Part shown: positions 1 to 64,000 of the stretch, piece by piece
How positions within the stretch are numbered: position 1 is the first letter of the stretch
How the letters are laid out: each line of letters begins with the position of its first letter
Assembly: GCA_963737265.1 (NCBI GenBank)
Contig: CAVTRY010000021.1
Span: 64,001-128,000 of the forward strand
Direction of reading: 5' to 3'
Source: an uncultured delta proteobacterium
Lineage (GTDB): Bacteria > Myxococcota_A > Polyangia > Fen-1088
DNA length: 64,000 nucleotides
Position numbers and translations under genes: made by a program
Notes under the pieces: model-generated
The model's database searches: none
Told to the model about the DNA's origin: nothing
Seen by the model: the letters and a program-made list of their open reading frames with translations, nothing else

Positions 1-21
1 ACCTGAGCCAACCGTCCGTCG

Positions 22-384
22 CTACTCCGGAAAACCGTTGGCCTGCCATTTCAGAAGCATTTGAAGCCCGTTGGGACCAACCCCATCGCCGCTTTGGGCC
101 GCCGGAGGCATGCGTTTGATTTGCACGTCATGGACGGAAGGCGACCCCTCGGTTTGAGCCCCGCTGACCCCGTTTCCATCATCGGCGTAGACGTTGAGCC
201 GAAAATAGGGCGGCGCCCCGCGATCCGGGGGAGAACTGTGACACAGCAAACAGTGATCCTGATAAAGAGGCCAAATGTCGTTGTAGTAGGTTGGATTGGT
301 GGGCACGCTCGATATGTCAGGCACCGTGTACGAACACGAGCCGCCGAACAGGCACAGGGCAACAACTGGCAGCAACTGTCTCAT
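22..384 (-). CDS. Putative lipoprotein c-type cytochrome (single CxxCH)
   Basis: Signal peptide ending GGSC; CLLCH heme-binding motif; downstream RMPP possible distal Met ligand. Confidence 0.65.
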   Translation of the reverse strand: MRQLLPVVALCLFGGSCSYTVPDISSVPTNPTYYNDIWPLYQDHCLLCHSSPPDRGAPPYFRLNVYADDGNGVSGAQTEGSPSVHDVQIKRMPPAAQSGDGVGPNGLQMLLKWQANGFPE

Positions 385-756
385 CGATTTCGCTCCACTT
401 GGATCGAGTCAATCAGGATGTGAGTACTCTTATTTCGGAGTGTGACACATGCACAAGGCGACGTCGAATCGTTCACAACTGTTCCCCTGCTTGTCTGGAA
501 CCTTTTCCCGAATGACTTTCCAATGAATACTCAACAGCACCAGGATCGGACCAAGGATCGGACCCCTCTGCCTGCCAGACGCCCCGTCATGGTATCAACA
601 GAAGCACGTGGAGAGAAAAGAGGCTCACCTTGGAAAAGGAAGCGTTTGTCTCGAATTCGACATACTGGTAAGATAGAGAAAGAATGAGTCTTTTGCACGA
701 GCGGCGTCGTAGGGTGCAGTCGCGGTTCTTTCACCCCCCCCCAATTTCGTGAGTCC

Positions 757-1467
757 ATGAAGCTGTTATCTGTTCTTGTGTCTGTCTCGATCCTCATGGG
801 CCTTGCCGGGGGAGCCAACGCGAAGCAAAAGGAGAAGCGAAAGGTCCACGCCAGTCCGCCCCCGGCTGAAGAACCCACCAACAAGGAGCCGGACAAGGCG
901 GCGGCGGAAAAGCCCCCTCTCGATTTCGATTTCTTTGGCGGACAGCCCGGAGCCGTCGGCGCGACGAACACTGCGATGGGCGGCGCCGCAACGGACGTGG
1001 CAGCCGCCGACGTCGCAGCCAAGGTACGCACGCGCCGGTGGATGCTGACCACCCACCAAACCCTGGGCATTGCCACCTGGGTGCTGATGGTCGGCACGGT
1101 AACAGTGGGGCAACTCAATTACAACCAACTCTACGGAGGCGGCGGCGGCAATAACAAATGGCAAACCCCGCACCAGATACTGGTCCTATCGACCAGCGTT
1201 GCTTTCGCCGCTGCGGCGGCATTCGCTATCTTCGCGCCCACGCCCTATCCCAAGCCGTTGCACCTCGACACCGGACTCGTTCACCGAATCGCGGTGATTG
1301 GCGCCACCTTGGGCATGGTGACGGAGGGCGTGCTCGGCTGGGTCACCACCCATCAGGCCAATGCGGGAAACTCGCAACACCTGGCCACCATGGCGCGCAC
1401 GCACCAGATAGTCGGCTACTCCACCTTGGGTTTTCTAACCATCGCCGGCGCCGTCTGGCTCTTCTAG
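757..1467 (+). CDS. Membrane protein with signal peptide and four His-containing TM helices (cytochrome b561-like, tentative)
   Basis: 236-aa ORF; four hydrophobic helices each beginning with His (THQTLG, PHQILV, VHRIAV, THQIVG). Confidence 0.6.
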   Translation: MKLLSVLVSVSILMGLAGGANAKQKEKRKVHASPPPAEEPTNKEPDKAAAEKPPLDFDFFGGQPGAVGATNTAMGGAATDVAAADVAAKVRTRRWMLTTHQTLGIATWVLMVGTVTVGQLNYNQLYGGGGGNNKWQTPHQILVLSTSVAFAAAAAFAIFAPTPYPKPLHLDTGLVHRIAVIGATLGMVTEGVLGWVTTHQANAGNSQHLATMARTHQIVGYSTLGFLTIAGAVWLF

Positions 1468-1485
1468 CAGCCCGTGGTGAAAGTC
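1465..1485. mobile_element. Terminal 21 bp of a CTAG-targeting MITE, cut off by ISL3
   Basis: TAGCAGCCCGTGGTGAAAGTC matches 25064-25084 at 20/21 positions; overlaps the upstream gene's stop codon. Confidence 0.7.
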
Positions 1486-2976
1486 GGTTCATCGCGCGTT
1501 CGGGTGATTGCGAAGGCAACGGCGTAGCCGCCGCTCCGGGGGCCGTCAAGGCGCTTCGCGCCTCCTCCGCTTCGCTCCGGCCCTACGGGTGACGGCCTCC
1601 TCGCTGGCGGCTCAGGTGCTGCTATGCGACGACGAGGATCTCGTCGCCGCGCGCGACGGTGCGCGAAATGAAAAGTGGACGTCCGTCGGTGATCCTTCGG
1701 GTTTATGCAAATCACGAGGAACTCCCAACGAACGTCCGTCCCTGGTATTTTGGCATTGCAGCTGGCCATTGCAAACGGCTGGCGTGTCAGTTTCGACAGC
1801 TACAGCGGTACCGATGGCTCCTGGCATGTACACCTGTATCCGACCAGGCAGTCGGCTGTGTGCTCCGGCTGTGGAGAGACCAAGCGCTGCGCGCTGGATA
1901 TCAAGAATTGCGCCCGGGCCTGGCGTCATCTCGACGGTTGGGGCATCCGCACGGTCGTCATCGCGCCTCTGCGGCGCGTGCGCTGTCGCCGCTGTGGGAT
2001 CCGGGTCGAACAGGTCCCGTGGGCGCGCACCGGCTCGCGCATGACTCACATGTTCGAGGCGGAGGTCCTGCGGCGTGCCCGCACGACTTCCATTGCCGGC
2101 GTGTGCCGCCAACTCGGGCTGCACTGGACTACCGTCATGCGCCTCATCACCCACTGGGTCGAGGATGCGGTCGAGCGCCGCTTCCATCGCAAGCTTCGCA
2201 TCATCGGCGTCGACGAGGTCAGCTACGGCCGAGGCCAGAACAAGTATCTGACCATCGTCTGGGACCACGAGGCCGGACACGTGGTTTGGATCGGCGAGGG
2301 CAAGCAGGAGGAAACACTCAAGCAGTTTTTCGTGAAGCTGGGACCGCGCCGGTCGCATCGGCTGGTGGCAGTCACGCTGGACATGGCCCAAGGCTACATC
2401 AACGCCATCTGCGAACATGCCCCACAGGCTGACCTCGTCTTCGACCGATTCCACATCGAGCACCACCTCACCGACGCCGTCGACCAGGTCCGCAAGGCGG
2501 AATTTTGGCGCAAGGGTGGCCTGTATCGCGAGGCCATCCGAGGCAAGAAGTTCCTCCTGCTCAAGAAGCGTCGTCGTCTTCACTGGCGTCGCCGTCGCGA
2601 GCTTGACGAGCTATTCCGCCTCAACCGACGTCTCCAGGTAGCGTACCTGCTCAAGGAGCAGTTCGACGTCGTATGGGGCTATCACACTGAGGTCGGTATG
2701 GCTGCAGCACTCGACCACTGGCGTCGCCTATTACGCTGGCAACGACTTGGCTCGTTGAAGCGATTCTGGAACATGATTAAGCGCCATTGGTCGGGCGTTA
2801 TTGCCTGGGCCAAGCACGGTCTTTCCAACGCAGCCCTCGAAGGCAACAATTCACGTGTTCGCGGCATCAGCCAGCGTGGCCACGGCTACCGCAACCCCGA
2901 CAACCTCATGCAGATCCTGTATTTCTCATGCTGCCACTGACCCTCGACGGAAGCTCACCCGAAAGCGTGATGGGCG
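1486..2976 (+). mobile_element. ISL3-family insertion sequence, copy 1 (1491 bp)
   Basis: Near-identical to the reverse complement of 25217-26707; imperfect 22-bp terminal IRs GGTTCATCGCGCGTTCGGGTGA / CGCCCATCACGCTTTCGGGTGA. Confidence 0.92.
1705..2940 (+). CDS. ISL3-family transposase
   Basis: N-terminal zinc finger CSGC...CRRC, IGVDE, TLDM, FDRFH and LEGNN motifs. Confidence 0.95.
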   Translation: MQITRNSQRTSVPGILALQLAIANGWRVSFDSYSGTDGSWHVHLYPTRQSAVCSGCGETKRCALDIKNCARAWRHLDGWGIRTVVIAPLRRVRCRRCGIRVEQVPWARTGSRMTHMFEAEVLRRARTTSIAGVCRQLGLHWTTVMRLITHWVEDAVERRFHRKLRIIGVDEVSYGRGQNKYLTIVWDHEAGHVVWIGEGKQEETLKQFFVKLGPRRSHRLVAVTLDMAQGYINAICEHAPQADLVFDRFHIEHHLTDAVDQVRKAEFWRKGGLYREAIRGKKFLLLKKRRRLHWRRRRELDELFRLNRRLQVAYLLKEQFDVVWGYHTEVGMAAALDHWRRLLRWQRLGSLKRFWNMIKRHWSGVIAWAKHGLSNAALEGNNSRVRGISQRGHGYRNPDNLMQILYFSCCH

Positions 2977-3749
2977 CGGAAATCGCCGGTCTCGAAGGAC
3001 TCACGGCCGGGCCCGACGGCAACCTTTGGTTCACCGAAGAAATGGCCAACAATATTGGGCGGCTAACACCAAGCGGCGCTGTCATGGAGTTTCCAGTTTC
3101 CACCGCGGACAGCGGTCTTTCGGGAATTGCAGGCGGGCCGGACGGCAACCTTTGGTTTTCCGAATACGCGGGTCACAATATCGGCCGCATCACCCCCGGC
3201 GGGGTGATTACCGAGTTTGCGATCCCAAGTACAATCAATGGACCGGGCGCAATCGCAGCCGGGCTCGACGGCAATCTCTGGTTCGCTGAACGTGACGGAG
3301 ATCGAATTGGCCGCATCACCCCGGCCGGGGTGTTCAAGCAATTTCCTGTTCCAACTTTGGGCAGCGACCCATTCCGCATCGTGCTGGGGCTCGACGGCAA
3401 CCTTTGGTTTACTGAAGATGTTGCCCGCGCAGTCGGCCGGATCACGCCGAGCGGCCTAGTCACGGAGCTTCCCGTGCTAGTGGTCGGACTCTACGGCCTG
3501 CCCAGCGACATTGCCGCAGGTGCTGACGGGAACTTGTGGTTCACGGATGAGCCTGACGACGGGCTCGGTCGCATCACGCCGGCCGGTGTCGTCACGCCGG
3601 TAAGTATCCCGACGGCAAACGATAGCGCTGTTTACCGTCCATGGGCCATTACAGCCGGGCCAGACGGCAATATCTGGTTCGTCGGAGTCGCCACGATTGA
3701 CGGAGTTCCGGAGCCCGACACGTGCATCGTCAGCCGCCTCACTCCCTGA
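2970..3749 (+). pseudogene. Vgb (virginiamycin B lyase)-like beta-propeller; 5'-truncated C-terminal part of a larger gene split by ISL3
   Basis: Six GPDGNLWF-type repeats starting directly at the IS end; the nearest in-frame ATG (2970) lies inside the IS terminus. Confidence 0.75.
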
Positions 3750-3806
3750 CTTGGCAAAGGCGGGCACGGAAGCCGCGGCGGCGGCATGGGCAAGCTCGCG
3801 ATCGTG

Positions 3807-3869
3807 CCCGCCGGCGAAATTCGCGCACCATCAGTGCGACGCCTGCCACGCGATGCGCTGGAGAAGATC
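3807..3869. repeat. 63-bp repeat, about 89% identical to the reverse complement of 31185-31246
   Basis: Manual alignment: 6 substitutions and 1 indel; covers the 3' end and stop codon of the peptidase/TPR gene. Confidence 0.85.
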
Positions 3870-6203
3870 CCGCGCGCGCAGGCGGTCGGCTTGGTGTCGG
3901 GAGTTGGCGAAAAGCCAGGCCTCGGCGGCGCGCGCCTCTTCGAGATCGCCGGACAGGAAGGCGGATTCGCCGAGTAGGCGGCGGCATTCCCGCAAGAAGG
4001 TCGCGTCGAGGGGAACCTCCATGCGTGCGTCGTCCAAGGGGCAGGCCAGCGCGAATTGCGCCAGCGCCAGCTTGGCATCGCGGGTGGCGAGCTGTCGGCC
4101 AACGAGGTAGGGCCCGAGCGCTTCGTCGGGAAACGCGCGCGCGAACTCGGTCATCAGGTAGACGACAAGACCGGGATCGAGGGCGCGCCCGCGCTCGTCG
4201 CCGAAAAACACGCGCCCGATGGATTTTTGCGCGACTTCATCGCGAAGCGCGCGCAGCTTGGCCTTGGCCGAGCGCTCGTCGCTGTCGTCGCTCGCCGCGA
4301 GCAACGCCTCATTCACCGCCGCACGCGCCTGGTCGAGCCGGCCGGCACGAAAATGAATTCCCGCTTCGAGACTAGCGGCGCGTTCGCGCAACGGCCGGGT
4401 CAGCGTTGCGGAGGCGACCGTTTGGGTCAAGGTGGCGAGGGCGCGCTTTTCGTCGCCAGCGGCGACCTGCGCCTCGGCCAGATCGAGCACGAAGGTCGGC
4501 TCGCTGGGATCGTCGGCGCACGCGCTCGACAAGAGCGCCACGGCGTCCGCGGGCGAAGTTGCCATGCGGGCGCGCGCATCGGACACGCGCGCCGCCAGCT
4601 CGCGCGCGCATACCTTCTGGAAAATGGCTGGCCGGCGGAAACGTTCTTCGGCCTGGGCGCGGATGTCCTCGTCCACCGGCAGCGATGCCAAGAGAGCCCG
4701 CCAGTCTTGCTCCAGCGAATCGAGATCGCGGCCGTAGACCGCGGTGAAATCTCCGGCGGAACGGTAGAGGGCGCGCAGCTTGGCCGAGCCAAAGCTGTCG
4801 AGGAGAAAGCGGCAGAACGAGCCGGCGACGGTGTAGGCGCGTGGGCCGGATTCGAAGGTAAAGCCAGCCCCGAGCGCGCGGCGCAACTCGGGCGCTTGGC
4901 CGAGGGCGAGCATGGCGGCGGCTTCCTCGTGCGTGGTCGACCGGCCGTCGGGATCGTCGAAGTCGGCGGCCTCGGCCACGCCTTCGATGAGGCCGGTCGC
5001 CAAGCTGGGAACCGGCAGCGGGCCGGCGAAGTGCCACGCCATGGCCACGCCAAACAGGCGATCGCCGAACGCCGACGCGAACACGTGGGCCAGCTCGTGG
5101 CGCAAGCGCTGGGCGGGAAAGCGGTCGGCTTGCACGAAGATTTCACGCGTCCACGGCTTGGCGTAGAGCGTGTTGGCCGCGCCCACCGCATCTTTCTTGG
5201 CGGCGGCCGAAGGAAAACGGTACACCGTGATGGGGCCAGTCGGCTCGACGCCCAGGATGCCGGTCAATTGGTCGTAGCGGAATTCCAAGTCCTTCACCGC
5301 CAGGGCCACGTCTGCCTCGCTCTCGGCCGCTGAATCCGTGCGTAGCACGAAGTGCAAAGAACGTGTCTCGCGCGGCAGCAGGCGGACGAGGTCGGCGTGG
5401 GTGACGTGGAAGCCAAGCCTCCCGCGCGCGGCGAACCAGACGAGTCCGGCTGCCATCAACGCGCAGGCCAGCATCGGCTTGTGCCAGCTCGTCGGGTGAC
5501 CAAGCGATTGCAAGGAAGGCCGTGGCAATCGGGCGGGCTGCGCTTCCTCGTCACGTTGCGGTTCTCCGCAAAGCCAGGTCACGGTGGCGAGAAGCGCCGC
5601 CAGCCAGGTCAGGTTGGCCAGGCGATACCAGACCAGGCGGAGCGGCGGGCGCAGGGCTTCGTCGTAGATCGGCCCGGGGAAATAGCCGCCGAACGGATCG
5701 AAGGCGAAGACGGCCGGGTCGCGATAGAGGCGGACGAGCGCCCATGCGATGGAAATGAAGGGCAGCGCCCAGGCGGCCACCCGACCGAGTCGGCGCGCGG
5801 GCACGACCAGGCCGACCGCGACGCCGGTTCCGGCGGCGTAGATGGCCGTGCCCATGGGCAACAGCGCGAAGAAGGCGAGTCCCGCGCCAAGGTTGCAATT
5901 GCGCACACGCAGGGCATTGGCTAGCGAAATCAAAAACGGTCCGACGAGCACTGCCAGGGTCGTGACGATCGCCTCGCCCGCCAGCAGTGGCACCGAGACG
6001 GCTCGCTCGTCGGCGCGCGCGGCGCCGACCGTGCCATGCCCGATGTCGACCCCGGCAAGCGCCGTGGCGAGGCCGAGCGCGAAGGAAAAGTCGTAGCCCA
6101 GGACGTTGAACAGGGGCAGAAAGTCGAGCACGGCAGCAAGCAGCGCGAGAAGACCGGCCCAAAAGAGTGCTCTTCGCCCATGACTAAAGTTGATCCAAGT
6201 CAC
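3831..6203 (-). CDS. Multi-pass membrane protein with gluzincin (peptidase MA-like) domain and C-terminal TPR-like helices
   Basis: About 8 N-terminal TM segments, RHELAH (HExxH) plus downstream IEGVAE, Ala-rich helical C-terminus; start GTG 6203 is a best guess. Confidence 0.75.
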   Translation of the reverse strand: MTWINFSHGRRALFWAGLLALLAAVLDFLPLFNVLGYDFSFALGLATALAGVDIGHGTVGAARADERAVSVPLLAGEAIVTTLAVLVGPFLISLANALRVRNCNLGAGLAFFALLPMGTAIYAAGTGVAVGLVVPARRLGRVAAWALPFISIAWALVRLYRDPAVFAFDPFGGYFPGPIYDEALRPPLRLVWYRLANLTWLAALLATVTWLCGEPQRDEEAQPARLPRPSLQSLGHPTSWHKPMLACALMAAGLVWFAARGRLGFHVTHADLVRLLPRETRSLHFVLRTDSAAESEADVALAVKDLEFRYDQLTGILGVEPTGPITVYRFPSAAAKKDAVGAANTLYAKPWTREIFVQADRFPAQRLRHELAHVFASAFGDRLFGVAMAWHFAGPLPVPSLATGLIEGVAEAADFDDPDGRSTTHEEAAAMLALGQAPELRRALGAGFTFESGPRAYTVAGSFCRFLLDSFGSAKLRALYRSAGDFTAVYGRDLDSLEQDWRALLASLPVDEDIRAQAEERFRRPAIFQKVCARELAARVSDARARMATSPADAVALLSSACADDPSEPTFVLDLAEAQVAAGDEKRALATLTQTVASATLTRPLRERAASLEAGIHFRAGRLDQARAAVNEALLAASDDSDERSAKAKLRALRDEVAQKSIGRVFFGDERGRALDPGLVVYLMTEFARAFPDEALGPYLVGRQLATRDAKLALAQFALACPLDDARMEVPLDATFLRECRRLLGESAFLSGDLEEARAAEAWLFANSRHQADRLRARDLLQRIAWQASH

Positions 6204-6234
6204 CGTGCGTGCGACGCTCCCATCAAGGTCCAGG

Positions 6235-6654
6235 ATGCCCCAGTCTTCCGAACGTCGCCAGCAGCATCGGGCTCCAATCGAGCTTCGGGTGGAATACCAG
6301 CGCCTCAATCGCTTCTTTTACGACTACACCAAGAACATCTCGATGGGCGGAACCTTCATCAAGACCACCAAGCCGCTCGAAGTCGGCACGCAGTTTCTGT
6401 TCAAGCTGATGATTCCCACGCTGCCCGGCCCGCTGATCTTGCGTGGCGATGTCCGCTGGATCCTTCACGAGGGGGAACAGCGCGTGGGCGAGGGCCCCGA
6501 CGGCGCGGATGAACCCGGCATGGGCATCCGTTTCATCTACGAGGACGAGAATCAAAGGGCCGATGTCGAGCGCGAGGTGGAGAGGCTGATGGTGGGGAGC
6601 TTGGGACCCAAGATTTACGCCAACCTGCGCCGCCCGCGCGACAAGAAGAAGTAG
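6235..6654 (+). CDS. PilZ-domain protein (myxobacterial TIGR02266 type)
   Basis: ERRQQHR (RxxxR) and NISMGG motifs, PGMGIRF. Confidence 0.88.
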   Translation: MPQSSERRQQHRAPIELRVEYQRLNRFFYDYTKNISMGGTFIKTTKPLEVGTQFLFKLMIPTLPGPLILRGDVRWILHEGEQRVGEGPDGADEPGMGIRFIYEDENQRADVEREVERLMVGSLGPKIYANLRRPRDKKK

Positions 6655-7080
6655 GGGCGCCAGCCGGCAGATCATAGCCGGCGCTGTTCTACTGCCTCCG
6701 AGATGCTTCGCGTCTGGTGGATTGGCAAGCCAGGATCTTTCGCAGCAGCAGCTCACCCATGCTTGGCCTCGCGGAGGGCGTGGCTTCGTAGACGAGGCCG
6801 CCATCGCGGGCGACCTGGAACTTGAGCCAGTCGGAAGCTGTTTGCAGGTCGACGCCATGGGGCTCGCGACCAAGCGTTGCTTTGGCGCACGTCGCTGCTT
6901 TGGAGCTGTGGCACTTGACGCGGACGTGGACCGCAACCCCGAGTCAAAGGGTGGCAGGAACCAGGCCGAGTTTGGGCGACGGCGGCGAAATCGATGCTAA
7001 AACTCTGGCGAACGAGAGGCCGTGGCCGTGGCACGATGCGGTGACCCGGTGGGCGCGGATCTCGCTGCACAAGGAGACCC

Positions 7081-7494
7081 ATGAAACGCAACGCAAGTGC
7101 AACGTGGAATGGAGGCCTGAAAGACGGCCAGGGCAAACTCAGCGTCGGCAGCGGCGCGGTCAAGGACTTGAAGTTCAGCTTCCGCACTCGCTTCGAGACC
7201 GACCCGGGCACCAACCCGGAGGAGCTGATCGCGGCGGCGCACGCGGGCTGTTTCAGCATGGCCTTGAGCGCGCAATTAGGCGAGCGCGGCATCACCCCGG
7301 ACGTCATCGAGACGGCGTGCGTGGTCACGTTCGAAAATCTCGCGCTCACCAAGAGCGAGCTGCGCACGACCGTCAAGGCGCGCGGCGCGGACAAGGCCAA
7401 GGTTGAAGAGGCAGCGGCTGCCGCGAAGGCTGGCTGCCCGATCTCCAAGGTGCTCAGGCTCGACATTGCCCTCGATCTGACGATCGAAGTCTAG
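7081..7494 (+). CDS. osmC: OsmC-family peroxiredoxin
   Basis: GTNPEELIAAAHAGCFSMAL and CPISK motifs; AGGAG RBS. Confidence 0.93.
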   Translation: MKRNASATWNGGLKDGQGKLSVGSGAVKDLKFSFRTRFETDPGTNPEELIAAAHAGCFSMALSAQLGERGITPDVIETACVVTFENLALTKSELRTTVKARGADKAKVEEAAAAAKAGCPISKVLRLDIALDLTIEV

Positions 7495-7653
7495 CATAGG
7501 AAGGCGGGCGCAGCGGGCGAGTGCGTCCTGCATCGTTCACAACCGTCGCGCCCGTCGTGCCGGGACACTTGCGGTTGTGACGCCAAGACCCCAGAATGCT
7601 CCGGTGCGCGGATGAAATCTCCGTGCGCGGACAGCAACTACGAGAGGTGAAGA

Positions 7654-9009
7654 ATGGATCGTTCGAGGCGCCATATCCCCGTTCTCCTAGGCACGAGTGC
7701 TGCAATCCTCGCGGCCGGATGTTGCCACTGCCCGGTCGACGAGTCGGCTCCCGCGCTGGCAGCGCCGCCGCCCCGGGTTGCGGTGGCCAGGCCGGCCCCG
7801 GTGCCCGTCGCGCCCCCGCCGCCGCCTGGACCGACGACGGTTGTCGTCAGGGGTGCCGGTCTGCAGATGCCCAAATCTGCGCTTTGGGACGCCGACCAAG
7901 ATGTGTATTTCGTGAGCAACATCAGTGGCGATCCCGCCACCCCGAACAAGAACGGGTTCGTTTCCAAGATCGGCCCCGACGGCAAGGTCATCGCCCTCAA
8001 GTTCGTCGACGGCAGCAAGAAGGGGAGCGAGCTCAACGCGCCCAAGGGGTTGGCCATCATCGGCGACACCCTCTACGTCGCGGATCTCAATGTCGTGCGC
8101 AAGTTCGACCGCAAGAGTGGCAAAGCCAAAGGCGTGGTCAAGATCGCAAAATCGGTTTTCCTCAACGCGCTCTCGGCGTCGCCCGACGGCAGGACGCTCT
8201 ACGTTTCCGACAGCGCTGTGGCTGTCGAGGCGGGAAAGTTCACCGGTACCGGCGACGACGCGATCTACGCCATCGACGTAAAAAAAGGCTCGGCGGTCGC
8301 CCTCATCAAGGACCAGGCATTGCTTCGGCCGAGCGGCCTGTTCGCTGACGATGACGGGGTGTGGATCGTCACCCTGGGCGGGAACCTGTTGTTCCACGTC
8401 AACCAACAGGGTGGCACGGGACCGGCCACCAAGTTGCCCAAGGGCGGACTCGACGGCATCGTAAGGCTAAGCGACGACGCGTTTCTTATTTCGAGCTGGG
8501 AGGGCTCTGCCATCTACCGCGGTTTGGCTGGCGGAGAATTCAAGGAAGTCATCTCGGAAATTCCCTCGCCTGCCGGCCTCGGCCTCGACACCAAACGCAA
8601 CGTTCTTCTGATACCCATCTTCCAGAAATCGGCGGTTCAGTTCGTGCCCTTGCCGCCCTTGACCCCGTCCGCGGCCACGCCGCCGGCCTCCGCGCCGGTC
8701 ACGACCGCTGCCCCCGCCCCCGCCGCGCCCCCGCCGCTTCCGCTGCCGCCTGGTGCCGCCGCCTACCCGATGTTCGGGCCGACGCCACCTCCTGCGCCGA
8801 CGCCCGCGCCACCATCCGCCCCGGCGCCTGCCAACCCCGCGCCGCCCGCGCCCAGCCCTGTTCCTCCAGTTCCCGCAGCGATCGCCCCGACGCCTCCATC
8901 TGCCCCGGCTGCCGCGCCGGCACCGGCTACGGTGCCCTTCGGAACGCCGTACGGCGGTGGGTATTCCTACCCAGCTCCTGCGGCTCCACCTGCTCCGCCC
9001 ACCCGCTAG
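7654..9009 (+). CDS. SMP-30/gluconolactonase-like beta-propeller lipoprotein with Pro/Ala-rich tail
   Basis: Lipobox LAAGC; VSNISG, LNAPKGLAI, LYVAD, LDGIV and SSWEG motifs; low-complexity C-terminus. Confidence 0.75.
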   Translation: MDRSRRHIPVLLGTSAAILAAGCCHCPVDESAPALAAPPPRVAVARPAPVPVAPPPPPGPTTVVVRGAGLQMPKSALWDADQDVYFVSNISGDPATPNKNGFVSKIGPDGKVIALKFVDGSKKGSELNAPKGLAIIGDTLYVADLNVVRKFDRKSGKAKGVVKIAKSVFLNALSASPDGRTLYVSDSAVAVEAGKFTGTGDDAIYAIDVKKGSAVALIKDQALLRPSGLFADDDGVWIVTLGGNLLFHVNQQGGTGPATKLPKGGLDGIVRLSDDAFLISSWEGSAIYRGLAGGEFKEVISEIPSPAGLGLDTKRNVLLIPIFQKSAVQFVPLPPLTPSAATPPASAPVTTAAPAPAAPPPLPLPPGAAAYPMFGPTPPPAPTPAPPSAPAPANPAPPAPSPVPPVPAAIAPTPPSAPAAAPAPATVPFGTPYGGGYSYPAPAAPPAPPTR

Positions 9010-9722
9010 CCGCCTCGCATCAGCGTCCTCAGCGTCGGTTGCGCAGGGGTGCCGCCGCCGACCAGAACTTTGTTGGCGATGCCGAAAAAGAGGCCAGTTT
9101 CGATCATGCCGGGGACGGCGTGCAGGGCTTGGTCGACACTGCGCAGGTCGGCGGCGGGGGGAAAGCGGACGTCGAAAAGCAGGTTGCCGTTGTCGGTGAC
9201 GACGGGTCCGTCTTTGCGCAGGCCGATGCGCAGGGTTGGATCGCCGCCAAGGTCGCGGATGGCGCGCTCGACGTAGGCGAGGGCGGCCGGCAGAACTTCG
9301 ACGGGAATGGCGAAGGTGCTGCCAAGTTTATCCACTACCTTGGACTCGTCGACGATGACGACGAAGTCCCTGGCCATGAACGCCGCGATCTTTTCGCGCG
9401 TGTGGGATGCGCCGCCGCCCTTGATGAGGTCGAGGCTGGGATCCACTTCGTCGGCGCCGTCGATGGCCAGGTCGAGGCTGGCTGTGTCCTGCATGTCGCG
9501 CACGGGAATGCCGAGCTTCATGCACAGGATGCGCGACTGGAACGAGGTCGGCACGCCGACGATCTTGATGCCTTCGTTGCGCACCCGGCGGGCGAGCTCC
9601 TCGATGAGGAAGGCCATGGTGGAGCCGGTGCCGATGCCGGCCACCATGCCGTCTTCGATCAGCCGCGCGCCCTGGGCGGCGACGTGTTTCTTGGTCTCGG
9701 GATTACTCTGTGGGTTCTTCAC
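9006..9722 (-). CDS. rpiA: Ribose-5-phosphate isomerase A
   Basis: GIGTGST, DGADEVD, IKGGGA, REKI and VVTDNGN motifs. Confidence 0.95.
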   Translation of the reverse strand: MKNPQSNPETKKHVAAQGARLIEDGMVAGIGTGSTMAFLIEELARRVRNEGIKIVGVPTSFQSRILCMKLGIPVRDMQDTASLDLAIDGADEVDPSLDLIKGGGASHTREKIAAFMARDFVVIVDESKVVDKLGSTFAIPVEVLPAALAYVERAIRDLGGDPTLRIGLRKDGPVVTDNGNLLFDVRFPPAADLRSVDQALHAVPGMIETGLFFGIANKVLVGGGTPAQPTLRTLMRGG

Positions 9723-11263
9723 GCCCGCCTCCGCAGCTTGAGTATCTTGGCGAATTTTTCCCTATCCGTGGCGCCGAATTCGCGCAGAAACAGCAGCACG
9801 GCCCCGAATGCGATGCCGGAAACAGCCATGGCAGCCAGGCCGGCGATCTTCCCACGGCCGGGCATCACGCGTCCGAGGCCCGTAGCCAGGGCAGCAGCGG
9901 CGCAAACGCGCAAGACCGAGGTCAAGGGTGGCAGGGTGGCGAAGCGGCGCCACAGATAGACGAGCGCCGCCAGCAGCCCGGCCAGCATGCCGAGTGCGGT
10001 GGCGGTGGCGGCTGCCGTGAGCATAGCCGGGCCAGGTGTCGCGCTGGGGACGATGACAAAGGCGAAAGCGGTGCCCACTGCGAGGGTGAGGGCAACGAGT
10101 CCCACGGCGACGTCGGGTCGGCCCGCCGCGGTCACGATGGAGCACGCAATCGACAGCAGGGCCAGCGCGACGATACCGGCGGCGAGGATGGGCAGGGCCG
10201 CCGCGCCGACCCCGTACGCCGCTGGATAGAGAACAGCAAGCAGAGCCGCCGGGCGCGCGCTAAGGACGACGGCGAGGGCAGCGCCGAGGATGAGGGCGTA
10301 GCGTAGCGTCTGGCGCACGTAGGCCGCGGTGGACTCGCGATCCGCCGCAAAGGTCGCGCGCGAGATTAGGGGAAAGATTACGAAGGTCACGACGAGCAGG
10401 GCCTGATAGGGCAGAAGCGCCAGATTACGCACGGCCTCGTAGGCGCCGGCCAGGGCGTCGGCGCGGGCGCCGGGGGCCGCCGCGCCGGCGAACCGGCGGA
10501 GCAAAAGCAAATCGTAGTTGAGGGCCAAGTTGATGAGCAGGGTGTAGAGCACCACGCCGCCCATGAAGGTGACGAGGCGCCGGGCGGGAAATTTTTCTTC
10601 GCCCGAGCGCAGCCCGCCGGCGCGCATTCCAATGGTCCGGCCGGCGACCAGCAAGATGACGAGCGCGGCGGCGATGAAACCGACGAAGGCGCCTGCCACC
10701 GAATTGCCGAGCATGCGCCCCACCACGGCGCCGGCCAACAGCAGGATCGTCTTCGCGGTCGAGAAGCCGACGTCGAAGCTGGCCTGCAGGCGAAACTTGC
10801 GCAGGCCATTGGCGGTGCCCACATAGACCGCGTAGAAGGCGTAGATAAGCGGAATGGCGGCGACGAGGCGGAAGAGCGAGACATGTTCGGGCGCTTTCAC
10901 GAAGCGGGCGATGACAGGCGCGGCTAGCACGAAGCCGCTGGCGACGAGCAACCCCAGCACCGCCTGCATCCTGAGGCCAGCGCGCTGGACGGTCCCTGCG
11001 CGGGCATCATCCTCGGCGCTGAACTTGGACACCGATTGGATGGTTCCCTGCACCATGGTGTTGTTCACGGTGGAGATGGCGTTGTTCACGACGGAAAACG
11101 CGCCGTATTCCGCCGGGCTGATCACGCGGGCGAGGAGCACGCGCTGCAAGAACCCGGCAACCATGAAGAAGGCCTTGGCGAACCCTATGAAAAGCGCGCC
11201 ACGCCCGGCTTCGACGGCTCGGTCGGGGTGGTCGGTGTCGTTGTGACGGTTGCTGTCGCTCAC
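9719..11263 (-). CDS. Oligosaccharide flippase (MOP superfamily)
   Basis: About 14 TM helices; LARVISPAEYG N-terminal motif; start GTG 11263 chosen. Confidence 0.8.
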   Translation of the reverse strand: MSDSNRHNDTDHPDRAVEAGRGALFIGFAKAFFMVAGFLQRVLLARVISPAEYGAFSVVNNAISTVNNTMVQGTIQSVSKFSAEDDARAGTVQRAGLRMQAVLGLLVASGFVLAAPVIARFVKAPEHVSLFRLVAAIPLIYAFYAVYVGTANGLRKFRLQASFDVGFSTAKTILLLAGAVVGRMLGNSVAGAFVGFIAAALVILLVAGRTIGMRAGGLRSGEEKFPARRLVTFMGGVVLYTLLINLALNYDLLLLRRFAGAAAPGARADALAGAYEAVRNLALLPYQALLVVTFVIFPLISRATFAADRESTAAYVRQTLRYALILGAALAVVLSARPAALLAVLYPAAYGVGAAALPILAAGIVALALLSIACSIVTAAGRPDVAVGLVALTLAVGTAFAFVIVPSATPGPAMLTAAATATALGMLAGLLAALVYLWRRFATLPPLTSVLRVCAAAALATGLGRVMPGRGKIAGLAAMAVSGIAFGAVLLFLREFGATDREKFAKILKLRRRA

Positions 11264-11274
11264 GGTGGCGCAGA

Positions 11275-12261
11275 CTACTTCGTCCACGCACCATGCGCGA
11301 GGGCTTCGATGCGCTCGATGACTTCGCCGAGTTGCGCTGCTGGAAGCTCGATGGAGGCTTTCACGCTGGCATCGCGCGCTTCGAGGTGAACGGCTTCGAG
11401 GTAGGGCGAAAGGCCCAAGACCAGCATCTGTGGATGGCGCTTGGCTTGGTTGAGGAAAACCGTCAGCCGGTGGGCCAGGTGGACGGCATCCCCCGTGTTC
11501 GACAGCTCGGCCACAAGCTCGGCGTGCAAGCCGGCATCGGCGTCGGCCAATCCCGACACGCGCATGACCGACGCGGCGTCGGGAAAACGGTCTTGCTGGA
11601 CGATGTCGCGGCGAACTCTTGCGGGAACGACGGCGGCAAACCAGAAGCCGTGGCCGCCGGCGGTGCGCTCGCACAGGCGTCGCAGCTCCGGATTGTCCGC
11701 CACGCTTTGGGTCAGCTTGGAGGCCGTGGCCAGGCTCGCCATGGCTTGGATCCAAGCGCCGTTGCCGACGACGAGCCGATGATGGTCGCGCACCAACGCC
11801 ACCGCGGATTGGCCTATCTGTTTGCGCAGCCAAGTGGTCACGGGCGCATCGTCTAGCCCATCCCCATCGGCGATGACGGCAAATCGGTTGTCCGCCTGCC
11901 GCTCGCCGGGCAGAGCGACGAGCACATGGTGCAGGCGCTCCGTCAGGTTCAGGCCCGAACCGCCCAGGACGGCGCCAAGCCGGGGGCTCGTGTCCCTGAC
12001 CAGGGCAGAGAGGATCGTCTTCCACACGGCCTCGGCGCGCAGACGATCGAGGTCGAGCGAGAGAAGTATTCGGGCGTCGGGAGGAACCAGATTGAGCGCC
12101 GGGATCTCGCGACGAACAGACGCGGTTTCCCCCGCAAGCTCGCTCGGCGAACGGCGACAGCCCGGCGCCCACGACACCAGCACGACCGTGGCGACGATGG
12201 AGGCGCGGGCGAAGCGATGAGATCTTTTTGGCAAGTGGAAACTCGAAACGAAATCGAGCAA
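11275..12261 (-). CDS. Hypothetical lipoprotein
   Basis: Lipobox-like WAPGC followed by LNLVPPDA..LSLDLDRLR; start uncertain. Confidence 0.6.
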   Translation of the reverse strand: MLDFVSSFHLPKRSHRFARASIVATVVLVSWAPGCRRSPSELAGETASVRREIPALNLVPPDARILLSLDLDRLRAEAVWKTILSALVRDTSPRLGAVLGGSGLNLTERLHHVLVALPGERQADNRFAVIADGDGLDDAPVTTWLRKQIGQSAVALVRDHHRLVVGNGAWIQAMASLATASKLTQSVADNPELRRLCERTAGGHGFWFAAVVPARVRRDIVQQDRFPDAASVMRVSGLADADAGLHAELVAELSNTGDAVHLAHRLTVFLNQAKRHPQMLVLGLSPYLEAVHLEARDASVKASIELPAAQLGEVIERIEALAHGAWTK

Positions 12262-12277
12262 TGTTATCCCCAACGCA

Positions 12278-12940
12278 ATGGCTTGGTCACGGATGAGCTT
12301 CAAAGGGCAGACGGTGTGGGTGAACTTGGACGACGGCGGCCGGCCCGTCTTGGACAAGGACGGCCGGGCCGAGATGAAGTACCGCGAGGACGATACGCGC
12401 ATCTACCGGCCGTCGCCGCAGAACCTTGTGCCCGCGAGCGGCGCGCCGGCGGAAGCCGCCAAGCGTCCCGGCAAGGCTCGCCCGGCAAAAGCGGCGCACG
12501 TTGGAGCGCTGGGCAGCAGCCTGGGAACGATCCAAGTTTGGACCGACGGCGCGTGCTCGGGCAATCCCGGTCCCATGGGCATCGGCGTCGTGGTGATCGC
12601 CGGCGACAAGCGCAAGGAGCATGGCGAATACCTTGGCCGGGGCACGAACAATATAGCCGAGCTGACCGCGATCCAACGTGGGCTGGAGATCGCGCGCGAG
12701 CTGGCGCCGGACACCGGCCGGCCGATTTCCGTCTACAGCGATTCGGCCTACGCCATCGGTCTGCTGTCGCAGGGTTGGAAGGCCAAGGCAAATCAGGAGC
12801 TGGTGGCCGAGCTGCGCCAGTTTTTGCGGGGCTATCCGAGTTTGCGCTGGGTGAAGGTGGATGGGCACGCGGGTGTGCCCGAAAACGAGCGTTGCGACCT
12901 GCTTGCCCGCCAAGCCGTCGCGCAAAACCGCATGCGGTGA
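12278..12940 (+). CDS. rnhA: Ribonuclease HI with extra N-terminal domain
   Basis: WTDGACSGNPG, TNNIAEL, YSDS, KVDGHAG and NERCD motifs. Confidence 0.92.
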   Translation: MAWSRMSFKGQTVWVNLDDGGRPVLDKDGRAEMKYREDDTRIYRPSPQNLVPASGAPAEAAKRPGKARPAKAAHVGALGSSLGTIQVWTDGACSGNPGPMGIGVVVIAGDKRKEHGEYLGRGTNNIAELTAIQRGLEIARELAPDTGRPISVYSDSAYAIGLLSQGWKAKANQELVAELRQFLRGYPSLRWVKVDGHAGVPENERCDLLARQAVAQNRMR

Positions 12941-12966
12941 ATCGCGGATCCTCGGGTGCGGTGCCG

Positions 12967-14352
12967 CTATTGTCCGCGCAGCTGGTCGATACGTCTTTCG
13001 ATGATGGCGCGATCGTTCGCCTTGGGCGAGGCCTTGAGGTAGAGCTTGAGCTGCTTAACCGCCTCGTCTGAATTGCCCAATTGAGCGTACGCCAGGCCGA
13101 GACCGCGGTGACCGGCAGGATCCCTTGGGTTCAATTTGAGCGCTTCGCCGAAGTCGGCGATGGCGCCGGCGGTGTTGCCCTGAAATAGCCTGGTGTTGCC
13201 GCGCTGATAGGCTTCGTTGGCGCGGCGGTAGGCATCTTCGGTCGGTTTGCCCGGCGACGATGGTTTCGCTTCGGCATGGGCGGATGCCGGTTCGACGGCT
13301 TCTCCTTTGGGCTTTTCCGCCGCTGCTGGCTTGGCCGCGCGAGCGGGCTTGGTGGCCGCCGCCGATCTCTCCCTGGGAGCCGGTTTGGTCGCCGGCGCCG
13401 CTGGCTCAGCACTGGAAGCCGGCTCGCCGGGCGGCACGAATGGTGCGAGCGGCGCGGGTTTCTCGGCCGGCGGTGGTGCCTCGGTCACCGGCCGTTCTTT
13501 GCCGCGCAGGACAAACACAGCGATGGCAATCAGGGCCACCACGGCGACGGCGACGATGACGATGATCTTGGTCTTGTTTCCCGAGCCCGCGGGCCGGTTG
13601 AAATCGTCCTCGGCGTCGTCTTCAGCGCGCACCGCTCGCCGCCCCTTGGGAGCTTTCTTGGGCGAGGACTTCGTTCTCGCTCTCGTGGGCGTCGGGCGGT
13701 AGCGCGAATCGTCTTCGTCAGCCGAGGTCTCGGGCTCGTCCACGGCGGCAGCGGAACCGGCGTTGGCATCGCCCGACTGCGAGGCAATCCGTTCGATGTT
13801 CGACAGCGACGGGCCGACCGGAGGCCCCGGCTCGAACATCACCGTGGCTGCGAAGCGAGCCGGAGCCGGCGCTGGTTGGGACGTAGGCGCGCCGAAGGAT
13901 TCGTCGACATTGACGCCGATGTCGGGACCACCTCCGGGAGCGCCGACCGGCGCCGCAGCCGGTTGCTCCGATTGCTGTCGGATAGCGGGTTGGGGGGCTG
14001 CCTCTTGGCGAAGAGTGTTGGGCGCGCTCGATTGGCCGCCGACGGTTTGATCGATTTTTGGGGCTGACTGAGGCGCTGGCTCGGCAACAGGCTTGGCGAC
14101 GGCGCCAGGCATGGGGGCGCCCATTCCCCACAAGATGGTCTTTGCCCCACCGGCCGGCCTGGGCGCCGGAGCGGGCGGGACAGGATGGGCGGGGGCCGCA
14201 GGCTCCGAGAATGGAACCGGAGAGCCGGGCGGCAGGGTCCCGCTCGCAAGCGGCTTGCCGCAGTAAGGGCACCTGCTATTGGGATCGTTCTTTCCCGACC
14301 AGTGCTGGGGCAACGACAAGCGGCAGTTGGGACACTTGACGGGTAGGGTCAT
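12967..14352 (-). CDS. Zinc-ribbon / Pro-rich / single-TM / C-terminal TPR protein
   Basis: CPNC...CPYC, one TM helix (IIVIVAVAVVALIAIAVFVL), TPR motifs at the C-terminus. Confidence 0.75.
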   Translation of the reverse strand: MTLPVKCPNCRLSLPQHWSGKNDPNSRCPYCGKPLASGTLPPGSPVPFSEPAAPAHPVPPAPAPRPAGGAKTILWGMGAPMPGAVAKPVAEPAPQSAPKIDQTVGGQSSAPNTLRQEAAPQPAIRQQSEQPAAAPVGAPGGGPDIGVNVDESFGAPTSQPAPAPARFAATVMFEPGPPVGPSLSNIERIASQSGDANAGSAAAVDEPETSADEDDSRYRPTPTRARTKSSPKKAPKGRRAVRAEDDAEDDFNRPAGSGNKTKIIVIVAVAVVALIAIAVFVLRGKERPVTEAPPPAEKPAPLAPFVPPGEPASSAEPAAPATKPAPRERSAAATKPARAAKPAAAEKPKGEAVEPASAHAEAKPSSPGKPTEDAYRRANEAYQRGNTRLFQGNTAGAIADFGEALKLNPRDPAGHRGLGLAYAQLGNSDEAVKQLKLYLKASPKANDRAIIERRIDQLRGQ

Positions 14353-15267
14353 AGCGGCCTCGCGAATGGCGAGGTAGGTGCGGCGGGAGCCGCAGGCGCC
14401 GTCGGATAGTCAGGTGCGCTGGGCGTGGCAGGGGCCGCAGGCGCAGTGGGATAGGCAGGGGCCGCAGGCGCAGTCGGATAGTCAGGAACAGCAGGCGCAG
14501 TCGGATAGTCAGGCGTGGGAGCCGCAGGCGCGGTCGGATAGGCAGGCGCGGTAGCCGGCGTCGGCGCCGCGGGGTACGGGGGTGGCTGCGCAGGCGAGTA
14601 GGCCGCAGCGGCAGCCGGACGCGCCGATGGCGGCAACGTTCCGGGCGCGGACGGCGGCAGAGGCGGCGGCGTGGTTGGGGTTGGCGCGACAGCGGCCGGT
14701 GCGGCGGGACTGGGGAAACCCGGAATTCCCACGGCATCGCCGATCAATTTGTCGAGAGCGACGCTCGCGATTGGACCGACGAAGATTCTCGTCGGCACGC
14801 CCAACGACGCCCGGCTTCTCGGCGTCGAAAAGAACGATCTCGAGCTTGGCCGCGTTTTTCTTTTTTTTCTTGCCCTTGCCGGCGTTATCGACCTGGGCCC
14901 ACAGCATGCGGTCTGCCTCGATGAGCTTTGCAATCTTCAGGTAGCATGCGTCGGTAGGTTCCGCGCACTCGGACTGGAGTTGCGCCGTCTCCATGCTGGT
15001 CGATGCCATGATGGCGTCATCCGCGCCGGGTAGCTTTACCCTGGACAGTTTGGTGTTGAGCTCCTCGGCTGTTCCGGGCAACGCCAGCTTGTCGAGCGGC
15101 AGGACCACGAGTCTGGCTTTCTTGGGCGGCGGCGGCGGCGGCGGAAGCGGAGGGGCGGGCCTCATCGCCACCGGCGCCGGTGCCGGCCTCGGGTGCGCGC
15201 AGCCCGCCGCGGCTGTGATCAGGGCCAAGGCTGCGACCAGGACACGAGGGAAAAGTGAGTGGACCAT
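14349..15267 (-). CDS. Lipoprotein with Pro/Ala/Tyr tandem-repeat tail, split by a frameshift near 14787
   Basis: Lipobox AAAGC; ORFs 14509-15267 and 14349-14933 join if one base in GAGAATC is removed. Confidence 0.6.
14385..14580 (-). repeat. Degenerate tandem repeats encoding (D/A)YPTAPAAP
   Basis: Repeated GCAGGCGCAGTCGGATAG-like units on the + strand. Confidence 0.75.
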
Positions 15268-15476
15268 CGCATGTCATTTATACCTCATCGCGGAAAAGCG
15301 GGAATGAGGATGCGAACAACAATGTTGGTTCCATCGGACAGCGCGTCGACCGGGGCGGAGTCCCAGGACGTCGCATGAAGGCGGCCGACTGGGTGGGTCG
15401 ACATCCCCGCCGGGGACGGCGAGCTATCCGGTGCTGTGGCAGGCCAAATCGCAAGCGCTTGGAAAAAAAAGAATGA

Positions 15477-15511
15477 CTGAAGAACTGTCCAAAAATTGGA
15501 CAGTTCTTCAG
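15477..15511. repeat. Perfect 16-bp inverted repeat
   Basis: CTGAAGAACTGTCCAA-aaa-TTGGACAGTTCTTCAG. Confidence 0.85.
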
Positions 15512-15601
15512 CAGCCGAGCCAAGGGCTCGACCGCAGGTGGGGTGAAGTCCGCGAATTTACTTCGCGGACGAGGGGAGGGCAGCGGCAAGGGCAGCGGCC
15601 C

Positions 15602-15790
15602 CAGGGCCAACGCATCTAAATTGTAAGTGATCTTGCGGAGATGCCGATAGTTATGCCGGTCTCCGCGCCCGTGCGCGCTGCCGAACCTGCCTGCACACCG
15701 GCGCGCGCACCGACCCCAGGGGAAAACCTTCCAGAAATGGCCGAGACTCTGATGGATCCTGCGTCGATGTAGGATGATGCGATGGCCCTG
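15602..15790. mobile_element. 189-bp MITE with ISAs1-type ends, copy 1
   Basis: Ends CAGGGCCAACGCATC / GATGCGATGGCCCTG; 10-bp target duplication GCAGCGGCCC; appears identical to 50973-51161. Confidence 0.92.
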
Positions 15791-15815
15791 GCAGCGGCCC
15801 TCCCTTCAAAAATCT

Positions 15816-15847
15816 TCAAGACGGGTCCATTTATGGACACGTCTTGA
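15816..15847. repeat. Near-perfect palindrome directly upstream of ATG 15849
   Basis: TCAAGACGgGTCCAT-tt-ATGGACaCGTCTTGA. Confidence 0.8.
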
Positions 15848-15848
15848 G

Positions 15849-16503
15849 ATGACGAGCTGGCCAGCCTCTTGCTTTCTCGCGCTGTCGTTGTCGTGGGCTA
15901 CCTCCTGCAATCATGCCATGGGGCAGTCATCACCCGAGCGAGCCAGCAGCCGGGTGGACAGCGGCGCGGCAGATCTCCGAAATGGTTCGGGGGACTGCGA
16001 ATGTCCGAAAGGGATGGCGTACATCACGGGCGGCTTGTCCTCGAAGTACCTCAGCAAACCACACGCTCTGCGCAGCCGGCTGCGCAACCTATACCCTGGC
16101 ATTCGTCGCGGGCACAGGCGCCTGGACAGCAGGCTCCGGCGTGGTTCACTGGTTTTCTCCGCTGACCAATCTGGTTGGTTCGACTCTCACCTATTCCATG
16201 GCCGTCGACAATCCAGGCGTGCCCCTTCAGGTCCAGTCCTTCGCAATTGGCGATGCGAGCACGAGCTCGGCCTGGAGCCAACCGGCGCAGCTACTGGGTA
16301 CGGATTTGGTGCCCTACGGCGGCGCGAATGGGCTTAAGGACTTCAGTCTGGAAATTGCCGATCACGCTATTCCCGGCCAGGGCACCTTCTGCGCGTCGGC
16401 CGCCGCGGGTATTGGCATGTATTTGGAAAGCGCGGACGCCATCACCACCTCGAACGCAGGAACCGTGACGGTGTACATCGGCAAAGTCTCGATTGGGCCG
16501 TAG
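15849..16503 (+). pseudogene. Putative secreted lipoprotein with beta-rich domain, frameshifted near 16050
   Basis: Signal/lipobox WATSC in one frame; protein-like beta-strand sequence continues in ORF 15913-16503. Confidence 0.45.
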
Positions 16504-16729
16504 GGCAGCCCTTTCAAGGTGTTGAGAAGCCCGCCACTAAACCGGGATTTGCTTCCCGGCGGCCGGGCAGCGGCCGCATCGCCTCGCCCCGCGGTCACGC
16601 GGGCGAGGGCGTGGCGAAGCCGCGGGGGCAGGGGTAGGGCGTGAAGGACCCGAAACGCTATCCCGATGTCAACTGGGCGCGGCTAGAAATTCAGCGACGA
16701 CAACGAGACTGGCACCTGGTGCTGGCGTC

Positions 16730-16905
16730 GCCAGCCTCGATAGCGCCATCGCACGTATTTGCGAGATGGGCTGCACGATGGTTCTCTGTCCTGGCGATTT
16801 ACTCGACGGCGTGGAGCCGTTCAGCGAGGAGGCAGTCCAGCGGATGAAAGCCAAGAACGTGGTCACAATTCTGGGCAATCACGAGCGCTGGGTGCATAGC
16901 CAAAT
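16730..16905 (+). pseudogene. Calcineurin-like metallophosphoesterase remnant
   Basis: GDLLDG and GNHE motifs present; N-terminal DxH motif and C-terminal half missing. Confidence 0.6.
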
Positions 16906-17262
16906 CGAAGGGGGTAATTCGGGTCCGAGAACCCGTGCCTCCCTGCGCCATCGCGCTACGCGCCTGAAATGCCCAGCGGGGCCGTGATTCGCGTGGCGAA
17001 AGGCCAATTTGGACCACGGGGCGCAGTCTAGCCATTGCGTTCCGGCCGAGGCCGCCTTGAGAGTTCGGGCCAAGAAATATGCTTTGAGGTGTTCTTGGTC
17101 CTGCCTTGTCGTCGGCGAACGCGGGTGCGGCGGGCGAGGGAACGAAGCCGCTGCGTGAAGTGACTGCGCTTTTGGGCGGCGCGTCGCCGGCCATCGAAAA
17201 GGGCGACGACACTGTCAAGTGTGAACCTCCCCGCTCGTGTGATATACGCTGCCTCTCTAACC

Positions 17263-17925
17263 ATGGCCGCCGCAGCGTTCTATGATTTGGACGGCACCCT
17301 CTGTCGCACGAATCTGGTCCACGCGTTCGCGTACAACGCACGCAACCAGCAGGGGATCCTGCGCAGTCTCACCCGCACGTTGTCGACCGCCGCGGGGATT
17401 CCCGCCTTCATGGCCGCGGACTTTTTCGACCGCAGGCTTTTCAACGACATCTTCTTTCGCCGCTATCGTGGTGAGTCGGAAGATCGGTTGCGCTACCTCG
17501 CCGAGGAGCTGTTCGACGAGGTCATCAAGCCGGCGATCTTTCCCGGCGCGTACCAGCTCATCGCCAAGTCGCGCGAGCTCGGGCTGCGCCAGGTCCTGGT
17601 GACGGGCGCGCTCGACCTAACCGCGCTTCCGCTGCGGCGCCACCTCGGTTTCGACGACATGGTGACCAACCATCTGGAGTTCGTCGACGGCAAGGCGACC
17701 GGTCGCCTGTTGCCGCCGGTGATGGCGGCCGCCACCAAGGCGAACTGGATCCGCATCTACGCCGAAAAAGAGGGGCTGAATCTCTCCGAATGCTATAGCT
17801 ACTCGGACAGCATGAGCGACCTGCCCATGCTCTCCGTCGTCGGCCACCCCACGGTGGTGAACCCCGACTTCCGCCTCAAAAACACGGCCCTGCAACACGA
17901 TTGGCCGATTCTCGACCTGCGATAG
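17263..17925 (+). CDS. HAD-IB family phosphatase (ElbB-like, ether-lipid operon)
   Basis: FYDLDGTL, LVTGA and YSDSMSDLPML motifs; first gene of the operon. Confidence 0.88.
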   Translation: MAAAAFYDLDGTLCRTNLVHAFAYNARNQQGILRSLTRTLSTAAGIPAFMAADFFDRRLFNDIFFRRYRGESEDRLRYLAEELFDEVIKPAIFPGAYQLIAKSRELGLRQVLVTGALDLTALPLRRHLGFDDMVTNHLEFVDGKATGRLLPPVMAAATKANWIRIYAEKEGLNLSECYSYSDSMSDLPMLSVVGHPTVVNPDFRLKNTALQHDWPILDLR

Positions 17926-17938
17926 CGAAAACAAAAAG

Positions 17939-19564
17939 ATGACCAAGCGCGAACCCAAGGCTCTGCGGGGACCGACACCCCGTCACAAGGAAGGCGACGA
18001 GGTCGTCTACATCGACAGCGACTCGGCGCCGCGACTGATTTTTTCGGGCGTGGACGTGCTGTGCGAAGACCTGCCCATCGGCACGCGCGTGGTGTACGGC
18101 AAGGCGCCCATCGAGGGGCTCAACAATCCCGGCGCCGCCGTTCGCTACGCCATCAACCATCCCCTCGACGCCGATCCGCTCTACGCCCAGCTTGCGCCCG
18201 GCATGCGCGTGACCATCGCCATCGACGATATCAGCCTGCCCCTGCCGCCCATGCGCACGCCGGACATCCGCCAGACGATCATCGAGATCTTGCTCGAGCT
18301 GCTCGACGCCAACGGCGTCGACGACATTCATCTCGTCATCGCCAATTCGCTGCACCGGCGCCTGACCGAGGCCGAGATGAAGCGCATGGTGGGCAAGAAG
18401 ATCCACGACGCTTTCTACCCGGACAGGTACTACAACCACGACGCCGAGGATGCCGACGGCATCGTTCATCTCGGCAAGACCGCGCTCGGCGAGGTGGTCA
18501 ACATCAACCGCCGCGCGGTCGAGAGCGACCTCGTCATCTACGTAAACATCAATCTCGTGCCCATGGACGGCGGGCACAAGTCGGTGGCGGTGGGGCTGTG
18601 CGACTACGAAAGCCTGCGCGTGCATCACGATCCCGAGACCATCCTCGGCTGCGATAGCTACATGGATCCGCCGCGCTCGCTGATGAACACCAAGATCGAA
18701 CGCCAGGGCGCCCTGGTCGACCAGCACATGAAGGTGTTCCACATCGAAACCGCGCTCAACAACCGCATGTTCGGCGGCGCTACCGACTTCCTCGGCCGGA
18801 ACGAGGACGAGTTTTCGGAAATCGACCGCCTGAAGTACGAGGCCCTGCGCTTCACCCTATCGAAACTGCCGATCGCCGCCAAGCGGAAGATTTTTCAAGC
18901 CATCCCGGCGGAATACGAGCTGGTGGCCTGCTACGCGGGCAAGACCGAACCGGTGCACCAGCGCATTCTGGCCAAGCTCAACGACCAGTACATGGTCAGC
19001 CTCAAGGGTCAAAGCGACATCGTCATTTTTCCGGTGCCGTACATTTCCCCCTACAACGTCAATTCGATCCTGAATCCCATCTTGGTGCAGGTGATGGGCA
19101 TGGGCTATTTCCACAATTTCTATCGCGGCAAGCCCGTGGTGCGAAAGGGTGGGGCGGTGATTTTGTGTCACCCTTGCCACGACGAATTCGATCACAAGTT
19201 CCACCCAAGCTACATCGAGTTCTTCAATCGCCTGCTGCCCGAAACGCGCGACGCGAACAAGCTGCGACACAAGTACGAAGAAGAATTCGCGCGCAACCCG
19301 AGCTACATCGAGATGTACCGGCGCGGAAACGCCTACCACGGCGCGCATCCCTTCTTCATGTGGTACTGGGGCGAGAACGGCCGTCAGCACGCGGGTAAGG
19401 TCATCGTCGCCGGCGCCCAGAACGCCCACGTGCCCGCGCGCATGGGCTGGGAGCGCACCGATTCGCTCACCGAGGCAATTTCGGTTGCGCGCAGCTTCGT
19501 CGGCCCGTCGGCGTCCATCACCTTGATGAAGTGGCCCCCGATTTTGATGGCGGATGTCGAGTAG
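17939..19564 (+). CDS. Lactate racemase (LarA/DUF2088)-domain protein (ElbC-like)
   Basis: IAIDDISLP, IANSLHRR, NHDAED and DGGHKS resemble LarA N-terminal motifs; operon position. Confidence 0.75.
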   Translation: MTKREPKALRGPTPRHKEGDEVVYIDSDSAPRLIFSGVDVLCEDLPIGTRVVYGKAPIEGLNNPGAAVRYAINHPLDADPLYAQLAPGMRVTIAIDDISLPLPPMRTPDIRQTIIEILLELLDANGVDDIHLVIANSLHRRLTEAEMKRMVGKKIHDAFYPDRYYNHDAEDADGIVHLGKTALGEVVNINRRAVESDLVIYVNINLVPMDGGHKSVAVGLCDYESLRVHHDPETILGCDSYMDPPRSLMNTKIERQGALVDQHMKVFHIETALNNRMFGGATDFLGRNEDEFSEIDRLKYEALRFTLSKLPIAAKRKIFQAIPAEYELVACYAGKTEPVHQRILAKLNDQYMVSLKGQSDIVIFPVPYISPYNVNSILNPILVQVMGMGYFHNFYRGKPVVRKGGAVILCHPCHDEFDHKFHPSYIEFFNRLLPETRDANKLRHKYEEEFARNPSYIEMYRRGNAYHGAHPFFMWYWGENGRQHAGKVIVAGAQNAHVPARMGWERTDSLTEAISVARSFVGPSASITLMKWPPILMADVE

Positions 19565-19580
19565 GCACGGCGGGCAAGCC

Positions 19581-22500
19581 ATGAGTGAGCGCACGGCGCA
19601 GGCGGGTTCCGTTCTTTCGGTGCGGGAAATCTACCGCGGCCGGCACGTGTTCGTGCTGGGCGGCACCGGCTTCCTCGGCAAGGTGCTGCTCAGCATGTTG
19701 CTGCACAACTTTCCCGACATCGGCCGCGTCTACGTCATGGTCCGGCGTGGAACCGGGACGTCGAGCGAGGCGCGCTTTTGGGAGCAAGTCGTTCCATCGC
19801 ACCCCTTCGATCCGCTGCGCGAGGTGTACGGCGATCCGGAAAAGCTGCGCGCCTTCATCCAGGCAAAGGTACGCGTGGTGGACGGCGACATCACCGAGGC
19901 GAACCTCGGATTGTCGGAAGAAGAAGCCGCCGCCGTGGCCGCCGATATCGACGTGGTGATCAATTCGTCGGGCAAGGTGACCTTCAATCCGCCGCTCGAA
20001 TCCGCGCTGCGTACCAACGTGCAGGGCACCCGCAACGTCATCGCCTTCGTCAAGCGCATGAAGCGGCCGGCGCTCATCCACACCAGCACCTGCTTCGTCG
20101 CCGGCAACCGCAGCGGCGAGATTTGGGAAAGCGAGACTCTTGACGGCTATTTCCCGCGCGCAGGTGAGCTGCCCGCGACCAAGTTCAACGTCGAGCAGGA
20201 GGTCGCCGACTGCGCGCGCATCGCCGCCGAGGTGCGCGCCCAGGCCGACGACGCGCAAGTCGTGGCCCGCCTGCGCCAGCGCGCGCGCGATTCTCTGCGC
20301 GCCGCCAAGCGCGATCCCGACGACGAGGCCACGCTCAAGATGGGCCTCGCGCGCGAACGCAAGGATTGGGTGCGCAGCGAGCTGACGGAGCGAGGCATCG
20401 AGCGGGCCAAGGAGTGGGGCTGGCCCAACATCTATACGTACACCAAGAGTATCGGCGACCAGCTCGTCGCGCGCGAGACCGGCGTGGTCCGTTCGATCGT
20501 GCGTCCTGCCATCGTCGAAAGCTCGATCGCCTATCCGTTCCAGGGCTGGAACGAAGGCTACACGACGTCGGCGCCGCTGGTGTACTTGGCGCTCAAGGGC
20601 CAGAACAAGCTGCCCGTCTCCGAATCGCTGATTCTCGACGTGGTGCCGGTGGATTACATCGCGGGAGGCATGCTGATGGTTGCGGCGCAGGCGTGCGTGG
20701 AAGCGCCGGCGCTCGTGCACCAACTGGCGAGCGGCGATCTCAATCCCTCGCGCATCGGCCGCGTGACGACGCTCACTGGGCTTTACAAGCGCCAGCGTTT
20801 CCAAAGCAAGGAAACCGGCAACAAGTTCCTCAACGAGCTGGCCGCGCGCATGGAATTCCGGCCGGTAAGCTACGACGACTACGACCGCACGTCGTTGCCT
20901 CTCGTCAGCCGGGCGACCGAGCGGATTTCCGATGCGCTCGACCAGGTCCGGCCAAGATGGGGGGGCGGACGCTTTGCCAACTGGGTCGACCAGGTGAAGA
21001 AGAAAGTCGACAACCTCAAACGCATTACTCAAGACGCCAGCCGGGACATCGATCTGTTCCGTCCCTTCATTCTCGACAACGCCTACGTTTTGCGCGCCGA
21101 CAACATTCGCGCGCTTCGCGATCGCGTGCCGCCCGAGGAGCGTCCGCTGGTTCCGTGGTCGCCCGAAACCATCGACTGGTACGACTACTTCATGAACATT
21201 CACTTCCCGGGCTTGCAGAAGTGGGTGTTGCCCGAGCTCGACGAGACCTACGCGCCCAAGCCCAAGACTGTCTACGCCTATCGCGATCTCATCGAGCTTT
21301 TCGATACCACGACCAAGCTGCACGCCACGCGCGTGGCGATGCGCATGGAACGGGGCGGGCGCCAGGAATCGTACAGCTATCGCGATCTGCAAGAGCTGGC
21401 CACGCGGGCGGGAACCTTCCTAGTCGGCAAGTCGGTCAAGCCCGGCGACCGCGTGATCCTGTTCGCCAAGAATTCCCCCGAATGGGCCATGTGCTATTTC
21501 GGAATTCTCAAGGCCGGCGCCACCGCGGTGCCGGTGGCCCATGATTCGACCGCCGCCGAGGTGGTGAACATCGCGCGCGCGGCCGGTGCGACCGGCCTGA
21601 TTTCGGGCGAGGATTTGCTGGAAAAGCGGCCAACGCTGGCGCGCGAGCTCGCCGACGCGGGGCTGCCGACAGCAATCTGGCCGTTCGGGGCGGTGTTTGA
21701 GCTGCTCGATGAAGCGGTGGAGAACGAGCGCAAGAAGTCGCTCGTCGCCAAGCACGCAATCGACTCGGTGGCGTCGCTCATCTTCACGTCTGGCACCACG
21801 GGTCAGCCCAAGGGCGTGATGCTCACGCACCGCAACTTCACCTTCATGGTGTCCGAGCTGTCGCGCATCTTCGACGTCGGTACCAGCGACTGCATGCTGT
21901 CGGTGCTGCCGCTGCACCACACCTTCGAGTTCACCGCCGGCTTGCTCATGCCGCTCTCGCACGGGACGCGCATTACCTATCTGCCCGATCTCACCGGCGA
22001 CACCATCAACAACACGCTCAAGACCGGCAAGATCACCGCCATCGTGGGCGTGCCCGCGTTGTGGGAAACCCTGCGCCGCCGCGTGCTCCAGCGTTTTTCG
22101 GACAAGTCCGAGATCCTCGAATCCGCGGTCAAGGCCTTGGCCGACGCCAACTTCGTGCTACGTGCGCGCACCGGGCTCGACCTCGGCATGTTCCTGTTCC
22201 TACCCGTGCACGAAAAGCTGGGCGGGCGCATTCGCTACATGATCAGTGGCGGCTCGGCGCTGCCGCCCGACGTGCTCAAGACGTTTTACGGCATGGGCTT
22301 CGATTTCTTCGAGGGCTATGGCCTGACCGAAACCTCGCCGGTGCTTTCCGTGAGCACGCCCAAGCAGCGGCCCATCGCTGGCTCGGTCGGGCAGCCGCTG
22401 GCCGGGGTCGAGGTCAAGATCGACAGCCCCGACGATGCCGGCGTGGGCGAGGTCATAGCGCGCGGCAAGAACGTGATGGCCGGGTACTGGAAGGACGAGG

Positions 22501-24053
22501 AAAGCACTAACCAGGTCATTCGCGACGGCTGGTTCCGCACCGGCGACCTCGGCCGCTTCGACGAAGACGGAAATCTGTATATCGTGGGGCGCTCCAAGGA
22601 CGTCATCATCGATGCCAATGGCAAGAACGTCTATCCCGACGAAGTCGAGGAGCTCTACAAGGATTCTCCCTACATCAAGGAACTGTCCGTGGTGGGGCTG
22701 CCCGACGGCGTGGCCGAACACGTCGCCTGCGCCGTGGTGCCAGACTTCCTCCACGAGCCGGCGCTGTCGCTCGCCGAGGTCAAACAAAGGCTCGAAGTCC
22801 ACTTCCGCGAAGTGTCGACATCGCTGCCATTCTGGAAGCGCGTGCGCACCCTGGAATTCTGGGAAGGCGAGCTGCCGCGTACGAGCACCAAAAAGGTCAA
22901 GCGGCGCGAGGTCGCGGCCGAGCTGCGCACTCGTCATGATAAGGCGCAGTCGGAGCGAGCGGTCGGCGAGGGCATCCGCAACGCCGAGGCCAACCACAGC
23001 TGGTTTCTGGAAATCGTGGCGAACGCCTGCGGCAAGCCCTATTCCGAAGTCCACATGGCAAGCTTGCTCGACGAGCTGGGCTTCGACAGCCTGACCTACA
23101 ACGAGCTCGCCGCCGGTCTGGAGAACGCCGACGTTCACGTGCCGGAAGGCGTGGTCTTCGCCAGCGCCCACGACGTGGCGACGCTGTTCGACATGGTCAC
23201 CGGCAAGCGCCACTCCGCCTCGCAGGAGAAGCGCGAGAGCCGCAAGCAGGCCGACAGCAGCGGCGACGACGATATCAAGCTGCCCTCGCCCATCGCGCAC
23301 CTCGGCAAACGCGGCCTGGCCAAGGCGCAGCGCATGTTCTACACCCGGGCGCTGCAGACCAAGGTGCGCGGCGAGGCGTACATTCCGCAGCACACCAATT
23401 TCATCGTGGCCGCCAATCACTCGTCCCACCTTGACATGGGCGTTATCAAGGTCGCGCTGGGCGACGCCGGTCACGAGCTGGCCTCGCTCGCCGCCGCCGA
23501 CTACTTCTTCTCGAACAAATGGCGGCGCGCCTACTTCAAGAACCTAACCAATCTCGTGCCCATGGAGCGCAGCGGCTCTATTCGCAAGTCGCTCGTCATC
23601 GCCGAGCGCGTGCTCCGCGGCGGCAAGAGCCTGGTGCTGTTTCCCGAGGGTACGCGCTCACGCACCGGGGTGATGGCCGACTTTCTGCCCAGCCTTGGCT
23701 ACTTGGCGCTTCACGCCGACGCCGGAGTTCTGCCCGCCCACATCGAAGGCGCCCACGCCGCCATGCCGGTGGGCGCGACCATCCCAAAGAAGCGCGATCT
23801 CGGCGTCTACTTCGGTCCCTTCCTGACCATCGATTTCCTGCGTCAGCTCACCCAAGGCCTGTCCCATCAGGAAGCCTGGCGCATGTGCTCGGCCCTGACC
23901 CAGCGGATCATCGAGAACCTGCGCGACGGGGTCACGCCTCGTTTCGACGTGGAAAGCGTGCTCGCGGCCTGGGACGGTCAGAAGCTGGGACCGCTTGTTT
24001 CTCCGCCGTTCCGCGCCGGCAAGCGGCTGGGTCTGACTGGGAGGTCGCCGTGA
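19581..24053 (+). CDS. elbD: Multifunctional ether-lipid enzyme: fatty acyl reductase + acyl-CoA synthetase + ACP + PlsC acyltransferase
   Basis: GGTGFLGK and YTYTK (FAR); FTSGTTGQPKG, YGLTE and TGDLG (AMP-binding); LGFDSL (ACP); NHSSHLD and FPEGTRS (acyltransferase). Confidence 0.88.
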   Translation: MSERTAQAGSVLSVREIYRGRHVFVLGGTGFLGKVLLSMLLHNFPDIGRVYVMVRRGTGTSSEARFWEQVVPSHPFDPLREVYGDPEKLRAFIQAKVRVVDGDITEANLGLSEEEAAAVAADIDVVINSSGKVTFNPPLESALRTNVQGTRNVIAFVKRMKRPALIHTSTCFVAGNRSGEIWESETLDGYFPRAGELPATKFNVEQEVADCARIAAEVRAQADDAQVVARLRQRARDSLRAAKRDPDDEATLKMGLARERKDWVRSELTERGIERAKEWGWPNIYTYTKSIGDQLVARETGVVRSIVRPAIVESSIAYPFQGWNEGYTTSAPLVYLALKGQNKLPVSESLILDVVPVDYIAGGMLMVAAQACVEAPALVHQLASGDLNPSRIGRVTTLTGLYKRQRFQSKETGNKFLNELAARMEFRPVSYDDYDRTSLPLVSRATERISDALDQVRPRWGGGRFANWVDQVKKKVDNLKRITQDASRDIDLFRPFILDNAYVLRADNIRALRDRVPPEERPLVPWSPETIDWYDYFMNIHFPGLQKWVLPELDETYAPKPKTVYAYRDLIELFDTTTKLHATRVAMRMERGGRQESYSYRDLQELATRAGTFLVGKSVKPGDRVILFAKNSPEWAMCYFGILKAGATAVPVAHDSTAAEVVNIARAAGATGLISGEDLLEKRPTLARELADAGLPTAIWPFGAVFELLDEAVENERKKSLVAKHAIDSVASLIFTSGTTGQPKGVMLTHRNFTFMVSELSRIFDVGTSDCMLSVLPLHHTFEFTAGLLMPLSHGTRITYLPDLTGDTINNTLKTGKITAIVGVPALWETLRRRVLQRFSDKSEILESAVKALADANFVLRARTGLDLGMFLFLPVHEKLGGRIRYMISGGSALPPDVLKTFYGMGFDFFEGYGLTETSPVLSVSTPKQRPIAGSVGQPLAGVEVKIDSPDDAGVGEVIARGKNVMAGYWKDEESTNQVIRDGWFRTGDLGRFDEDGNLYIVGRSKDVIIDANGKNVYPDEVEELYKDSPYIKELSVVGLPDGVAEHVACAVVPDFLHEPALSLAEVKQRLEVHFREVSTSLPFWKRVRTLEFWEGELPRTSTKKVKRREVAAELRTRHDKAQSERAVGEGIRNAEANHSWFLEIVANACGKPYSEVHMASLLDELGFDSLTYNELAAGLENADVHVPEGVVFASAHDVATLFDMVTGKRHSASQEKRESRKQADSSGDDDIKLPSPIAHLGKRGLAKAQRMFYTRALQTKVRGEAYIPQHTNFIVAANHSSHLDMGVIKVALGDAGHELASLAAADYFFSNKWRRAYFKNLTNLVPMERSGSIRKSLVIAERVLRGGKSLVLFPEGTRSRTGVMADFLPSLGYLALHADAGVLPAHIEGAHAAMPVGATIPKKRDLGVYFGPFLTIDFLRQLTQGLSHQEAWRMCSALTQRIIENLRDGVTPRFDVESVLAAWDGQKLGPLVSPPFRAGKRLGLTGRSP

Positions 24054-25066
24054 AGATCCTGGTGACCGGAGGCACGGGCTTTCTCGGCAACCACTTCCTG
24101 TCCGAGCTGTGCCAGCGCGTGGACAGCGCGGATATCCGCGTGTTGTCTTTGTTCAACACCCCGGCGCTGGATGCCAGCGGGGTCGAGGTCATTGTCGGCA
24201 CCGTGACCTCCGCCGCGGACGTGGCGCGCGCCATGGAAGGGATCACCCACGTCTATCACTTGGCGGGCTTCGTCTCGCGCAAACCGGAGGATGCGCACCT
24301 GATGTTCCAGGTCCACGTCGACGGCACCCGCCTGGTGTGCCAGGCCGCGGTCCAAGCCGGGGTAAAGCGCATCCTTATGTCGTCCACAAGCGGCACCATC
24401 GCGATTTCCGAACGCGACGACGAATGGCCCGACGAAACCTCGACGCCGCCCATGGCGCTCGTCACGCGCTGGGGCTACTACACCAGCAAGCTCTATCAAG
24501 AGGCGACGGCGAGGCGATTCTGCGGCGATAGGGTCGAGCTCGTGATGGTGAATCCGGGCTTGCTGCTCGGGCCGGGCGACGAGCGCATCGGCTCGACGCG
24601 CGAGGTGGTGTCTTTCCTGGCCGGGGATGTGCGCGTGGTGCCGCCGGGCGGAATCAACTTCGTCGACGCGCGCGATGTGGCAGCCGCGATCCCGGTGGCC
24701 ATGGAGAAAGGCAGGCCGGGCGAGCGCTATTTGCTCGGCGGTCACAACATGACCTTCGCCGAGTATTTCGACCGCATGGAGCGCTTGAGCAAAGAGTACA
24801 CGGCGCGGATCAAGTTGAAGGGAGACTGGCCCTGGCTCGCCGTGCGAGCCCAGTCGGCGGTCTTCAAGATTTTCGGGCGCACACCGCCCATTGAGCCAGC
24901 CGCGGCCGATCAGGCCAAGTACTTCTGGTATTTCCACAGTGACAAGGCGAGGCGCGAGCTCGGCTTTGCCCCGCGCGAGGCGAGCGCCACCATCTTCGAC
25001 ACCATCGAATACGTACGCGAGCACCACATGGGCAACGGGGCGTTCAAGAAGACATCAAGGGGCTAG
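24050..25066 (+). CDS. NAD-dependent epimerase/dehydratase (ElbE-like)
   Basis: GTG start overlapping the elbD stop; TGGTGFLG, YYTSK, GERY. Confidence 0.88.
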   Translation: MKILVTGGTGFLGNHFLSELCQRVDSADIRVLSLFNTPALDASGVEVIVGTVTSAADVARAMEGITHVYHLAGFVSRKPEDAHLMFQVHVDGTRLVCQAAVQAGVKRILMSSTSGTIAISERDDEWPDETSTPPMALVTRWGYYTSKLYQEATARRFCGDRVELVMVNPGLLLGPGDERIGSTREVVSFLAGDVRVVPPGGINFVDARDVAAAIPVAMEKGRPGERYLLGGHNMTFAEYFDRMERLSKEYTARIKLKGDWPWLAVRAQSAVFKIFGRTPPIEPAAADQAKYFWYFHSDKARRELGFAPREASATIFDTIEYVREHHMGNGAFKKTSRG

Positions 25067-25216
25067 CAGCCCGTGGTAAAAGTCTCCACGTCGCCGTTCG
25101 GGCGGATTTGGGCCGTCTGCTGCGTCGCCGCTCGCTTGAATACCTCTAGTATTCGGCGCTTCGCTGCTCCTTGCATCCGGCCCAAATCCACTCCGAACGG
25201 CTCGGTCCGCATTTCC
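25064..25216. mobile_element. Main body of a CTAG-targeting palindromic MITE (IS5/IS1182-like ends), cut by ISL3
   Basis: Starts TAGCAGCCCGTGGTAAAAGTC; internal arms CCGTTCGGGCGGATTTGGGCCG / CGGCCCAAATCCACTCCGAACGG; central GAATAC-ctcta-GTATTC. Confidence 0.75.
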
Positions 25217-26707
25217 CGCCCATCACGCTTTCGGGTGAGCTTCCGTCGAGGGTCAGTGGCAGCATGAGAAATACAGGATCTGCATGAGGTTGTCGGGGTT
25301 GCGGTAGCCGTGGCCACGCTGGCTGATGCCGCGAACACGTGAATTGTTGCCTTCGAGGGCTGCGTTGGAAAGACCGTGCTTGGCCCAGGCAATAACGCCC
25401 GACCAATGGCGCTTAATCATGTTCCAGAATCGCTTCAACGAGCCAAGTCGTTGCCAGCGTAATAGGCGACGCCAGTGGTCGAGTGCTGCAGCCATACCGA
25501 CCTCAGTGTGATAGCCCCATACGACGTCGAACTGCTCCTTGAGCAGGTACGCTACCTGGAGACGTCGGTTGAGGCGGAATAGCTCGTCAAGCTCGCGACG
25601 GCGACGCCAGTGAAGACGACGACGCTTCTTGAGCAGGAGGAACTTCTTGCCTCGGATGGCCTCGCGATACAGGCCACCCTTGCGCCAAAATTCCGCCTTG
25701 CGGACCTGGTCGACGGCGTCGGTGAGGTGGTGCTCGATGTGGAATCGGTCGAAGACGAGGTCAGCCTGTGGGGCATGTTCGCAGATGGCGTTGATGTAGC
25801 CTTGGGCCATGTCCAGCGTGACTGCCACCAGCCGATGCGACCGGCGCGGTCCCAGCTTCACGAAAAACTGCTTGAGTGTTTCCTCCTGCTTGCCCTCGCC
25901 GATCCAAACCACGTGTCCGGCCTCGTGGTCCCAGACGATGGTCAGATACTTGTTCTGGCCTCGGCCGTAGCTGACCTCGTCGACGCCGATGATGCGAAGC
26001 TTGCGATGGAAGCGGCGCTCAACCGCATCCTCGACCCAGTGGGTGATGAGGCGCATGACGGTAGTCCAGTGCAGCCCGAGTTGGCGGCACACGCCGGCAA
26101 TGGAAGTCGTGCGGGCACGCCGCAGGACCTCCGCCTCGAACATGTGAGTCATGCGCGAGCCGGTGCGCGCCCACGGGACCTGTTCGACCCGGATCCCACA
26201 GCGGCGACAGCGCACGCGCCGCAGAGGCGCGATGACGACCGTGCGGATGCCCCAACCGTCGAGATGACGCCAGGCCCGGGCGCAATTCTTGATATCCAGC
26301 GCGCAGCGCTTGGTCTCTCCACAGCCGGAGCACACAGCCGACTGCCTGGTCGGATACAGGTGTACATGCCAGGAGCCATCGGTACCGCTGTAGCTGTCGA
26401 AACTGACACGCCAGCCGTTTGCAATGGCCAGCTGCAATGCCAAAATACCAGGGACGGACGTTCGTTGGGAGTTCCTCGTGATTTGCATAAACCCGAAGGA
26501 TCACCGACGGACGTCCACTTTTCATTTCGCGCACCGTCGCGCGCGGCGACGAGATCCTCGTCGTCGCATAGCAGCACCTGAGCCGCCAGCGAGGAGGCCG
26601 TCACCCGTAGGGCCGGAGCGAAGCGGAGGAGGCGCGAAGCGCCTTGCCGGCCCCCGGAGCGGCGGCTACGCCGTTGCCTTCGCAATCACCCGAACGCGCG
26701 ATGAACC
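25217..26707 (-). mobile_element. ISL3-family insertion sequence, copy 2 (inverted)
   Basis: 1491 bp; two differences from copy 1 noticed, one in the 5' non-coding region and one synonymous. Confidence 0.92.
25253..26488 (-). CDS. ISL3-family transposase
   Basis: Protein identical to 1705-2940. Confidence 0.95.
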   Translation of the reverse strand: MQITRNSQRTSVPGILALQLAIANGWRVSFDSYSGTDGSWHVHLYPTRQSAVCSGCGETKRCALDIKNCARAWRHLDGWGIRTVVIAPLRRVRCRRCGIRVEQVPWARTGSRMTHMFEAEVLRRARTTSIAGVCRQLGLHWTTVMRLITHWVEDAVERRFHRKLRIIGVDEVSYGRGQNKYLTIVWDHEAGHVVWIGEGKQEETLKQFFVKLGPRRSHRLVAVTLDMAQGYINAICEHAPQADLVFDRFHIEHHLTDAVDQVRKAEFWRKGGLYREAIRGKKFLLLKKRRRLHWRRRRELDELFRLNRRLQVAYLLKEQFDVVWGYHTEVGMAAALDHWRRLLRWQRLGSLKRFWNMIKRHWSGVIAWAKHGLSNAALEGNNSRVRGISQRGHGYRNPDNLMQILYFSCCH

Positions 26708-27661
26708 CGATTTTGTCGATCTGAGTGGGGCCGCCACAGGTTCCCGAGGTCGGGTCGCAGGATCCGGCATTGTGGCACCCGTCAGCCCCGCCACAGGTGA
26801 CGGGGTTGCCGCCCATGCAGACACCGAGCAGACAAGTGTCGGTCTGCGTGCAGGCATTGCCGTCGTTGCAGGCCGTTCCGTCTTGCGCTGGCGGGTTGGT
26901 GCACGCGCCGGAGCCAGGATCGCAGACTCCGAGATGACACTGGTCGCCGGGGGCGCAGGTCATGAGGTTGGTTCCGGTGCAGGTCCCGCCCTGACAGCTA
27001 TCCGTCTGAGTGCATGCATTCCCGTCGTCACACGTGGTTCCGTCTCCCTTCGCCGGATTGCTGCACTGGCCGCTGGTGATATCGCAAATCCCGGCGTTAT
27101 GGCACTGATCGCTTGCGCTGCACTGGGTGGCTCGGTTGGGGTCGGGAGTGCAGACCTTGTTCTGGCAGGTGTCGCCCCAGGTGCAGGGGTTGCCGTCGGA
27201 GCAAACGGTTCCGTTGGGATACTTGGCGCTGGTGCAATCGACGGAGCCGCGGCAGCCCGTGCACTTGTAGACCTGGTCGGCGACTTCTTTGCTGGCGGTG
27301 CCCCACGGGTTGAGCACGTTCACGCCGCACACGTCGTCGGGGCCGCCGCAGGTTTCGGGGCTGCAGCCGTGGGCGGCGTAGCAGTCGAGGTAGGCGCTGC
27401 AGCCGGTCCGGTCGCTTGGGTTTGGCCGGTGCAGAAGGCGCCGCAGGTCGTGGTGCGCCAGCTCTGCACGCAGGTGTTGGTGCTGGGCGCCGTCACCGCA
27501 ACGTTATCGGCCTCGAACGAGGCGCCCACGCTGCCCACGCCGGTCGAGCCGCCGTCACACGAGGTGTCGACCTGCGACAGCAGCGGATTGCCGCCGCCCA
27601 CGTAGGCATTGATGGTCGTGCCGATCATCTCCAGCTTCACGTCGTACCAGGTACCGGCGTT
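26708..27661 (-). pseudogene. Middle fragment of giant surface protein: end of ConA/LamG-like domain plus Cys-rich CxDGNxCT repeats
   Basis: GTWYDVKLEMIG...FEADNVAVT, then CDDGNACTQTDSC-type repeats; frameshift near 27416; bounded by IS21 and ISL3. Confidence 0.75.
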
Positions 27662-27697
27662 TGCTGGACGTCAACTACATTCACCCGGTGACGTCAA

Positions 27698-28545
27698 TTA
27701 CATCGCCCCATTGTTGTCGGGGGTAGTTGTCGTTGGTTGATCGGTAGTTGTCGTAGTTGTCGCTGGGGTGGTGACGCCTCTCTTTCGTGCTTCTTCGCTG
27801 CGGTAGCTGGGGCCGGTCATCTCAAGGATGACCGCGTGGTGGACCAGTCGGTCGATGGCGGCGGCGGTGGTCATGGGATCCTTGAAAATGCGGATCCAAT
27901 CGCTGAAGACCAGGTTGCTGGTGATGAGGACGCTCTTGCGTTCGTACCGCTCGGCCAGGAAGGTGAAAAGGACCTCCATTTCATCGCGGCTCTGCTGGAC
28001 GTAGCCGATGTCGTCGAGGATCACGGCGTGATAGATGTCGAGCGCGGCCAGTTCTCGTTCCAGGCGAAGGTCGCGCTTGGCGGCCAGCAGCCTGGACAAG
28101 CGCGAAGGTCGGCGTGAAGAGGACCCGGTAGCCGCGCCGGATGAGTTCGTGGCCGATGGCAGCCACAACGTGACTTTTGCCTCGGCCGGGCAGTCCGAAG
28201 ACGAGCAGGTTCTCCCCACGTTCGACAAAGCCACCCTCACACAGGCTCGCCATCTGCTTCATCACCTTGGGTGACAGCCGACCACGTTCCAGGGTGGCCA
28301 GGGTTTTCTCCGTGGGAAGGTCCGAATCGCGAAGCGCGCGATCGATGCGACGGGTTCGGCGCTCTTCGATTTCCAGTTCGGCCAGGTGCTGGAGGTATTG
28401 GCTGAAGGTCCACCCCTCGCGGCTGGCCTTGATCGCGATCTCCTCGGCGTGCCGGGTGAAGGCAGGCAGCTTGAGCGCGCGCAGAAGCACCAGCAGAGCG
28501 TTCGAGCGCGCTCGGCTTGACCGTGTCTACGGAGACGTTGGTCAT
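27698..28545 (-). pseudogene. istB: IS21 helper ATPase IstB with two frameshifts (about 28497 and 28095)
   Basis: GLPGRGKS Walker A and ILDDIGY Walker B lie in different frames; ITSN and AAIDRLVHH present. Confidence 0.85.
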
Positions 28546-30041
28546 GATGCCACCTGTTCGAGGAGCAGGTCGTAGGACGCGAGATCGACCAGCGGTGCTT
28601 CGAGCGCGGGGACGCTCGGTGGATAGGTACTGTCCGTCGCCTGTGTGCATCTCTTCTTGGTTGCATCCGCCGTCAAGATGGTCCCATCGGCAAGCAGAGT
28701 CGTGAGCGCTTGCTCGACATCGGCTTCCATCGTGCTGGCGGCCAGGTGAAGAATGCGCAGGTATTCAACGTCGCCTTTGATTCCAGGCTTGGTCGCCTGG
28801 ATCGCGTCGTATGCCCGCCTGAAAGTCACGCTTGGAAACAGCTCTTCTCGGTAGACGTAGCGAGAAAACGCGCCCGGCTTGCGCACCAAAGACCAGATGA
28901 CGTGCCGGTAGTCGATGCGCGCGGTCTTGCCTCGCAGCCTGTCGCAGGCCAATTCCAAGTTGTCGGCGTAGTACACCTCGATTCGGTGCTCGAACACGCG
29001 GACTCTCACCCGTGCGCCGATCAGCCTCGACGGCACCGAGTAGGCGCACGACTTGACCCGGATGGTGCTCGTCGACGCCACAGGTGCCGTCATTTCTGCG
29101 TACTCCGGCAAACGCTCCACCACCAGCGGCCGCATGGCTTCGATCTCCTCGGCGACGCGCGGGCCTCGCGAAGCGTTGGCTTTGCGGACCACCTTGGCTA
29201 CGAAGCGTTCGTAGTCGTCTTGGTCCGCGAAGTCGCGGCTGCCACGCACCAGCAACGCTTGTTCAAGCCGACGCTTGAGCGCGCCGTTGCTGGCCTCCAC
29301 ATCGCCGTTTTGTTCCTTGGCCCCGACGGCTGTAGTTCGTGCCTCCATTCCGAGGTGCCGCATGACCGCCTTGTATTCATCGTTGAAAGTGCGATCTTCC
29401 GCATCGCGAGCGATCTGATGTGTCGCCGCCGTCGAGTGGTCGGTTTGGTGGTATCGCGGCACCCGCCCAAGCTGGAACAGCGCCGACTGGATCCCTCGCC
29501 GAAGCGCTGCCAGAGACTCCGACAGACACGCGGTCGCCCATTGCCAGTTCGAGTACGGCAGCACCGTCACGCACAAAAGGTGCACAAATAGCTGGCCCAC
29601 GATCGTCACACCAAGCTCCGCCGTCGACGTGAAGTCGGTTTGCGCGGCTTCACCGGGCCGATGCGCCTGCGTGAACCAAATCTCACGCGCAGGACCATGC
29701 TCGGCCCGCCAGCGACGGATTCGCCGCTGCATTGTCCGAAGATGGCTCTCGTTGTACCGCCCTGGCTGCTTCGCCTCCAGCAGCTCCAGCACCGTCTGAG
29801 CCTCCAGCCCAGGCGTTTCCTCCAGCAACTTGGCCACGGCTGGCCAGTCCTCGGCGAACGCGTCAGGGCGCGTCCGCCACCACCGCGGCTGCCGTAGCTC
29901 CGACGGTAGCTTGCCCGCGGCGATGTATCGCCGCCCTGTCTTCCGGTCCATGCCCGCCTTCATGGCGGCCTGGCCTACTTTTCCAATCTTGCTCATCTCT
30001 TCCATCAAACGCCTCACTTGGGCGTCGGTGACCGGCTTCAA
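28542..30041 (-). CDS. istA: IS21 transposase IstA
   Basis: PGEAAQTDF, QTDH, NGDVE and YSVPSRLIG motifs. Confidence 0.92.
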   Translation of the reverse strand: MKPVTDAQVRRLMEEMSKIGKVGQAAMKAGMDRKTGRRYIAAGKLPSELRQPRWWRTRPDAFAEDWPAVAKLLEETPGLEAQTVLELLEAKQPGRYNESHLRTMQRRIRRWRAEHGPAREIWFTQAHRPGEAAQTDFTSTAELGVTIVGQLFVHLLCVTVLPYSNWQWATACLSESLAALRRGIQSALFQLGRVPRYHQTDHSTAATHQIARDAEDRTFNDEYKAVMRHLGMEARTTAVGAKEQNGDVEASNGALKRRLEQALLVRGSRDFADQDDYERFVAKVVRKANASRGPRVAEEIEAMRPLVVERLPEYAEMTAPVASTSTIRVKSCAYSVPSRLIGARVRVRVFEHRIEVYYADNLELACDRLRGKTARIDYRHVIWSLVRKPGAFSRYVYREELFPSVTFRRAYDAIQATKPGIKGDVEYLRILHLAASTMEADVEQALTTLLADGTILTADATKKRCTQATDSTYPPSVPALEAPLVDLASYDLLLEQVAS

Positions 30042-30153
30042 AGGTGCCTCCTGCCCGCTTGCGGGCTTGGAGGTCTACCTCACGGTCACCGTCGCGCCTC
30101 AAAGCGGGGCGACGTAGCTGTCGTCTTTGGGGAGATGTAATTGTCGCTCAGCA

Positions 30154-31182
30154 CTTCAGGCTCGCCTCGACGGTCGAATCCATCCACGCGCTGCCCGCTT
30201 GCGAAATGTACAACGTCGACGCCGAGGAGTCGCTCTGGGAATAGACCTTGGTGCCATCAGAGGCGGGGCTGAAATTCTGAATCGGGCCCTGGCGCACGGT
30301 CCACGCTCCCGTGCCGTTCTCGAAGTTGTCGCAGAAGGCCCACGAGCCCACGCAGGGATTGGGGATTGTGGTGACGTTGGTAACCGTGGTCGTATTGGTC
30401 ACCGTGCTGGTCAAAACGCCGGTCTTGGTGCCCGTCGCCGTGGTGGTTTGCGTCTGCGTGGTCGAATTGGTATCGGTCTGAACCTGCGTGTAGGTTCCGG
30501 TACCGGTTGCAGTGTGGGAATTCGTGCCCGTGCCGGTATTGGTAACCGTGGTCGTGTTCGTCGTAGTGATGGTGTTGGTTATGGTTCGGGTCAGCGTGCT
30601 GGTCTTGATGGTGCCAGTGGCCGTGCTGGTGTGGGTGGCGGTTGCGGTTACCGTGCTGGTGGCGGTCGAGGAGCTGGTCCCGGTGCTGGTGGTGGAATTC
30701 GTCACGGTCACCGTGGGAACGACGGTATACGTTTGGGCCGTGGTCCCGCTCGCCGTGGCGGTGCCGCTGGCTGTGCCGGTCGTTGAGCCAGTCTGCGTGG
30801 CGGTTCCTGTCGCTGTCAGGGTCAGGTGCCCCGTAACCGTCGTCGTGCCCGTGAGCGTCCCGGTCAGAGTCCTGGTCCCCGTGCCGGTGCCAGTGCCAAG
30901 ATAGCTTCCGGTCCAGGTGGCGGTTCCCGTCGCGGTCTTCGTCCCCGACACCGCGCCGCTGCTGGTCTGGGTTCCAGTCTTGGTGCCGGTAAAGGTGAGC
31001 GTCAGCGTCCCGGTTGCCGTGTAACTCTTGCTGCCAGTTGCGGTCTGCGTCTTGGTCAGCGTGCTCGACCCGGTCGCGGTTTGGGTTGCGGTCGAGGTTG
31101 TGGTGTTGGTCACAGTCTTGGTGACCGTGTTGGTAACTGTGTTGGTGACCGTGGTCGTGGTGGTCAGGGTTTGCGTTCGCAC
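30154..31182 (-). pseudogene. N-terminal fragment of giant surface protein: about 270-aa Thr-x-Thr-rich region plus start of ConA/LamG-like domain
   Basis: Alternating-Thr sequence followed by FCDNFENG...TVEASLK, cut by IS21; GTG 31182 preceded by GGAGGA; no signal peptide. Confidence 0.7.
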
Positions 31183-31184
31183 AT

Positions 31185-31246
31185 GATTTCCTCCAGCGCG
31201 TCGCGTGGCAGCGTCGCGCTGATGGTGCGCGAATTTTGCCCGCGGG
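31185..31246. repeat. Second copy of the 63-bp repeat (homolog of the peptidase/TPR gene 3' end)
   Basis: Reads DFLQRVAWQ versus DLLQRIAWQ at 3843-3869. Confidence 0.85.
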
Positions 31247-31264
31247 ATGGTACAAACAGCGCGC

Positions 31265-32308
31265 ATGTTTGGACCCAAGTTTCTCCGAAATGAAGCAGTG
31301 ACACCGGCGCCGGCCGGAACGCGGCCACGCGTGGCGGCCTACGATCTCGGCTCCAATTCGTTTCACTTGTTGGTCGCCGAGGCCGATGGCGCGGGGGGCT
31401 TGGTGGAGCTTGCGCGCGGGCAAGAGATGGTGCGCTTGGGCGAGGAATCTCTGCGCGACGGCATCATCCCCTTTTCGACCTTCCAGCGCGGTCTCGACGG
31501 ACTGCTCAAGCTACGCAAGATCGCCGACGGCTTCATGCCCGAAAGCACCATCGCGGTGGCCACCAGCGCGATCCGCGAGGCGCGCAACGGCGCGGATTTC
31601 GTCAGCACCGTGGCGCGCGAAGTTGGCCTGCAGGTGGAAGTTCTCGACCCGGTCAGGGAAACCACGCTGATTTACTGGGGCGCGCGCCAGGCCCTCGATC
31701 TTGGCGCAAACAAGTTCGCGCTTGTCGACGTTGGTGGCGGCTCGATCAAGGCGCTGGTCGGCAATGCCAAGGAATGCCTGTTCGCGACCTCGCTACGCAT
31801 GGGGGTGCTGCGTCTGCGCGACGAGTACAACTGCAACAACATTCGCAGCCGCGCCGACCTGCTCACCGCCGAGACACGCGTGCGCGCCGCGGTTCAGCCC
31901 GCGGTGATGCAGATGTTGAAGGTCGGCTTCGATTTCGTCACCTTCACCTCGGGCACGGCGCTGGCGCTGGCCCGCATGGCCGAAGGCAGTAGCGAAAAAG
32001 TCGCCGAAGCGCGCGGGCGATCCGGCGAAGGCATGGGACGCAACCTCGTGCTGTCGCTCGACAAGCTGTGCGCCCTCGAGGAACGACTGGTGGTCGCCAG
32101 CGCCGTCGAGCGTGCCGCCATGCCGGGCGTGGGCTCGATGCGCGCTGACACCGTGCTTCCGGGCACCATCATGCTGCGCACCCTGCTCGAGCTGACCAAC
32201 AGCGCGAACGCGCTCGTGTGCGAGAGCGCGCTCAAGGAAGGTCTGGTGGTTGACTACTTCGTGCGCCGGCAAACCGGTCTGGCCGAAGAGCTGCCCGAGA
32301 CGGACTGA
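31265..32308 (+). CDS. Ppx/GppA family phosphatase
   Basis: DLGSNSFHL, ATSAIREARN, DVGGGS and LKEG motifs. Confidence 0.9.
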   Translation: MFGPKFLRNEAVTPAPAGTRPRVAAYDLGSNSFHLLVAEADGAGGLVELARGQEMVRLGEESLRDGIIPFSTFQRGLDGLLKLRKIADGFMPESTIAVATSAIREARNGADFVSTVAREVGLQVEVLDPVRETTLIYWGARQALDLGANKFALVDVGGGSIKALVGNAKECLFATSLRMGVLRLRDEYNCNNIRSRADLLTAETRVRAAVQPAVMQMLKVGFDFVTFTSGTALALARMAEGSSEKVAEARGRSGEGMGRNLVLSLDKLCALEERLVVASAVERAAMPGVGSMRADTVLPGTIMLRTLLELTNSANALVCESALKEGLVVDYFVRRQTGLAEELPETD

Positions 32309-33113
32309 TCCGTCGCACTGGCCGGCGTAGGCTCAGGAGCTGGATCACGTGGAATAGCGCCTTTCTGAAGTAGTTCTTGTTGTTCTCGGTCGGCTTGGCC
32401 GAGGAGGCTTCGAAGCCCAAGCGCGCGGCAATGCCTGCCATCAGCGCGTTGCCGGACGCGTGCAGAAGGCAGGGCTCGGTGCCCGTGGCGACGTTGAGCA
32501 CGCGGCCATTCCTGAATTCGAGATCCTTCAGGTCCGGCTGGCGCGTGATGAAGTTCTTGAACAGCAGGTTGTGAAAGATGTCGCAGCGCCAGTCGAGCTC
32601 CACCACCCGGCGGTCGTGAATATAGAGGCTGGTGAGAATCTCCTGATCCATGTCGGTCGGCCCCATGCCGAATTCGTGCTCCAGGCGGTCGATCAGCCGC
32701 TGCGCATACCCGGCGGTGGAGATCCAGGTGCCCGAATTCAGGTAGTCGTAGCCGGTTGGATTGCGCAGCATGGGCTTGCCCGAATAGTTGAATTCCCTGC
32801 CGTAGACCCGCCGCAAAAGCGGCCCCAGCTTGAGGGCGCCACACACAAATGGCGCCGAGCCGCGCCGGAATTTCGCCTCGATTTCGTCGATGCCGCAAAG
32901 AAAGACCACGTCGAACGGATCGACCGAGAGCACGACCTCGTCGTCGGGGAGATCCTTGATGTAGTCGCGCGTCTCCATCGTCTTCTGCCCGAATCCAACC
33001 CACTTTCGACCCCAGCCGAGCAGCACAGGGGCAATGCCATGGCGCTGACACGACGCCATGAACAGGTCGAAGTACGCCTGCTTGTTGGTTCCGTACGCGA
33101 TAACCGTGGCCAT
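32232..33113 (-). CDS. Glycosyltransferase resembling the PLOD/lysyl hydroxylase N-terminal GT domain
   Basis: LGWGRKWVGFGQK, VLSVDPFDV, YLNSG, DQE and HASG motifs; 3' end overlaps ppx by 77 bp, so the true end is uncertain. Confidence 0.65.
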   Translation of the reverse strand: MATVIAYGTNKQAYFDLFMASCQRHGIAPVLLGWGRKWVGFGQKTMETRDYIKDLPDDEVVLSVDPFDVVFLCGIDEIEAKFRRGSAPFVCGALKLGPLLRRVYGREFNYSGKPMLRNPTGYDYLNSGTWISTAGYAQRLIDRLEHEFGMGPTDMDQEILTSLYIHDRRVVELDWRCDIFHNLLFKNFITRQPDLKDLEFRNGRVLNVATGTEPCLLHASGNALMAGIAARLGFEASSAKPTENNKNYFRKALFHVIQLLSLRRPVRRISPSRAALRPDRFAGARSSQPPDLP

Positions 33114-33176
33114 GGAGGTCTACTTTGGATCTTGTCGGGGACGCGTCAAGCGGCAAGCTAGCCTAAAGCTGACGGG

Positions 33177-33204
33177 TTGACGGCGGAAAGGTGCGTGCTA
33201 GTAT
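33177..33204 (+). promoter_or_regulatory. Sigma70-type promoter of the leader-DAHP synthase unit
   Basis: TTGACG-N16-TAGTAT with extended -10 TG. Confidence 0.6.
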
Positions 33205-33218
33205 TGGACCACTCTCCG

Positions 33219-33293
33219 ATGCAACAGCACCCCGCGTTCCGTGGCTGCTTTGGCTACTCCTGGTGGCAACCAGGGCCGTGGGGACTCGCGTAA
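33219..33293 (+). CDS. Aromatic-amino-acid leader peptide MQQHPAFRGCFGYSWWQPGPWGLA
   Basis: 24-codon uORF with 2 Phe, 1 Tyr and 3 Trp (two in tandem), between the promoter and a terminator upstream of DAHP synthase. Confidence 0.85.
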   Translation: MQQHPAFRGCFGYSWWQPGPWGLA

Positions 33294-33317
33294 GCAACGA
33301 TTGCATCGAAGTCATCC

Positions 33318-33354
33318 AAGGCCCTGAGTAACCCTCGGGGCCTTTTTCGTTTTT
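33318..33354 (+). terminator. Attenuator (intrinsic terminator) upstream of DAHP synthase
   Basis: AAGGCCCTGAG-taacc-CTCGGGGCCTT followed by TTTCGTTTTT. Confidence 0.88.
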
Positions 33355-33371
33355 CGGAAAAGGAACCGCCC

Positions 33372-34457
33372 ATGTTGCAGACCAAGAACCTACGTATCGC
33401 CGAATTCGCGCCCCTCGTTACGCCCCACCAGCTCGAAGATGAGCTGGCCGCGTCCGACGAAATTCGGCGCATGGTGAATGCCAGCCGCGATGCCATCCAC
33501 ACCATGCTCCACGGCCAGGAAAACCACCGCTTGGTGGTGGTGGTGGGCCCGTGCTCGATTCACGATCCCGAGGCCGCAGTCGTCTACGCCGAGCGCCTGA
33601 AGAAGGTGGCGGACGCCACGCAAGACGACTTGTTTATCGTGATGCGCACCTACTTTGAAAAGCCACGCACCGTGGTTGGCTGGAAGGGGCTCATCAGCGA
33701 TCCGCACCTCGACGGGTCGTGCGACATTTCGGCTGGCCTGGCCCTGGCGCGCAAAACCCTGCTGCAAATCACCAAGCTCGGCCTACCCTGCGCAACGGAA
33801 TTTCTCGACACCGTGGTGCCACACTACTTGAGCGACATGGTCACCTGGGCCGCCATCGGCGCACGCACGACGGAAAGCCAGATCCACCGCCAGATGGCGA
33901 GCGGCCTGTCCATGCCGGTCGGATTCAAGAACAGCACCGACGGAGCGCTGCAGAACGCCATCAACGCCATGTTGTCGGCTCGGCACGAACACTCTTTTCT
34001 GGGCATCAACGCCGACGGAATCTCGTCGGTGGTCAAAACCACTGGAAATCTGGACGGCCACGTCGTCCTGCGCGGCGGCGCCTCGGGGACCAACTACCAT
34101 CCCGAGGACATCGCAGCCGCGGCGAACGCCGTGGCAAAAGAAGGCCTGGCACGCGGCGTGATGGTGGACTGTTCCCACGACAATTCCGGCAAGGACCACA
34201 CCAAGCAGGGCTCCGTGTTCACCGAAGTGGTGCGGAACTTCGCCGCCGGCCAGGAAGCCATCCTCGGGGTCATGATCGAAAGCAATCTGGTCGCCGGCAA
34301 GCAGACTTGGATGCAGGGCGTACCGCTGCAATACGGGGTGTCCATCACCGATAGCTGCATCGGGTGGGACGAGACCGAGCGCATGCTGCTGGAAGCGGCA
34401 TCGCTGTTGGCGAAGTCCAGACCGCGTCGCGCAACCAGGCAGGTCGCGGCCATGTGA
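33372..34457 (+). CDS. 3-deoxy-7-phosphoheptulonate (DAHP) synthase, class I-alpha
   Basis: GPCSIHD, YFEKPRT, IGARTTESQ, GFKN, DCSH and SITDSC motifs. Confidence 0.95.
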   Translation: MLQTKNLRIAEFAPLVTPHQLEDELAASDEIRRMVNASRDAIHTMLHGQENHRLVVVVGPCSIHDPEAAVVYAERLKKVADATQDDLFIVMRTYFEKPRTVVGWKGLISDPHLDGSCDISAGLALARKTLLQITKLGLPCATEFLDTVVPHYLSDMVTWAAIGARTTESQIHRQMASGLSMPVGFKNSTDGALQNAINAMLSARHEHSFLGINADGISSVVKTTGNLDGHVVLRGGASGTNYHPEDIAAAANAVAKEGLARGVMVDCSHDNSGKDHTKQGSVFTEVVRNFAAGQEAILGVMIESNLVAGKQTWMQGVPLQYGVSITDSCIGWDETERMLLEAASLLAKSRPRRATRQVAAM

Positions 34458-34540
34458 CCTACACGGCCGCCACACCGACGGTAGCGACGCCGACTAGATT
34501 CCTTTACTGGACTTCCGTCTCCGGGGTATCTAATAGAGAC

Positions 34541-35035
34541 ATGTTACAGAAAGCTGGCGCCCCGAAGCGCGCGTACCGCTCGATGATCGTGCGCCTCGCC
34601 CTCGCTGGCGGCCTCGCGTCGGTCGCCGTACTTTTGACTAGCGGCTGCGAAGACAAGACCCTCGGCCGATCCTGCGACGTCGGGGTGGATGCTGGTCCGA
34701 GCCAGGGTGCGTGGAATACCATGGCCACGGACTGCCCGAGCCAGATTTGCATCAAGCCGGAGGTGCAGGCAGGCGCGTCGACGAACACCGGCGCGTATTG
34801 TACCGCCCAGTGCTCATCGGACAACGACTGCAACGGTCAGACGCGCGACACGAGCAACCCCAACGACAAACGCTGCGCCGAAGGGTTTACCTGCGCCGTC
34901 GTTTTCGGGCAGGGGCCAGGGCAGATCTGCTGCCGGAAGCTTTGCCTGTGTCGGGACTTCATCGCGCCCACGGGTCCGGTTTCCCCCGCTGCCTGCCAGA
35001 ACACCAGCTCTGCCGCGTGCCCGTCGGAGAGCTAG
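34541..35035 (+). CDS. Cys-rich lipoprotein, possibly CglC-like gliding motility protein
   Basis: Lipobox LTSGC; dense Cys pattern C..DCPSQIC..YCTAQC..DC..CCRKLCLC. Confidence 0.55.
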   Translation: MLQKAGAPKRAYRSMIVRLALAGGLASVAVLLTSGCEDKTLGRSCDVGVDAGPSQGAWNTMATDCPSQICIKPEVQAGASTNTGAYCTAQCSSDNDCNGQTRDTSNPNDKRCAEGFTCAVVFGQGPGQICCRKLCLCRDFIAPTGPVSPAACQNTSSAACPSES

Positions 35036-35042
35036 AGCCAGG

Positions 35043-37127
35043 CTAGCCGAACCGCTTCTTACCGAAGGCGGGCTTGTGCGGGCCTTTCTTCGCTTTCCAG
35101 GGCGGCAAGGGATCATGCGGCCGAGATGTGCGGCGTGGGGCTTCCTGGCCGCCGAAATCAAGCGGTCGCGGCGTCCGGCGCGGGGCTTCGTGACCACCGA
35201 AATCCAGCGGTCGCGGCGGCATGCGGCGCGGGGCTTCGTGACCACCGAAATCCAGCGGTCGCGGCGTTCGGCGCGGGGCTTCGTGAGCACCAGGATCCGG
35301 TGGCCGCGGTGTACGGCGCGCAGCTTCGTGAGCGTCGGAATCCGGCGGTCGCGGCGCGCGGCGCGCGGCGGGGGATGGCGTAAAATCCCTCGGGCGCGCC
35401 GACCGGCGATCATCGCTCCGTCCCGCCACAGAACGCTCCGCACGCTCGACGACAACGTGGGGCGCGCGCGGGTCGGTCTGGGCTGCGGCGAAAGCGAAAT
35501 CCTTGGCCGCCTCGCCGGCGATCTCGAATTCGCTGTAGCGGGGTCCGACGCGAATGGCGCCGACCTCGCGCCGGGTGACGCCGCCGCGTCGGCAGATGAG
35601 GGGCAGGAGCCAGCCGGGTTCGGCGTGACTTTCGGCGCCCAGATTGACCCGGAAGACGACGGCGTCGCGCGAAAACTCGTCCCGGTCTGGCGCCGGGCCG
35701 ACAGGCCGAAAACGATCCTGCGACACCACTTTCAAATCGACCGGCTTGAGCTTTTCCCCCTTGGGAACGCGAGCCAACTCGCGACCTAGGAGCATGAGGA
35801 TCAGGGCGTCCTTTTTGATGTCCTTACCGAGCCGCTCGGCAGCGGAGAGCGCGGCCGGCGTGGGCGGAGCCGCGCCAGCAGCCTCTTCGACGATCGAAGC
35901 CTCCAGGCGGGCCAGCCCTTGTGCGGCGATCTCCGTCGCGCTCGGCGCCGCGGTCCACGTACACTTCACGCGCGCGTTCGCCAGCAAACGCTCGGCCTTG
36001 CGCCGCTCGGCGAGGTTGGCGATGACTACGCTCGTGCCCTTGCGACCGGCGCGTCCGGTGCGCCCGCTGCGATGGGTGAGCGCTTCGACATTGAGCGGAA
36101 GGTCCGCGTGCACGACCAAATCCACTTCGGGCAGGTCGAGCCCGCGCGCAGCGACGTTGGTGGCCACCAGCACCTGGGCCTCGCCGTCGCGCAGGGCCTG
36201 CAACGCCCGATTGCGGTCCGACTGCGCGCGATCGCCCGACAGCACGACGGCGCGAAAACCCTCGCGCACGATCGCCCGATGCAGATCCGCCACGCCGTCG
36301 CGGGTGGTGCCGAACACGATGGCGCGATCGTCGGCGTGTTGGCGAAGAACATTGATGACGGCCGGCATGCGATCGCCCATGGCAATCAGGTGGGCGACGT
36401 AACAAATGTCCTCATGCCCGCCCGCGCCCTGCTCGCCCAGCGTGCGCGCGTCCACACGAACGGCGTCCTTCTGATAGTGCGCGGCCAGCGCCAGAATGGG
36501 CCTGGGTAGCGTGGCGGAAAACATGTGGGTTCGCTTGCGCGCGGTCGCGGCTGCCAGCAAGGTTTCCAGATCCTCGCGAAAGCCCATGTCGAGCATCTCG
36601 TCGGCCTCGTCGAGCACCGCAGCCTCGACCGCCTCCAATTGCAACGCCCCACGCGTCAGCAGATCCACCAGGCGCCCCGGTGTCCCCACGACCAAATCGA
36701 CGCCAGCGTGCAGAATTTTGAGATCGCGCCGGATGTCGCTGCCCCCGGTGAACGCGGCAACACGTACCGGCGCGCGGGCAAACAGCCAGGTCAGCTCGGC
36801 GCAAACCTGATTGGCCAGCTCGCGGGTCGGCGCGATCACCAGGCCGGCCGTTGGCTTTGCTTTTCGCTGCGCGCGTGCGTGCTTGACCGTTTTGGCGTCG
36901 CCGCCCTCGCTGGGCGGTGCGGGTTCGTCGACTAGCAATAGGCGGGCGAGCAACGCCCCGAATGCGAGCGTCTTGCCCGACCCGGTCTGCGAAGAAACCA
37001 GCAGATCGCGGTCGCGATTGGTCTCCGCCATCACCGCAACTTGCACCGGCATCGCCTGTTCGTAGCCACGCGCGGCGATGGCTTCGGCCAACGCTGGGGA
37101 AAGCCCCAGCTCAGAAAACATTGTCAT
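35043..37127 (-). CDS. DEAD-box RNA helicase with DbpA-type C-terminal domain
   Basis: QTGSGKT, PTRELA, DEAD, SAT, ARGLD and HRSGRTGRAG motifs. Confidence 0.93.
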   Translation of the reverse strand: MTMFSELGLSPALAEAIAARGYEQAMPVQVAVMAETNRDRDLLVSSQTGSGKTLAFGALLARLLLVDEPAPPSEGGDAKTVKHARAQRKAKPTAGLVIAPTRELANQVCAELTWLFARAPVRVAAFTGGSDIRRDLKILHAGVDLVVGTPGRLVDLLTRGALQLEAVEAAVLDEADEMLDMGFREDLETLLAAATARKRTHMFSATLPRPILALAAHYQKDAVRVDARTLGEQGAGGHEDICYVAHLIAMGDRMPAVINVLRQHADDRAIVFGTTRDGVADLHRAIVREGFRAVVLSGDRAQSDRNRALQALRDGEAQVLVATNVAARGLDLPEVDLVVHADLPLNVEALTHRSGRTGRAGRKGTSVVIANLAERRKAERLLANARVKCTWTAAPSATEIAAQGLARLEASIVEEAAGAAPPTPAALSAAERLGKDIKKDALILMLLGRELARVPKGEKLKPVDLKVVSQDRFRPVGPAPDRDEFSRDAVVFRVNLGAESHAEPGWLLPLICRRGGVTRREVGAIRVGPRYSEFEIAGEAAKDFAFAAAQTDPRAPHVVVERAERSVAGRSDDRRSARPRDFTPSPAARRAPRPPDSDAHEAARRTPRPPDPGAHEAPRRTPRPLDFGGHEAPRRMPPRPLDFGGHEAPRRTPRPLDFGGQEAPRRTSRPHDPLPPWKAKKGPHKPAFGKKRFG
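35110..35370 (-). repeat. About 5-6 tandem 45-bp repeats encoding HEAPRRTPRPLDFGG
   Basis: Repeated CGGGGCTTCGTGACCACCGAAATCCAGCGGTCGCGGCG on the + strand. Confidence 0.85.
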
Positions 37128-37253
37128 GAAGCGGCTGCGTATACCACCTTACACGGCAAAACCTAGACGAATCGTGCGGCGCTCCCCCAGTCACTGCGAC
37201 GACGGAGCCCCGCGAAGGCTTGAAATCGCGGGGCAACCGGTGCCGGAGCCAAG

Positions 37254-37589
37254 CTACTTCTTGAGCGCGCGCGTGGCCTTGACGAGATCCTTGGCCTCGG
37301 CCGGCGTGATCTTGAAGGCTGGCATGGTGTTCTTGCCGTCAGCGCCCTTGACGCCTTCGAGAATGATCTTCTCCCACTGCGCGTCGGTGGACGCGGCCTG
37401 CACCTTGGCATCGGTCAGATCCTTGATGTTGTATTTCTTGCCCATCGACGTGGCGCCCTTGCCGTCCTTGCCGTGGCAAGCAGCGCACTTCTTGCCGAAC
37501 GTCTCGGCGCCATCGGCGCGGGCAGCGCCTGTCATCCCAACAACGAATAGAACTGCCATTAGCGACGAAAGAATTGTTTTCATGTTCAC
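37254..37589 (-). CDS. Class I cytochrome c (c6/c553-like)
   Basis: Signal peptide, CAACH, MPAF distal Met; AGGAGG RBS. Confidence 0.9.
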   Translation of the reverse strand: MNMKTILSSLMAVLFVVGMTGAARADGAETFGKKCAACHGKDGKGATSMGKKYNIKDLTDAKVQAASTDAQWEKIILEGVKGADGKNTMPAFKITPAEAKDLVKATRALKK

Positions 37590-37790
37590 GTTCCTCCTTG
37601 GGTTTGGGTCTTGGTTGCGAATGCACGCGTAATGACTCGCACCTTGGCGAGAGTCGTTTGTGGAAAGATGCGAGCTCCCTGCGGATCATGAAAGAGGAGC
37701 AAGCCCGTCTGACTTAGGGTTTGACTAACACAGGTCGCCCAATATTCAAAGGCGAAGGTGCGGCAGCGCGAAAAGGCTTGCCGCCAGCAG

Positions 37791-38624
37791 CTAGGCCAGG
37801 CGGCAGCGCGTCTTGATATCGGCTGTGACGCGGGCGATGCCGTCGTCGTCGATGCCCAGCAGCGAGCGGCCGACCATCACCAGCGCGTCGTTGTCGTCCG
37901 CCGGGACATCGCCGAGGTAGATGCCGAGTTGCTTGACGAGCGCGTTGGCGAAGTGAACCGCGTTGGTGATGGATTGGCGATTGGCCGCATCGTAGTCCGA
38001 GAACGCGAGAACCGCGCTCTGGACCTCCTCTGGAAATTGCCATTTCTTGGCCAAGTCGACCGCGATTTTTCTGTGGGTTCGGGCGACCACGCCAATCCAG
38101 GTATCGCCGTCGATCCACAGCTTGGGATTGCGCTGGACGATTTGCGCCTCGGCTTCGAGCAACATGGTCGCCACCACGGGCTTGCCAATATCGTGCAGTA
38201 GACCGGTCATAAAGCAGACATCAGGCTCTTCAACGCCGGCCAGTACCGCCACGCTTTGGGCTAGAATGGCGACCGCGCGCGCGTGGTCCCACAGCAGCCG
38301 CGTCGCCTCCACGGTCTTGGGATCGCGCGAATCCGTCACCCGGTGGGCCGAGGTTTCGGCCATGAGCGAGCGTATCTTCTGCACGCCCAGCTTGGTCACG
38401 GCCTGCTCGAAGGTCCGGCAGCCCCCGCCCGCCACTTGGCGCATGACCAGCGCGGCCAGAATGGGATCGATTTCGATGCTGGCGACCAGGTCGCGTACGG
38501 TGGCATCCGCTCGGCGAACCAAATCATTGGCCTTGGCGGCGATCGCAGGCAGGAGCGGCAGCGTCAGGCTATCCTGGGCGATGCGGTTCTCGAGAATGAT
38601 TTCTAGCTGCTCAGCCAGCTTCAT
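37791..38624 (-). CDS. HDOD-domain protein
   Basis: LPLLPAIA, DPILAA, GLLHDIGK, WQFPEE. Confidence 0.88.
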   Translation of the reverse strand: MKLAEQLEIILENRIAQDSLTLPLLPAIAAKANDLVRRADATVRDLVASIEIDPILAALVMRQVAGGGCRTFEQAVTKLGVQKIRSLMAETSAHRVTDSRDPKTVEATRLLWDHARAVAILAQSVAVLAGVEEPDVCFMTGLLHDIGKPVVATMLLEAEAQIVQRNPKLWIDGDTWIGVVARTHRKIAVDLAKKWQFPEEVQSAVLAFSDYDAANRQSITNAVHFANALVKQLGIYLGDVPADDNDALVMVGRSLLGIDDDGIARVTADIKTRCRLA

Positions 38625-38699
38625 TGGGGCCAGCCTTGGTGGGCATACTGACCCTTAATGCGTCAGTTTTGGCTGCGATCTTGAGGAGCCAGATATGCT

Positions 38700-39551
38700 C
38701 TAGGGAAGCAACTGATAGAAAACCGAGCGCACGTGCCGCTTGGCCTCGAAACGCGGGCAAATGCCGCTAATCGACTCGGTGGAACCGATGATGAGGTATC
38801 CGTCCGCGGCGATGACGCGCGAAATGCTATCGAACAGCTTTCTTTTGTCGGCGTCCGAAAAGTAGATGGCGACGTTGCGACAGAAAATGATGTCGAACTT
38901 GGTCGGGAAGGAATAGGGCTCGAGCAGGTTGATGGTCTTGAAGGTCGTGAGAGCGCGAATCGGGTCGCGCACCTTGAAATCGGGACCGTCGGGCTGAAAA
39001 TACGTGCTCAGCTTGTCGGGCGTCAAACCACGGTCGAGCTCCAGCTTGGTGTACTTGCCGTAGCTGGCCTGGGCGATGACCTTGTCGGAAATATCGGTGC
39101 CGAGGATGCGAACCTCGAACCTGTTCATGTCGACCAGCGTCTCCTTGCACACGATGGCCGTGCTGTAGACCTCTTGGCCGGTCGAGCTGGCGGCACTCCA
39201 AATGCGCAAGGTTATCGGCCGCCCTTTGCCGAGTTGGCCAAGCTGCCGGGTTCGCGCATCGACCAAATCGGGAAGAATCTTGTTGCGGAGCATATCGAAT
39301 GGCGAGGAATCGCGAAAAAACGAGGTCTCGTTGGTGGTGATGGCGCCGATCACCTTGCGCTTGAGCGTGCCGGCAGCATCCCCGATCACGCGGTCGAGCA
39401 ACTGTTTGTAGCTGGTGCTGCCAGTTTCGCGCAAGAGCGGCGCGAGGCGCGTCTCGATCAGGTATCCCTTGGTTGCGTCGAGAGAGATGCGCGTAATCGA
39501 ATAGACATAGGAGGACCACAGCGAGAACTCGTTGCCTTCCAGCCGACTCAC
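38700..39551 (-). CDS. cheR: Chemotaxis methyltransferase
   Basis: TTNETSFFRD, IWSAASSTGQE, FCRNVAIYF, IGSTES. Confidence 0.93.
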   Translation of the reverse strand: MSRLEGNEFSLWSSYVYSITRISLDATKGYLIETRLAPLLRETGSTSYKQLLDRVIGDAAGTLKRKVIGAITTNETSFFRDSSPFDMLRNKILPDLVDARTRQLGQLGKGRPITLRIWSAASSTGQEVYSTAIVCKETLVDMNRFEVRILGTDISDKVIAQASYGKYTKLELDRGLTPDKLSTYFQPDGPDFKVRDPIRALTTFKTINLLEPYSFPTKFDIIFCRNVAIYFSDADKRKLFDSISRVIAADGYLIIGSTESISGICPRFEAKRHVRSVFYQLLP

Positions 39552-40663
39552 GACCCCCGCCCCCTGACGGTGGCGTGAATGCGCGCCGCAATCGCGTCGA
39601 GGGGCAAGACCACGTCGACCACGCCTGCCTCGACGGCCGCCTTGGGCATGCCGTACACGATGGATGTCGCTTCGTCCTGGGCGATGGTGAAACAGCCGTG
39701 CCGGCGCAGCAAGCGCAGTCCCAGGGTACCGTCGCTGCCCATACCGGTAAGGATCACGGCCATGGCCCGGCCAGGAAAGTTATTCGCCGCCGAACGAAAC
39801 AGATAGTCCACCGCGGGCCGGCAGTTGTTCTCGGGTGGATCGTCGGTAATCTGGGCGCGCGCCTGTCCGTCGGGCCCGGCAACCAGGCGAAGCTGTCGGC
39901 CCCCGGGGGCGATGAGCACCAGTCCAGGCTCTGCCCGGTCACCGTCGGCGGCTTCGCGCACGCGCAGGGAGCACTTGCTGGCCAGACTCTCGGCCAACGA
40001 CTGCGTGAACACCGGCGGCATGTGCTGAACCACGACGATGGGCGCCCCAATATCCTTGGGAACGCAAGGCAGCAGCCGTGCCAGCGCGGCCGGACCGCCG
40101 GTCGACACGCCGATGAGGACCAGCTCGGGAAGCTTTCCGAGCAAACGAGTCGTATTTCCCTTGGCAGGACGAGTCGGATCGGGCGCCGGCGAAGATCGGG
40201 ACATCGCGGTCGCAGGCGGCGAGCCGCTGCCACCCGGTCGCAAGATACTGCGGATCTGCCGCCGATGGGCCAGTGCGCGCAGCCTGGGCGCCAGCTCGCC
40301 GACGATCATGGCCTTGCTTTCGGCGGCGCTTTTCCCCTGCGGCTTGGTGATAAAGTCGAACGCGCCCTTTTCCAGGGCCTGCATGGTCAAGCGGCCGCCG
40401 CGCAAAGTGACCGCGCTAATCACCATGACCGACGTGGTACTGCCCGCCTGCTTCAAGGCATCAAGGACGGCCAGCCCGTCCATTTCTGGCATTTCGATGT
40501 CGAGGGTGAGCAGGTCGGGCTGAAGTTCCTTGACCTTCTGAACGGCGATCTTGCCATTCGGAGCCGAGCCAACGACTTCGACGTCGGCAATCTCGCCCAA
40601 GGCATCGCTGATAGCGCGCCGGAACAGCGCCGAGTCGTCCGCCACCAGTACTCGAAGTGCCAT
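39548..40663 (-). CDS. cheB: Chemotaxis methylesterase with receiver domain
   Basis: REC (ADDS, LDIEMP) plus GVSTGGP, QHMP and GMGSDG. Confidence 0.95.
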   Translation of the reverse strand: MALRVLVADDSALFRRAISDALGEIADVEVVGSAPNGKIAVQKVKELQPDLLTLDIEMPEMDGLAVLDALKQAGSTTSVMVISAVTLRGGRLTMQALEKGAFDFITKPQGKSAAESKAMIVGELAPRLRALAHRRQIRSILRPGGSGSPPATAMSRSSPAPDPTRPAKGNTTRLLGKLPELVLIGVSTGGPAALARLLPCVPKDIGAPIVVVQHMPPVFTQSLAESLASKCSLRVREAADGDRAEPGLVLIAPGGRQLRLVAGPDGQARAQITDDPPENNCRPAVDYLFRSAANNFPGRAMAVILTGMGSDGTLGLRLLRRHGCFTIAQDEATSIVYGMPKAAVEAGVVDVVLPLDAIAARIHATVRGRGS

Positions 40664-40728
40664 TGGTCTTTGTCCGCGTCGCGTCCGTTACTTCTTGTGC
40701 AACCTGGTTGACGCCCTTGTCGCGGAGC

Positions 40729-41223
40729 CTACGCGGACACGGGAGCAACCTTTTCACTGTCGCTTTCGAGAGTCAGCACCTTGTCCAAATCGAGCATGGC
40801 CACGATGCGATCGCCGGAGCGAAACACGCCGGTCATGCGGTGGCTCTGCGCCGAGCGCACGTTCTCGGGCGCGGGACCCACCGACTCCAGATCCACCGAA
40901 AGAACATCCTCCATTTTGTTGACCACGAGCCCGATGCGTTCGCCCGACCATTCGACGATGATGATGCGCTTGTCGCCGCTCAGGTCGGCCTCGCCGAGGC
41001 CAAGCCGCGCCGAGAGGTCGATGACGGTCGAGATGTGACCGCGCAGATTCATCACGCCGACCACGCAGCTTGCCGCGTGGTGGACCGGCGTGACGGTCGC
41101 GAGACGAACCACCTCCTGAACGTGGGACGTCTCCATCCCGAAAAGAGATCCGGAAACGTCGAAGGTGATCACCAATGCCTGTCGATCGCTCTTAGCTGCC
41201 CGCGCTGCTGTCTCCGTGCCCAT
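40729..41223 (-). CDS. cheW: Chemotaxis coupling protein
   Basis: GVMNLRG, VIDL, IGLVV. Confidence 0.9.
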   Translation of the reverse strand: MGTETAARAAKSDRQALVITFDVSGSLFGMETSHVQEVVRLATVTPVHHAASCVVGVMNLRGHISTVIDLSARLGLGEADLSGDKRIIIVEWSGERIGLVVNKMEDVLSVDLESVGPAPENVRSAQSHRMTGVFRSGDRIVAMLDLDKVLTLESDSEKVAPVSA

Positions 41224-41233
41224 GGAATCGTCC

Positions 41234-42910
41234 CTAAATCTTGAAGCGAGAAACGCGCTCTTTGAGCTGCTCGGCGAGGCCGGACAGCTCCGCGGAGCTC
41301 GCCTGGACCTGCCCGCTGCCCGTCACCAAATCCGACACCGTCGTGTTCACGGTGGCGATGTCCTTCGCGATAGTCTGCGAAACCGACGCGGTCTGCGCCA
41401 CGCGTTCGTTCGCGTCTTTCACGCCAGTCGTGGCCTGGGCGATGTTCGACGCCACGTCTTTGGTCACGCTGGACTGTTCTTCGATGGCCGCCGCGATGGA
41501 AGAAACGATGTCGCCGACTTCCTTGATGACCTGGGCGATCTTTTCGATATCGCCCATGGCACCGCCCGTCGAAGCCTGGATGCCTGAAATCTTGCTCTTG
41601 ATGTCCTCGGTCGCCGACGCCGTCTGCTGGGCCAGCTCTTTGATTTCGTTGGCCACCACCGCGAAGCCCTTGCCCGCGGCGCCGGCGCGCGCGGCTTCAA
41701 TCGTCGCATTGAGCGCCAGCAAGTTGGTTTGCGCGGAAATACTGGTGATGGTCTCGGTGACCTTGCCGATGTCCTGCGCTGCCCGTCCCAGCTCCTTCAT
41801 CATGGCCGAGATGGTCTCGGCCTGGCTGGTCGCCTCGCTGCTGATGGCGCGCGCCTTTTCGGCGTTGGAAGCGATTTCGCCCACGGTGGCGCTCATTTCC
41901 TCGGTCGCGCTCGCCACCGAAGTTAGGTTGGCCGTGGTCTGCTCCATGGCCGCGGCCACGGATGTCGTGTTGGCGCTGGATTCCTCGGCGGCTGCGGCCA
42001 CGGTGGTCGCCAGACCGGCGACCTCCTTGCTGCCCTTGGACAGTCCATCCGAAACCGAGGACATTTCCGTCGATGCGGCGGCCAGGGTCTGGGCGCCGCC
42101 GCCGACCTCGCCGACCATTTCGCGTAGGTTCTTGGTGAGATCCCGCGTGGCACGGGCCAGATCGCCGGTTTCGTCGCTGCGGGCCATTAACTCGGCCGAC
42201 ATTTCGGCCGTCAGATCGCCATTGGCAACCTCGGACAGCGTCTTCACCGTCGCATGAATCGGACCGGAGATGCTGCGCGTGATGGACACGCCGAAGAAAG
42301 TCGCCAGACCGAGCGCGAGCAGACCGACGGCTATCAGAATTCGACGGGTTGAAGTCAGGAAGGCCTGCGCCTTGTCCTGTGCCTCCTTGACTTCGTCGGT
42401 GGTAGCTTTCTTCAGTTCTTCACAGGCGCTGATGACCTTGTCCATCTTGGGCACGTTGACAGTGAGGTAAAGATTCGCGGCCTCGGCGTCCTGACCAGCC
42501 GCCGCAAATCTTCCAATCTTCTGATTCGTGTCCCGCGCTTCGGAGATCTGCTCCTCGACAGCACCTATCAACGCTTGATCCCTTGGGGTTGGGTTCGCCG
42601 CCTTAATTTCCTCCAGCCGTTTCAGATAGCGCTCACGCAGGGTCCGCGCCTCTTCGAGACGCTCTTCCTTTTGTGTCTTGTCCCGACTGAACACCGCGAC
42701 GCCCAGGTTGCGTCCAATCGCCTCCACATCCCGCTGAACTCCAGAGGCCAGATAGGCGCGTGTCTCGGTCTGGACGGCGACGCCATTCATGTCGTCAAGC
42801 GCGTTCTGCGCCCAGATCGAGACGCCGGTCATCCCCATCATCACCAGGGTGACGACCCCGAAACCAACCATCAGTCGCTTGCCAATCTTCATATTTGTCA
42901 GCACGTTCAT
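41234..42910 (-). CDS. Methyl-accepting chemotaxis protein (4HB sensor, HAMP)
   Basis: Two TM helices; [29 protein letters not shown]. Confidence 0.95.
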
Positions 42911-42933
42911 GGTCTTCCCTCTTCTCTCGGCTC

Positions 42934-45900
42934 CTAGGCCCCTGCTTGCAGCTCCTCGGCACCCACCGCTCCGGCACTCGGCCCACCCCGGCGCGCCAAA
43001 AGTGCCTGCAGCGCTTCGAGCAAGTGGTCGCGGTCCAACTTGATTTGGTACTCATCCACGCCCGCTGCCTTGCCCTTGGCGATGTCCTCTTCGCTGGCCA
43101 GGCTGGTCAGCGCGATAATGGGCAGATGACTTGCCCGCGCGTCCTGGCGCACGCGCGCGGCGAGTCCCAGGCCGGTCAGGTTCGGCATCTCGATGTCGGT
43201 CACGATGGCTTGGACGGTGTCGGCATTCTCTTGCAGAAGCTTCCACGCCACCTCGCCATCTTCCGCTTCGAGGACCGTGTATCCGCCCGATTCGAGGTAA
43301 CGTTTCACCTGCGCGCGAAAGAAATCCGAGTCCTCGGCCAGCAAGACTTGACGACCCGAGGTTGTCGTCTCGGACTTTTCGGCTACCCGTTGCAGATTCC
43401 ACTCGGGGTAGACCGTCTGGGCGATCTCGAAGATGTCCGCGACGAGCACCGTGGTATCGCGAATGATGGTCGACCCAACGATGCCGGTTTGACGGTGGGT
43501 CACGCCATCGATGATGGCCTTGGAGTCGATCACGTCCACCGGCATGGCGGCAAGCAGTCCAACCTCGCGATCGCCGACCTTGGCCACGATCACCGCAAGG
43601 TCCTGGTCGTCCGCGATGCTGCCCACGCGCGCGACATCCGAAAGCGTGACCAGGGGCAGGAACGCTCCCCGGTATTGCATGGTGCGTTTGCCGCCGATGT
43701 TCTCGACCTGCTTGGGCGTCGCCTTCTCGACGCGAACCACGCTATCGAGCGGCGTCGCGCACAGCTCGTGGCTGGCGTTGTAGAAGAGCAAGTACGACCG
43801 ATTCTCGACCAGCTTGTCGGTCTCGCTTTCCAGCTCTGCCGCGCGGGCCGCGCCGGCCGCATTCACGAGCTGCGCCTTGCCCGCCAAGCCCGCAACGTCC
43901 ACGATGAGCGCCACCGTGCCGTCGCCCATGATGGTGGCCCCGGCATACTCGGGCAATCCCTTGAGATGGCGACCGAGGGGTTTGACGACGATTTCCTCGC
44001 CGGTGTGGAAAGAATCCACCACCAACCCGTACTTCATGGCACCCATGGTGACCACGACGATCTCCATGTCGCTGTTCGCGCTCTGCCTGCGATCGCCGAC
44101 TTGGCGTGGCGAACCGCATTTTTCGCCGGCGTCCCCATCCTCCGCGTGCATGGCGGCGCCACGCACCGGCGAGCGGCGATCGGCCAGACGGGCGCGCCGG
44201 TCGGGGCTGCTTTCGCCCGTGTGGGGATCGCCGTACTCTCTGACGATGCCAAGCACATCGGCGAAACGCACGATGGGAATCAGTTCGTCGCGCAACACCA
44301 GCACCTCGGCATCGCCGATGATCTCGATGCGCTCCTTGATCTTCTCGGCGCGAATGCGCAGAAGCTCGACCACGCTGATTTGCGGGATGGCGAAGCGTTC
44401 GTTGTTCACGCTGACCACCAGCGACGGGATGATGGCCAGGGTCAGCGGCAACTTGATGCGGAAGAGCGTGCCCTGCCCCACCTCGGACTCAATTTCGATT
44501 TTTCCGCCCAAGCGCGTGAGGTTGGTCTTGACCACGTCCATGCCGACGCCGCGGCCCGAAACATCGGTCACCTTCTCGGCCGTGGACAGTCCGGGCAAGA
44601 AGATGAGCATCATCTTCTCTTGGTCCGTCATCGCCTGCAGCGCCTCTTGCGACATCAGCCCGCGGGCGAGCGCGGCAGCGGCGATCTTGTTGGGATCGAT
44701 TCCCTTTCCGTCGTCCGCGATTTCGACGACGACCTGCCCTGCTTCGTGCCGGGCCTCGATGCGCATGGTGCCGCTCGGGCGCTTGCCCAGGCGCGAGCGC
44801 TCGTCGGTGCTTTCGATGCCGTGGTCGGCGGCGTTGCGAACCATGTGGGTCAGCGGATCGGACAGTCCCTCGATGAGGCTCTTGTCGAGACCGACATCCT
44901 TGCCGCGAATATCGAGCTGGATATCTTTCTTTAGGGAATGCGCCATGTCGCGCACGACCCGGGGAAACTTGGCGAACACATTCCCGATGGGCTGCATGCG
45001 CGTCTGCATGATCGCGTCCTGGAGCTCGGACGTAACCAGGTTGATGCGCTGGAAGCTGGCCTGAACGCCCCGGAACGCGGACTGCGCGAGCACCGCGCGC
45101 AGCTGATTGCGGCTCAGCACCAACTCGCCCGCCAGATTCATCAGCGATTCAAGCAGGCCGACGCTGACGCGCAAGGTGCCCTCCGCCGCGACACCGCCCT
45201 CCTTTTCCTTGCCGGCAGTGGATGACGACCCGCTGGTTGGCCGCGGCGACACGGTTGCCGCTTTTGCAACCGGGGCTTTGGCCTGTGCGAGTGGAGGCGC
45301 GGGTGAGGCATCGGCGGGCATTGCCGGGCGGCCGACTGGCGCGACGGCGACCTCGGGGCTGTTCATCAGCCTGACCTTGCTCGCCTCCAGCACGAAGGGC
45401 TCCGCGCCAGGGTCGATTCTTGTCTTGCTGGCATAGACGATTCTCGTCGGCAGGCGTTTCCCGCCTGGGGATTCGAGGCTCCCCGCGGCCTCGATGGCCA
45501 CGTTGCAATCCAAGATTTCGCCGGCCCCTTTTAGGCCGCGAAAGAAGTCGGTCAAGTCGCGACCTCGCTCTTCCACGTCAGCGCACAGGTCGACTTCCAT
45601 TTGGTAGATGAACTTCGCGCCTTCCGCTTCGACCGCGGGTGGCGGATCAGGCGAAACATCTTGTAGCACCGCCTGCAGCTCGGTGCCGGTCGCGGTCACC
45701 ATCGTCGTCACAGCGGTCGGATGGACTGGCGCCTGGGCGGTCGCGGCCAAATCGGTCAAGCTGGCGAGGAAGGTGTCGGTATCCACCGTCTCGCTGCGAG
45801 TCGGATCGTTCACCATCTCGCGCAACTTGTCGAAGGCGCCCAGAAGCAGATTCGTGATCTCCGCGTTCGGTCCGAGCTTGCGCGAGCGAATGAGATCCAG

Positions 45901-46122
45901 CACGGTTTCGGCCTTGTGGGCCAGTTCCTTGATGCGATTCAGCCCGAAGAACCCGCTGGCGCCCTTGATCGAGTGAGCCGCGCGGAAGACCTTGTTGACC
46001 AGGTCTTCGTCGATGTCGACGCCCGCTTCCTCGATGGAAAGAAGATCGGCTTCGATCGTCGCCAGGTGTTCGCGCGCTTCGGCGACGAACTCAGCCAGAA
46101 TGTCATCGTCCATCTGTCCCAT
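42934..46122 (-). CDS. cheA: Hybrid CheA (Hpt, kinase, two CheW domains, C-terminal REC)
   Basis: [28 protein letters not shown]-terminal AEDS / TDIEMP. Confidence 0.95.
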
Positions 46123-46128
46123 GACGAA

Positions 46129-46437
46129 TTACCCGATTTGCGCGCCCAAGCGCTCGGCCAGTCGGAGCGTTTCAAGCAGCGAGAAAACCTCGCGCGGAAC
46201 GCGAACCAACTTCAGTGATTTGCCACTCGCAAAGCTGCTATACGCCGCCAACAACAAGAGAATGCCGGCGCCATCCACGAGCCCGGTCTGGGAAAAATCC
46301 AGTACCAAGTCGTTCACCCCGTCTTCCTGAATCGCGCACAAAAGGTCCCGCAATTCCGGGACGACCGCGGCCGAAAGCTCGCCACCAACGACAACCTTGA
46401 CCTTGGAGCCTTCACGCTCGAGCACGAAGTCACTCAT
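46129..46437 (-). CDS. STAS-domain protein
   Basis: GELS..LVLDFSQTGLVDGAGI pattern. Confidence 0.8.
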   Translation of the reverse strand: MSDFVLEREGSKVKVVVGGELSAAVVPELRDLLCAIQEDGVNDLVLDFSQTGLVDGAGILLLLAAYSSFASGKSLKLVRVPREVFSLLETLRLAERLGAQIG

Positions 46438-46498
46438 GGCGTTTCCCTTGGGACTTGCCTTGATGACGAAGGGAACAACGAATGCGACACCCTACTTC

Positions 46499-46525
46499 TC
46501 ATCGGAATGCGGACAGAATCCTTAA
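46499..46525 (-). promoter_or_regulatory. Possible sigma28 (FliA)-type promoter of the STAS-cheA operon
   Basis: TTAA-N15-TCCGATGA versus consensus TAAA-N15-GCCGATAA. Confidence 0.4.
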
Positions 46526-46674
46526 GCAATTCCGGTCGCGGAGGATTTCACCGAAGAAGAAATGGGCAGCTTAAGTTCTGGAAACTCGCTTCCGATGCTA
46601 GTTCCATTCCAGAGGCCATGCACGGAGGCCGGTCATGGCTGGAACCACCTCAGTTCGCCTGACAGAGGACACCA

Positions 46675-46980
46675 TGCAAGGGAAATCCGCGAAGAAGCGT
46701 CTGACTGGAATCCTTGCGGTGTCTCTTCGGGAGCTCATGGACGAGAGTGCCGCTGGCGCACGGAATTGAGCGAAGCACTTGCCGCGTCCATCGGATTCGA
46801 TGGCGAAGACCTGCGCGGCGCGTTTACTGGCTTGAGCTCGACATCGGGCCAGGTTTCAAACTTGCCGACCAACCGGTCTGCGTGAACGAGCCGGGCCTCC
46901 CCGAGGGCAGTCTAGTCCTGTTTCTAGAGGCGAATGACCCACGATGAAAGCGGCGACCGTTCTGGTCGTCGATGACGCGA
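46675..46980 (+). pseudogene. Remnants of cheX-like and cheY-like genes
   Basis: LAASIGFDGEDLRGAF (CheX-like), GSLVLFLE, then MKAATVLVVDD (REC start) that breaks off. Confidence 0.45.
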
Positions 46981-47036
46981 CTTCGCCCCGACAAAGCGGT
47001 GGCCGCTTTGCGCTGCGAAGCTGCAGCCGGTGCCCC

Positions 47037-48161
47037 TCACGCTGCCTGCGCGCGAGCTTCGTCCACCGTTGTGAAACAGCGGAGATCCTTGGTTTCCTGG
47101 AAGCCCCGCAACGCCTTGGGAAATTCGGGCGAGGCGACAACCTTGACGGTGATGCCGAGATCGGCTGCCGTTTTGAAGGTATCGACGAGGAACTGGGCCA
47201 CGCGCGCCGGCTGCTGTAGCGGCAAATGGGTGGCATCAATGACCGCGTTTTCGAAGCAAGCCTCGCCCAGTTTCTGCACCACGGACTTCACGTCCACCAC
47301 CAGCTTGGTGAAGTAGCGTTCCAGCCGGTCTTCCTTGCCAGCGAAGGGCGAAATCTGAATCAGGTCCTCCTTGGTCACGAACAGGTTTTCGTTCTTGGCC
47401 GAGTATTGCTCGACGAGGGCATCGATGGATTCCTGCGTGAATGGCTTGAGCATGGCATCGTCGAAGCCGAGATCGCGCATTTCCTTCGCGACGTTGTTTG
47501 CGCTACGTAAGGCCATGCCCCAAATACCGGCCCCGGGTTGAAGCAGACGCAATTGCTTGACGAGCGGCGCAGGGCCACCTGCCTGAATCTCGGCGTCCAC
47601 AAGAATCACGCGGAACTTCTTTCCGCGCGAAACCGTCAGCCCATCCTGAACCGTCAAAGCGGTCTCCAACGTGATGGCCTCGGGCATCATGGTACGCAGC
47701 TTCTTGTGCACGTTCTCCATGTCGTCGATAACGAGAATCATGAGTTTGCCGTCGGCCGCGTCCGCCGTCCCCGCGCCCACTTTCTGCGCGACGTAGTCCG
47801 CCGGCAACTTAAGGGCCTTGAGCACCTTGGCGCGCAACTCGTCGCCCTTGAAGGGCTTGAGCACATAATCCTGAATGCCGAGCTTCATCAGCGCGGCGAT
47901 GATCGACGTTTTCGATTCAGACGTGAGCATGAGGACCGGGGTCTTGTCGCCGCCCTCGCGCATCTTGGCCAGCATGCCCGGCCCATCGAGGTTCGGCATG
48001 GTGACGTCGAGGACAACCAAGTCGTAGCTGCCCTCTTGCAGCTTCTTGAGGCCATCGTTCCCATCCTCGGCCTCGCCGACTTCGAACCCCATTTCGACCA
48101 ACGCCTTGGACACGATCATGCGAATAGGCCGACTATCGTCCACCGTCAAAATTCGCGGCAT
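47037..48161 (-). CDS. Response regulator with two REC domains and a STAS-like tail
   Basis: TVDDS / LDVTMP / KPF and VIDDM / LVDAE / KPF. Confidence 0.85.
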   Translation of the reverse strand: MPRILTVDDSRPIRMIVSKALVEMGFEVGEAEDGNDGLKKLQEGSYDLVVLDVTMPNLDGPGMLAKMREGGDKTPVLMLTSESKTSIIAALMKLGIQDYVLKPFKGDELRAKVLKALKLPADYVAQKVGAGTADAADGKLMILVIDDMENVHKKLRTMMPEAITLETALTVQDGLTVSRGKKFRVILVDAEIQAGGPAPLVKQLRLLQPGAGIWGMALRSANNVAKEMRDLGFDDAMLKPFTQESIDALVEQYSAKNENLFVTKEDLIQISPFAGKEDRLERYFTKLVVDVKSVVQKLGEACFENAVIDATHLPLQQPARVAQFLVDTFKTAADLGITVKVVASPEFPKALRGFQETKDLRCFTTVDEARAQAA

Positions 48162-48200
48162 TACATTGCTCCTTGTCAATCAACCGTTGCAATAGTCCAG

Positions 48201-48671
48201 CTAGGCGGCCTTGGCGTTCCACTTGAGGTGTCCGTCGCACGCCCACAGCGCAATCCCCACCTCGCGCGCGACCAGCACGAGGGCCGGGTGCTGGCGTGCG
48301 ATTTCTTCCAGCGCTTCCTTGTGATCGACAATCAAAGGCACACTAAGGGCCTGGTCGAGTGCCATTTCCCGTTTGAGCAGGCCAGCGGTCATGTTGACCA
48401 GCTCGCGAAGCGCATCGTTGACCATGCTGACGTCGACGCCCTCGGCTTTGCAGCCGAACATCGCCGCGGTCAGCATGGAGCATCCCGCCTCGTCGGAGGA
48501 CAGGCCGACGCTCACCGGCCGGGGTCCGGCAACCAGCATGATGGCCGTCCTCCAGTTCAGCGCGGGGTGAGCGGCCACACTTATGGCTGGCGCGAACGAG
48601 ATCCCCAACATGGTTTCGGTGACGTTGGAGACCAGGGCGGCCAACCTTTCGGCTTTGGGCATAGGCTTCAT
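48201..48671 (-). CDS. CheX-like phosphatase
   Basis: DALRELVNMTAGLLK (ExxN motif), LSVP. Confidence 0.8.
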   Translation of the reverse strand: MKPMPKAERLAALVSNVTETMLGISFAPAISVAAHPALNWRTAIMLVAGPRPVSVGLSSDEAGCSMLTAAMFGCKAEGVDVSMVNDALRELVNMTAGLLKREMALDQALSVPLIVDHKEALEEIARQHPALVLVAREVGIALWACDGHLKWNAKAA

Positions 48672-48685
48672 GGTGTTTCACTCCT

Positions 48686-50243
<1,558 letters not shown>

Positions 50244-50247
<4 letters not shown>

Positions 50248-50723
50248 AGCTCGGTCTCCTCGCCCACGGAATTGATGGTGCAACGGCCACCCGGTAGGAA
50301 TAGCCGCGCAGTCCGCGATTTCGCGCCGCCGACATCCTCAGCGGCGATCATCACACCCACCTTCCAGAACATCTTGCGAAGGATGGTGTAATTGCGTTGT
50401 CCAATGGCAAAGCGTCCACCGTCGTCGTACAAAGCTCCGCCGCCGGCCACCTTGACGACCAGATCCGGCTTCTTGCACCCGATTTCGTACATGCCATGAA
50501 ACAGCAAAGGGATCCCCGTGTCGGCGAACATGGCCGGTCGTTCCTTGGCCTTTTCGGGCGATGTCTCGCTTAGCGGAAGCATGTAATGAATCATTCCACC
50601 GGCTTTGCGAACCGGATCGTAGACAATGACGGCGATGCATGAACCGAGGGCATAGGTAACCAATACTGCGTCTGGATCGGCCGTGATCTTGAGGTCCGCA
50701 ATGTCCACCTTGACCAGATTCAA
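50244..50723 (-). CDS. cheD: Chemoreceptor glutamine deamidase
   Basis: TYALGSCIAV, HYMLP, FADTG, IGQRN, EDVGG. Confidence 0.92.
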
Positions 50724-51222
50724 AGCGCGACTCCGGGGCCTTCCTCGAAATGCAGGAAGACAGAGGGTTTCAGCATACGCAAGGACGTGCGCACGCCGCT
50801 CAGCGCCTCGGCGTGGCCAATGATAGTCGAGGAAGTTGACGACCTCTTCGGCGTTCGCCCGATTGTCAAGATAGGCTAGATACTCTCTCTCTGTCGCCAA
50901 CCCGAGCGCCCGCATGCGCTTGCCCACGCGTGCCTCGACCAGGGCTTCCTTGCTGTCACCGAGCGTGATGCCCAGGGCCAACGCATCTAAATTGTAAGTG
51001 ATCTTGCGGAGATGCCGATAGTTATGCCGGTCTCCGCGCCCGTGCGCGCTGCCGAACCTGCCTGCACACCGGCGCGCGCACCGACCCCAGGGGAAAACCT
51101 TCCAGAAATGGCCGAGACTCTGATGGATCCTGCGTCGATGTAGGATGATGCGATGGCCCTGGCGTGATGCCCGCTTGTTCATAAGCGATGCCGCAGAATC
51201 GGTGAAAGGTCGCAGCGTCCAC
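50720..51222 (-). pseudogene. cheR: Second cheR, destroyed by MITE insertion and deletion of the catalytic core
   Basis: N-terminus ..AGITLGDSKEALVEARV..VNFLD joined out of frame to C-terminus IIGHAEAL..PSVF..GVAL*. Confidence 0.8.
50973..51161. mobile_element. 189-bp MITE with ISAs1-type ends, copy 2
   Basis: 10-bp target duplication GCGTGATGCC; appears identical to 15602-15790. Confidence 0.92.
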
Positions 51223-51439
51223 GGATGATCCTCGAAAAATACCGCCTTGGAGAAAGGGGCCTCGGGGATGCCCAAAACGTCACACCCCCGAGGCCAGGCA
51301 ATAGCTAGCTAGTCTAGTGGTAGGCTAGAAGACCCTTAGAAATCCTTGAACGACGCGCCGTCGTCTTCGAGGGGAATCACATCCTGCGGCCGTTGCGACG
51401 ACCCATTCTTGCCGTTACCTGGCGTCGCATGAGGCGACT

Positions 51440-51850
51440 TGGCCGCCGAAGCGAGCTCCTCGACATCGAGCTTGACCCTACAGCCGTCCACGATACGCAC
51501 CTCTGTTCATGAGAACGCTGCGGCCTTTGTTCAATCGTTGACAACGCAGCACAGCCCCCAACCTATCGACGTATCGACAAAACGCTTGAGAGGGAATCGA
51601 CAAGAGCGTCGACAAAACCACGACTCCGACACGGCAACCCGCGTTTGCCTGCGAGGCGTTCAGCGACGGGGCTGGCCGTCTGCGATGAAGCGACGGCACG
51701 GGCGCCCGCGGGGCCGGCGCACGGCCACCGCGGTTATGTCCTTGTCCTATCGGACCAGTCGGGAAATGGTTGCCTGGAAAAGTACCCTGGGCATCGTAAA
51801 GAGGTGGCGGCCAAGACTCATCATCCCGGCCGTGGACACCGTAGCGGGCG
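51440..51850 (+). pseudogene. Possible degraded Crp/Fnr-family regulator
   Basis: Fragments TKRLR..DTATRV and TSREMV recall the Crp C-helix and HTH; heavily frameshifted. Confidence 0.3.
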
Positions 51851-52078
51851 GCTCCACGCGCCTCCTCGAAGGTTCCCGCTCGCCCATTCACACCGCTTTC
51901 GTGGCCTCCATCGAGCGCGCCGTCGTCCCCGGTCGCTCTCCGATGCAGCGCCGATGTCGGGTTCGGGCTCGAAAGTGGGCAGGCGGAAATAGACTGCGCG
52001 CATGGTGAGCAGGGGTGCTTCCCTGAAATGGGGGCTGTGGCTTCACCTCGCCCCGCGCAGGTGGGATCGGAGGGAAAA

Positions 52079-52509
52079 ACAGGGAGGAACGGAGGACCAG
52101 AGGAATCACGGGTTGGGTTGACGAGGCGGCGGAGACCCTCGCGAAGTACGGGGACGTGGAAATTGACGAGCAGGCCCACCGGCAGTCGTAGGAGCTTGAG
52201 ATAGGTAATGACCTGTGCCAAGTGGACAGGAAGCAACTGCTCTACCGCCTTGACTTCGACGACCAAACGGCCTTCCACCATGAGGTCGAGGCGATAGCCG
52301 CAGTCGAGGTCAATGCCTTTGTACTGCAGAGGAATCGCGACCTGACGTTGCGTGCGAAATCCACGCAGGCCTAGCTCGCGCGCCAGGCAGTGCTCGTAGG
52401 CCGACTCAAGCAGCCCGGGACCGAGGTGACGGTGGACTTCGATGCAGGCGGCGATAATTTGCCCAGTAAAGTCATCCTGTCTCTGTTTCTCCGTTCCTCG
52501 CTATTCCAT
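52079..52509 (-). pseudogene. GxxExxY (PD-(D/E)XK-like) protein with nonsense codon 3, flanked by 25-bp inverted repeats
   Basis: ATG GAA TAG, then in frame LGPGLLESAYE..RLDLMVE..VEVKAVE..AQVITYLK..GLLVNF. Confidence 0.85.
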
Positions 52510-52577
52510 ATCTGCGTTTTCGGCGGCACTCCGCCAGAAGTTGCTACCTCACCGAGCCCCCGGCTGGGGCCCCCGTT

Positions 52578-52720
52578 TCAGGGAGGCACCCTGGTGAGCA
52601 GCACGAGCTTCTCAATGCGGTCGAGGTCGTGTAAGCTGAACGCCAAGGCGGTGGTGGCCTTGACCAAAGCCTCGCTGGGGTAGTCGAGATAGAGGCCATG
52701 AAGCCTGCACAATCCGCACG
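52578..52720 (-). pseudogene. Possible C-terminal remnant of an IS21-type IstA
   Basis: RLHGLYLDYPSEALVKATTALAFSLHDLDRIEKLVL resembles IstA C-termini, from recall only. Confidence 0.35.
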
Positions 52721-52945
52721 CCCAGAAGTACGAAGTCGTCATGAAACAATCCCAACGACTATCTGGGAGGATCGCCGGCTGCGCCAAACTCGACTTGCCC
52801 ATGAGCCAGCGCCTCCGGCCCCGGAGCTGTCCGGCGCGTGCAGGACGGCTGATCGCTCTTGCTGTTGGCCGGGAAAGAATCCATGTTCGTCAGAATCTTC
52901 ACCCTCATCCATCTGAAAACCCACTCACGATTGAAAGAGGCAGCA

Positions 52946-55070
52946 ATGCGAATGAACCACAGCATCGCCGCGGCGACCCTTGTTATCGGATTTATCGCAT
53001 GTTCGAACAACAATGGCGCGCCGCAGACTGCGGGGACTGGCGGAGCAGCCCCTGGCCACGGCGGGGCCTCGGTTCCCTCCGGTGGCAGTACGACGAACGG
53101 TGGAAGTACGGGAATTGATGGCTCGACAGGACGAGGCGGCGCCGCGAACGCGTCCGGCGGTGTTGGCGGCCAAACGTCGACAACCGGAGGCACCACCACC
53201 AGTGGTGGTGGGAGTGGCTCCGGCGGGACCGCAACAAGTCAGAACCAGGATGCCGGTATCGCAAATTGTGTCCTAGGCCTGGCCTGTCCGCAAACTGGCT
53301 TGCAGTGCATGAGCTCATTGGGTCAGTCATGCACGTGCGTCGGACCTCCCGGTGGGGCGTTCCTGACCTGCAATACGATGGGCTCGGGCGGCGCCGGCGG
53401 TGCAAGTAGCGCCGGTGGCACAAGTGGCACCGGTGGAGCCACGAACGCATCGGGTGGCTCGGGCGCGGGAGGCGCCGCGACCGGGGGAGCCGGCGCCACC
53501 GGCGGCGTGGTAGGCCAGGCTTGTGGAGGCTCAGCTCCTTGGGGCACCGGCAATGGCGACGTGCAAATTGTCGTCGACGCCAGCCAAAAAGGCGCGGCTT
53601 GGAGTCGGTTCTACGAGAAAGGCGTTGCCTGCGATCACGCCAACACTCTGCTTAACACGGCCTATGGCCGCAACGCGGCGGCGGCGATCAAGAAGGGTCA
53701 CGACCAGGCAGGTTTCCAGTATGTCCGCTTTCATGGCGTTCTCGACAGTGATATCGGCGTCTACAGCGAGAACAACGGCACGCCGACCTACACTTGGACG
53801 AGATTCGACCAAGTCTACGATGCAATCATCAATGCCGGCATGCACCCGATCGTCGAAATCAGCTTCACGCCACCTCCGTTGGCCAGTTCAACCACCGGAG
53901 GCGCCATTCTCGGCCTTTGGTACAATGGCGTTTCGCCCAACATTTCCACTCCCAAGGATTGGACCAAGTGGGAGAACCTCATGACGGCCATCGTGCAACA
54001 TCTCGAAACCCGCTACACCGCCGCCGACGTTCGCAACAATTGGTTTTTCGAGGTCTGGAACGAACCCTCGTGGATGTATCAAGGCGGCGATGGCGGCTAC
54101 AACGAACTTTACGGCCACACCGTGAAGGGCTTGGTGGCTGGCGATGCGCAAGTCAAGGTTGGCGGTCCGGCCGGATCCGGGGGGGAATCTCCAGGAATGA
54201 TTTCAGGTCTCGTGAGCTATGCGAAAAACAACAATCTGAAGCTCGATTTCGTCTCTTTTCACAGCTATTCCAACGACACCGGCGGCTACGCCAACCCTGG
54301 CGCGATGTTGTCGTTTTACAATTCCATCAGCACCACGATTTCATCGTCGAAATTCACGGGAACTGTCATCAACGACGAATATGGCTCAAGTTACGACGCG
54401 GTAACGAGCCGGGACAACGAGATCGCCGCCAGTTTCATCGCCAAGACGGCCCATCTCATCGGCACGACCAGCAAGGCCGGTCCTCCATTCATGTACGCGT
54501 GGTGGACGATTTCCGACCTATACGAAGAAATCAATACCGGGTCGGCGACGGCTTTTCGCAGTGGCGGCAATTTCGGTCTGCTGCTCAAGGGTGACCCGGC
54601 CATTCCCGTTTCCTTCGACGTTGCCAAGCCGGCCTTCAACGCTTTCCGCCTCTTGCACATGATGGGCGATACCCAGATCGGCACGACCGGTGGAACGACT
54701 GCGGACGGCGTCAACGCCGCCGCGACGATATCGAGCGATGGCAGCGCGGTGCAGATTCTGGTCTATAACCACGTCAGTGGCGTCAACGGCAATTCGTTCG
54801 AGCGCAAGCCAAGTGAAGCTCACTGTCAACAATATTCCCGGATCTGGAAACCTCAACGTTAAGCAATACATGCTCGATCACACGCGCTCCAATGCGTTCA
54901 CGGCGTGGACCTCGATGGGCACGCCCAGTAATCCGTCGCAATCGCAGTGGACGCAGCTCGCCAGCGCCGCTGAACTATGCTACTATCAAACCAGCTCGAC
55001 CGGCACGACATGGACCGCGACGTTCCCTCAAAATGTTTACGGCGTAAGTCTCATCGTCCTTAGCCGCTAG
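52946..55070 (+). CDS. GH39 (beta-xylosidase-like) lipoprotein with Gly/Ser/Thr linker; frameshift near 54798
   Basis: Lipobox FIAC; YVRFHG, FEVWNEP (acid/base), VGGP, SFHSY, INDEY (nucleophile); C-terminal domain in ORF 54690-55070. Confidence 0.85.
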
Positions 55071-55149
55071 GAAGCACCCCGAAACCCGATGGTTCGCGCG
55101 CTCGCCGGAGAGCGGGCGCGGCCCCCGACTCCCCGGCACTGCACGCCGT

Positions 55150-57841
55150 TCAGCGGCGGTGGAAATCGATGGCGCCCTTCAGTTCGGAAAGACTGAAGGG
55201 TTTGACGAGCAAGCGAATCTCCGAATGCTTGCTGACGATATCCTCGGTCCGGTCGTTCGAGCTTTCCGGTCTCGATAATGACCGGCAGCTGGGGACGTAG
55301 CGCGCGCAAGAGCGGCAGTGTCTTGCTACCATCGAGTACAGGCATGTCGATATCGAGCAGCACGAGATCGACCTCAAGTCCGGCTTCGAGCTTGTTGAGC
55401 GCCGCCCTCCCGTGCTCGGCGATAGTGACGGAATGACCCAACCTGCGTAGCTGGGCCGACACTGCTGTCTGCACCTGGTCGTCGTCGTCCACCAGCAAAA
55501 TCCGCAGTCCACCGGTCGGCTGTACGGCGGTCATGCTGTCGGAACTGCTGTCCGAAGCTGGGGGCGGATGGTGTGCCGCCGGATTGATGGGCAGCCTGAT
55601 CTGGACCTGCGTACCCCGGCCGGGCGCGCTTTGTATCTCAATCTCGCCTTGGTGGGCTCGCACGGCGCCGTAGACCGCGGGCAAGCCCAAGCCGGCGCCC
55701 TTTCTCTGCACCTTGGTGGTGAAGAACGGTTCCATGGCGTGGTCGAGGATCTCCTTGGACATGCCACAACCAGTGTCGTCCACGTCGATTTCGACCTCAT
55801 TTTCCCCGCATCTGCGCGTCCGCACGGTCAGAGCGCCGCCCTGGGGCATGGCCTCCATCGCGTTCGAAAACAGTTGCAGAAAGGCGCCACCGAGCGCGAG
55901 TGCATCTCCTCGCACCGGGGAGAGTCCGGGATCGAGCTCCTTTTCCACTCGGATCGCCGGGTGAAAGGCGTGTTGGAGCAAAAGAAGCTGCTCCACCAGA
56001 ACTTCGTTCAGGTCGAGGACCTTGGCGTCCGCGACGTCCTGACGGGCGAAGTCGAGCAGCCCGCGAACCAAGGTTCGTCCCTTGCGGCAGGCGCGCACGA
56101 TGGTGCCCATGCCCTTGGCCAGGGTTGCGCTATCTGGCGCGCCTTTCTGCATCGCCGTGGCCTGGGTCAGGATGCTGCGGAGCACGTGGCTCATATCGTG
56201 GGCCACGCCGCCGGCGAAGCTTCCCAGGCTCGCCATCTTCTGCGAACGCAGCACCTTGTCTTCCAGTCGCCGCCGCTCGGTCACGTTGTGAACCATGGAG
56301 AAACAGCCGACGATATTCCCCTGCGTGTCCACCCAGGGAGAATTGAACCACTCGCACACGATGCGCTGGCCGTCGCGCGTGCAGTTGTCGTTGACGAGAT
56401 GGTGCTCGAAATCGCAGCCATCGACGACCGCTTTCCACGCCTTCGCCACCGTCGATCGCGCATCCACGGGAACGATCAGCTCGTAGGCGTGCTTGCCTAT
56501 GGCCTCGCTGGCTGGCCAGCCGAATATCCGCTCCGCCGATTCGTTCCATTCCGTCACGCGAAAGTCGGCGTTCCAGGCGATGTATCCCAGCGGCATCCGG
56601 CTGACCTGGAATTTTAGGCGCTGATTGGCCTCCATCGCCAAGGTCAAGCTCCGGCGCAGAGTTTCGTCGGTCTCTTTGCGCTCGGTGATGTCTTGGATGA
56701 CCGACACAAAATTGCCGGTAGGCTGTCCGGGATTGCCAAGCAGCTTGACCTGCAGACTCACCCAGATAATCCGTCCGTCCTTATGAAGGTAGCGCTTCTC
56801 GCAGGTGAGCTCGGCGATTTCGCCAGCCAAAAACTTTTTCAGACCGTCCACGGACTTGGCCAAATCTTCGGGATGAGTGATGTCGCCAAATGTCCGTGCG
56901 CGCAGCTCCTCCTCCGAATAGCCGAGGATTTCACAGAATCGCTGGTTCACGCGGCTGAATTGTCCGGTCTTTATGTTGACCTCGGCCACGCCGACCGCGG
57001 CCTGCTCGAAGATGGCGCGAAAACGGGCCTCGCTTTCGCGCAGGTCCGCCTCGGCCAGCCGCTGATCCGTGACGTCGCGCGCGGTGGCGTACACCAGGTC
57101 GTCGCGCGCGGTCGCGCGCCATTCGAGGAAACGAAAATTTCCGCTGCGCTGACGGGCGCGATTGACGAAAGCGACGACTTCATGGGGCGTACGCATCCGG
57201 GCAAGCGCACCCATCGTCGATTCCAGGTCGCCTGGGTGGACGAAATCCAGAATCCGAGCGCCGTCGAGCTTGTCGGCATCGTAGCCAAGAAGCCTCTCCC
57301 ACGCGGGATTGAAACGGACCACGCGACCTTCGCTGTTGAGAATCAGAAGCAGGTCCGCGTTGGTGTCGAAGAACGCATCGAGTTGGTCGAGATGGTGCCG
57401 AAGATCGTCCTGGGCCCGCCGGCCCAGCGTGACATCGCCGTACGTGGTGATGACCCCGAGGCCCGGCACGGGCATGGCGGCAACACTCAGCCAGGTTGTC
57501 TCTCCGTCGAGATCAACCACTCCGATCTGCTCCTCGACGATCCCACGCTTTTCACGTAGCGCGCGCGTTTGGGGCAGCTCGGTCGCCGGCAGAGCGGTCC
57601 CGTCCGCTCGAACGAACGAGCGCGATGGCATCTTGGCCCCGTTTGGGTGCACGTCGGGCTGTCCAAATCCGGGCAGAGTGCGCGCCGTCGCGCTGGTCTC
57701 CATGACTTGGCCATTCTCGTCGGTTACGACGACTCCCAGTTTCATGAGCTCAAACAGATCGCAGGCCACATCCGCGAGTCGTCCTGCGGTCGCATCGCGC
57801 GACGGTTTAGGAGAGACTGGCCGAGGCATGTACCGTTCCAT
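55150..57841 (-). CDS. Multi-PAS hybrid histidine kinase with C-terminal REC; frameshift near 55258
   Basis: PAS motifs VHPGD and THPED; GVAHDM, NAMEAM, DTGCGM, FFTTK, GLGL; LVDDD; last KPF in another frame ending at 55150. Confidence 0.88.
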
Positions 57842-59627
57842 TGAGAGGCTGGGCGAATTCTTCCAAGCACCCGCGCAGTCGTTCCACGCGGATCGGTTTC
57901 GACAAGTAGCCGGTCATGCCGGCTTGGAGACAGCGTTCGGCATCGCCGCGCATGGCGTGCGCGGTAAGCGCGACGATGGGAACCCGCCCGCGCCGCCGAA
58001 CGGCCGGGTCGGGATGCTCCGCCAGCGCGCGAATCTCGCGCGTTGCCGCCAGACCATCCATGCCGGGCATCTGCACGTCCATGAATACGATGTCGAAATC
58101 CTGTTCGCACGCGGCGGCCACCGCGGCCGCGCCTTCGGCGGCCTCGACCACGCAATGGCCTTCCCGCGACAAGATGCCCGCCAGGAGCATGCTGCTCGTG
58201 GGATCGTCCTCGACCAAGAGCACGTGCATGGCCGCCACCGGCGCCGCTGCCGCCATCGATCCCGTGGTTCGATTTTTGCGTGCCGCAAGCTTGCGAAAGA
58301 ATACCGTAAACGTGAACGCGCTTCCCTGGCCCGGCTCGCTCTTGACCGAAATTTCGCCGCCCAGCTTTTCCACCAGTCGGCGGCAAATGGTCAGCCCCAG
58401 GCCAGTGCCGCCGTATTTTCTGACGGTAGACGTCTCGGCTTGGACGAACGGCTCGAAGATGGCCTCCTGCCGCGACCGAGGAATGCCGATGCCAGTGTCG
58501 GTCACCACGAAACGAAACCCGCTGCGCTGGTCGCGCGTATCGGACAGACATTCCACCCGAACGCCGACGGATCCTTGCGTGGTGAACTTGATGCTGTTGG
58601 ACAACAGGTTGAGCAGCACCTGGCGCAGGCGCAGGGAATCGCCGCGCAGGTCGTCGGGCACGTCCTCGGCAATCGTGCTGTGCATGGCGAGTCCCTTCTG
58701 CTGCGCGCGCAGGGTGACCTGAGCCAGGGTGCTGGCCACGGCCTCGCGCAAGTGAAACGGTTCGTCGATGAAACCCATGCGATCGGCCTCGATGCGGGCG
58801 AGATCGAGGATGTCGTCGATGATGCGCAACAAGTCCTGGCTGCGGCCCTTGACGATGTCGAGATGCTGGCGCTGCTCGTCGCTAAGCTTGGTCTCAAGGA
58901 CGAGATCGGTGAAACCCATGATGGCATTCATGGGCGTGCGGATTTCGTGGCTCATGTTGGCCAAAAATTCGCTCTTGGCGCGATTGGCGGCCTCCGCGCG
59001 CTCCTTTGCCTCCCTTAGCTCACGCGCCCCACGCTGGCGTGCCAGCCAGATGCCGATGACCGAGCCCAGCCCTTCGAGAAAGACCATGGCACTTGGGGTG
59101 AAGCGATTGGGGCGCGAATCCGCCAGGTGGAGCAGCCCCAGCGTCTCGGCGCCGCTGCGCAGCGGGATGGAGGCAATCGACAAATAGCCGTCGCGCACGC
59201 AAGTTCTGTCCGTCAGCATGGCCGCGAATTTCCCGACCAGAGCCACGGTTTCCGGGTAGTTGTTGCTCCAGAAGCTCCCGCCTGGGGTGAAACATGGCAA
59301 ATCGCGGTCCACCTCGCCGCGCAGGATGTGGCCGCACAAACAACGGCCGCCCTGCAGCGCGGGCTCGCACGCATGGCGATCCGCGCCGACGAACATGCCA
59401 TGCCTGCCATCGATCTCGAACAGCGGAAAAACACCGTCCCGCCGCAACCGAATACAAACGGAGTCGACCGCCAGCGAACGCCGCAGCTCGTTGAGAATGG
59501 CTTGGACTTCCTCGCTTTCCAGGCCGGCGGGCTGATTCAAAATCGCCAGCAGACGCAGGGTAAGGTCGTGGCGCTGGTCGATGGATTCCCCCAACCATCC
59601 TGTTGCCTCTGTCATCTTGTCGGCCAT
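57807..59627 (-). CDS. GAF-domain hybrid histidine kinase with REC
   Basis: [40 protein letters not shown]. Confidence 0.92.
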
Positions 59628-59730
59628 GCCTCGGTTCCCAGTGCGCAAGAACTGCCACGCGCGAAAACGCGTCCAGCGCAAGGTTCATCGGTGGTCCCGT
59701 CCGGTCACTTGAGGTCGGCATGCTTGGCAG

Positions 59731-59759
59731 TTGACTGTCGACCTTCGACTTCCCATGAT
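59731..59759 (+). promoter_or_regulatory. Putative sigma70 promoter of dnaX (leaderless geometry)
   Basis: TTGACT-N17-CATGAT, 6 nt before the GTG start. Confidence 0.5.
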
Positions 59760-59765
59760 GCCTGC

Positions 59766-61463
59766 GTGTCGTACCTAGTCCTCGCGCGAAAATACCGGCC
59801 GCAGCGCTTCGACGATCTCGTCGGGCAGGAGCATGTCGCCCGCACCCTGACCAACGCCATCGCGCTCGACCGCGTTCACCACGCGTTTCTGTTCACCGGC
59901 GCGCGCGGCATCGGCAAGACCAGCGCCGCGCGCATCCTGGCCAAGGCGCTGTGCTGCGAGAAAGGCCCGACCGCGACCCCGTGCGGCGTCTGCGCCATCT
60001 GCCAATCCGTCGCCAGCGGCCAGTCGGTCGACGTGCTCGAAATCGACGGCGCCTCCAACACCGGCGTGGACGACGTGCGCACCTTGCGCGAAGGCGTGCG
60101 CTACTTGCCGGCCGAGGCGCGCAAGAAGGTCTACATCATCGACGAGGTTCACATGCTCTCCACCAGCGCCTTCAACGCGCTCTTGAAGACACTGGAAGAG
60201 CCGCCCGCCCACGTGGTGTTCATCTTCGCCACCACCGAGGTGCACAAGATCCCGGCGACCATTCTATCGCGCTGCCAGCGCTACGACTTCAAGCTGCTGT
60301 CCACCAACGCGCTGACGGCCCACCTAGCCCATGTTCTTGCCGCCGAAAATATCGACTGCGAGCCCGAGGCCGTGCGCTTGGTGGCGCGCGAGGCGGCCGG
60401 CTCGGTACGCGACGGACTGTCGCTGCTCGACCAGGTTTTGGCCTACGTTGGCAGGGAAAAAGTCACACGCGAGCGAGTAGCCGAAGTGCTGGGTGTCGCG
60501 GATCGCACGCTGCTCTTTCACCTGGCCGGCGCGGTCCTCGGCCGCGAAGTCGCCACCGCACTGCGCGCCCTGGCCGATGCCGTGGATCGCGGCGTAGATC
60601 TGGTTCAGCTTGCGCGCGGTTTTTTGGGTCTTCTGCACGACCTCGAAATCGCCGCTCTGGTTGCAGACGCGGCGGACTTGATCGATGCCACGCCCGAGGA
60701 AATCGCCGATGCCCGCAAGCTCACCGAGAAGACCCCGCGCGGCCTAGTGACCTCGCTGTTCGAGCGCTGGGCGCGCGCCGTGGAAGATGCCGCGCGCTCG
60801 CAAACCCCACGCCTCATCATCGAGATGGCGCTCGTCGACCTGTGCTTCGCGGAACCGCTGCTGCCACTCGGCGACCTTCTCGAACGCTTGGAGAAGCTGG
60901 AGGGCCGACTGGGTTCTTCGGCCCCCGCGCCGTCGGCCCCGCGCGCAGGCGAGGCGCGACCACGCCTGGCCGTCGTTCCCAAGACGCCAGTTGCGGCGCC
61001 GCCGCCTTCGACTGCGGCTGCGCCGACGGCCTCGGCCACGGCCATTCCCGTTGCGGCGCTGGCGCCGGAATCGGACATCGCCGGGGTGTGGCGCCGGGTG
61101 CGCGAGTCGTTCGGGCATCGGCCCTCGCTTGCCGCTGCCCTCGATCACGCCGAGGTGGCCGGCTGGGAAGGCGGGATGGTGTCGCTGCTTTTCGACCAGA
61201 AGTTCGCGCTCGACCAGACGGCGAAGAGCAAGGTGGAAATCGAACGCGTGCTGTCCCAGATTACCGGCTCCCAGACCCACATCGCGCTCCAGGTTGGCTC
61301 CGCCCGAAGCGCCAAGACGCTGGTCCGCTCCGAGGTGGGACGCGAGGCGGAGGCGGCCGATATCGAACAGCGCCAGCGCGAGAGCGAAGCGCGCCAACAC
61401 CCGATGATCCGCAAAGCCCAGGAGCTTTTTGCCACGACGCCGAAGGAGATTAAAACCCAATGA
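59766..61463 (+). CDS. dnaX: DNA polymerase III subunit gamma/tau
   Basis: SYLVLARKYRPQ, GARGIGKT, IIDEVHML, SRCQ. Confidence 0.95.
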   Translation: MSYLVLARKYRPQRFDDLVGQEHVARTLTNAIALDRVHHAFLFTGARGIGKTSAARILAKALCCEKGPTATPCGVCAICQSVASGQSVDVLEIDGASNTGVDDVRTLREGVRYLPAEARKKVYIIDEVHMLSTSAFNALLKTLEEPPAHVVFIFATTEVHKIPATILSRCQRYDFKLLSTNALTAHLAHVLAAENIDCEPEAVRLVAREAAGSVRDGLSLLDQVLAYVGREKVTRERVAEVLGVADRTLLFHLAGAVLGREVATALRALADAVDRGVDLVQLARGFLGLLHDLEIAALVADAADLIDATPEEIADARKLTEKTPRGLVTSLFERWARAVEDAARSQTPRLIIEMALVDLCFAEPLLPLGDLLERLEKLEGRLGSSAPAPSAPRAGEARPRLAVVPKTPVAAPPPSTAAAPTASATAIPVAALAPESDIAGVWRRVRESFGHRPSLAAALDHAEVAGWEGGMVSLLFDQKFALDQTAKSKVEIERVLSQITGSQTHIALQVGSARSAKTLVRSEVGREAEAADIEQRQRESEARQHPMIRKAQELFATTPKEIKTQ

Positions 61464-61789
61464 CCGATGGACCCAACCTGCGCGGCTTGATGGACACCTG
61501 GCAACGCCTGCAAGGCGAGGTGACGCGAGTCCGCGACGAGCTCGGCGGAAAGACCGTCAGCGGCGAAACCGGAGGCGGCATGGTGCGCGCCGTGGCCAGC
61601 GGCCGGGGTGAGCTGGTGTCGGTCACCATCGACCCAGCGCTTGTCCCCGGCGGAGAAACCAAGATGATCGAGGATCTGGTGGTGGGCGCCGTGAACCTCG
61701 CCCTCGAGCGCGCGCAGAAGCTTGCCCAAGACGACATCACCCGCGCCACCGCCGGGCTGCCCATGCCCACCGACATGGCCGAGGAATAG
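61460..61789 (+). CDS. ybaB: YbaB/EbfC nucleoid-associated protein
   Basis: GGGMV..IDP..IEDLVVGAVN; lies between dnaX and recR. Confidence 0.9.
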   Translation: MTDGPNLRGLMDTWQRLQGEVTRVRDELGGKTVSGETGGGMVRAVASGRGELVSVTIDPALVPGGETKMIEDLVVGAVNLALERAQKLAQDDITRATAGLPMPTDMAEE

Positions 61790-61798
61790 CCGCCCGCC

Positions 61799-62395
61799 AT
61801 GAGCAGCGCTGGACCCATCGCGCGCCTGGTATGCGAGCTGGCCAAGCTGCCCGGAGTGGGGGAAAAAACCGCCGCTCGCCTGGCCTTTCACATTCTGCGC
61901 GCGCCGGAGAAAGACGCGGACGCGCTGGCGGCGGCGATCGGCGAGCTACGCGCCAAGATCAGACTTTGCAGCACGTGCTGGGACTTCACCGAAGACGATC
62001 CCTGCTCTATCTGCGGCGACCAGCGGCGCGAGATCAGCCTGCTGTGCGTGGTGGCTCACCCGCAGGACGTGATCGCCATCGAGCGCACGGGTGGCTACCG
62101 CGGGCGCTACCACGTCCTGCACGGCGTGCTCTCGCCCCTCGATGGCATCGGCCCCGACGATCTTCGCATCGCCGAATTGGTCAAGCGCTGCGCTGGCGAC
62201 ACCGTCCGCGAGGTCATCGTGGCGACCAATCCCAGCGTGGAGGGAGAAACGACGGCGATTTACCTCGCCAAGCTGATTCGCCCGCTCGGGGTGCGCATGA
62301 GCCGTATCGCCACCGGCGTGCCCATGGGCGGCGAGCTGGAATACGCCGACCGCCTGACACTGGCTCGCGCCATCGATGGACGGCGCGAGCTGTAG
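61799..62395 (+). CDS. recR: Recombination mediator RecR
   Basis: LPGVGEKTA, C4 zinc finger, YHVLHG, EGETTA. Confidence 0.95.
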   Translation: MSSAGPIARLVCELAKLPGVGEKTAARLAFHILRAPEKDADALAAAIGELRAKIRLCSTCWDFTEDDPCSICGDQRREISLLCVVAHPQDVIAIERTGGYRGRYHVLHGVLSPLDGIGPDDLRIAELVKRCAGDTVREVIVATNPSVEGETTAIYLAKLIRPLGVRMSRIATGVPMGGELEYADRLTLARAIDGRREL

Positions 62396-62663
62396 GGTCC
62401 CGCTGACTTGCCGCGCCATCAAGCCCTGGCGGCTTCCTGTCGTATTCTTTTCGTCGTGACTTGTCGGCATCCTTTTCGCCATCCCTTTTCATCGCGACCG
62501 TGTGTGACCAGCGAAAAACTGTTAAGCTACCTGCCACTAGAGAGTTCTGCCCAGTGAAGCCCCTTCCCCAACTTCTTTCCCAAACTGCAAGTCGCCGCCG
62601 GCCAGTGCCGACCACACCACCAGCGATAGCCGCAATCGCGCATCCAGGAGACAGAAGAGCCAG

Positions 62664-63143
62664 ATGAGTGGCCCCGAGGTCATGTTCCCCGAAGAGCAGA
62701 AGCAGATTGCCATCGTCTGCCAGCGGCTCCATCGGGATTCCAATGCCAAAGCCGTCCTTCTCATCGGCCGCGACGGCCAGCCCATCGCCGAGGCCGGGGA
62801 GGTCGGGGAAATCGACGTCACTTCGCTGTCGTCGCTCACCGCGGGCAACGTGGCGGCCACCGGCGGAATCTCGAAGATTTTGCGCGAGAAGGATTTCACC
62901 AGCCAATTTCACGAGGGCGAGAAGACGCACGTTCACATCACGCTGGTCGCCGGGCGCGCGATTCTCGTCGTGCTGTTCGACGAGCGTTCGTCGCTGGGGC
63001 TGGTGCGCTTGCGCGTGCGGCGGGCCACGGAAGAGATGGCTCGCCTGTTCGAGCAGGTCGCCCGCAAGGCTGCCTCGCAAACCGGACCGTCTATCCTGAA
63101 CGAAATCACCGACGCCGACATCGACAAACTTTTCAACGATTGA
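62664..63143 (+). CDS. mglB: Roadblock/LC7 GTPase-activating protein MglB
   Basis: SLSSLTAGNVAATGG, FHEGEK, SSLGLVRLRV, ITDADIDKLF. Confidence 0.93.
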   Translation: MSGPEVMFPEEQKQIAIVCQRLHRDSNAKAVLLIGRDGQPIAEAGEVGEIDVTSLSSLTAGNVAATGGISKILREKDFTSQFHEGEKTHVHITLVAGRAILVVLFDERSSLGLVRLRVRRATEEMARLFEQVARKAASQTGPSILNEITDADIDKLFND

Positions 63144-63155
63144 GTCCCGCGCTCG

Positions 63156-63749
63156 ATGAGCTTCATCAACTACTCTTCCCGCGAAATAAACTGCAAGCTG
63201 GTTTACTACGGACCGGGGCTCGGTGGGAAAACCACCAATTTGCAGTTCATCTACGCGCGCACCAGTCCCGAGGCCAAGGGCAAGATGATTTCGCTCGCCA
63301 CCGAAACCGAGCGCACCCTGTTCTTCGACTTCCTGCCGCTCTCGCTCGGGGAAATCCGCGGGTTCAAGACGCGCTTCCACCTCTACACCGTGCCTGGGCA
63401 AGTCTTCTACGACGCCAGCCGCAAGCTCATCCTCAAGGGCGTGGACGGCGTGGTATTCGTGGCCGATTCGCAGAACGAGCGCATGGAAGCGAACATCGAG
63501 TCGCTGGAAAACCTGCGCCAGAACCTCATCGAGCAGGGCTACAACCTCGACAAGCTTCCCTACATCGTCCAGTACAACAAGCGCGATCTGCCCAACGCCG
63601 CACCCTTGGACGAACTACGCCAGTTGCTCAACCCCAGCCATTCGCCGGAGTTCGAAGCCTGCGCCACGACCGGCGTCGGGGTCTTTGAAACACTGAAGGC
63701 CATCGCCAAGGCCGTGCTCACCGAGCTGAAGCGCGGCGGCGGCGGCTAA
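63156..63749 (+). CDS. mglA: Gliding-motility Ras-like GTPase MglA
   Basis: MSFINYSSREINCK, GPGLGGKTT, TVPGQ, NKRD. Confidence 0.96.
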   Translation: MSFINYSSREINCKLVYYGPGLGGKTTNLQFIYARTSPEAKGKMISLATETERTLFFDFLPLSLGEIRGFKTRFHLYTVPGQVFYDASRKLILKGVDGVVFVADSQNERMEANIESLENLRQNLIEQGYNLDKLPYIVQYNKRDLPNAAPLDELRQLLNPSHSPEFEACATTGVGVFETLKAIAKAVLTELKRGGGG

Positions 63750-63771
63750 CGGCCGGGCGGAACTAGCGTCC

Positions 63772-64000
63772 ATGGCAAAAGTCGCCGCGGCTGTTGCCTG
63801 TCTTCTTCTTGCGTTGGGAATCCCGGCGCGAGCAGCGTCCCCGGACGACGAAACCCTGAACAAGGTTGTAAAGCTCAACGAGAAGGCTCTGGCGGCGTAC
63901 GCCAATCAGGACGCGGACGCCGCCATCGCCCTCCTCGGGCAAGCCCTCGACCTGTGCAAGCTTGAGCACCTCGAAACGCACCCGACCGCCGCCCGTACCC
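63772..64000 (+). CDS. Secreted TPR-like protein, runs off the window end
   Basis: Signal peptide, then helical LNEKALAAY..AIALLGQAL..HPTAART. Confidence 0.55.
   Translation, partial: MAKVAAAVACLLLALGIPARAASPDDETLNKVVKLNEKALAAYANQDADAAIALLGQALDLCKLEHLETHPTAART

Follow-up and report, generated by a model that had tools for sequence, protein, structure and literature searches.

A putative ribosome-mediated attenuator of type I-alpha DAHP synthase, with a Phe/Tyr/Trp leader peptide, in Myxococcota and other phyla

The closest described system is aroR-aroF of C. glutamicum, in which a leader peptide with aromatic codons precedes the DAHP synthase gene and stalling on it raises transcription, as the cited passages describe it (PMC11802643, PMC4046766, PMC7356990). 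According to the same passages, aroR encodes only Phe-Tyr-Phe and responded to Phe and not to Tyr. Other candidates are predictions, namely the motif uORFC-13-1 before aroF in Acholeplasma (PMC8632094) and attenuators before aroF-tyrA in Vibrio and Shewanella (PMC1173090, PMC2659441), which appear in the passages concerned as Phe- or Tyr-linked, with no Trp. The E. coli leaders pheL-pheA, pheM-pheST and trpL-trpE read one amino acid each and control branch or synthetase genes. The DAHP step of E. coli is carried out by three isoenzymes. Control of this step is described as involving the TyrR and TrpR repressors (PMC11802643). For cyanobacteria, a passage of a 2016 paper states that there are no reliable data for attenuation (PMC4833913).

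The leader described here lies on the plus strand of a 64,000-nucleotide stretch of DNA (the window). A sigma-70-type promoter (33177-33204) consists of a -35 box TTGACG (33177-33182), a 16-nt spacer carrying an extended -10 TG (33196-33197), and a -10 box TAGTAT (33199-33204), and is the sole promoter-like site between 32500 and 34000, where 0.3 are expected. Transcription would start near 33211, and the ATG of a uORF of 24 codons and a stop (33219-33293) follows after ~8 nt without a Shine-Dalgarno sequence, making the uORF near-leaderless. As originally predicted, the uORF carries Phe, Tyr and tandem Trp codons (Phe7, Phe11, Tyr13, Trp15, Trp16 and Trp21), of which Phe7, Phe11, Tyr13 and the anchor Trp15 make up the control-codon window (33237-33263). 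An intrinsic terminator of 11 pairs (33318-33344, predicted fold -19.7 kcal/mol) and its U tract (33343-33354) end 27 nt ahead of the downstream gene, with a predicted RNA 3' end near 33347-33352. This gene (33372-34457, 361 aa) is preceded by a Shine-Dalgarno region visible in the sequence (33357-33364) and scores above the PRK12755 and aroFGH cut-offs, identifying the regulated gene as a type I-alpha DAHP synthase of the AroF/G/H family. The whole leader folds at -84.2 kcal/mol (z = -3.6), as good an energy being reached by none of 200 shuffles. A genome-wide scan found 124 terminator-like sites, with an aromatic-rich uORF ahead of only one, the DAHP synthase leader.

The pairings claimed for a classical attenuator are all present in the sequence. 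Segment 1 (33258-33263), the 5' arm of the 1:2 pause/protector hairpin, overlaps the Trp15 codon and pairs through 33259-33263 with 33270-33274 of segment 2. Segment 2 (33270-33277) can alternatively pair through 33271-33277 with 33320-33326 of segment 3 (33318-33328), which serves both as the 3' arm of the antiterminator and as the 5' arm of the terminator. The antiterminator closes a predicted inner stem (33279-33318, 33279-33293 with 33301-33318), and segment 4 with the U tract (33334-33354) completes the 3:4 terminator. The 2:3 pairing is mutually exclusive with both 1:2 and 3:4, as in attenuators of the trpL/pheL type. The U tract can also pair with the Shine-Dalgarno region of the DAHP synthase gene (33341-33363, about -13 kcal/mol with flanks). 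This pairing is similar in most leaders of the genus and absent in cyanobacteria, and may be simple complementarity of U-rich and purine-rich sequence.

Comparison with the described systems showed that the leader shares with aroR-aroF an aromatic-codon leader peptide ahead of a DAHP synthase gene, and with the Acholeplasma, Vibrio and Shewanella candidates the predicted control of such a gene by a uORF or terminator. However, to judge from the published descriptions, it is set apart from aroR by the 4-8 aromatic codons of all three kinds held by the leaders of its family and by the phyla in which these occur, and from the other candidates by its Trp codons and its taxa. With pheL, pheM and trpL it has in common the 1:2/2:3/3:4 layout and similar protection energies. 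Within the literature covered, which took in only a minor part of the subscription journals, no published Phe/Tyr/Trp leader of Myxococcota, Binatia or Thermostichus was found, agreeing with the earlier impression that none was known in Myxococcota; supplements of motif papers could list the leader family. Rfam Phe_leader has no match in the own genome, and NCBIfam and Pfam hold no family for the peptides. The mechanism is textbook and attenuation before DAHP synthase is already known, whereas a three-residue leader family across at least four phyla is apparently undescribed.

Conservation of the pairings was analysed in 32 leaders (alignment A2) chosen independently of the DNA stem pattern that was used for metagenome searches. 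The 2:3 and 3:4 stems are paired in 93% and 97% of cells, and their covariation scores were reached by none of 500 shuffles. The 1:2 stem is paired in 97.5% of cells, with covariation no higher than in shuffles (138 of 500). The covarying stems expected in relatives were thus found for the antiterminator and the terminator and not for 1:2. One 2:3 pair occurs as AU in 23, GC in 6 and GU in 3 leaders; 3:4 pairs occur as UA in 20, CG in 6 and UG in 6 at one position, and as AU in 17 and GC in 15 at another. In one base triplet, segments 2, 3 and 4 carry A, U and A or G, respectively, and six Binatia leaders have G, C and G instead, a 2:3 pair thereby being altered on both sides in 6 of the 32 leaders. 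The covariation represents few independent events in related sequences.

Codon counts were made on 91 unique leaders (106 minus 15 duplicates). All three aromatic residues are encoded between codons -8 and 0 in 88 of the 91, and in 31 of 32 whole peptides of the pattern-independent set. The anchor Trp is present in 89 of 91, a count inflated by the scan pattern, which demanded its codon; in the set chosen without it the figure is 30 of 32. Of the two tandem Trp codons, the second is conserved in just 34 of 91 homologues. Either synonymous codon is found at the Phe and Tyr positions, and the tail Gly is GGG in 89 of 91, indicating that the front of the uORF is selected as codons and its tail as RNA. 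In 63 of 91 leaders, a -35-like word is found 35-43 nt ahead of the start codon, and an SD-like 4-mer precedes the uORF in only 12. Near-leaderless initiation thus appears to be the rule for these leaders, and translation of the uORF is an assumption because it has no Shine-Dalgarno sequence. Such initiation is reported for a C. glutamicum ilvB leader, according to the title of a paper cited in PMC4046766.

Conservation, covariation and gene association strongly support the attenuator geometry foreseen for this locus, and the leader is very probably a classical ribosome-mediated transcription attenuator that reads the supply of aromatic aminoacyl-tRNAs before DAHP synthase. RNA polymerase would start near 33211 and pause at 1:2 while a ribosome initiates on the near-leaderless uORF. 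With charged Phe- and Tyr-tRNA, the geometry suggests that the ribosome covers segment 2, the 3:4 terminator forms and an RNA of ~140 nt is released. When Phe- or Tyr-tRNA is scarce, a ribosome stalled at Phe11 or Tyr13 would cover segment 1 and free segment 2, which could then form the 2:3 antiterminator, permitting transcription of the DAHP synthase gene.

The amino acids sensed were modelled at equilibrium by forcing the ribosome footprint single-stranded and computing how well segment 3 is held, with a footprint of 9 nt past the A-site codon calibrated on E. coli trpL (Trp10 and Trp11 -8 to -9, stop 0 kcal/mol) and pheL (Phe -7 to -15, stop -0.5 kcal/mol). In the window leader, the values are -10.8 for Phe7, -14.1 for Phe11, -18.2 for Tyr13, -12.7 for Trp15, -2.8 for Trp16, -2.0 for Trp21 and -3.0 kcal/mol for the stop. 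Means over the family are similarly arranged: codons -4 to -1 give -12 to -15 kcal/mol, the anchor Trp gives -9.7, the codon after it -2.3 and the stop -3.2. A modelled stall at the Phe and Tyr control codons frees segment 2 and a ribosome at the stop codon does not. Thus, masking the uORF codon by codon bore out the Phe and Tyr stalls, made Trp15 dependent on the footprint and gave no release of segment 2 at Trp16 or Trp21 with footprints of 9-12 nt. The order proposed originally, Trp and perhaps Phe/Tyr, is reversed by these energies; in the model, Phe11 and Tyr13 are the main sensors, with Phe and Tyr as firm inputs and Trp as a borderline one. Trp15 should mark the edge of the sensing window, and a stall at Trp16 or Trp21 would terminate transcription. 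It is rather probable on this modelling that Trp shortage gives a weaker response, Trp15 being the last position at which a stall permits 2:3. The 2:3 stem is predicted to be strong in the window even when the ribosome stalls before reaching the control codons, so that specificity would rely on kinetics.

An attenuator for Phe and Tyr only, or for Phe only as in aroR, with the Trp codon kept merely as the UGG of the 1:2 stem, is a serious alternative, although on the whole a doubtful one. The anchor UGG forms the 5' arm of 1:2 and is 7 nt from the 2:3 core; in the model, a stall there leaves 2:3 possible with a footprint of 6-9 nt (about 9 nt or less) but not of 12 nt, at which the pairing drops to 0.16-0.27. 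A Binatia leader (L082) has no Trp at all and retains the 1:2 stem through a compensatory change, and aroR, as the source passage describes it, responded to Phe alone despite its Tyr codon (PMC11802643); both are hints against Trp sensing. However, 16 of 91 leaders have an extra Trp codon inside the sensing window (-8 to -1). Furthermore, segment 2 has a G at the position facing the Trp codon in 9 of 32 leaders, and segment 3 compensates in six of these nine, whereas in seven the Trp codon retains its U opposite the G. Together with a copy of the leader in front of trpS, described below, these observations make Trp sensing by the leader plausible.

An arrest peptide of the TnaC/SpeFL kind, sensing a free amino acid in the ribosome tunnel, would account for the conserved length of 23-24 codons and the conserved Trp..Pro-Gly tail, and a weak SpeFL match was obtained (E 0.12, half the cut-off). 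However, the tail is constrained as RNA, its Gly being nearly always GGG and its Pro and Ser alternating as the pairing requires, two leaders (L066 and L124) change frame after the Trp, and the stop codon lies 1 to 13 codons past the Trp, so that the residue-level C-terminal arrest motif and fixed stop position of TnaC and SpeFL were not found in these leaders. The sign of the proposed control also fits a biosynthetic gene turned on by shortage, and an arrest peptide is very improbable. A constitutive terminator, or a small RNA or peptide gene, without regulatory link to DAHP synthase would be consistent with the strength of the terminator. It is equally hard to credit, since the antiterminator covaries, the codon content fits the pathway, the element occurs in single copy and nearly always immediately precedes DAHP synthase or trpS, and the stretch from the terminator to the gene showed no further promoter-like site. 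A leader that works as a riboswitch or T-box, or by binding a protein (TRAP-like), and whose ORF is incidental would suit the strong structure but is the least probable reading of all, the window and two homologues giving only chance-level Rfam matches, with no family, Phe_leader and Trp_leader included, coming near its gathering threshold, and the uORF start codon and frame being conserved with synonymous variation.

The attenuator is conserved within the genus. The aromatic-rich uORF looked for upstream of orthologous DAHP synthases was found, with promoter and terminator, in all 12 congeners (with the window copy, 13 of 13 loci of the genus), and TTGAC and TG-n-TA are invariant or nearly so in all 13. 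Three congeners have one codon fewer, so that the frame is kept. The window copy is among the least aromatic, with Arg8 and Cys10 against the usual Phe/Tyr8 and Tyr10. Across 89 genomes of the family and order, the peptide profile gave 13 matches in the genus, matches in 2 of 11 genomes of one other genus and one weak match, always in single copy, and the DNA search agreed save for five partial matches of 30-42 nt in four genomes. The leader is absent from all 21 other type I-alpha DAHP synthase copies retrieved from the family and class (about 50% identity), and among 301 genomes of the phylum the profile found only the own genome and three weak matches that do not adjoin DAHP synthase. The leader thus appears from these searches to be rare in Myxococcota and to follow one DAHP synthase clade across phyla, rather than being a feature of Myxococcota as such.

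In the own genome (99.5% complete), no aromatic leader was found before trpE, trpS or at the other PF00793 loci checked, and no type II DAHP synthase was found. A fused gene of 685 aa whose last domain is a second DAHP synthase (L254:1468-3525, minus strand, outside the window), which we take to be a chorismate mutase-prephenate dehydratase-type I-beta DAHP synthase fusion, has no leader of this family in front. An element of ~200 nt before trpE and trpS was considered as Trp-specific and rejected, as it has 50 matches genome-wide; it is a dispersed repeat with inverted ends (L255:1170-1380 and 49 others). Around the leader, a divergent gene with a PLOD glycosyltransferase domain (32232-33113, minus strand) starts 63 nt from the -35 box, and in some congeners an exopolyphosphatase-like gene lies directly upstream of the leader in its place. 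Further away on the minus strand, a long Thr-rich low-complexity ORF (30148-31278) is probably part of a surface or secreted protein, and a transposase and ATPase pair (27698-30041), the ATPase being split over two frames, is presumably an IS21-family element.

The distribution beyond the phylum was examined in the 80 best loci ranked by DAHP synthase similarity alone and then scored for the leader. The leader is present at 11 of 12 Myxococcota-type, 9 of 9 cyanobacterial and 10 of 16 Binatia/delta loci, and was found at none of 41 Nitrospiraceae and none of 2 Verrucomicrobiota loci. The sole leader-negative Myxococcota-type locus has N at that place, and the six leader-negative Binatia genes directly follow another gene. 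The cyanobacterial carriers are Thermostichus and hot-spring Synechococcus. In two of the cyanobacterial genomes (those of L065 and L091), the attenuated gene is the sole PF00793 match found. Among 251 Binatia-class genomes, 21 matches were obtained, of which the best 12 all adjoin DAHP synthase and the nine weaker ones do not. A set of 251 cyanobacterial genomes gave a real match in the centre genome only, and a 71-genome cyanobacterial sample has the leader at 3 of 30 loci, indicating that it is rare there. Weak peptide-profile matches (E above 5e-4) in Myxococcota, Binatia and cyanobacteria were rejected: they do not adjoin DAHP synthase, and their scores at the DNA level do not exceed 6 bits.

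The DNA pattern of the stems, run on metagenomes, found 86 loci, 81 of them with an in-frame uORF and 76 with DAHP synthase directly downstream (74 of 77 among those with 250 nt or more). Of the other three, one has trpS, one has citramalate synthase behind another leader and one is apparently a match by chance. Ten clusters were looked up for their source labels, and the labels of 3 name Planctomycetota (two) and Polyangiaceae (one). In four hot-spring metatranscriptome runs compared with the cyanobacterial locus L065, the uORF bin gave 1309, 1451, 6447 and 2936 against about 100-340 in the bins ahead of the uORF and just past the terminator. These values are from contigs, with several strains summed over the conserved uORF and the upstream region also covered, so that DNA is a possible source, and they were not counted as evidence. 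A different, Ile/Val/Leu-rich uORF with a terminator precedes a citramalate synthase gene (TIGR00977 over cut-off) at locus L239 (minus strand, about 1255-1480), and is likely a branched-chain attenuator of the citramalate route.

Phylogenetic analysis of 160 DAHP synthase rows gave a clade of 137 that holds every one of the 89 with a leader, supported at 99 by FastTree and at 98 by IQ-TREE on 38 rows; the leader-bearing proportion is biased, as metagenome rows had been selected by their leader. The remainder of the clade comprises 41 Nitrospiraceae, 6 Binatia and 1 gapped locus. A tree constrained to unite the enzymes of the genus with the other copies of the family was rejected (AU p = 6e-6), and leader and enzyme distances are correlated (Mantel r = 0.81 over 58 loci, kin not being independent). 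These comparisons indicate that the leader travels with its gene, the two forming a cassette that belongs to one DAHP synthase clade. Joint transfer of leader and enzyme, with losses, would be the simplest reading, and no donor is named as the tree has no outgroup root.

The trpS-linked copy is a single locus (L215), with the leader at 29-163 and a tryptophan-tRNA ligase gene at 185-1159 (TIGR00233 over cut-off). Compared with its three closest DAHP-linked leaders, it lost two Tyr codons and one Phe codon through single-base changes and kept three Trp codons. Its nearest leaders fall in a clade labelled Planctomycetota.

The final codons of pheL (L251:100-224) and pheM (L252:303-421) resemble those before the anchor Trp, and their UGA stop aligns with its UGG. 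The family profile scores 8.3 bits for pheM and 6.5 for pheL, compared with 5.9 for the best of 33 composition-matched controls, with codon-shuffle p values of 0.65 and 0.045, respectively. These similarities are at most suggestive of common descent, the scores exceeding those of the controls by little. PheM also has a similar CCUG...CAGG pairing. A different relation is seen with the leaders of short, type I-beta DAHP synthase copies in cyanobacteria, where single or tandem Phe/Tyr/Trp leaders with terminators occur at 19 of 20 loci (L291-L310). They likewise combine all three aromatic residues, a Trp near the end of the cluster and a terminator behind, but they belong to another enzyme subtype, are often in tandem, have the stop close to the Trp and show no sequence similarity to the family profile (at most 5.9 bits). 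They are probably convergent.

A wider reading is put forward tentatively, as something a little short of an even chance: the leader would be a three-input sensor of Phe-, Tyr- and Trp-tRNA at the entry of the shikimate pathway, carried as a promoter-leader-gene cassette across at least four phyla and bringing leader-peptide attenuation into cyanobacteria, retunable to Trp before trpS through loss of Phe and Tyr codons, its Trp input perhaps going back to a change of UGA to UGG in a leader resembling pheL or pheM. One leader of 140 nt may then integrate all three end products, compared with the three isoenzymes and two repressors of E. coli. The leader offers a direct test of multi-input attenuation, the sole tested precedent, aroR, having ignored one of its two encoded residues as far as the cited passages describe it, and the named Synechococcus and Thermostichus genomes that carry it should make it testable in culture. 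The cassette is a regulator travelling with its gene and could serve as a compact sensor of aromatic amino acids, and the leader family would extend leader-peptide attenuation to Myxococcota, Binatia, Planctomycetota and cyanobacteria.
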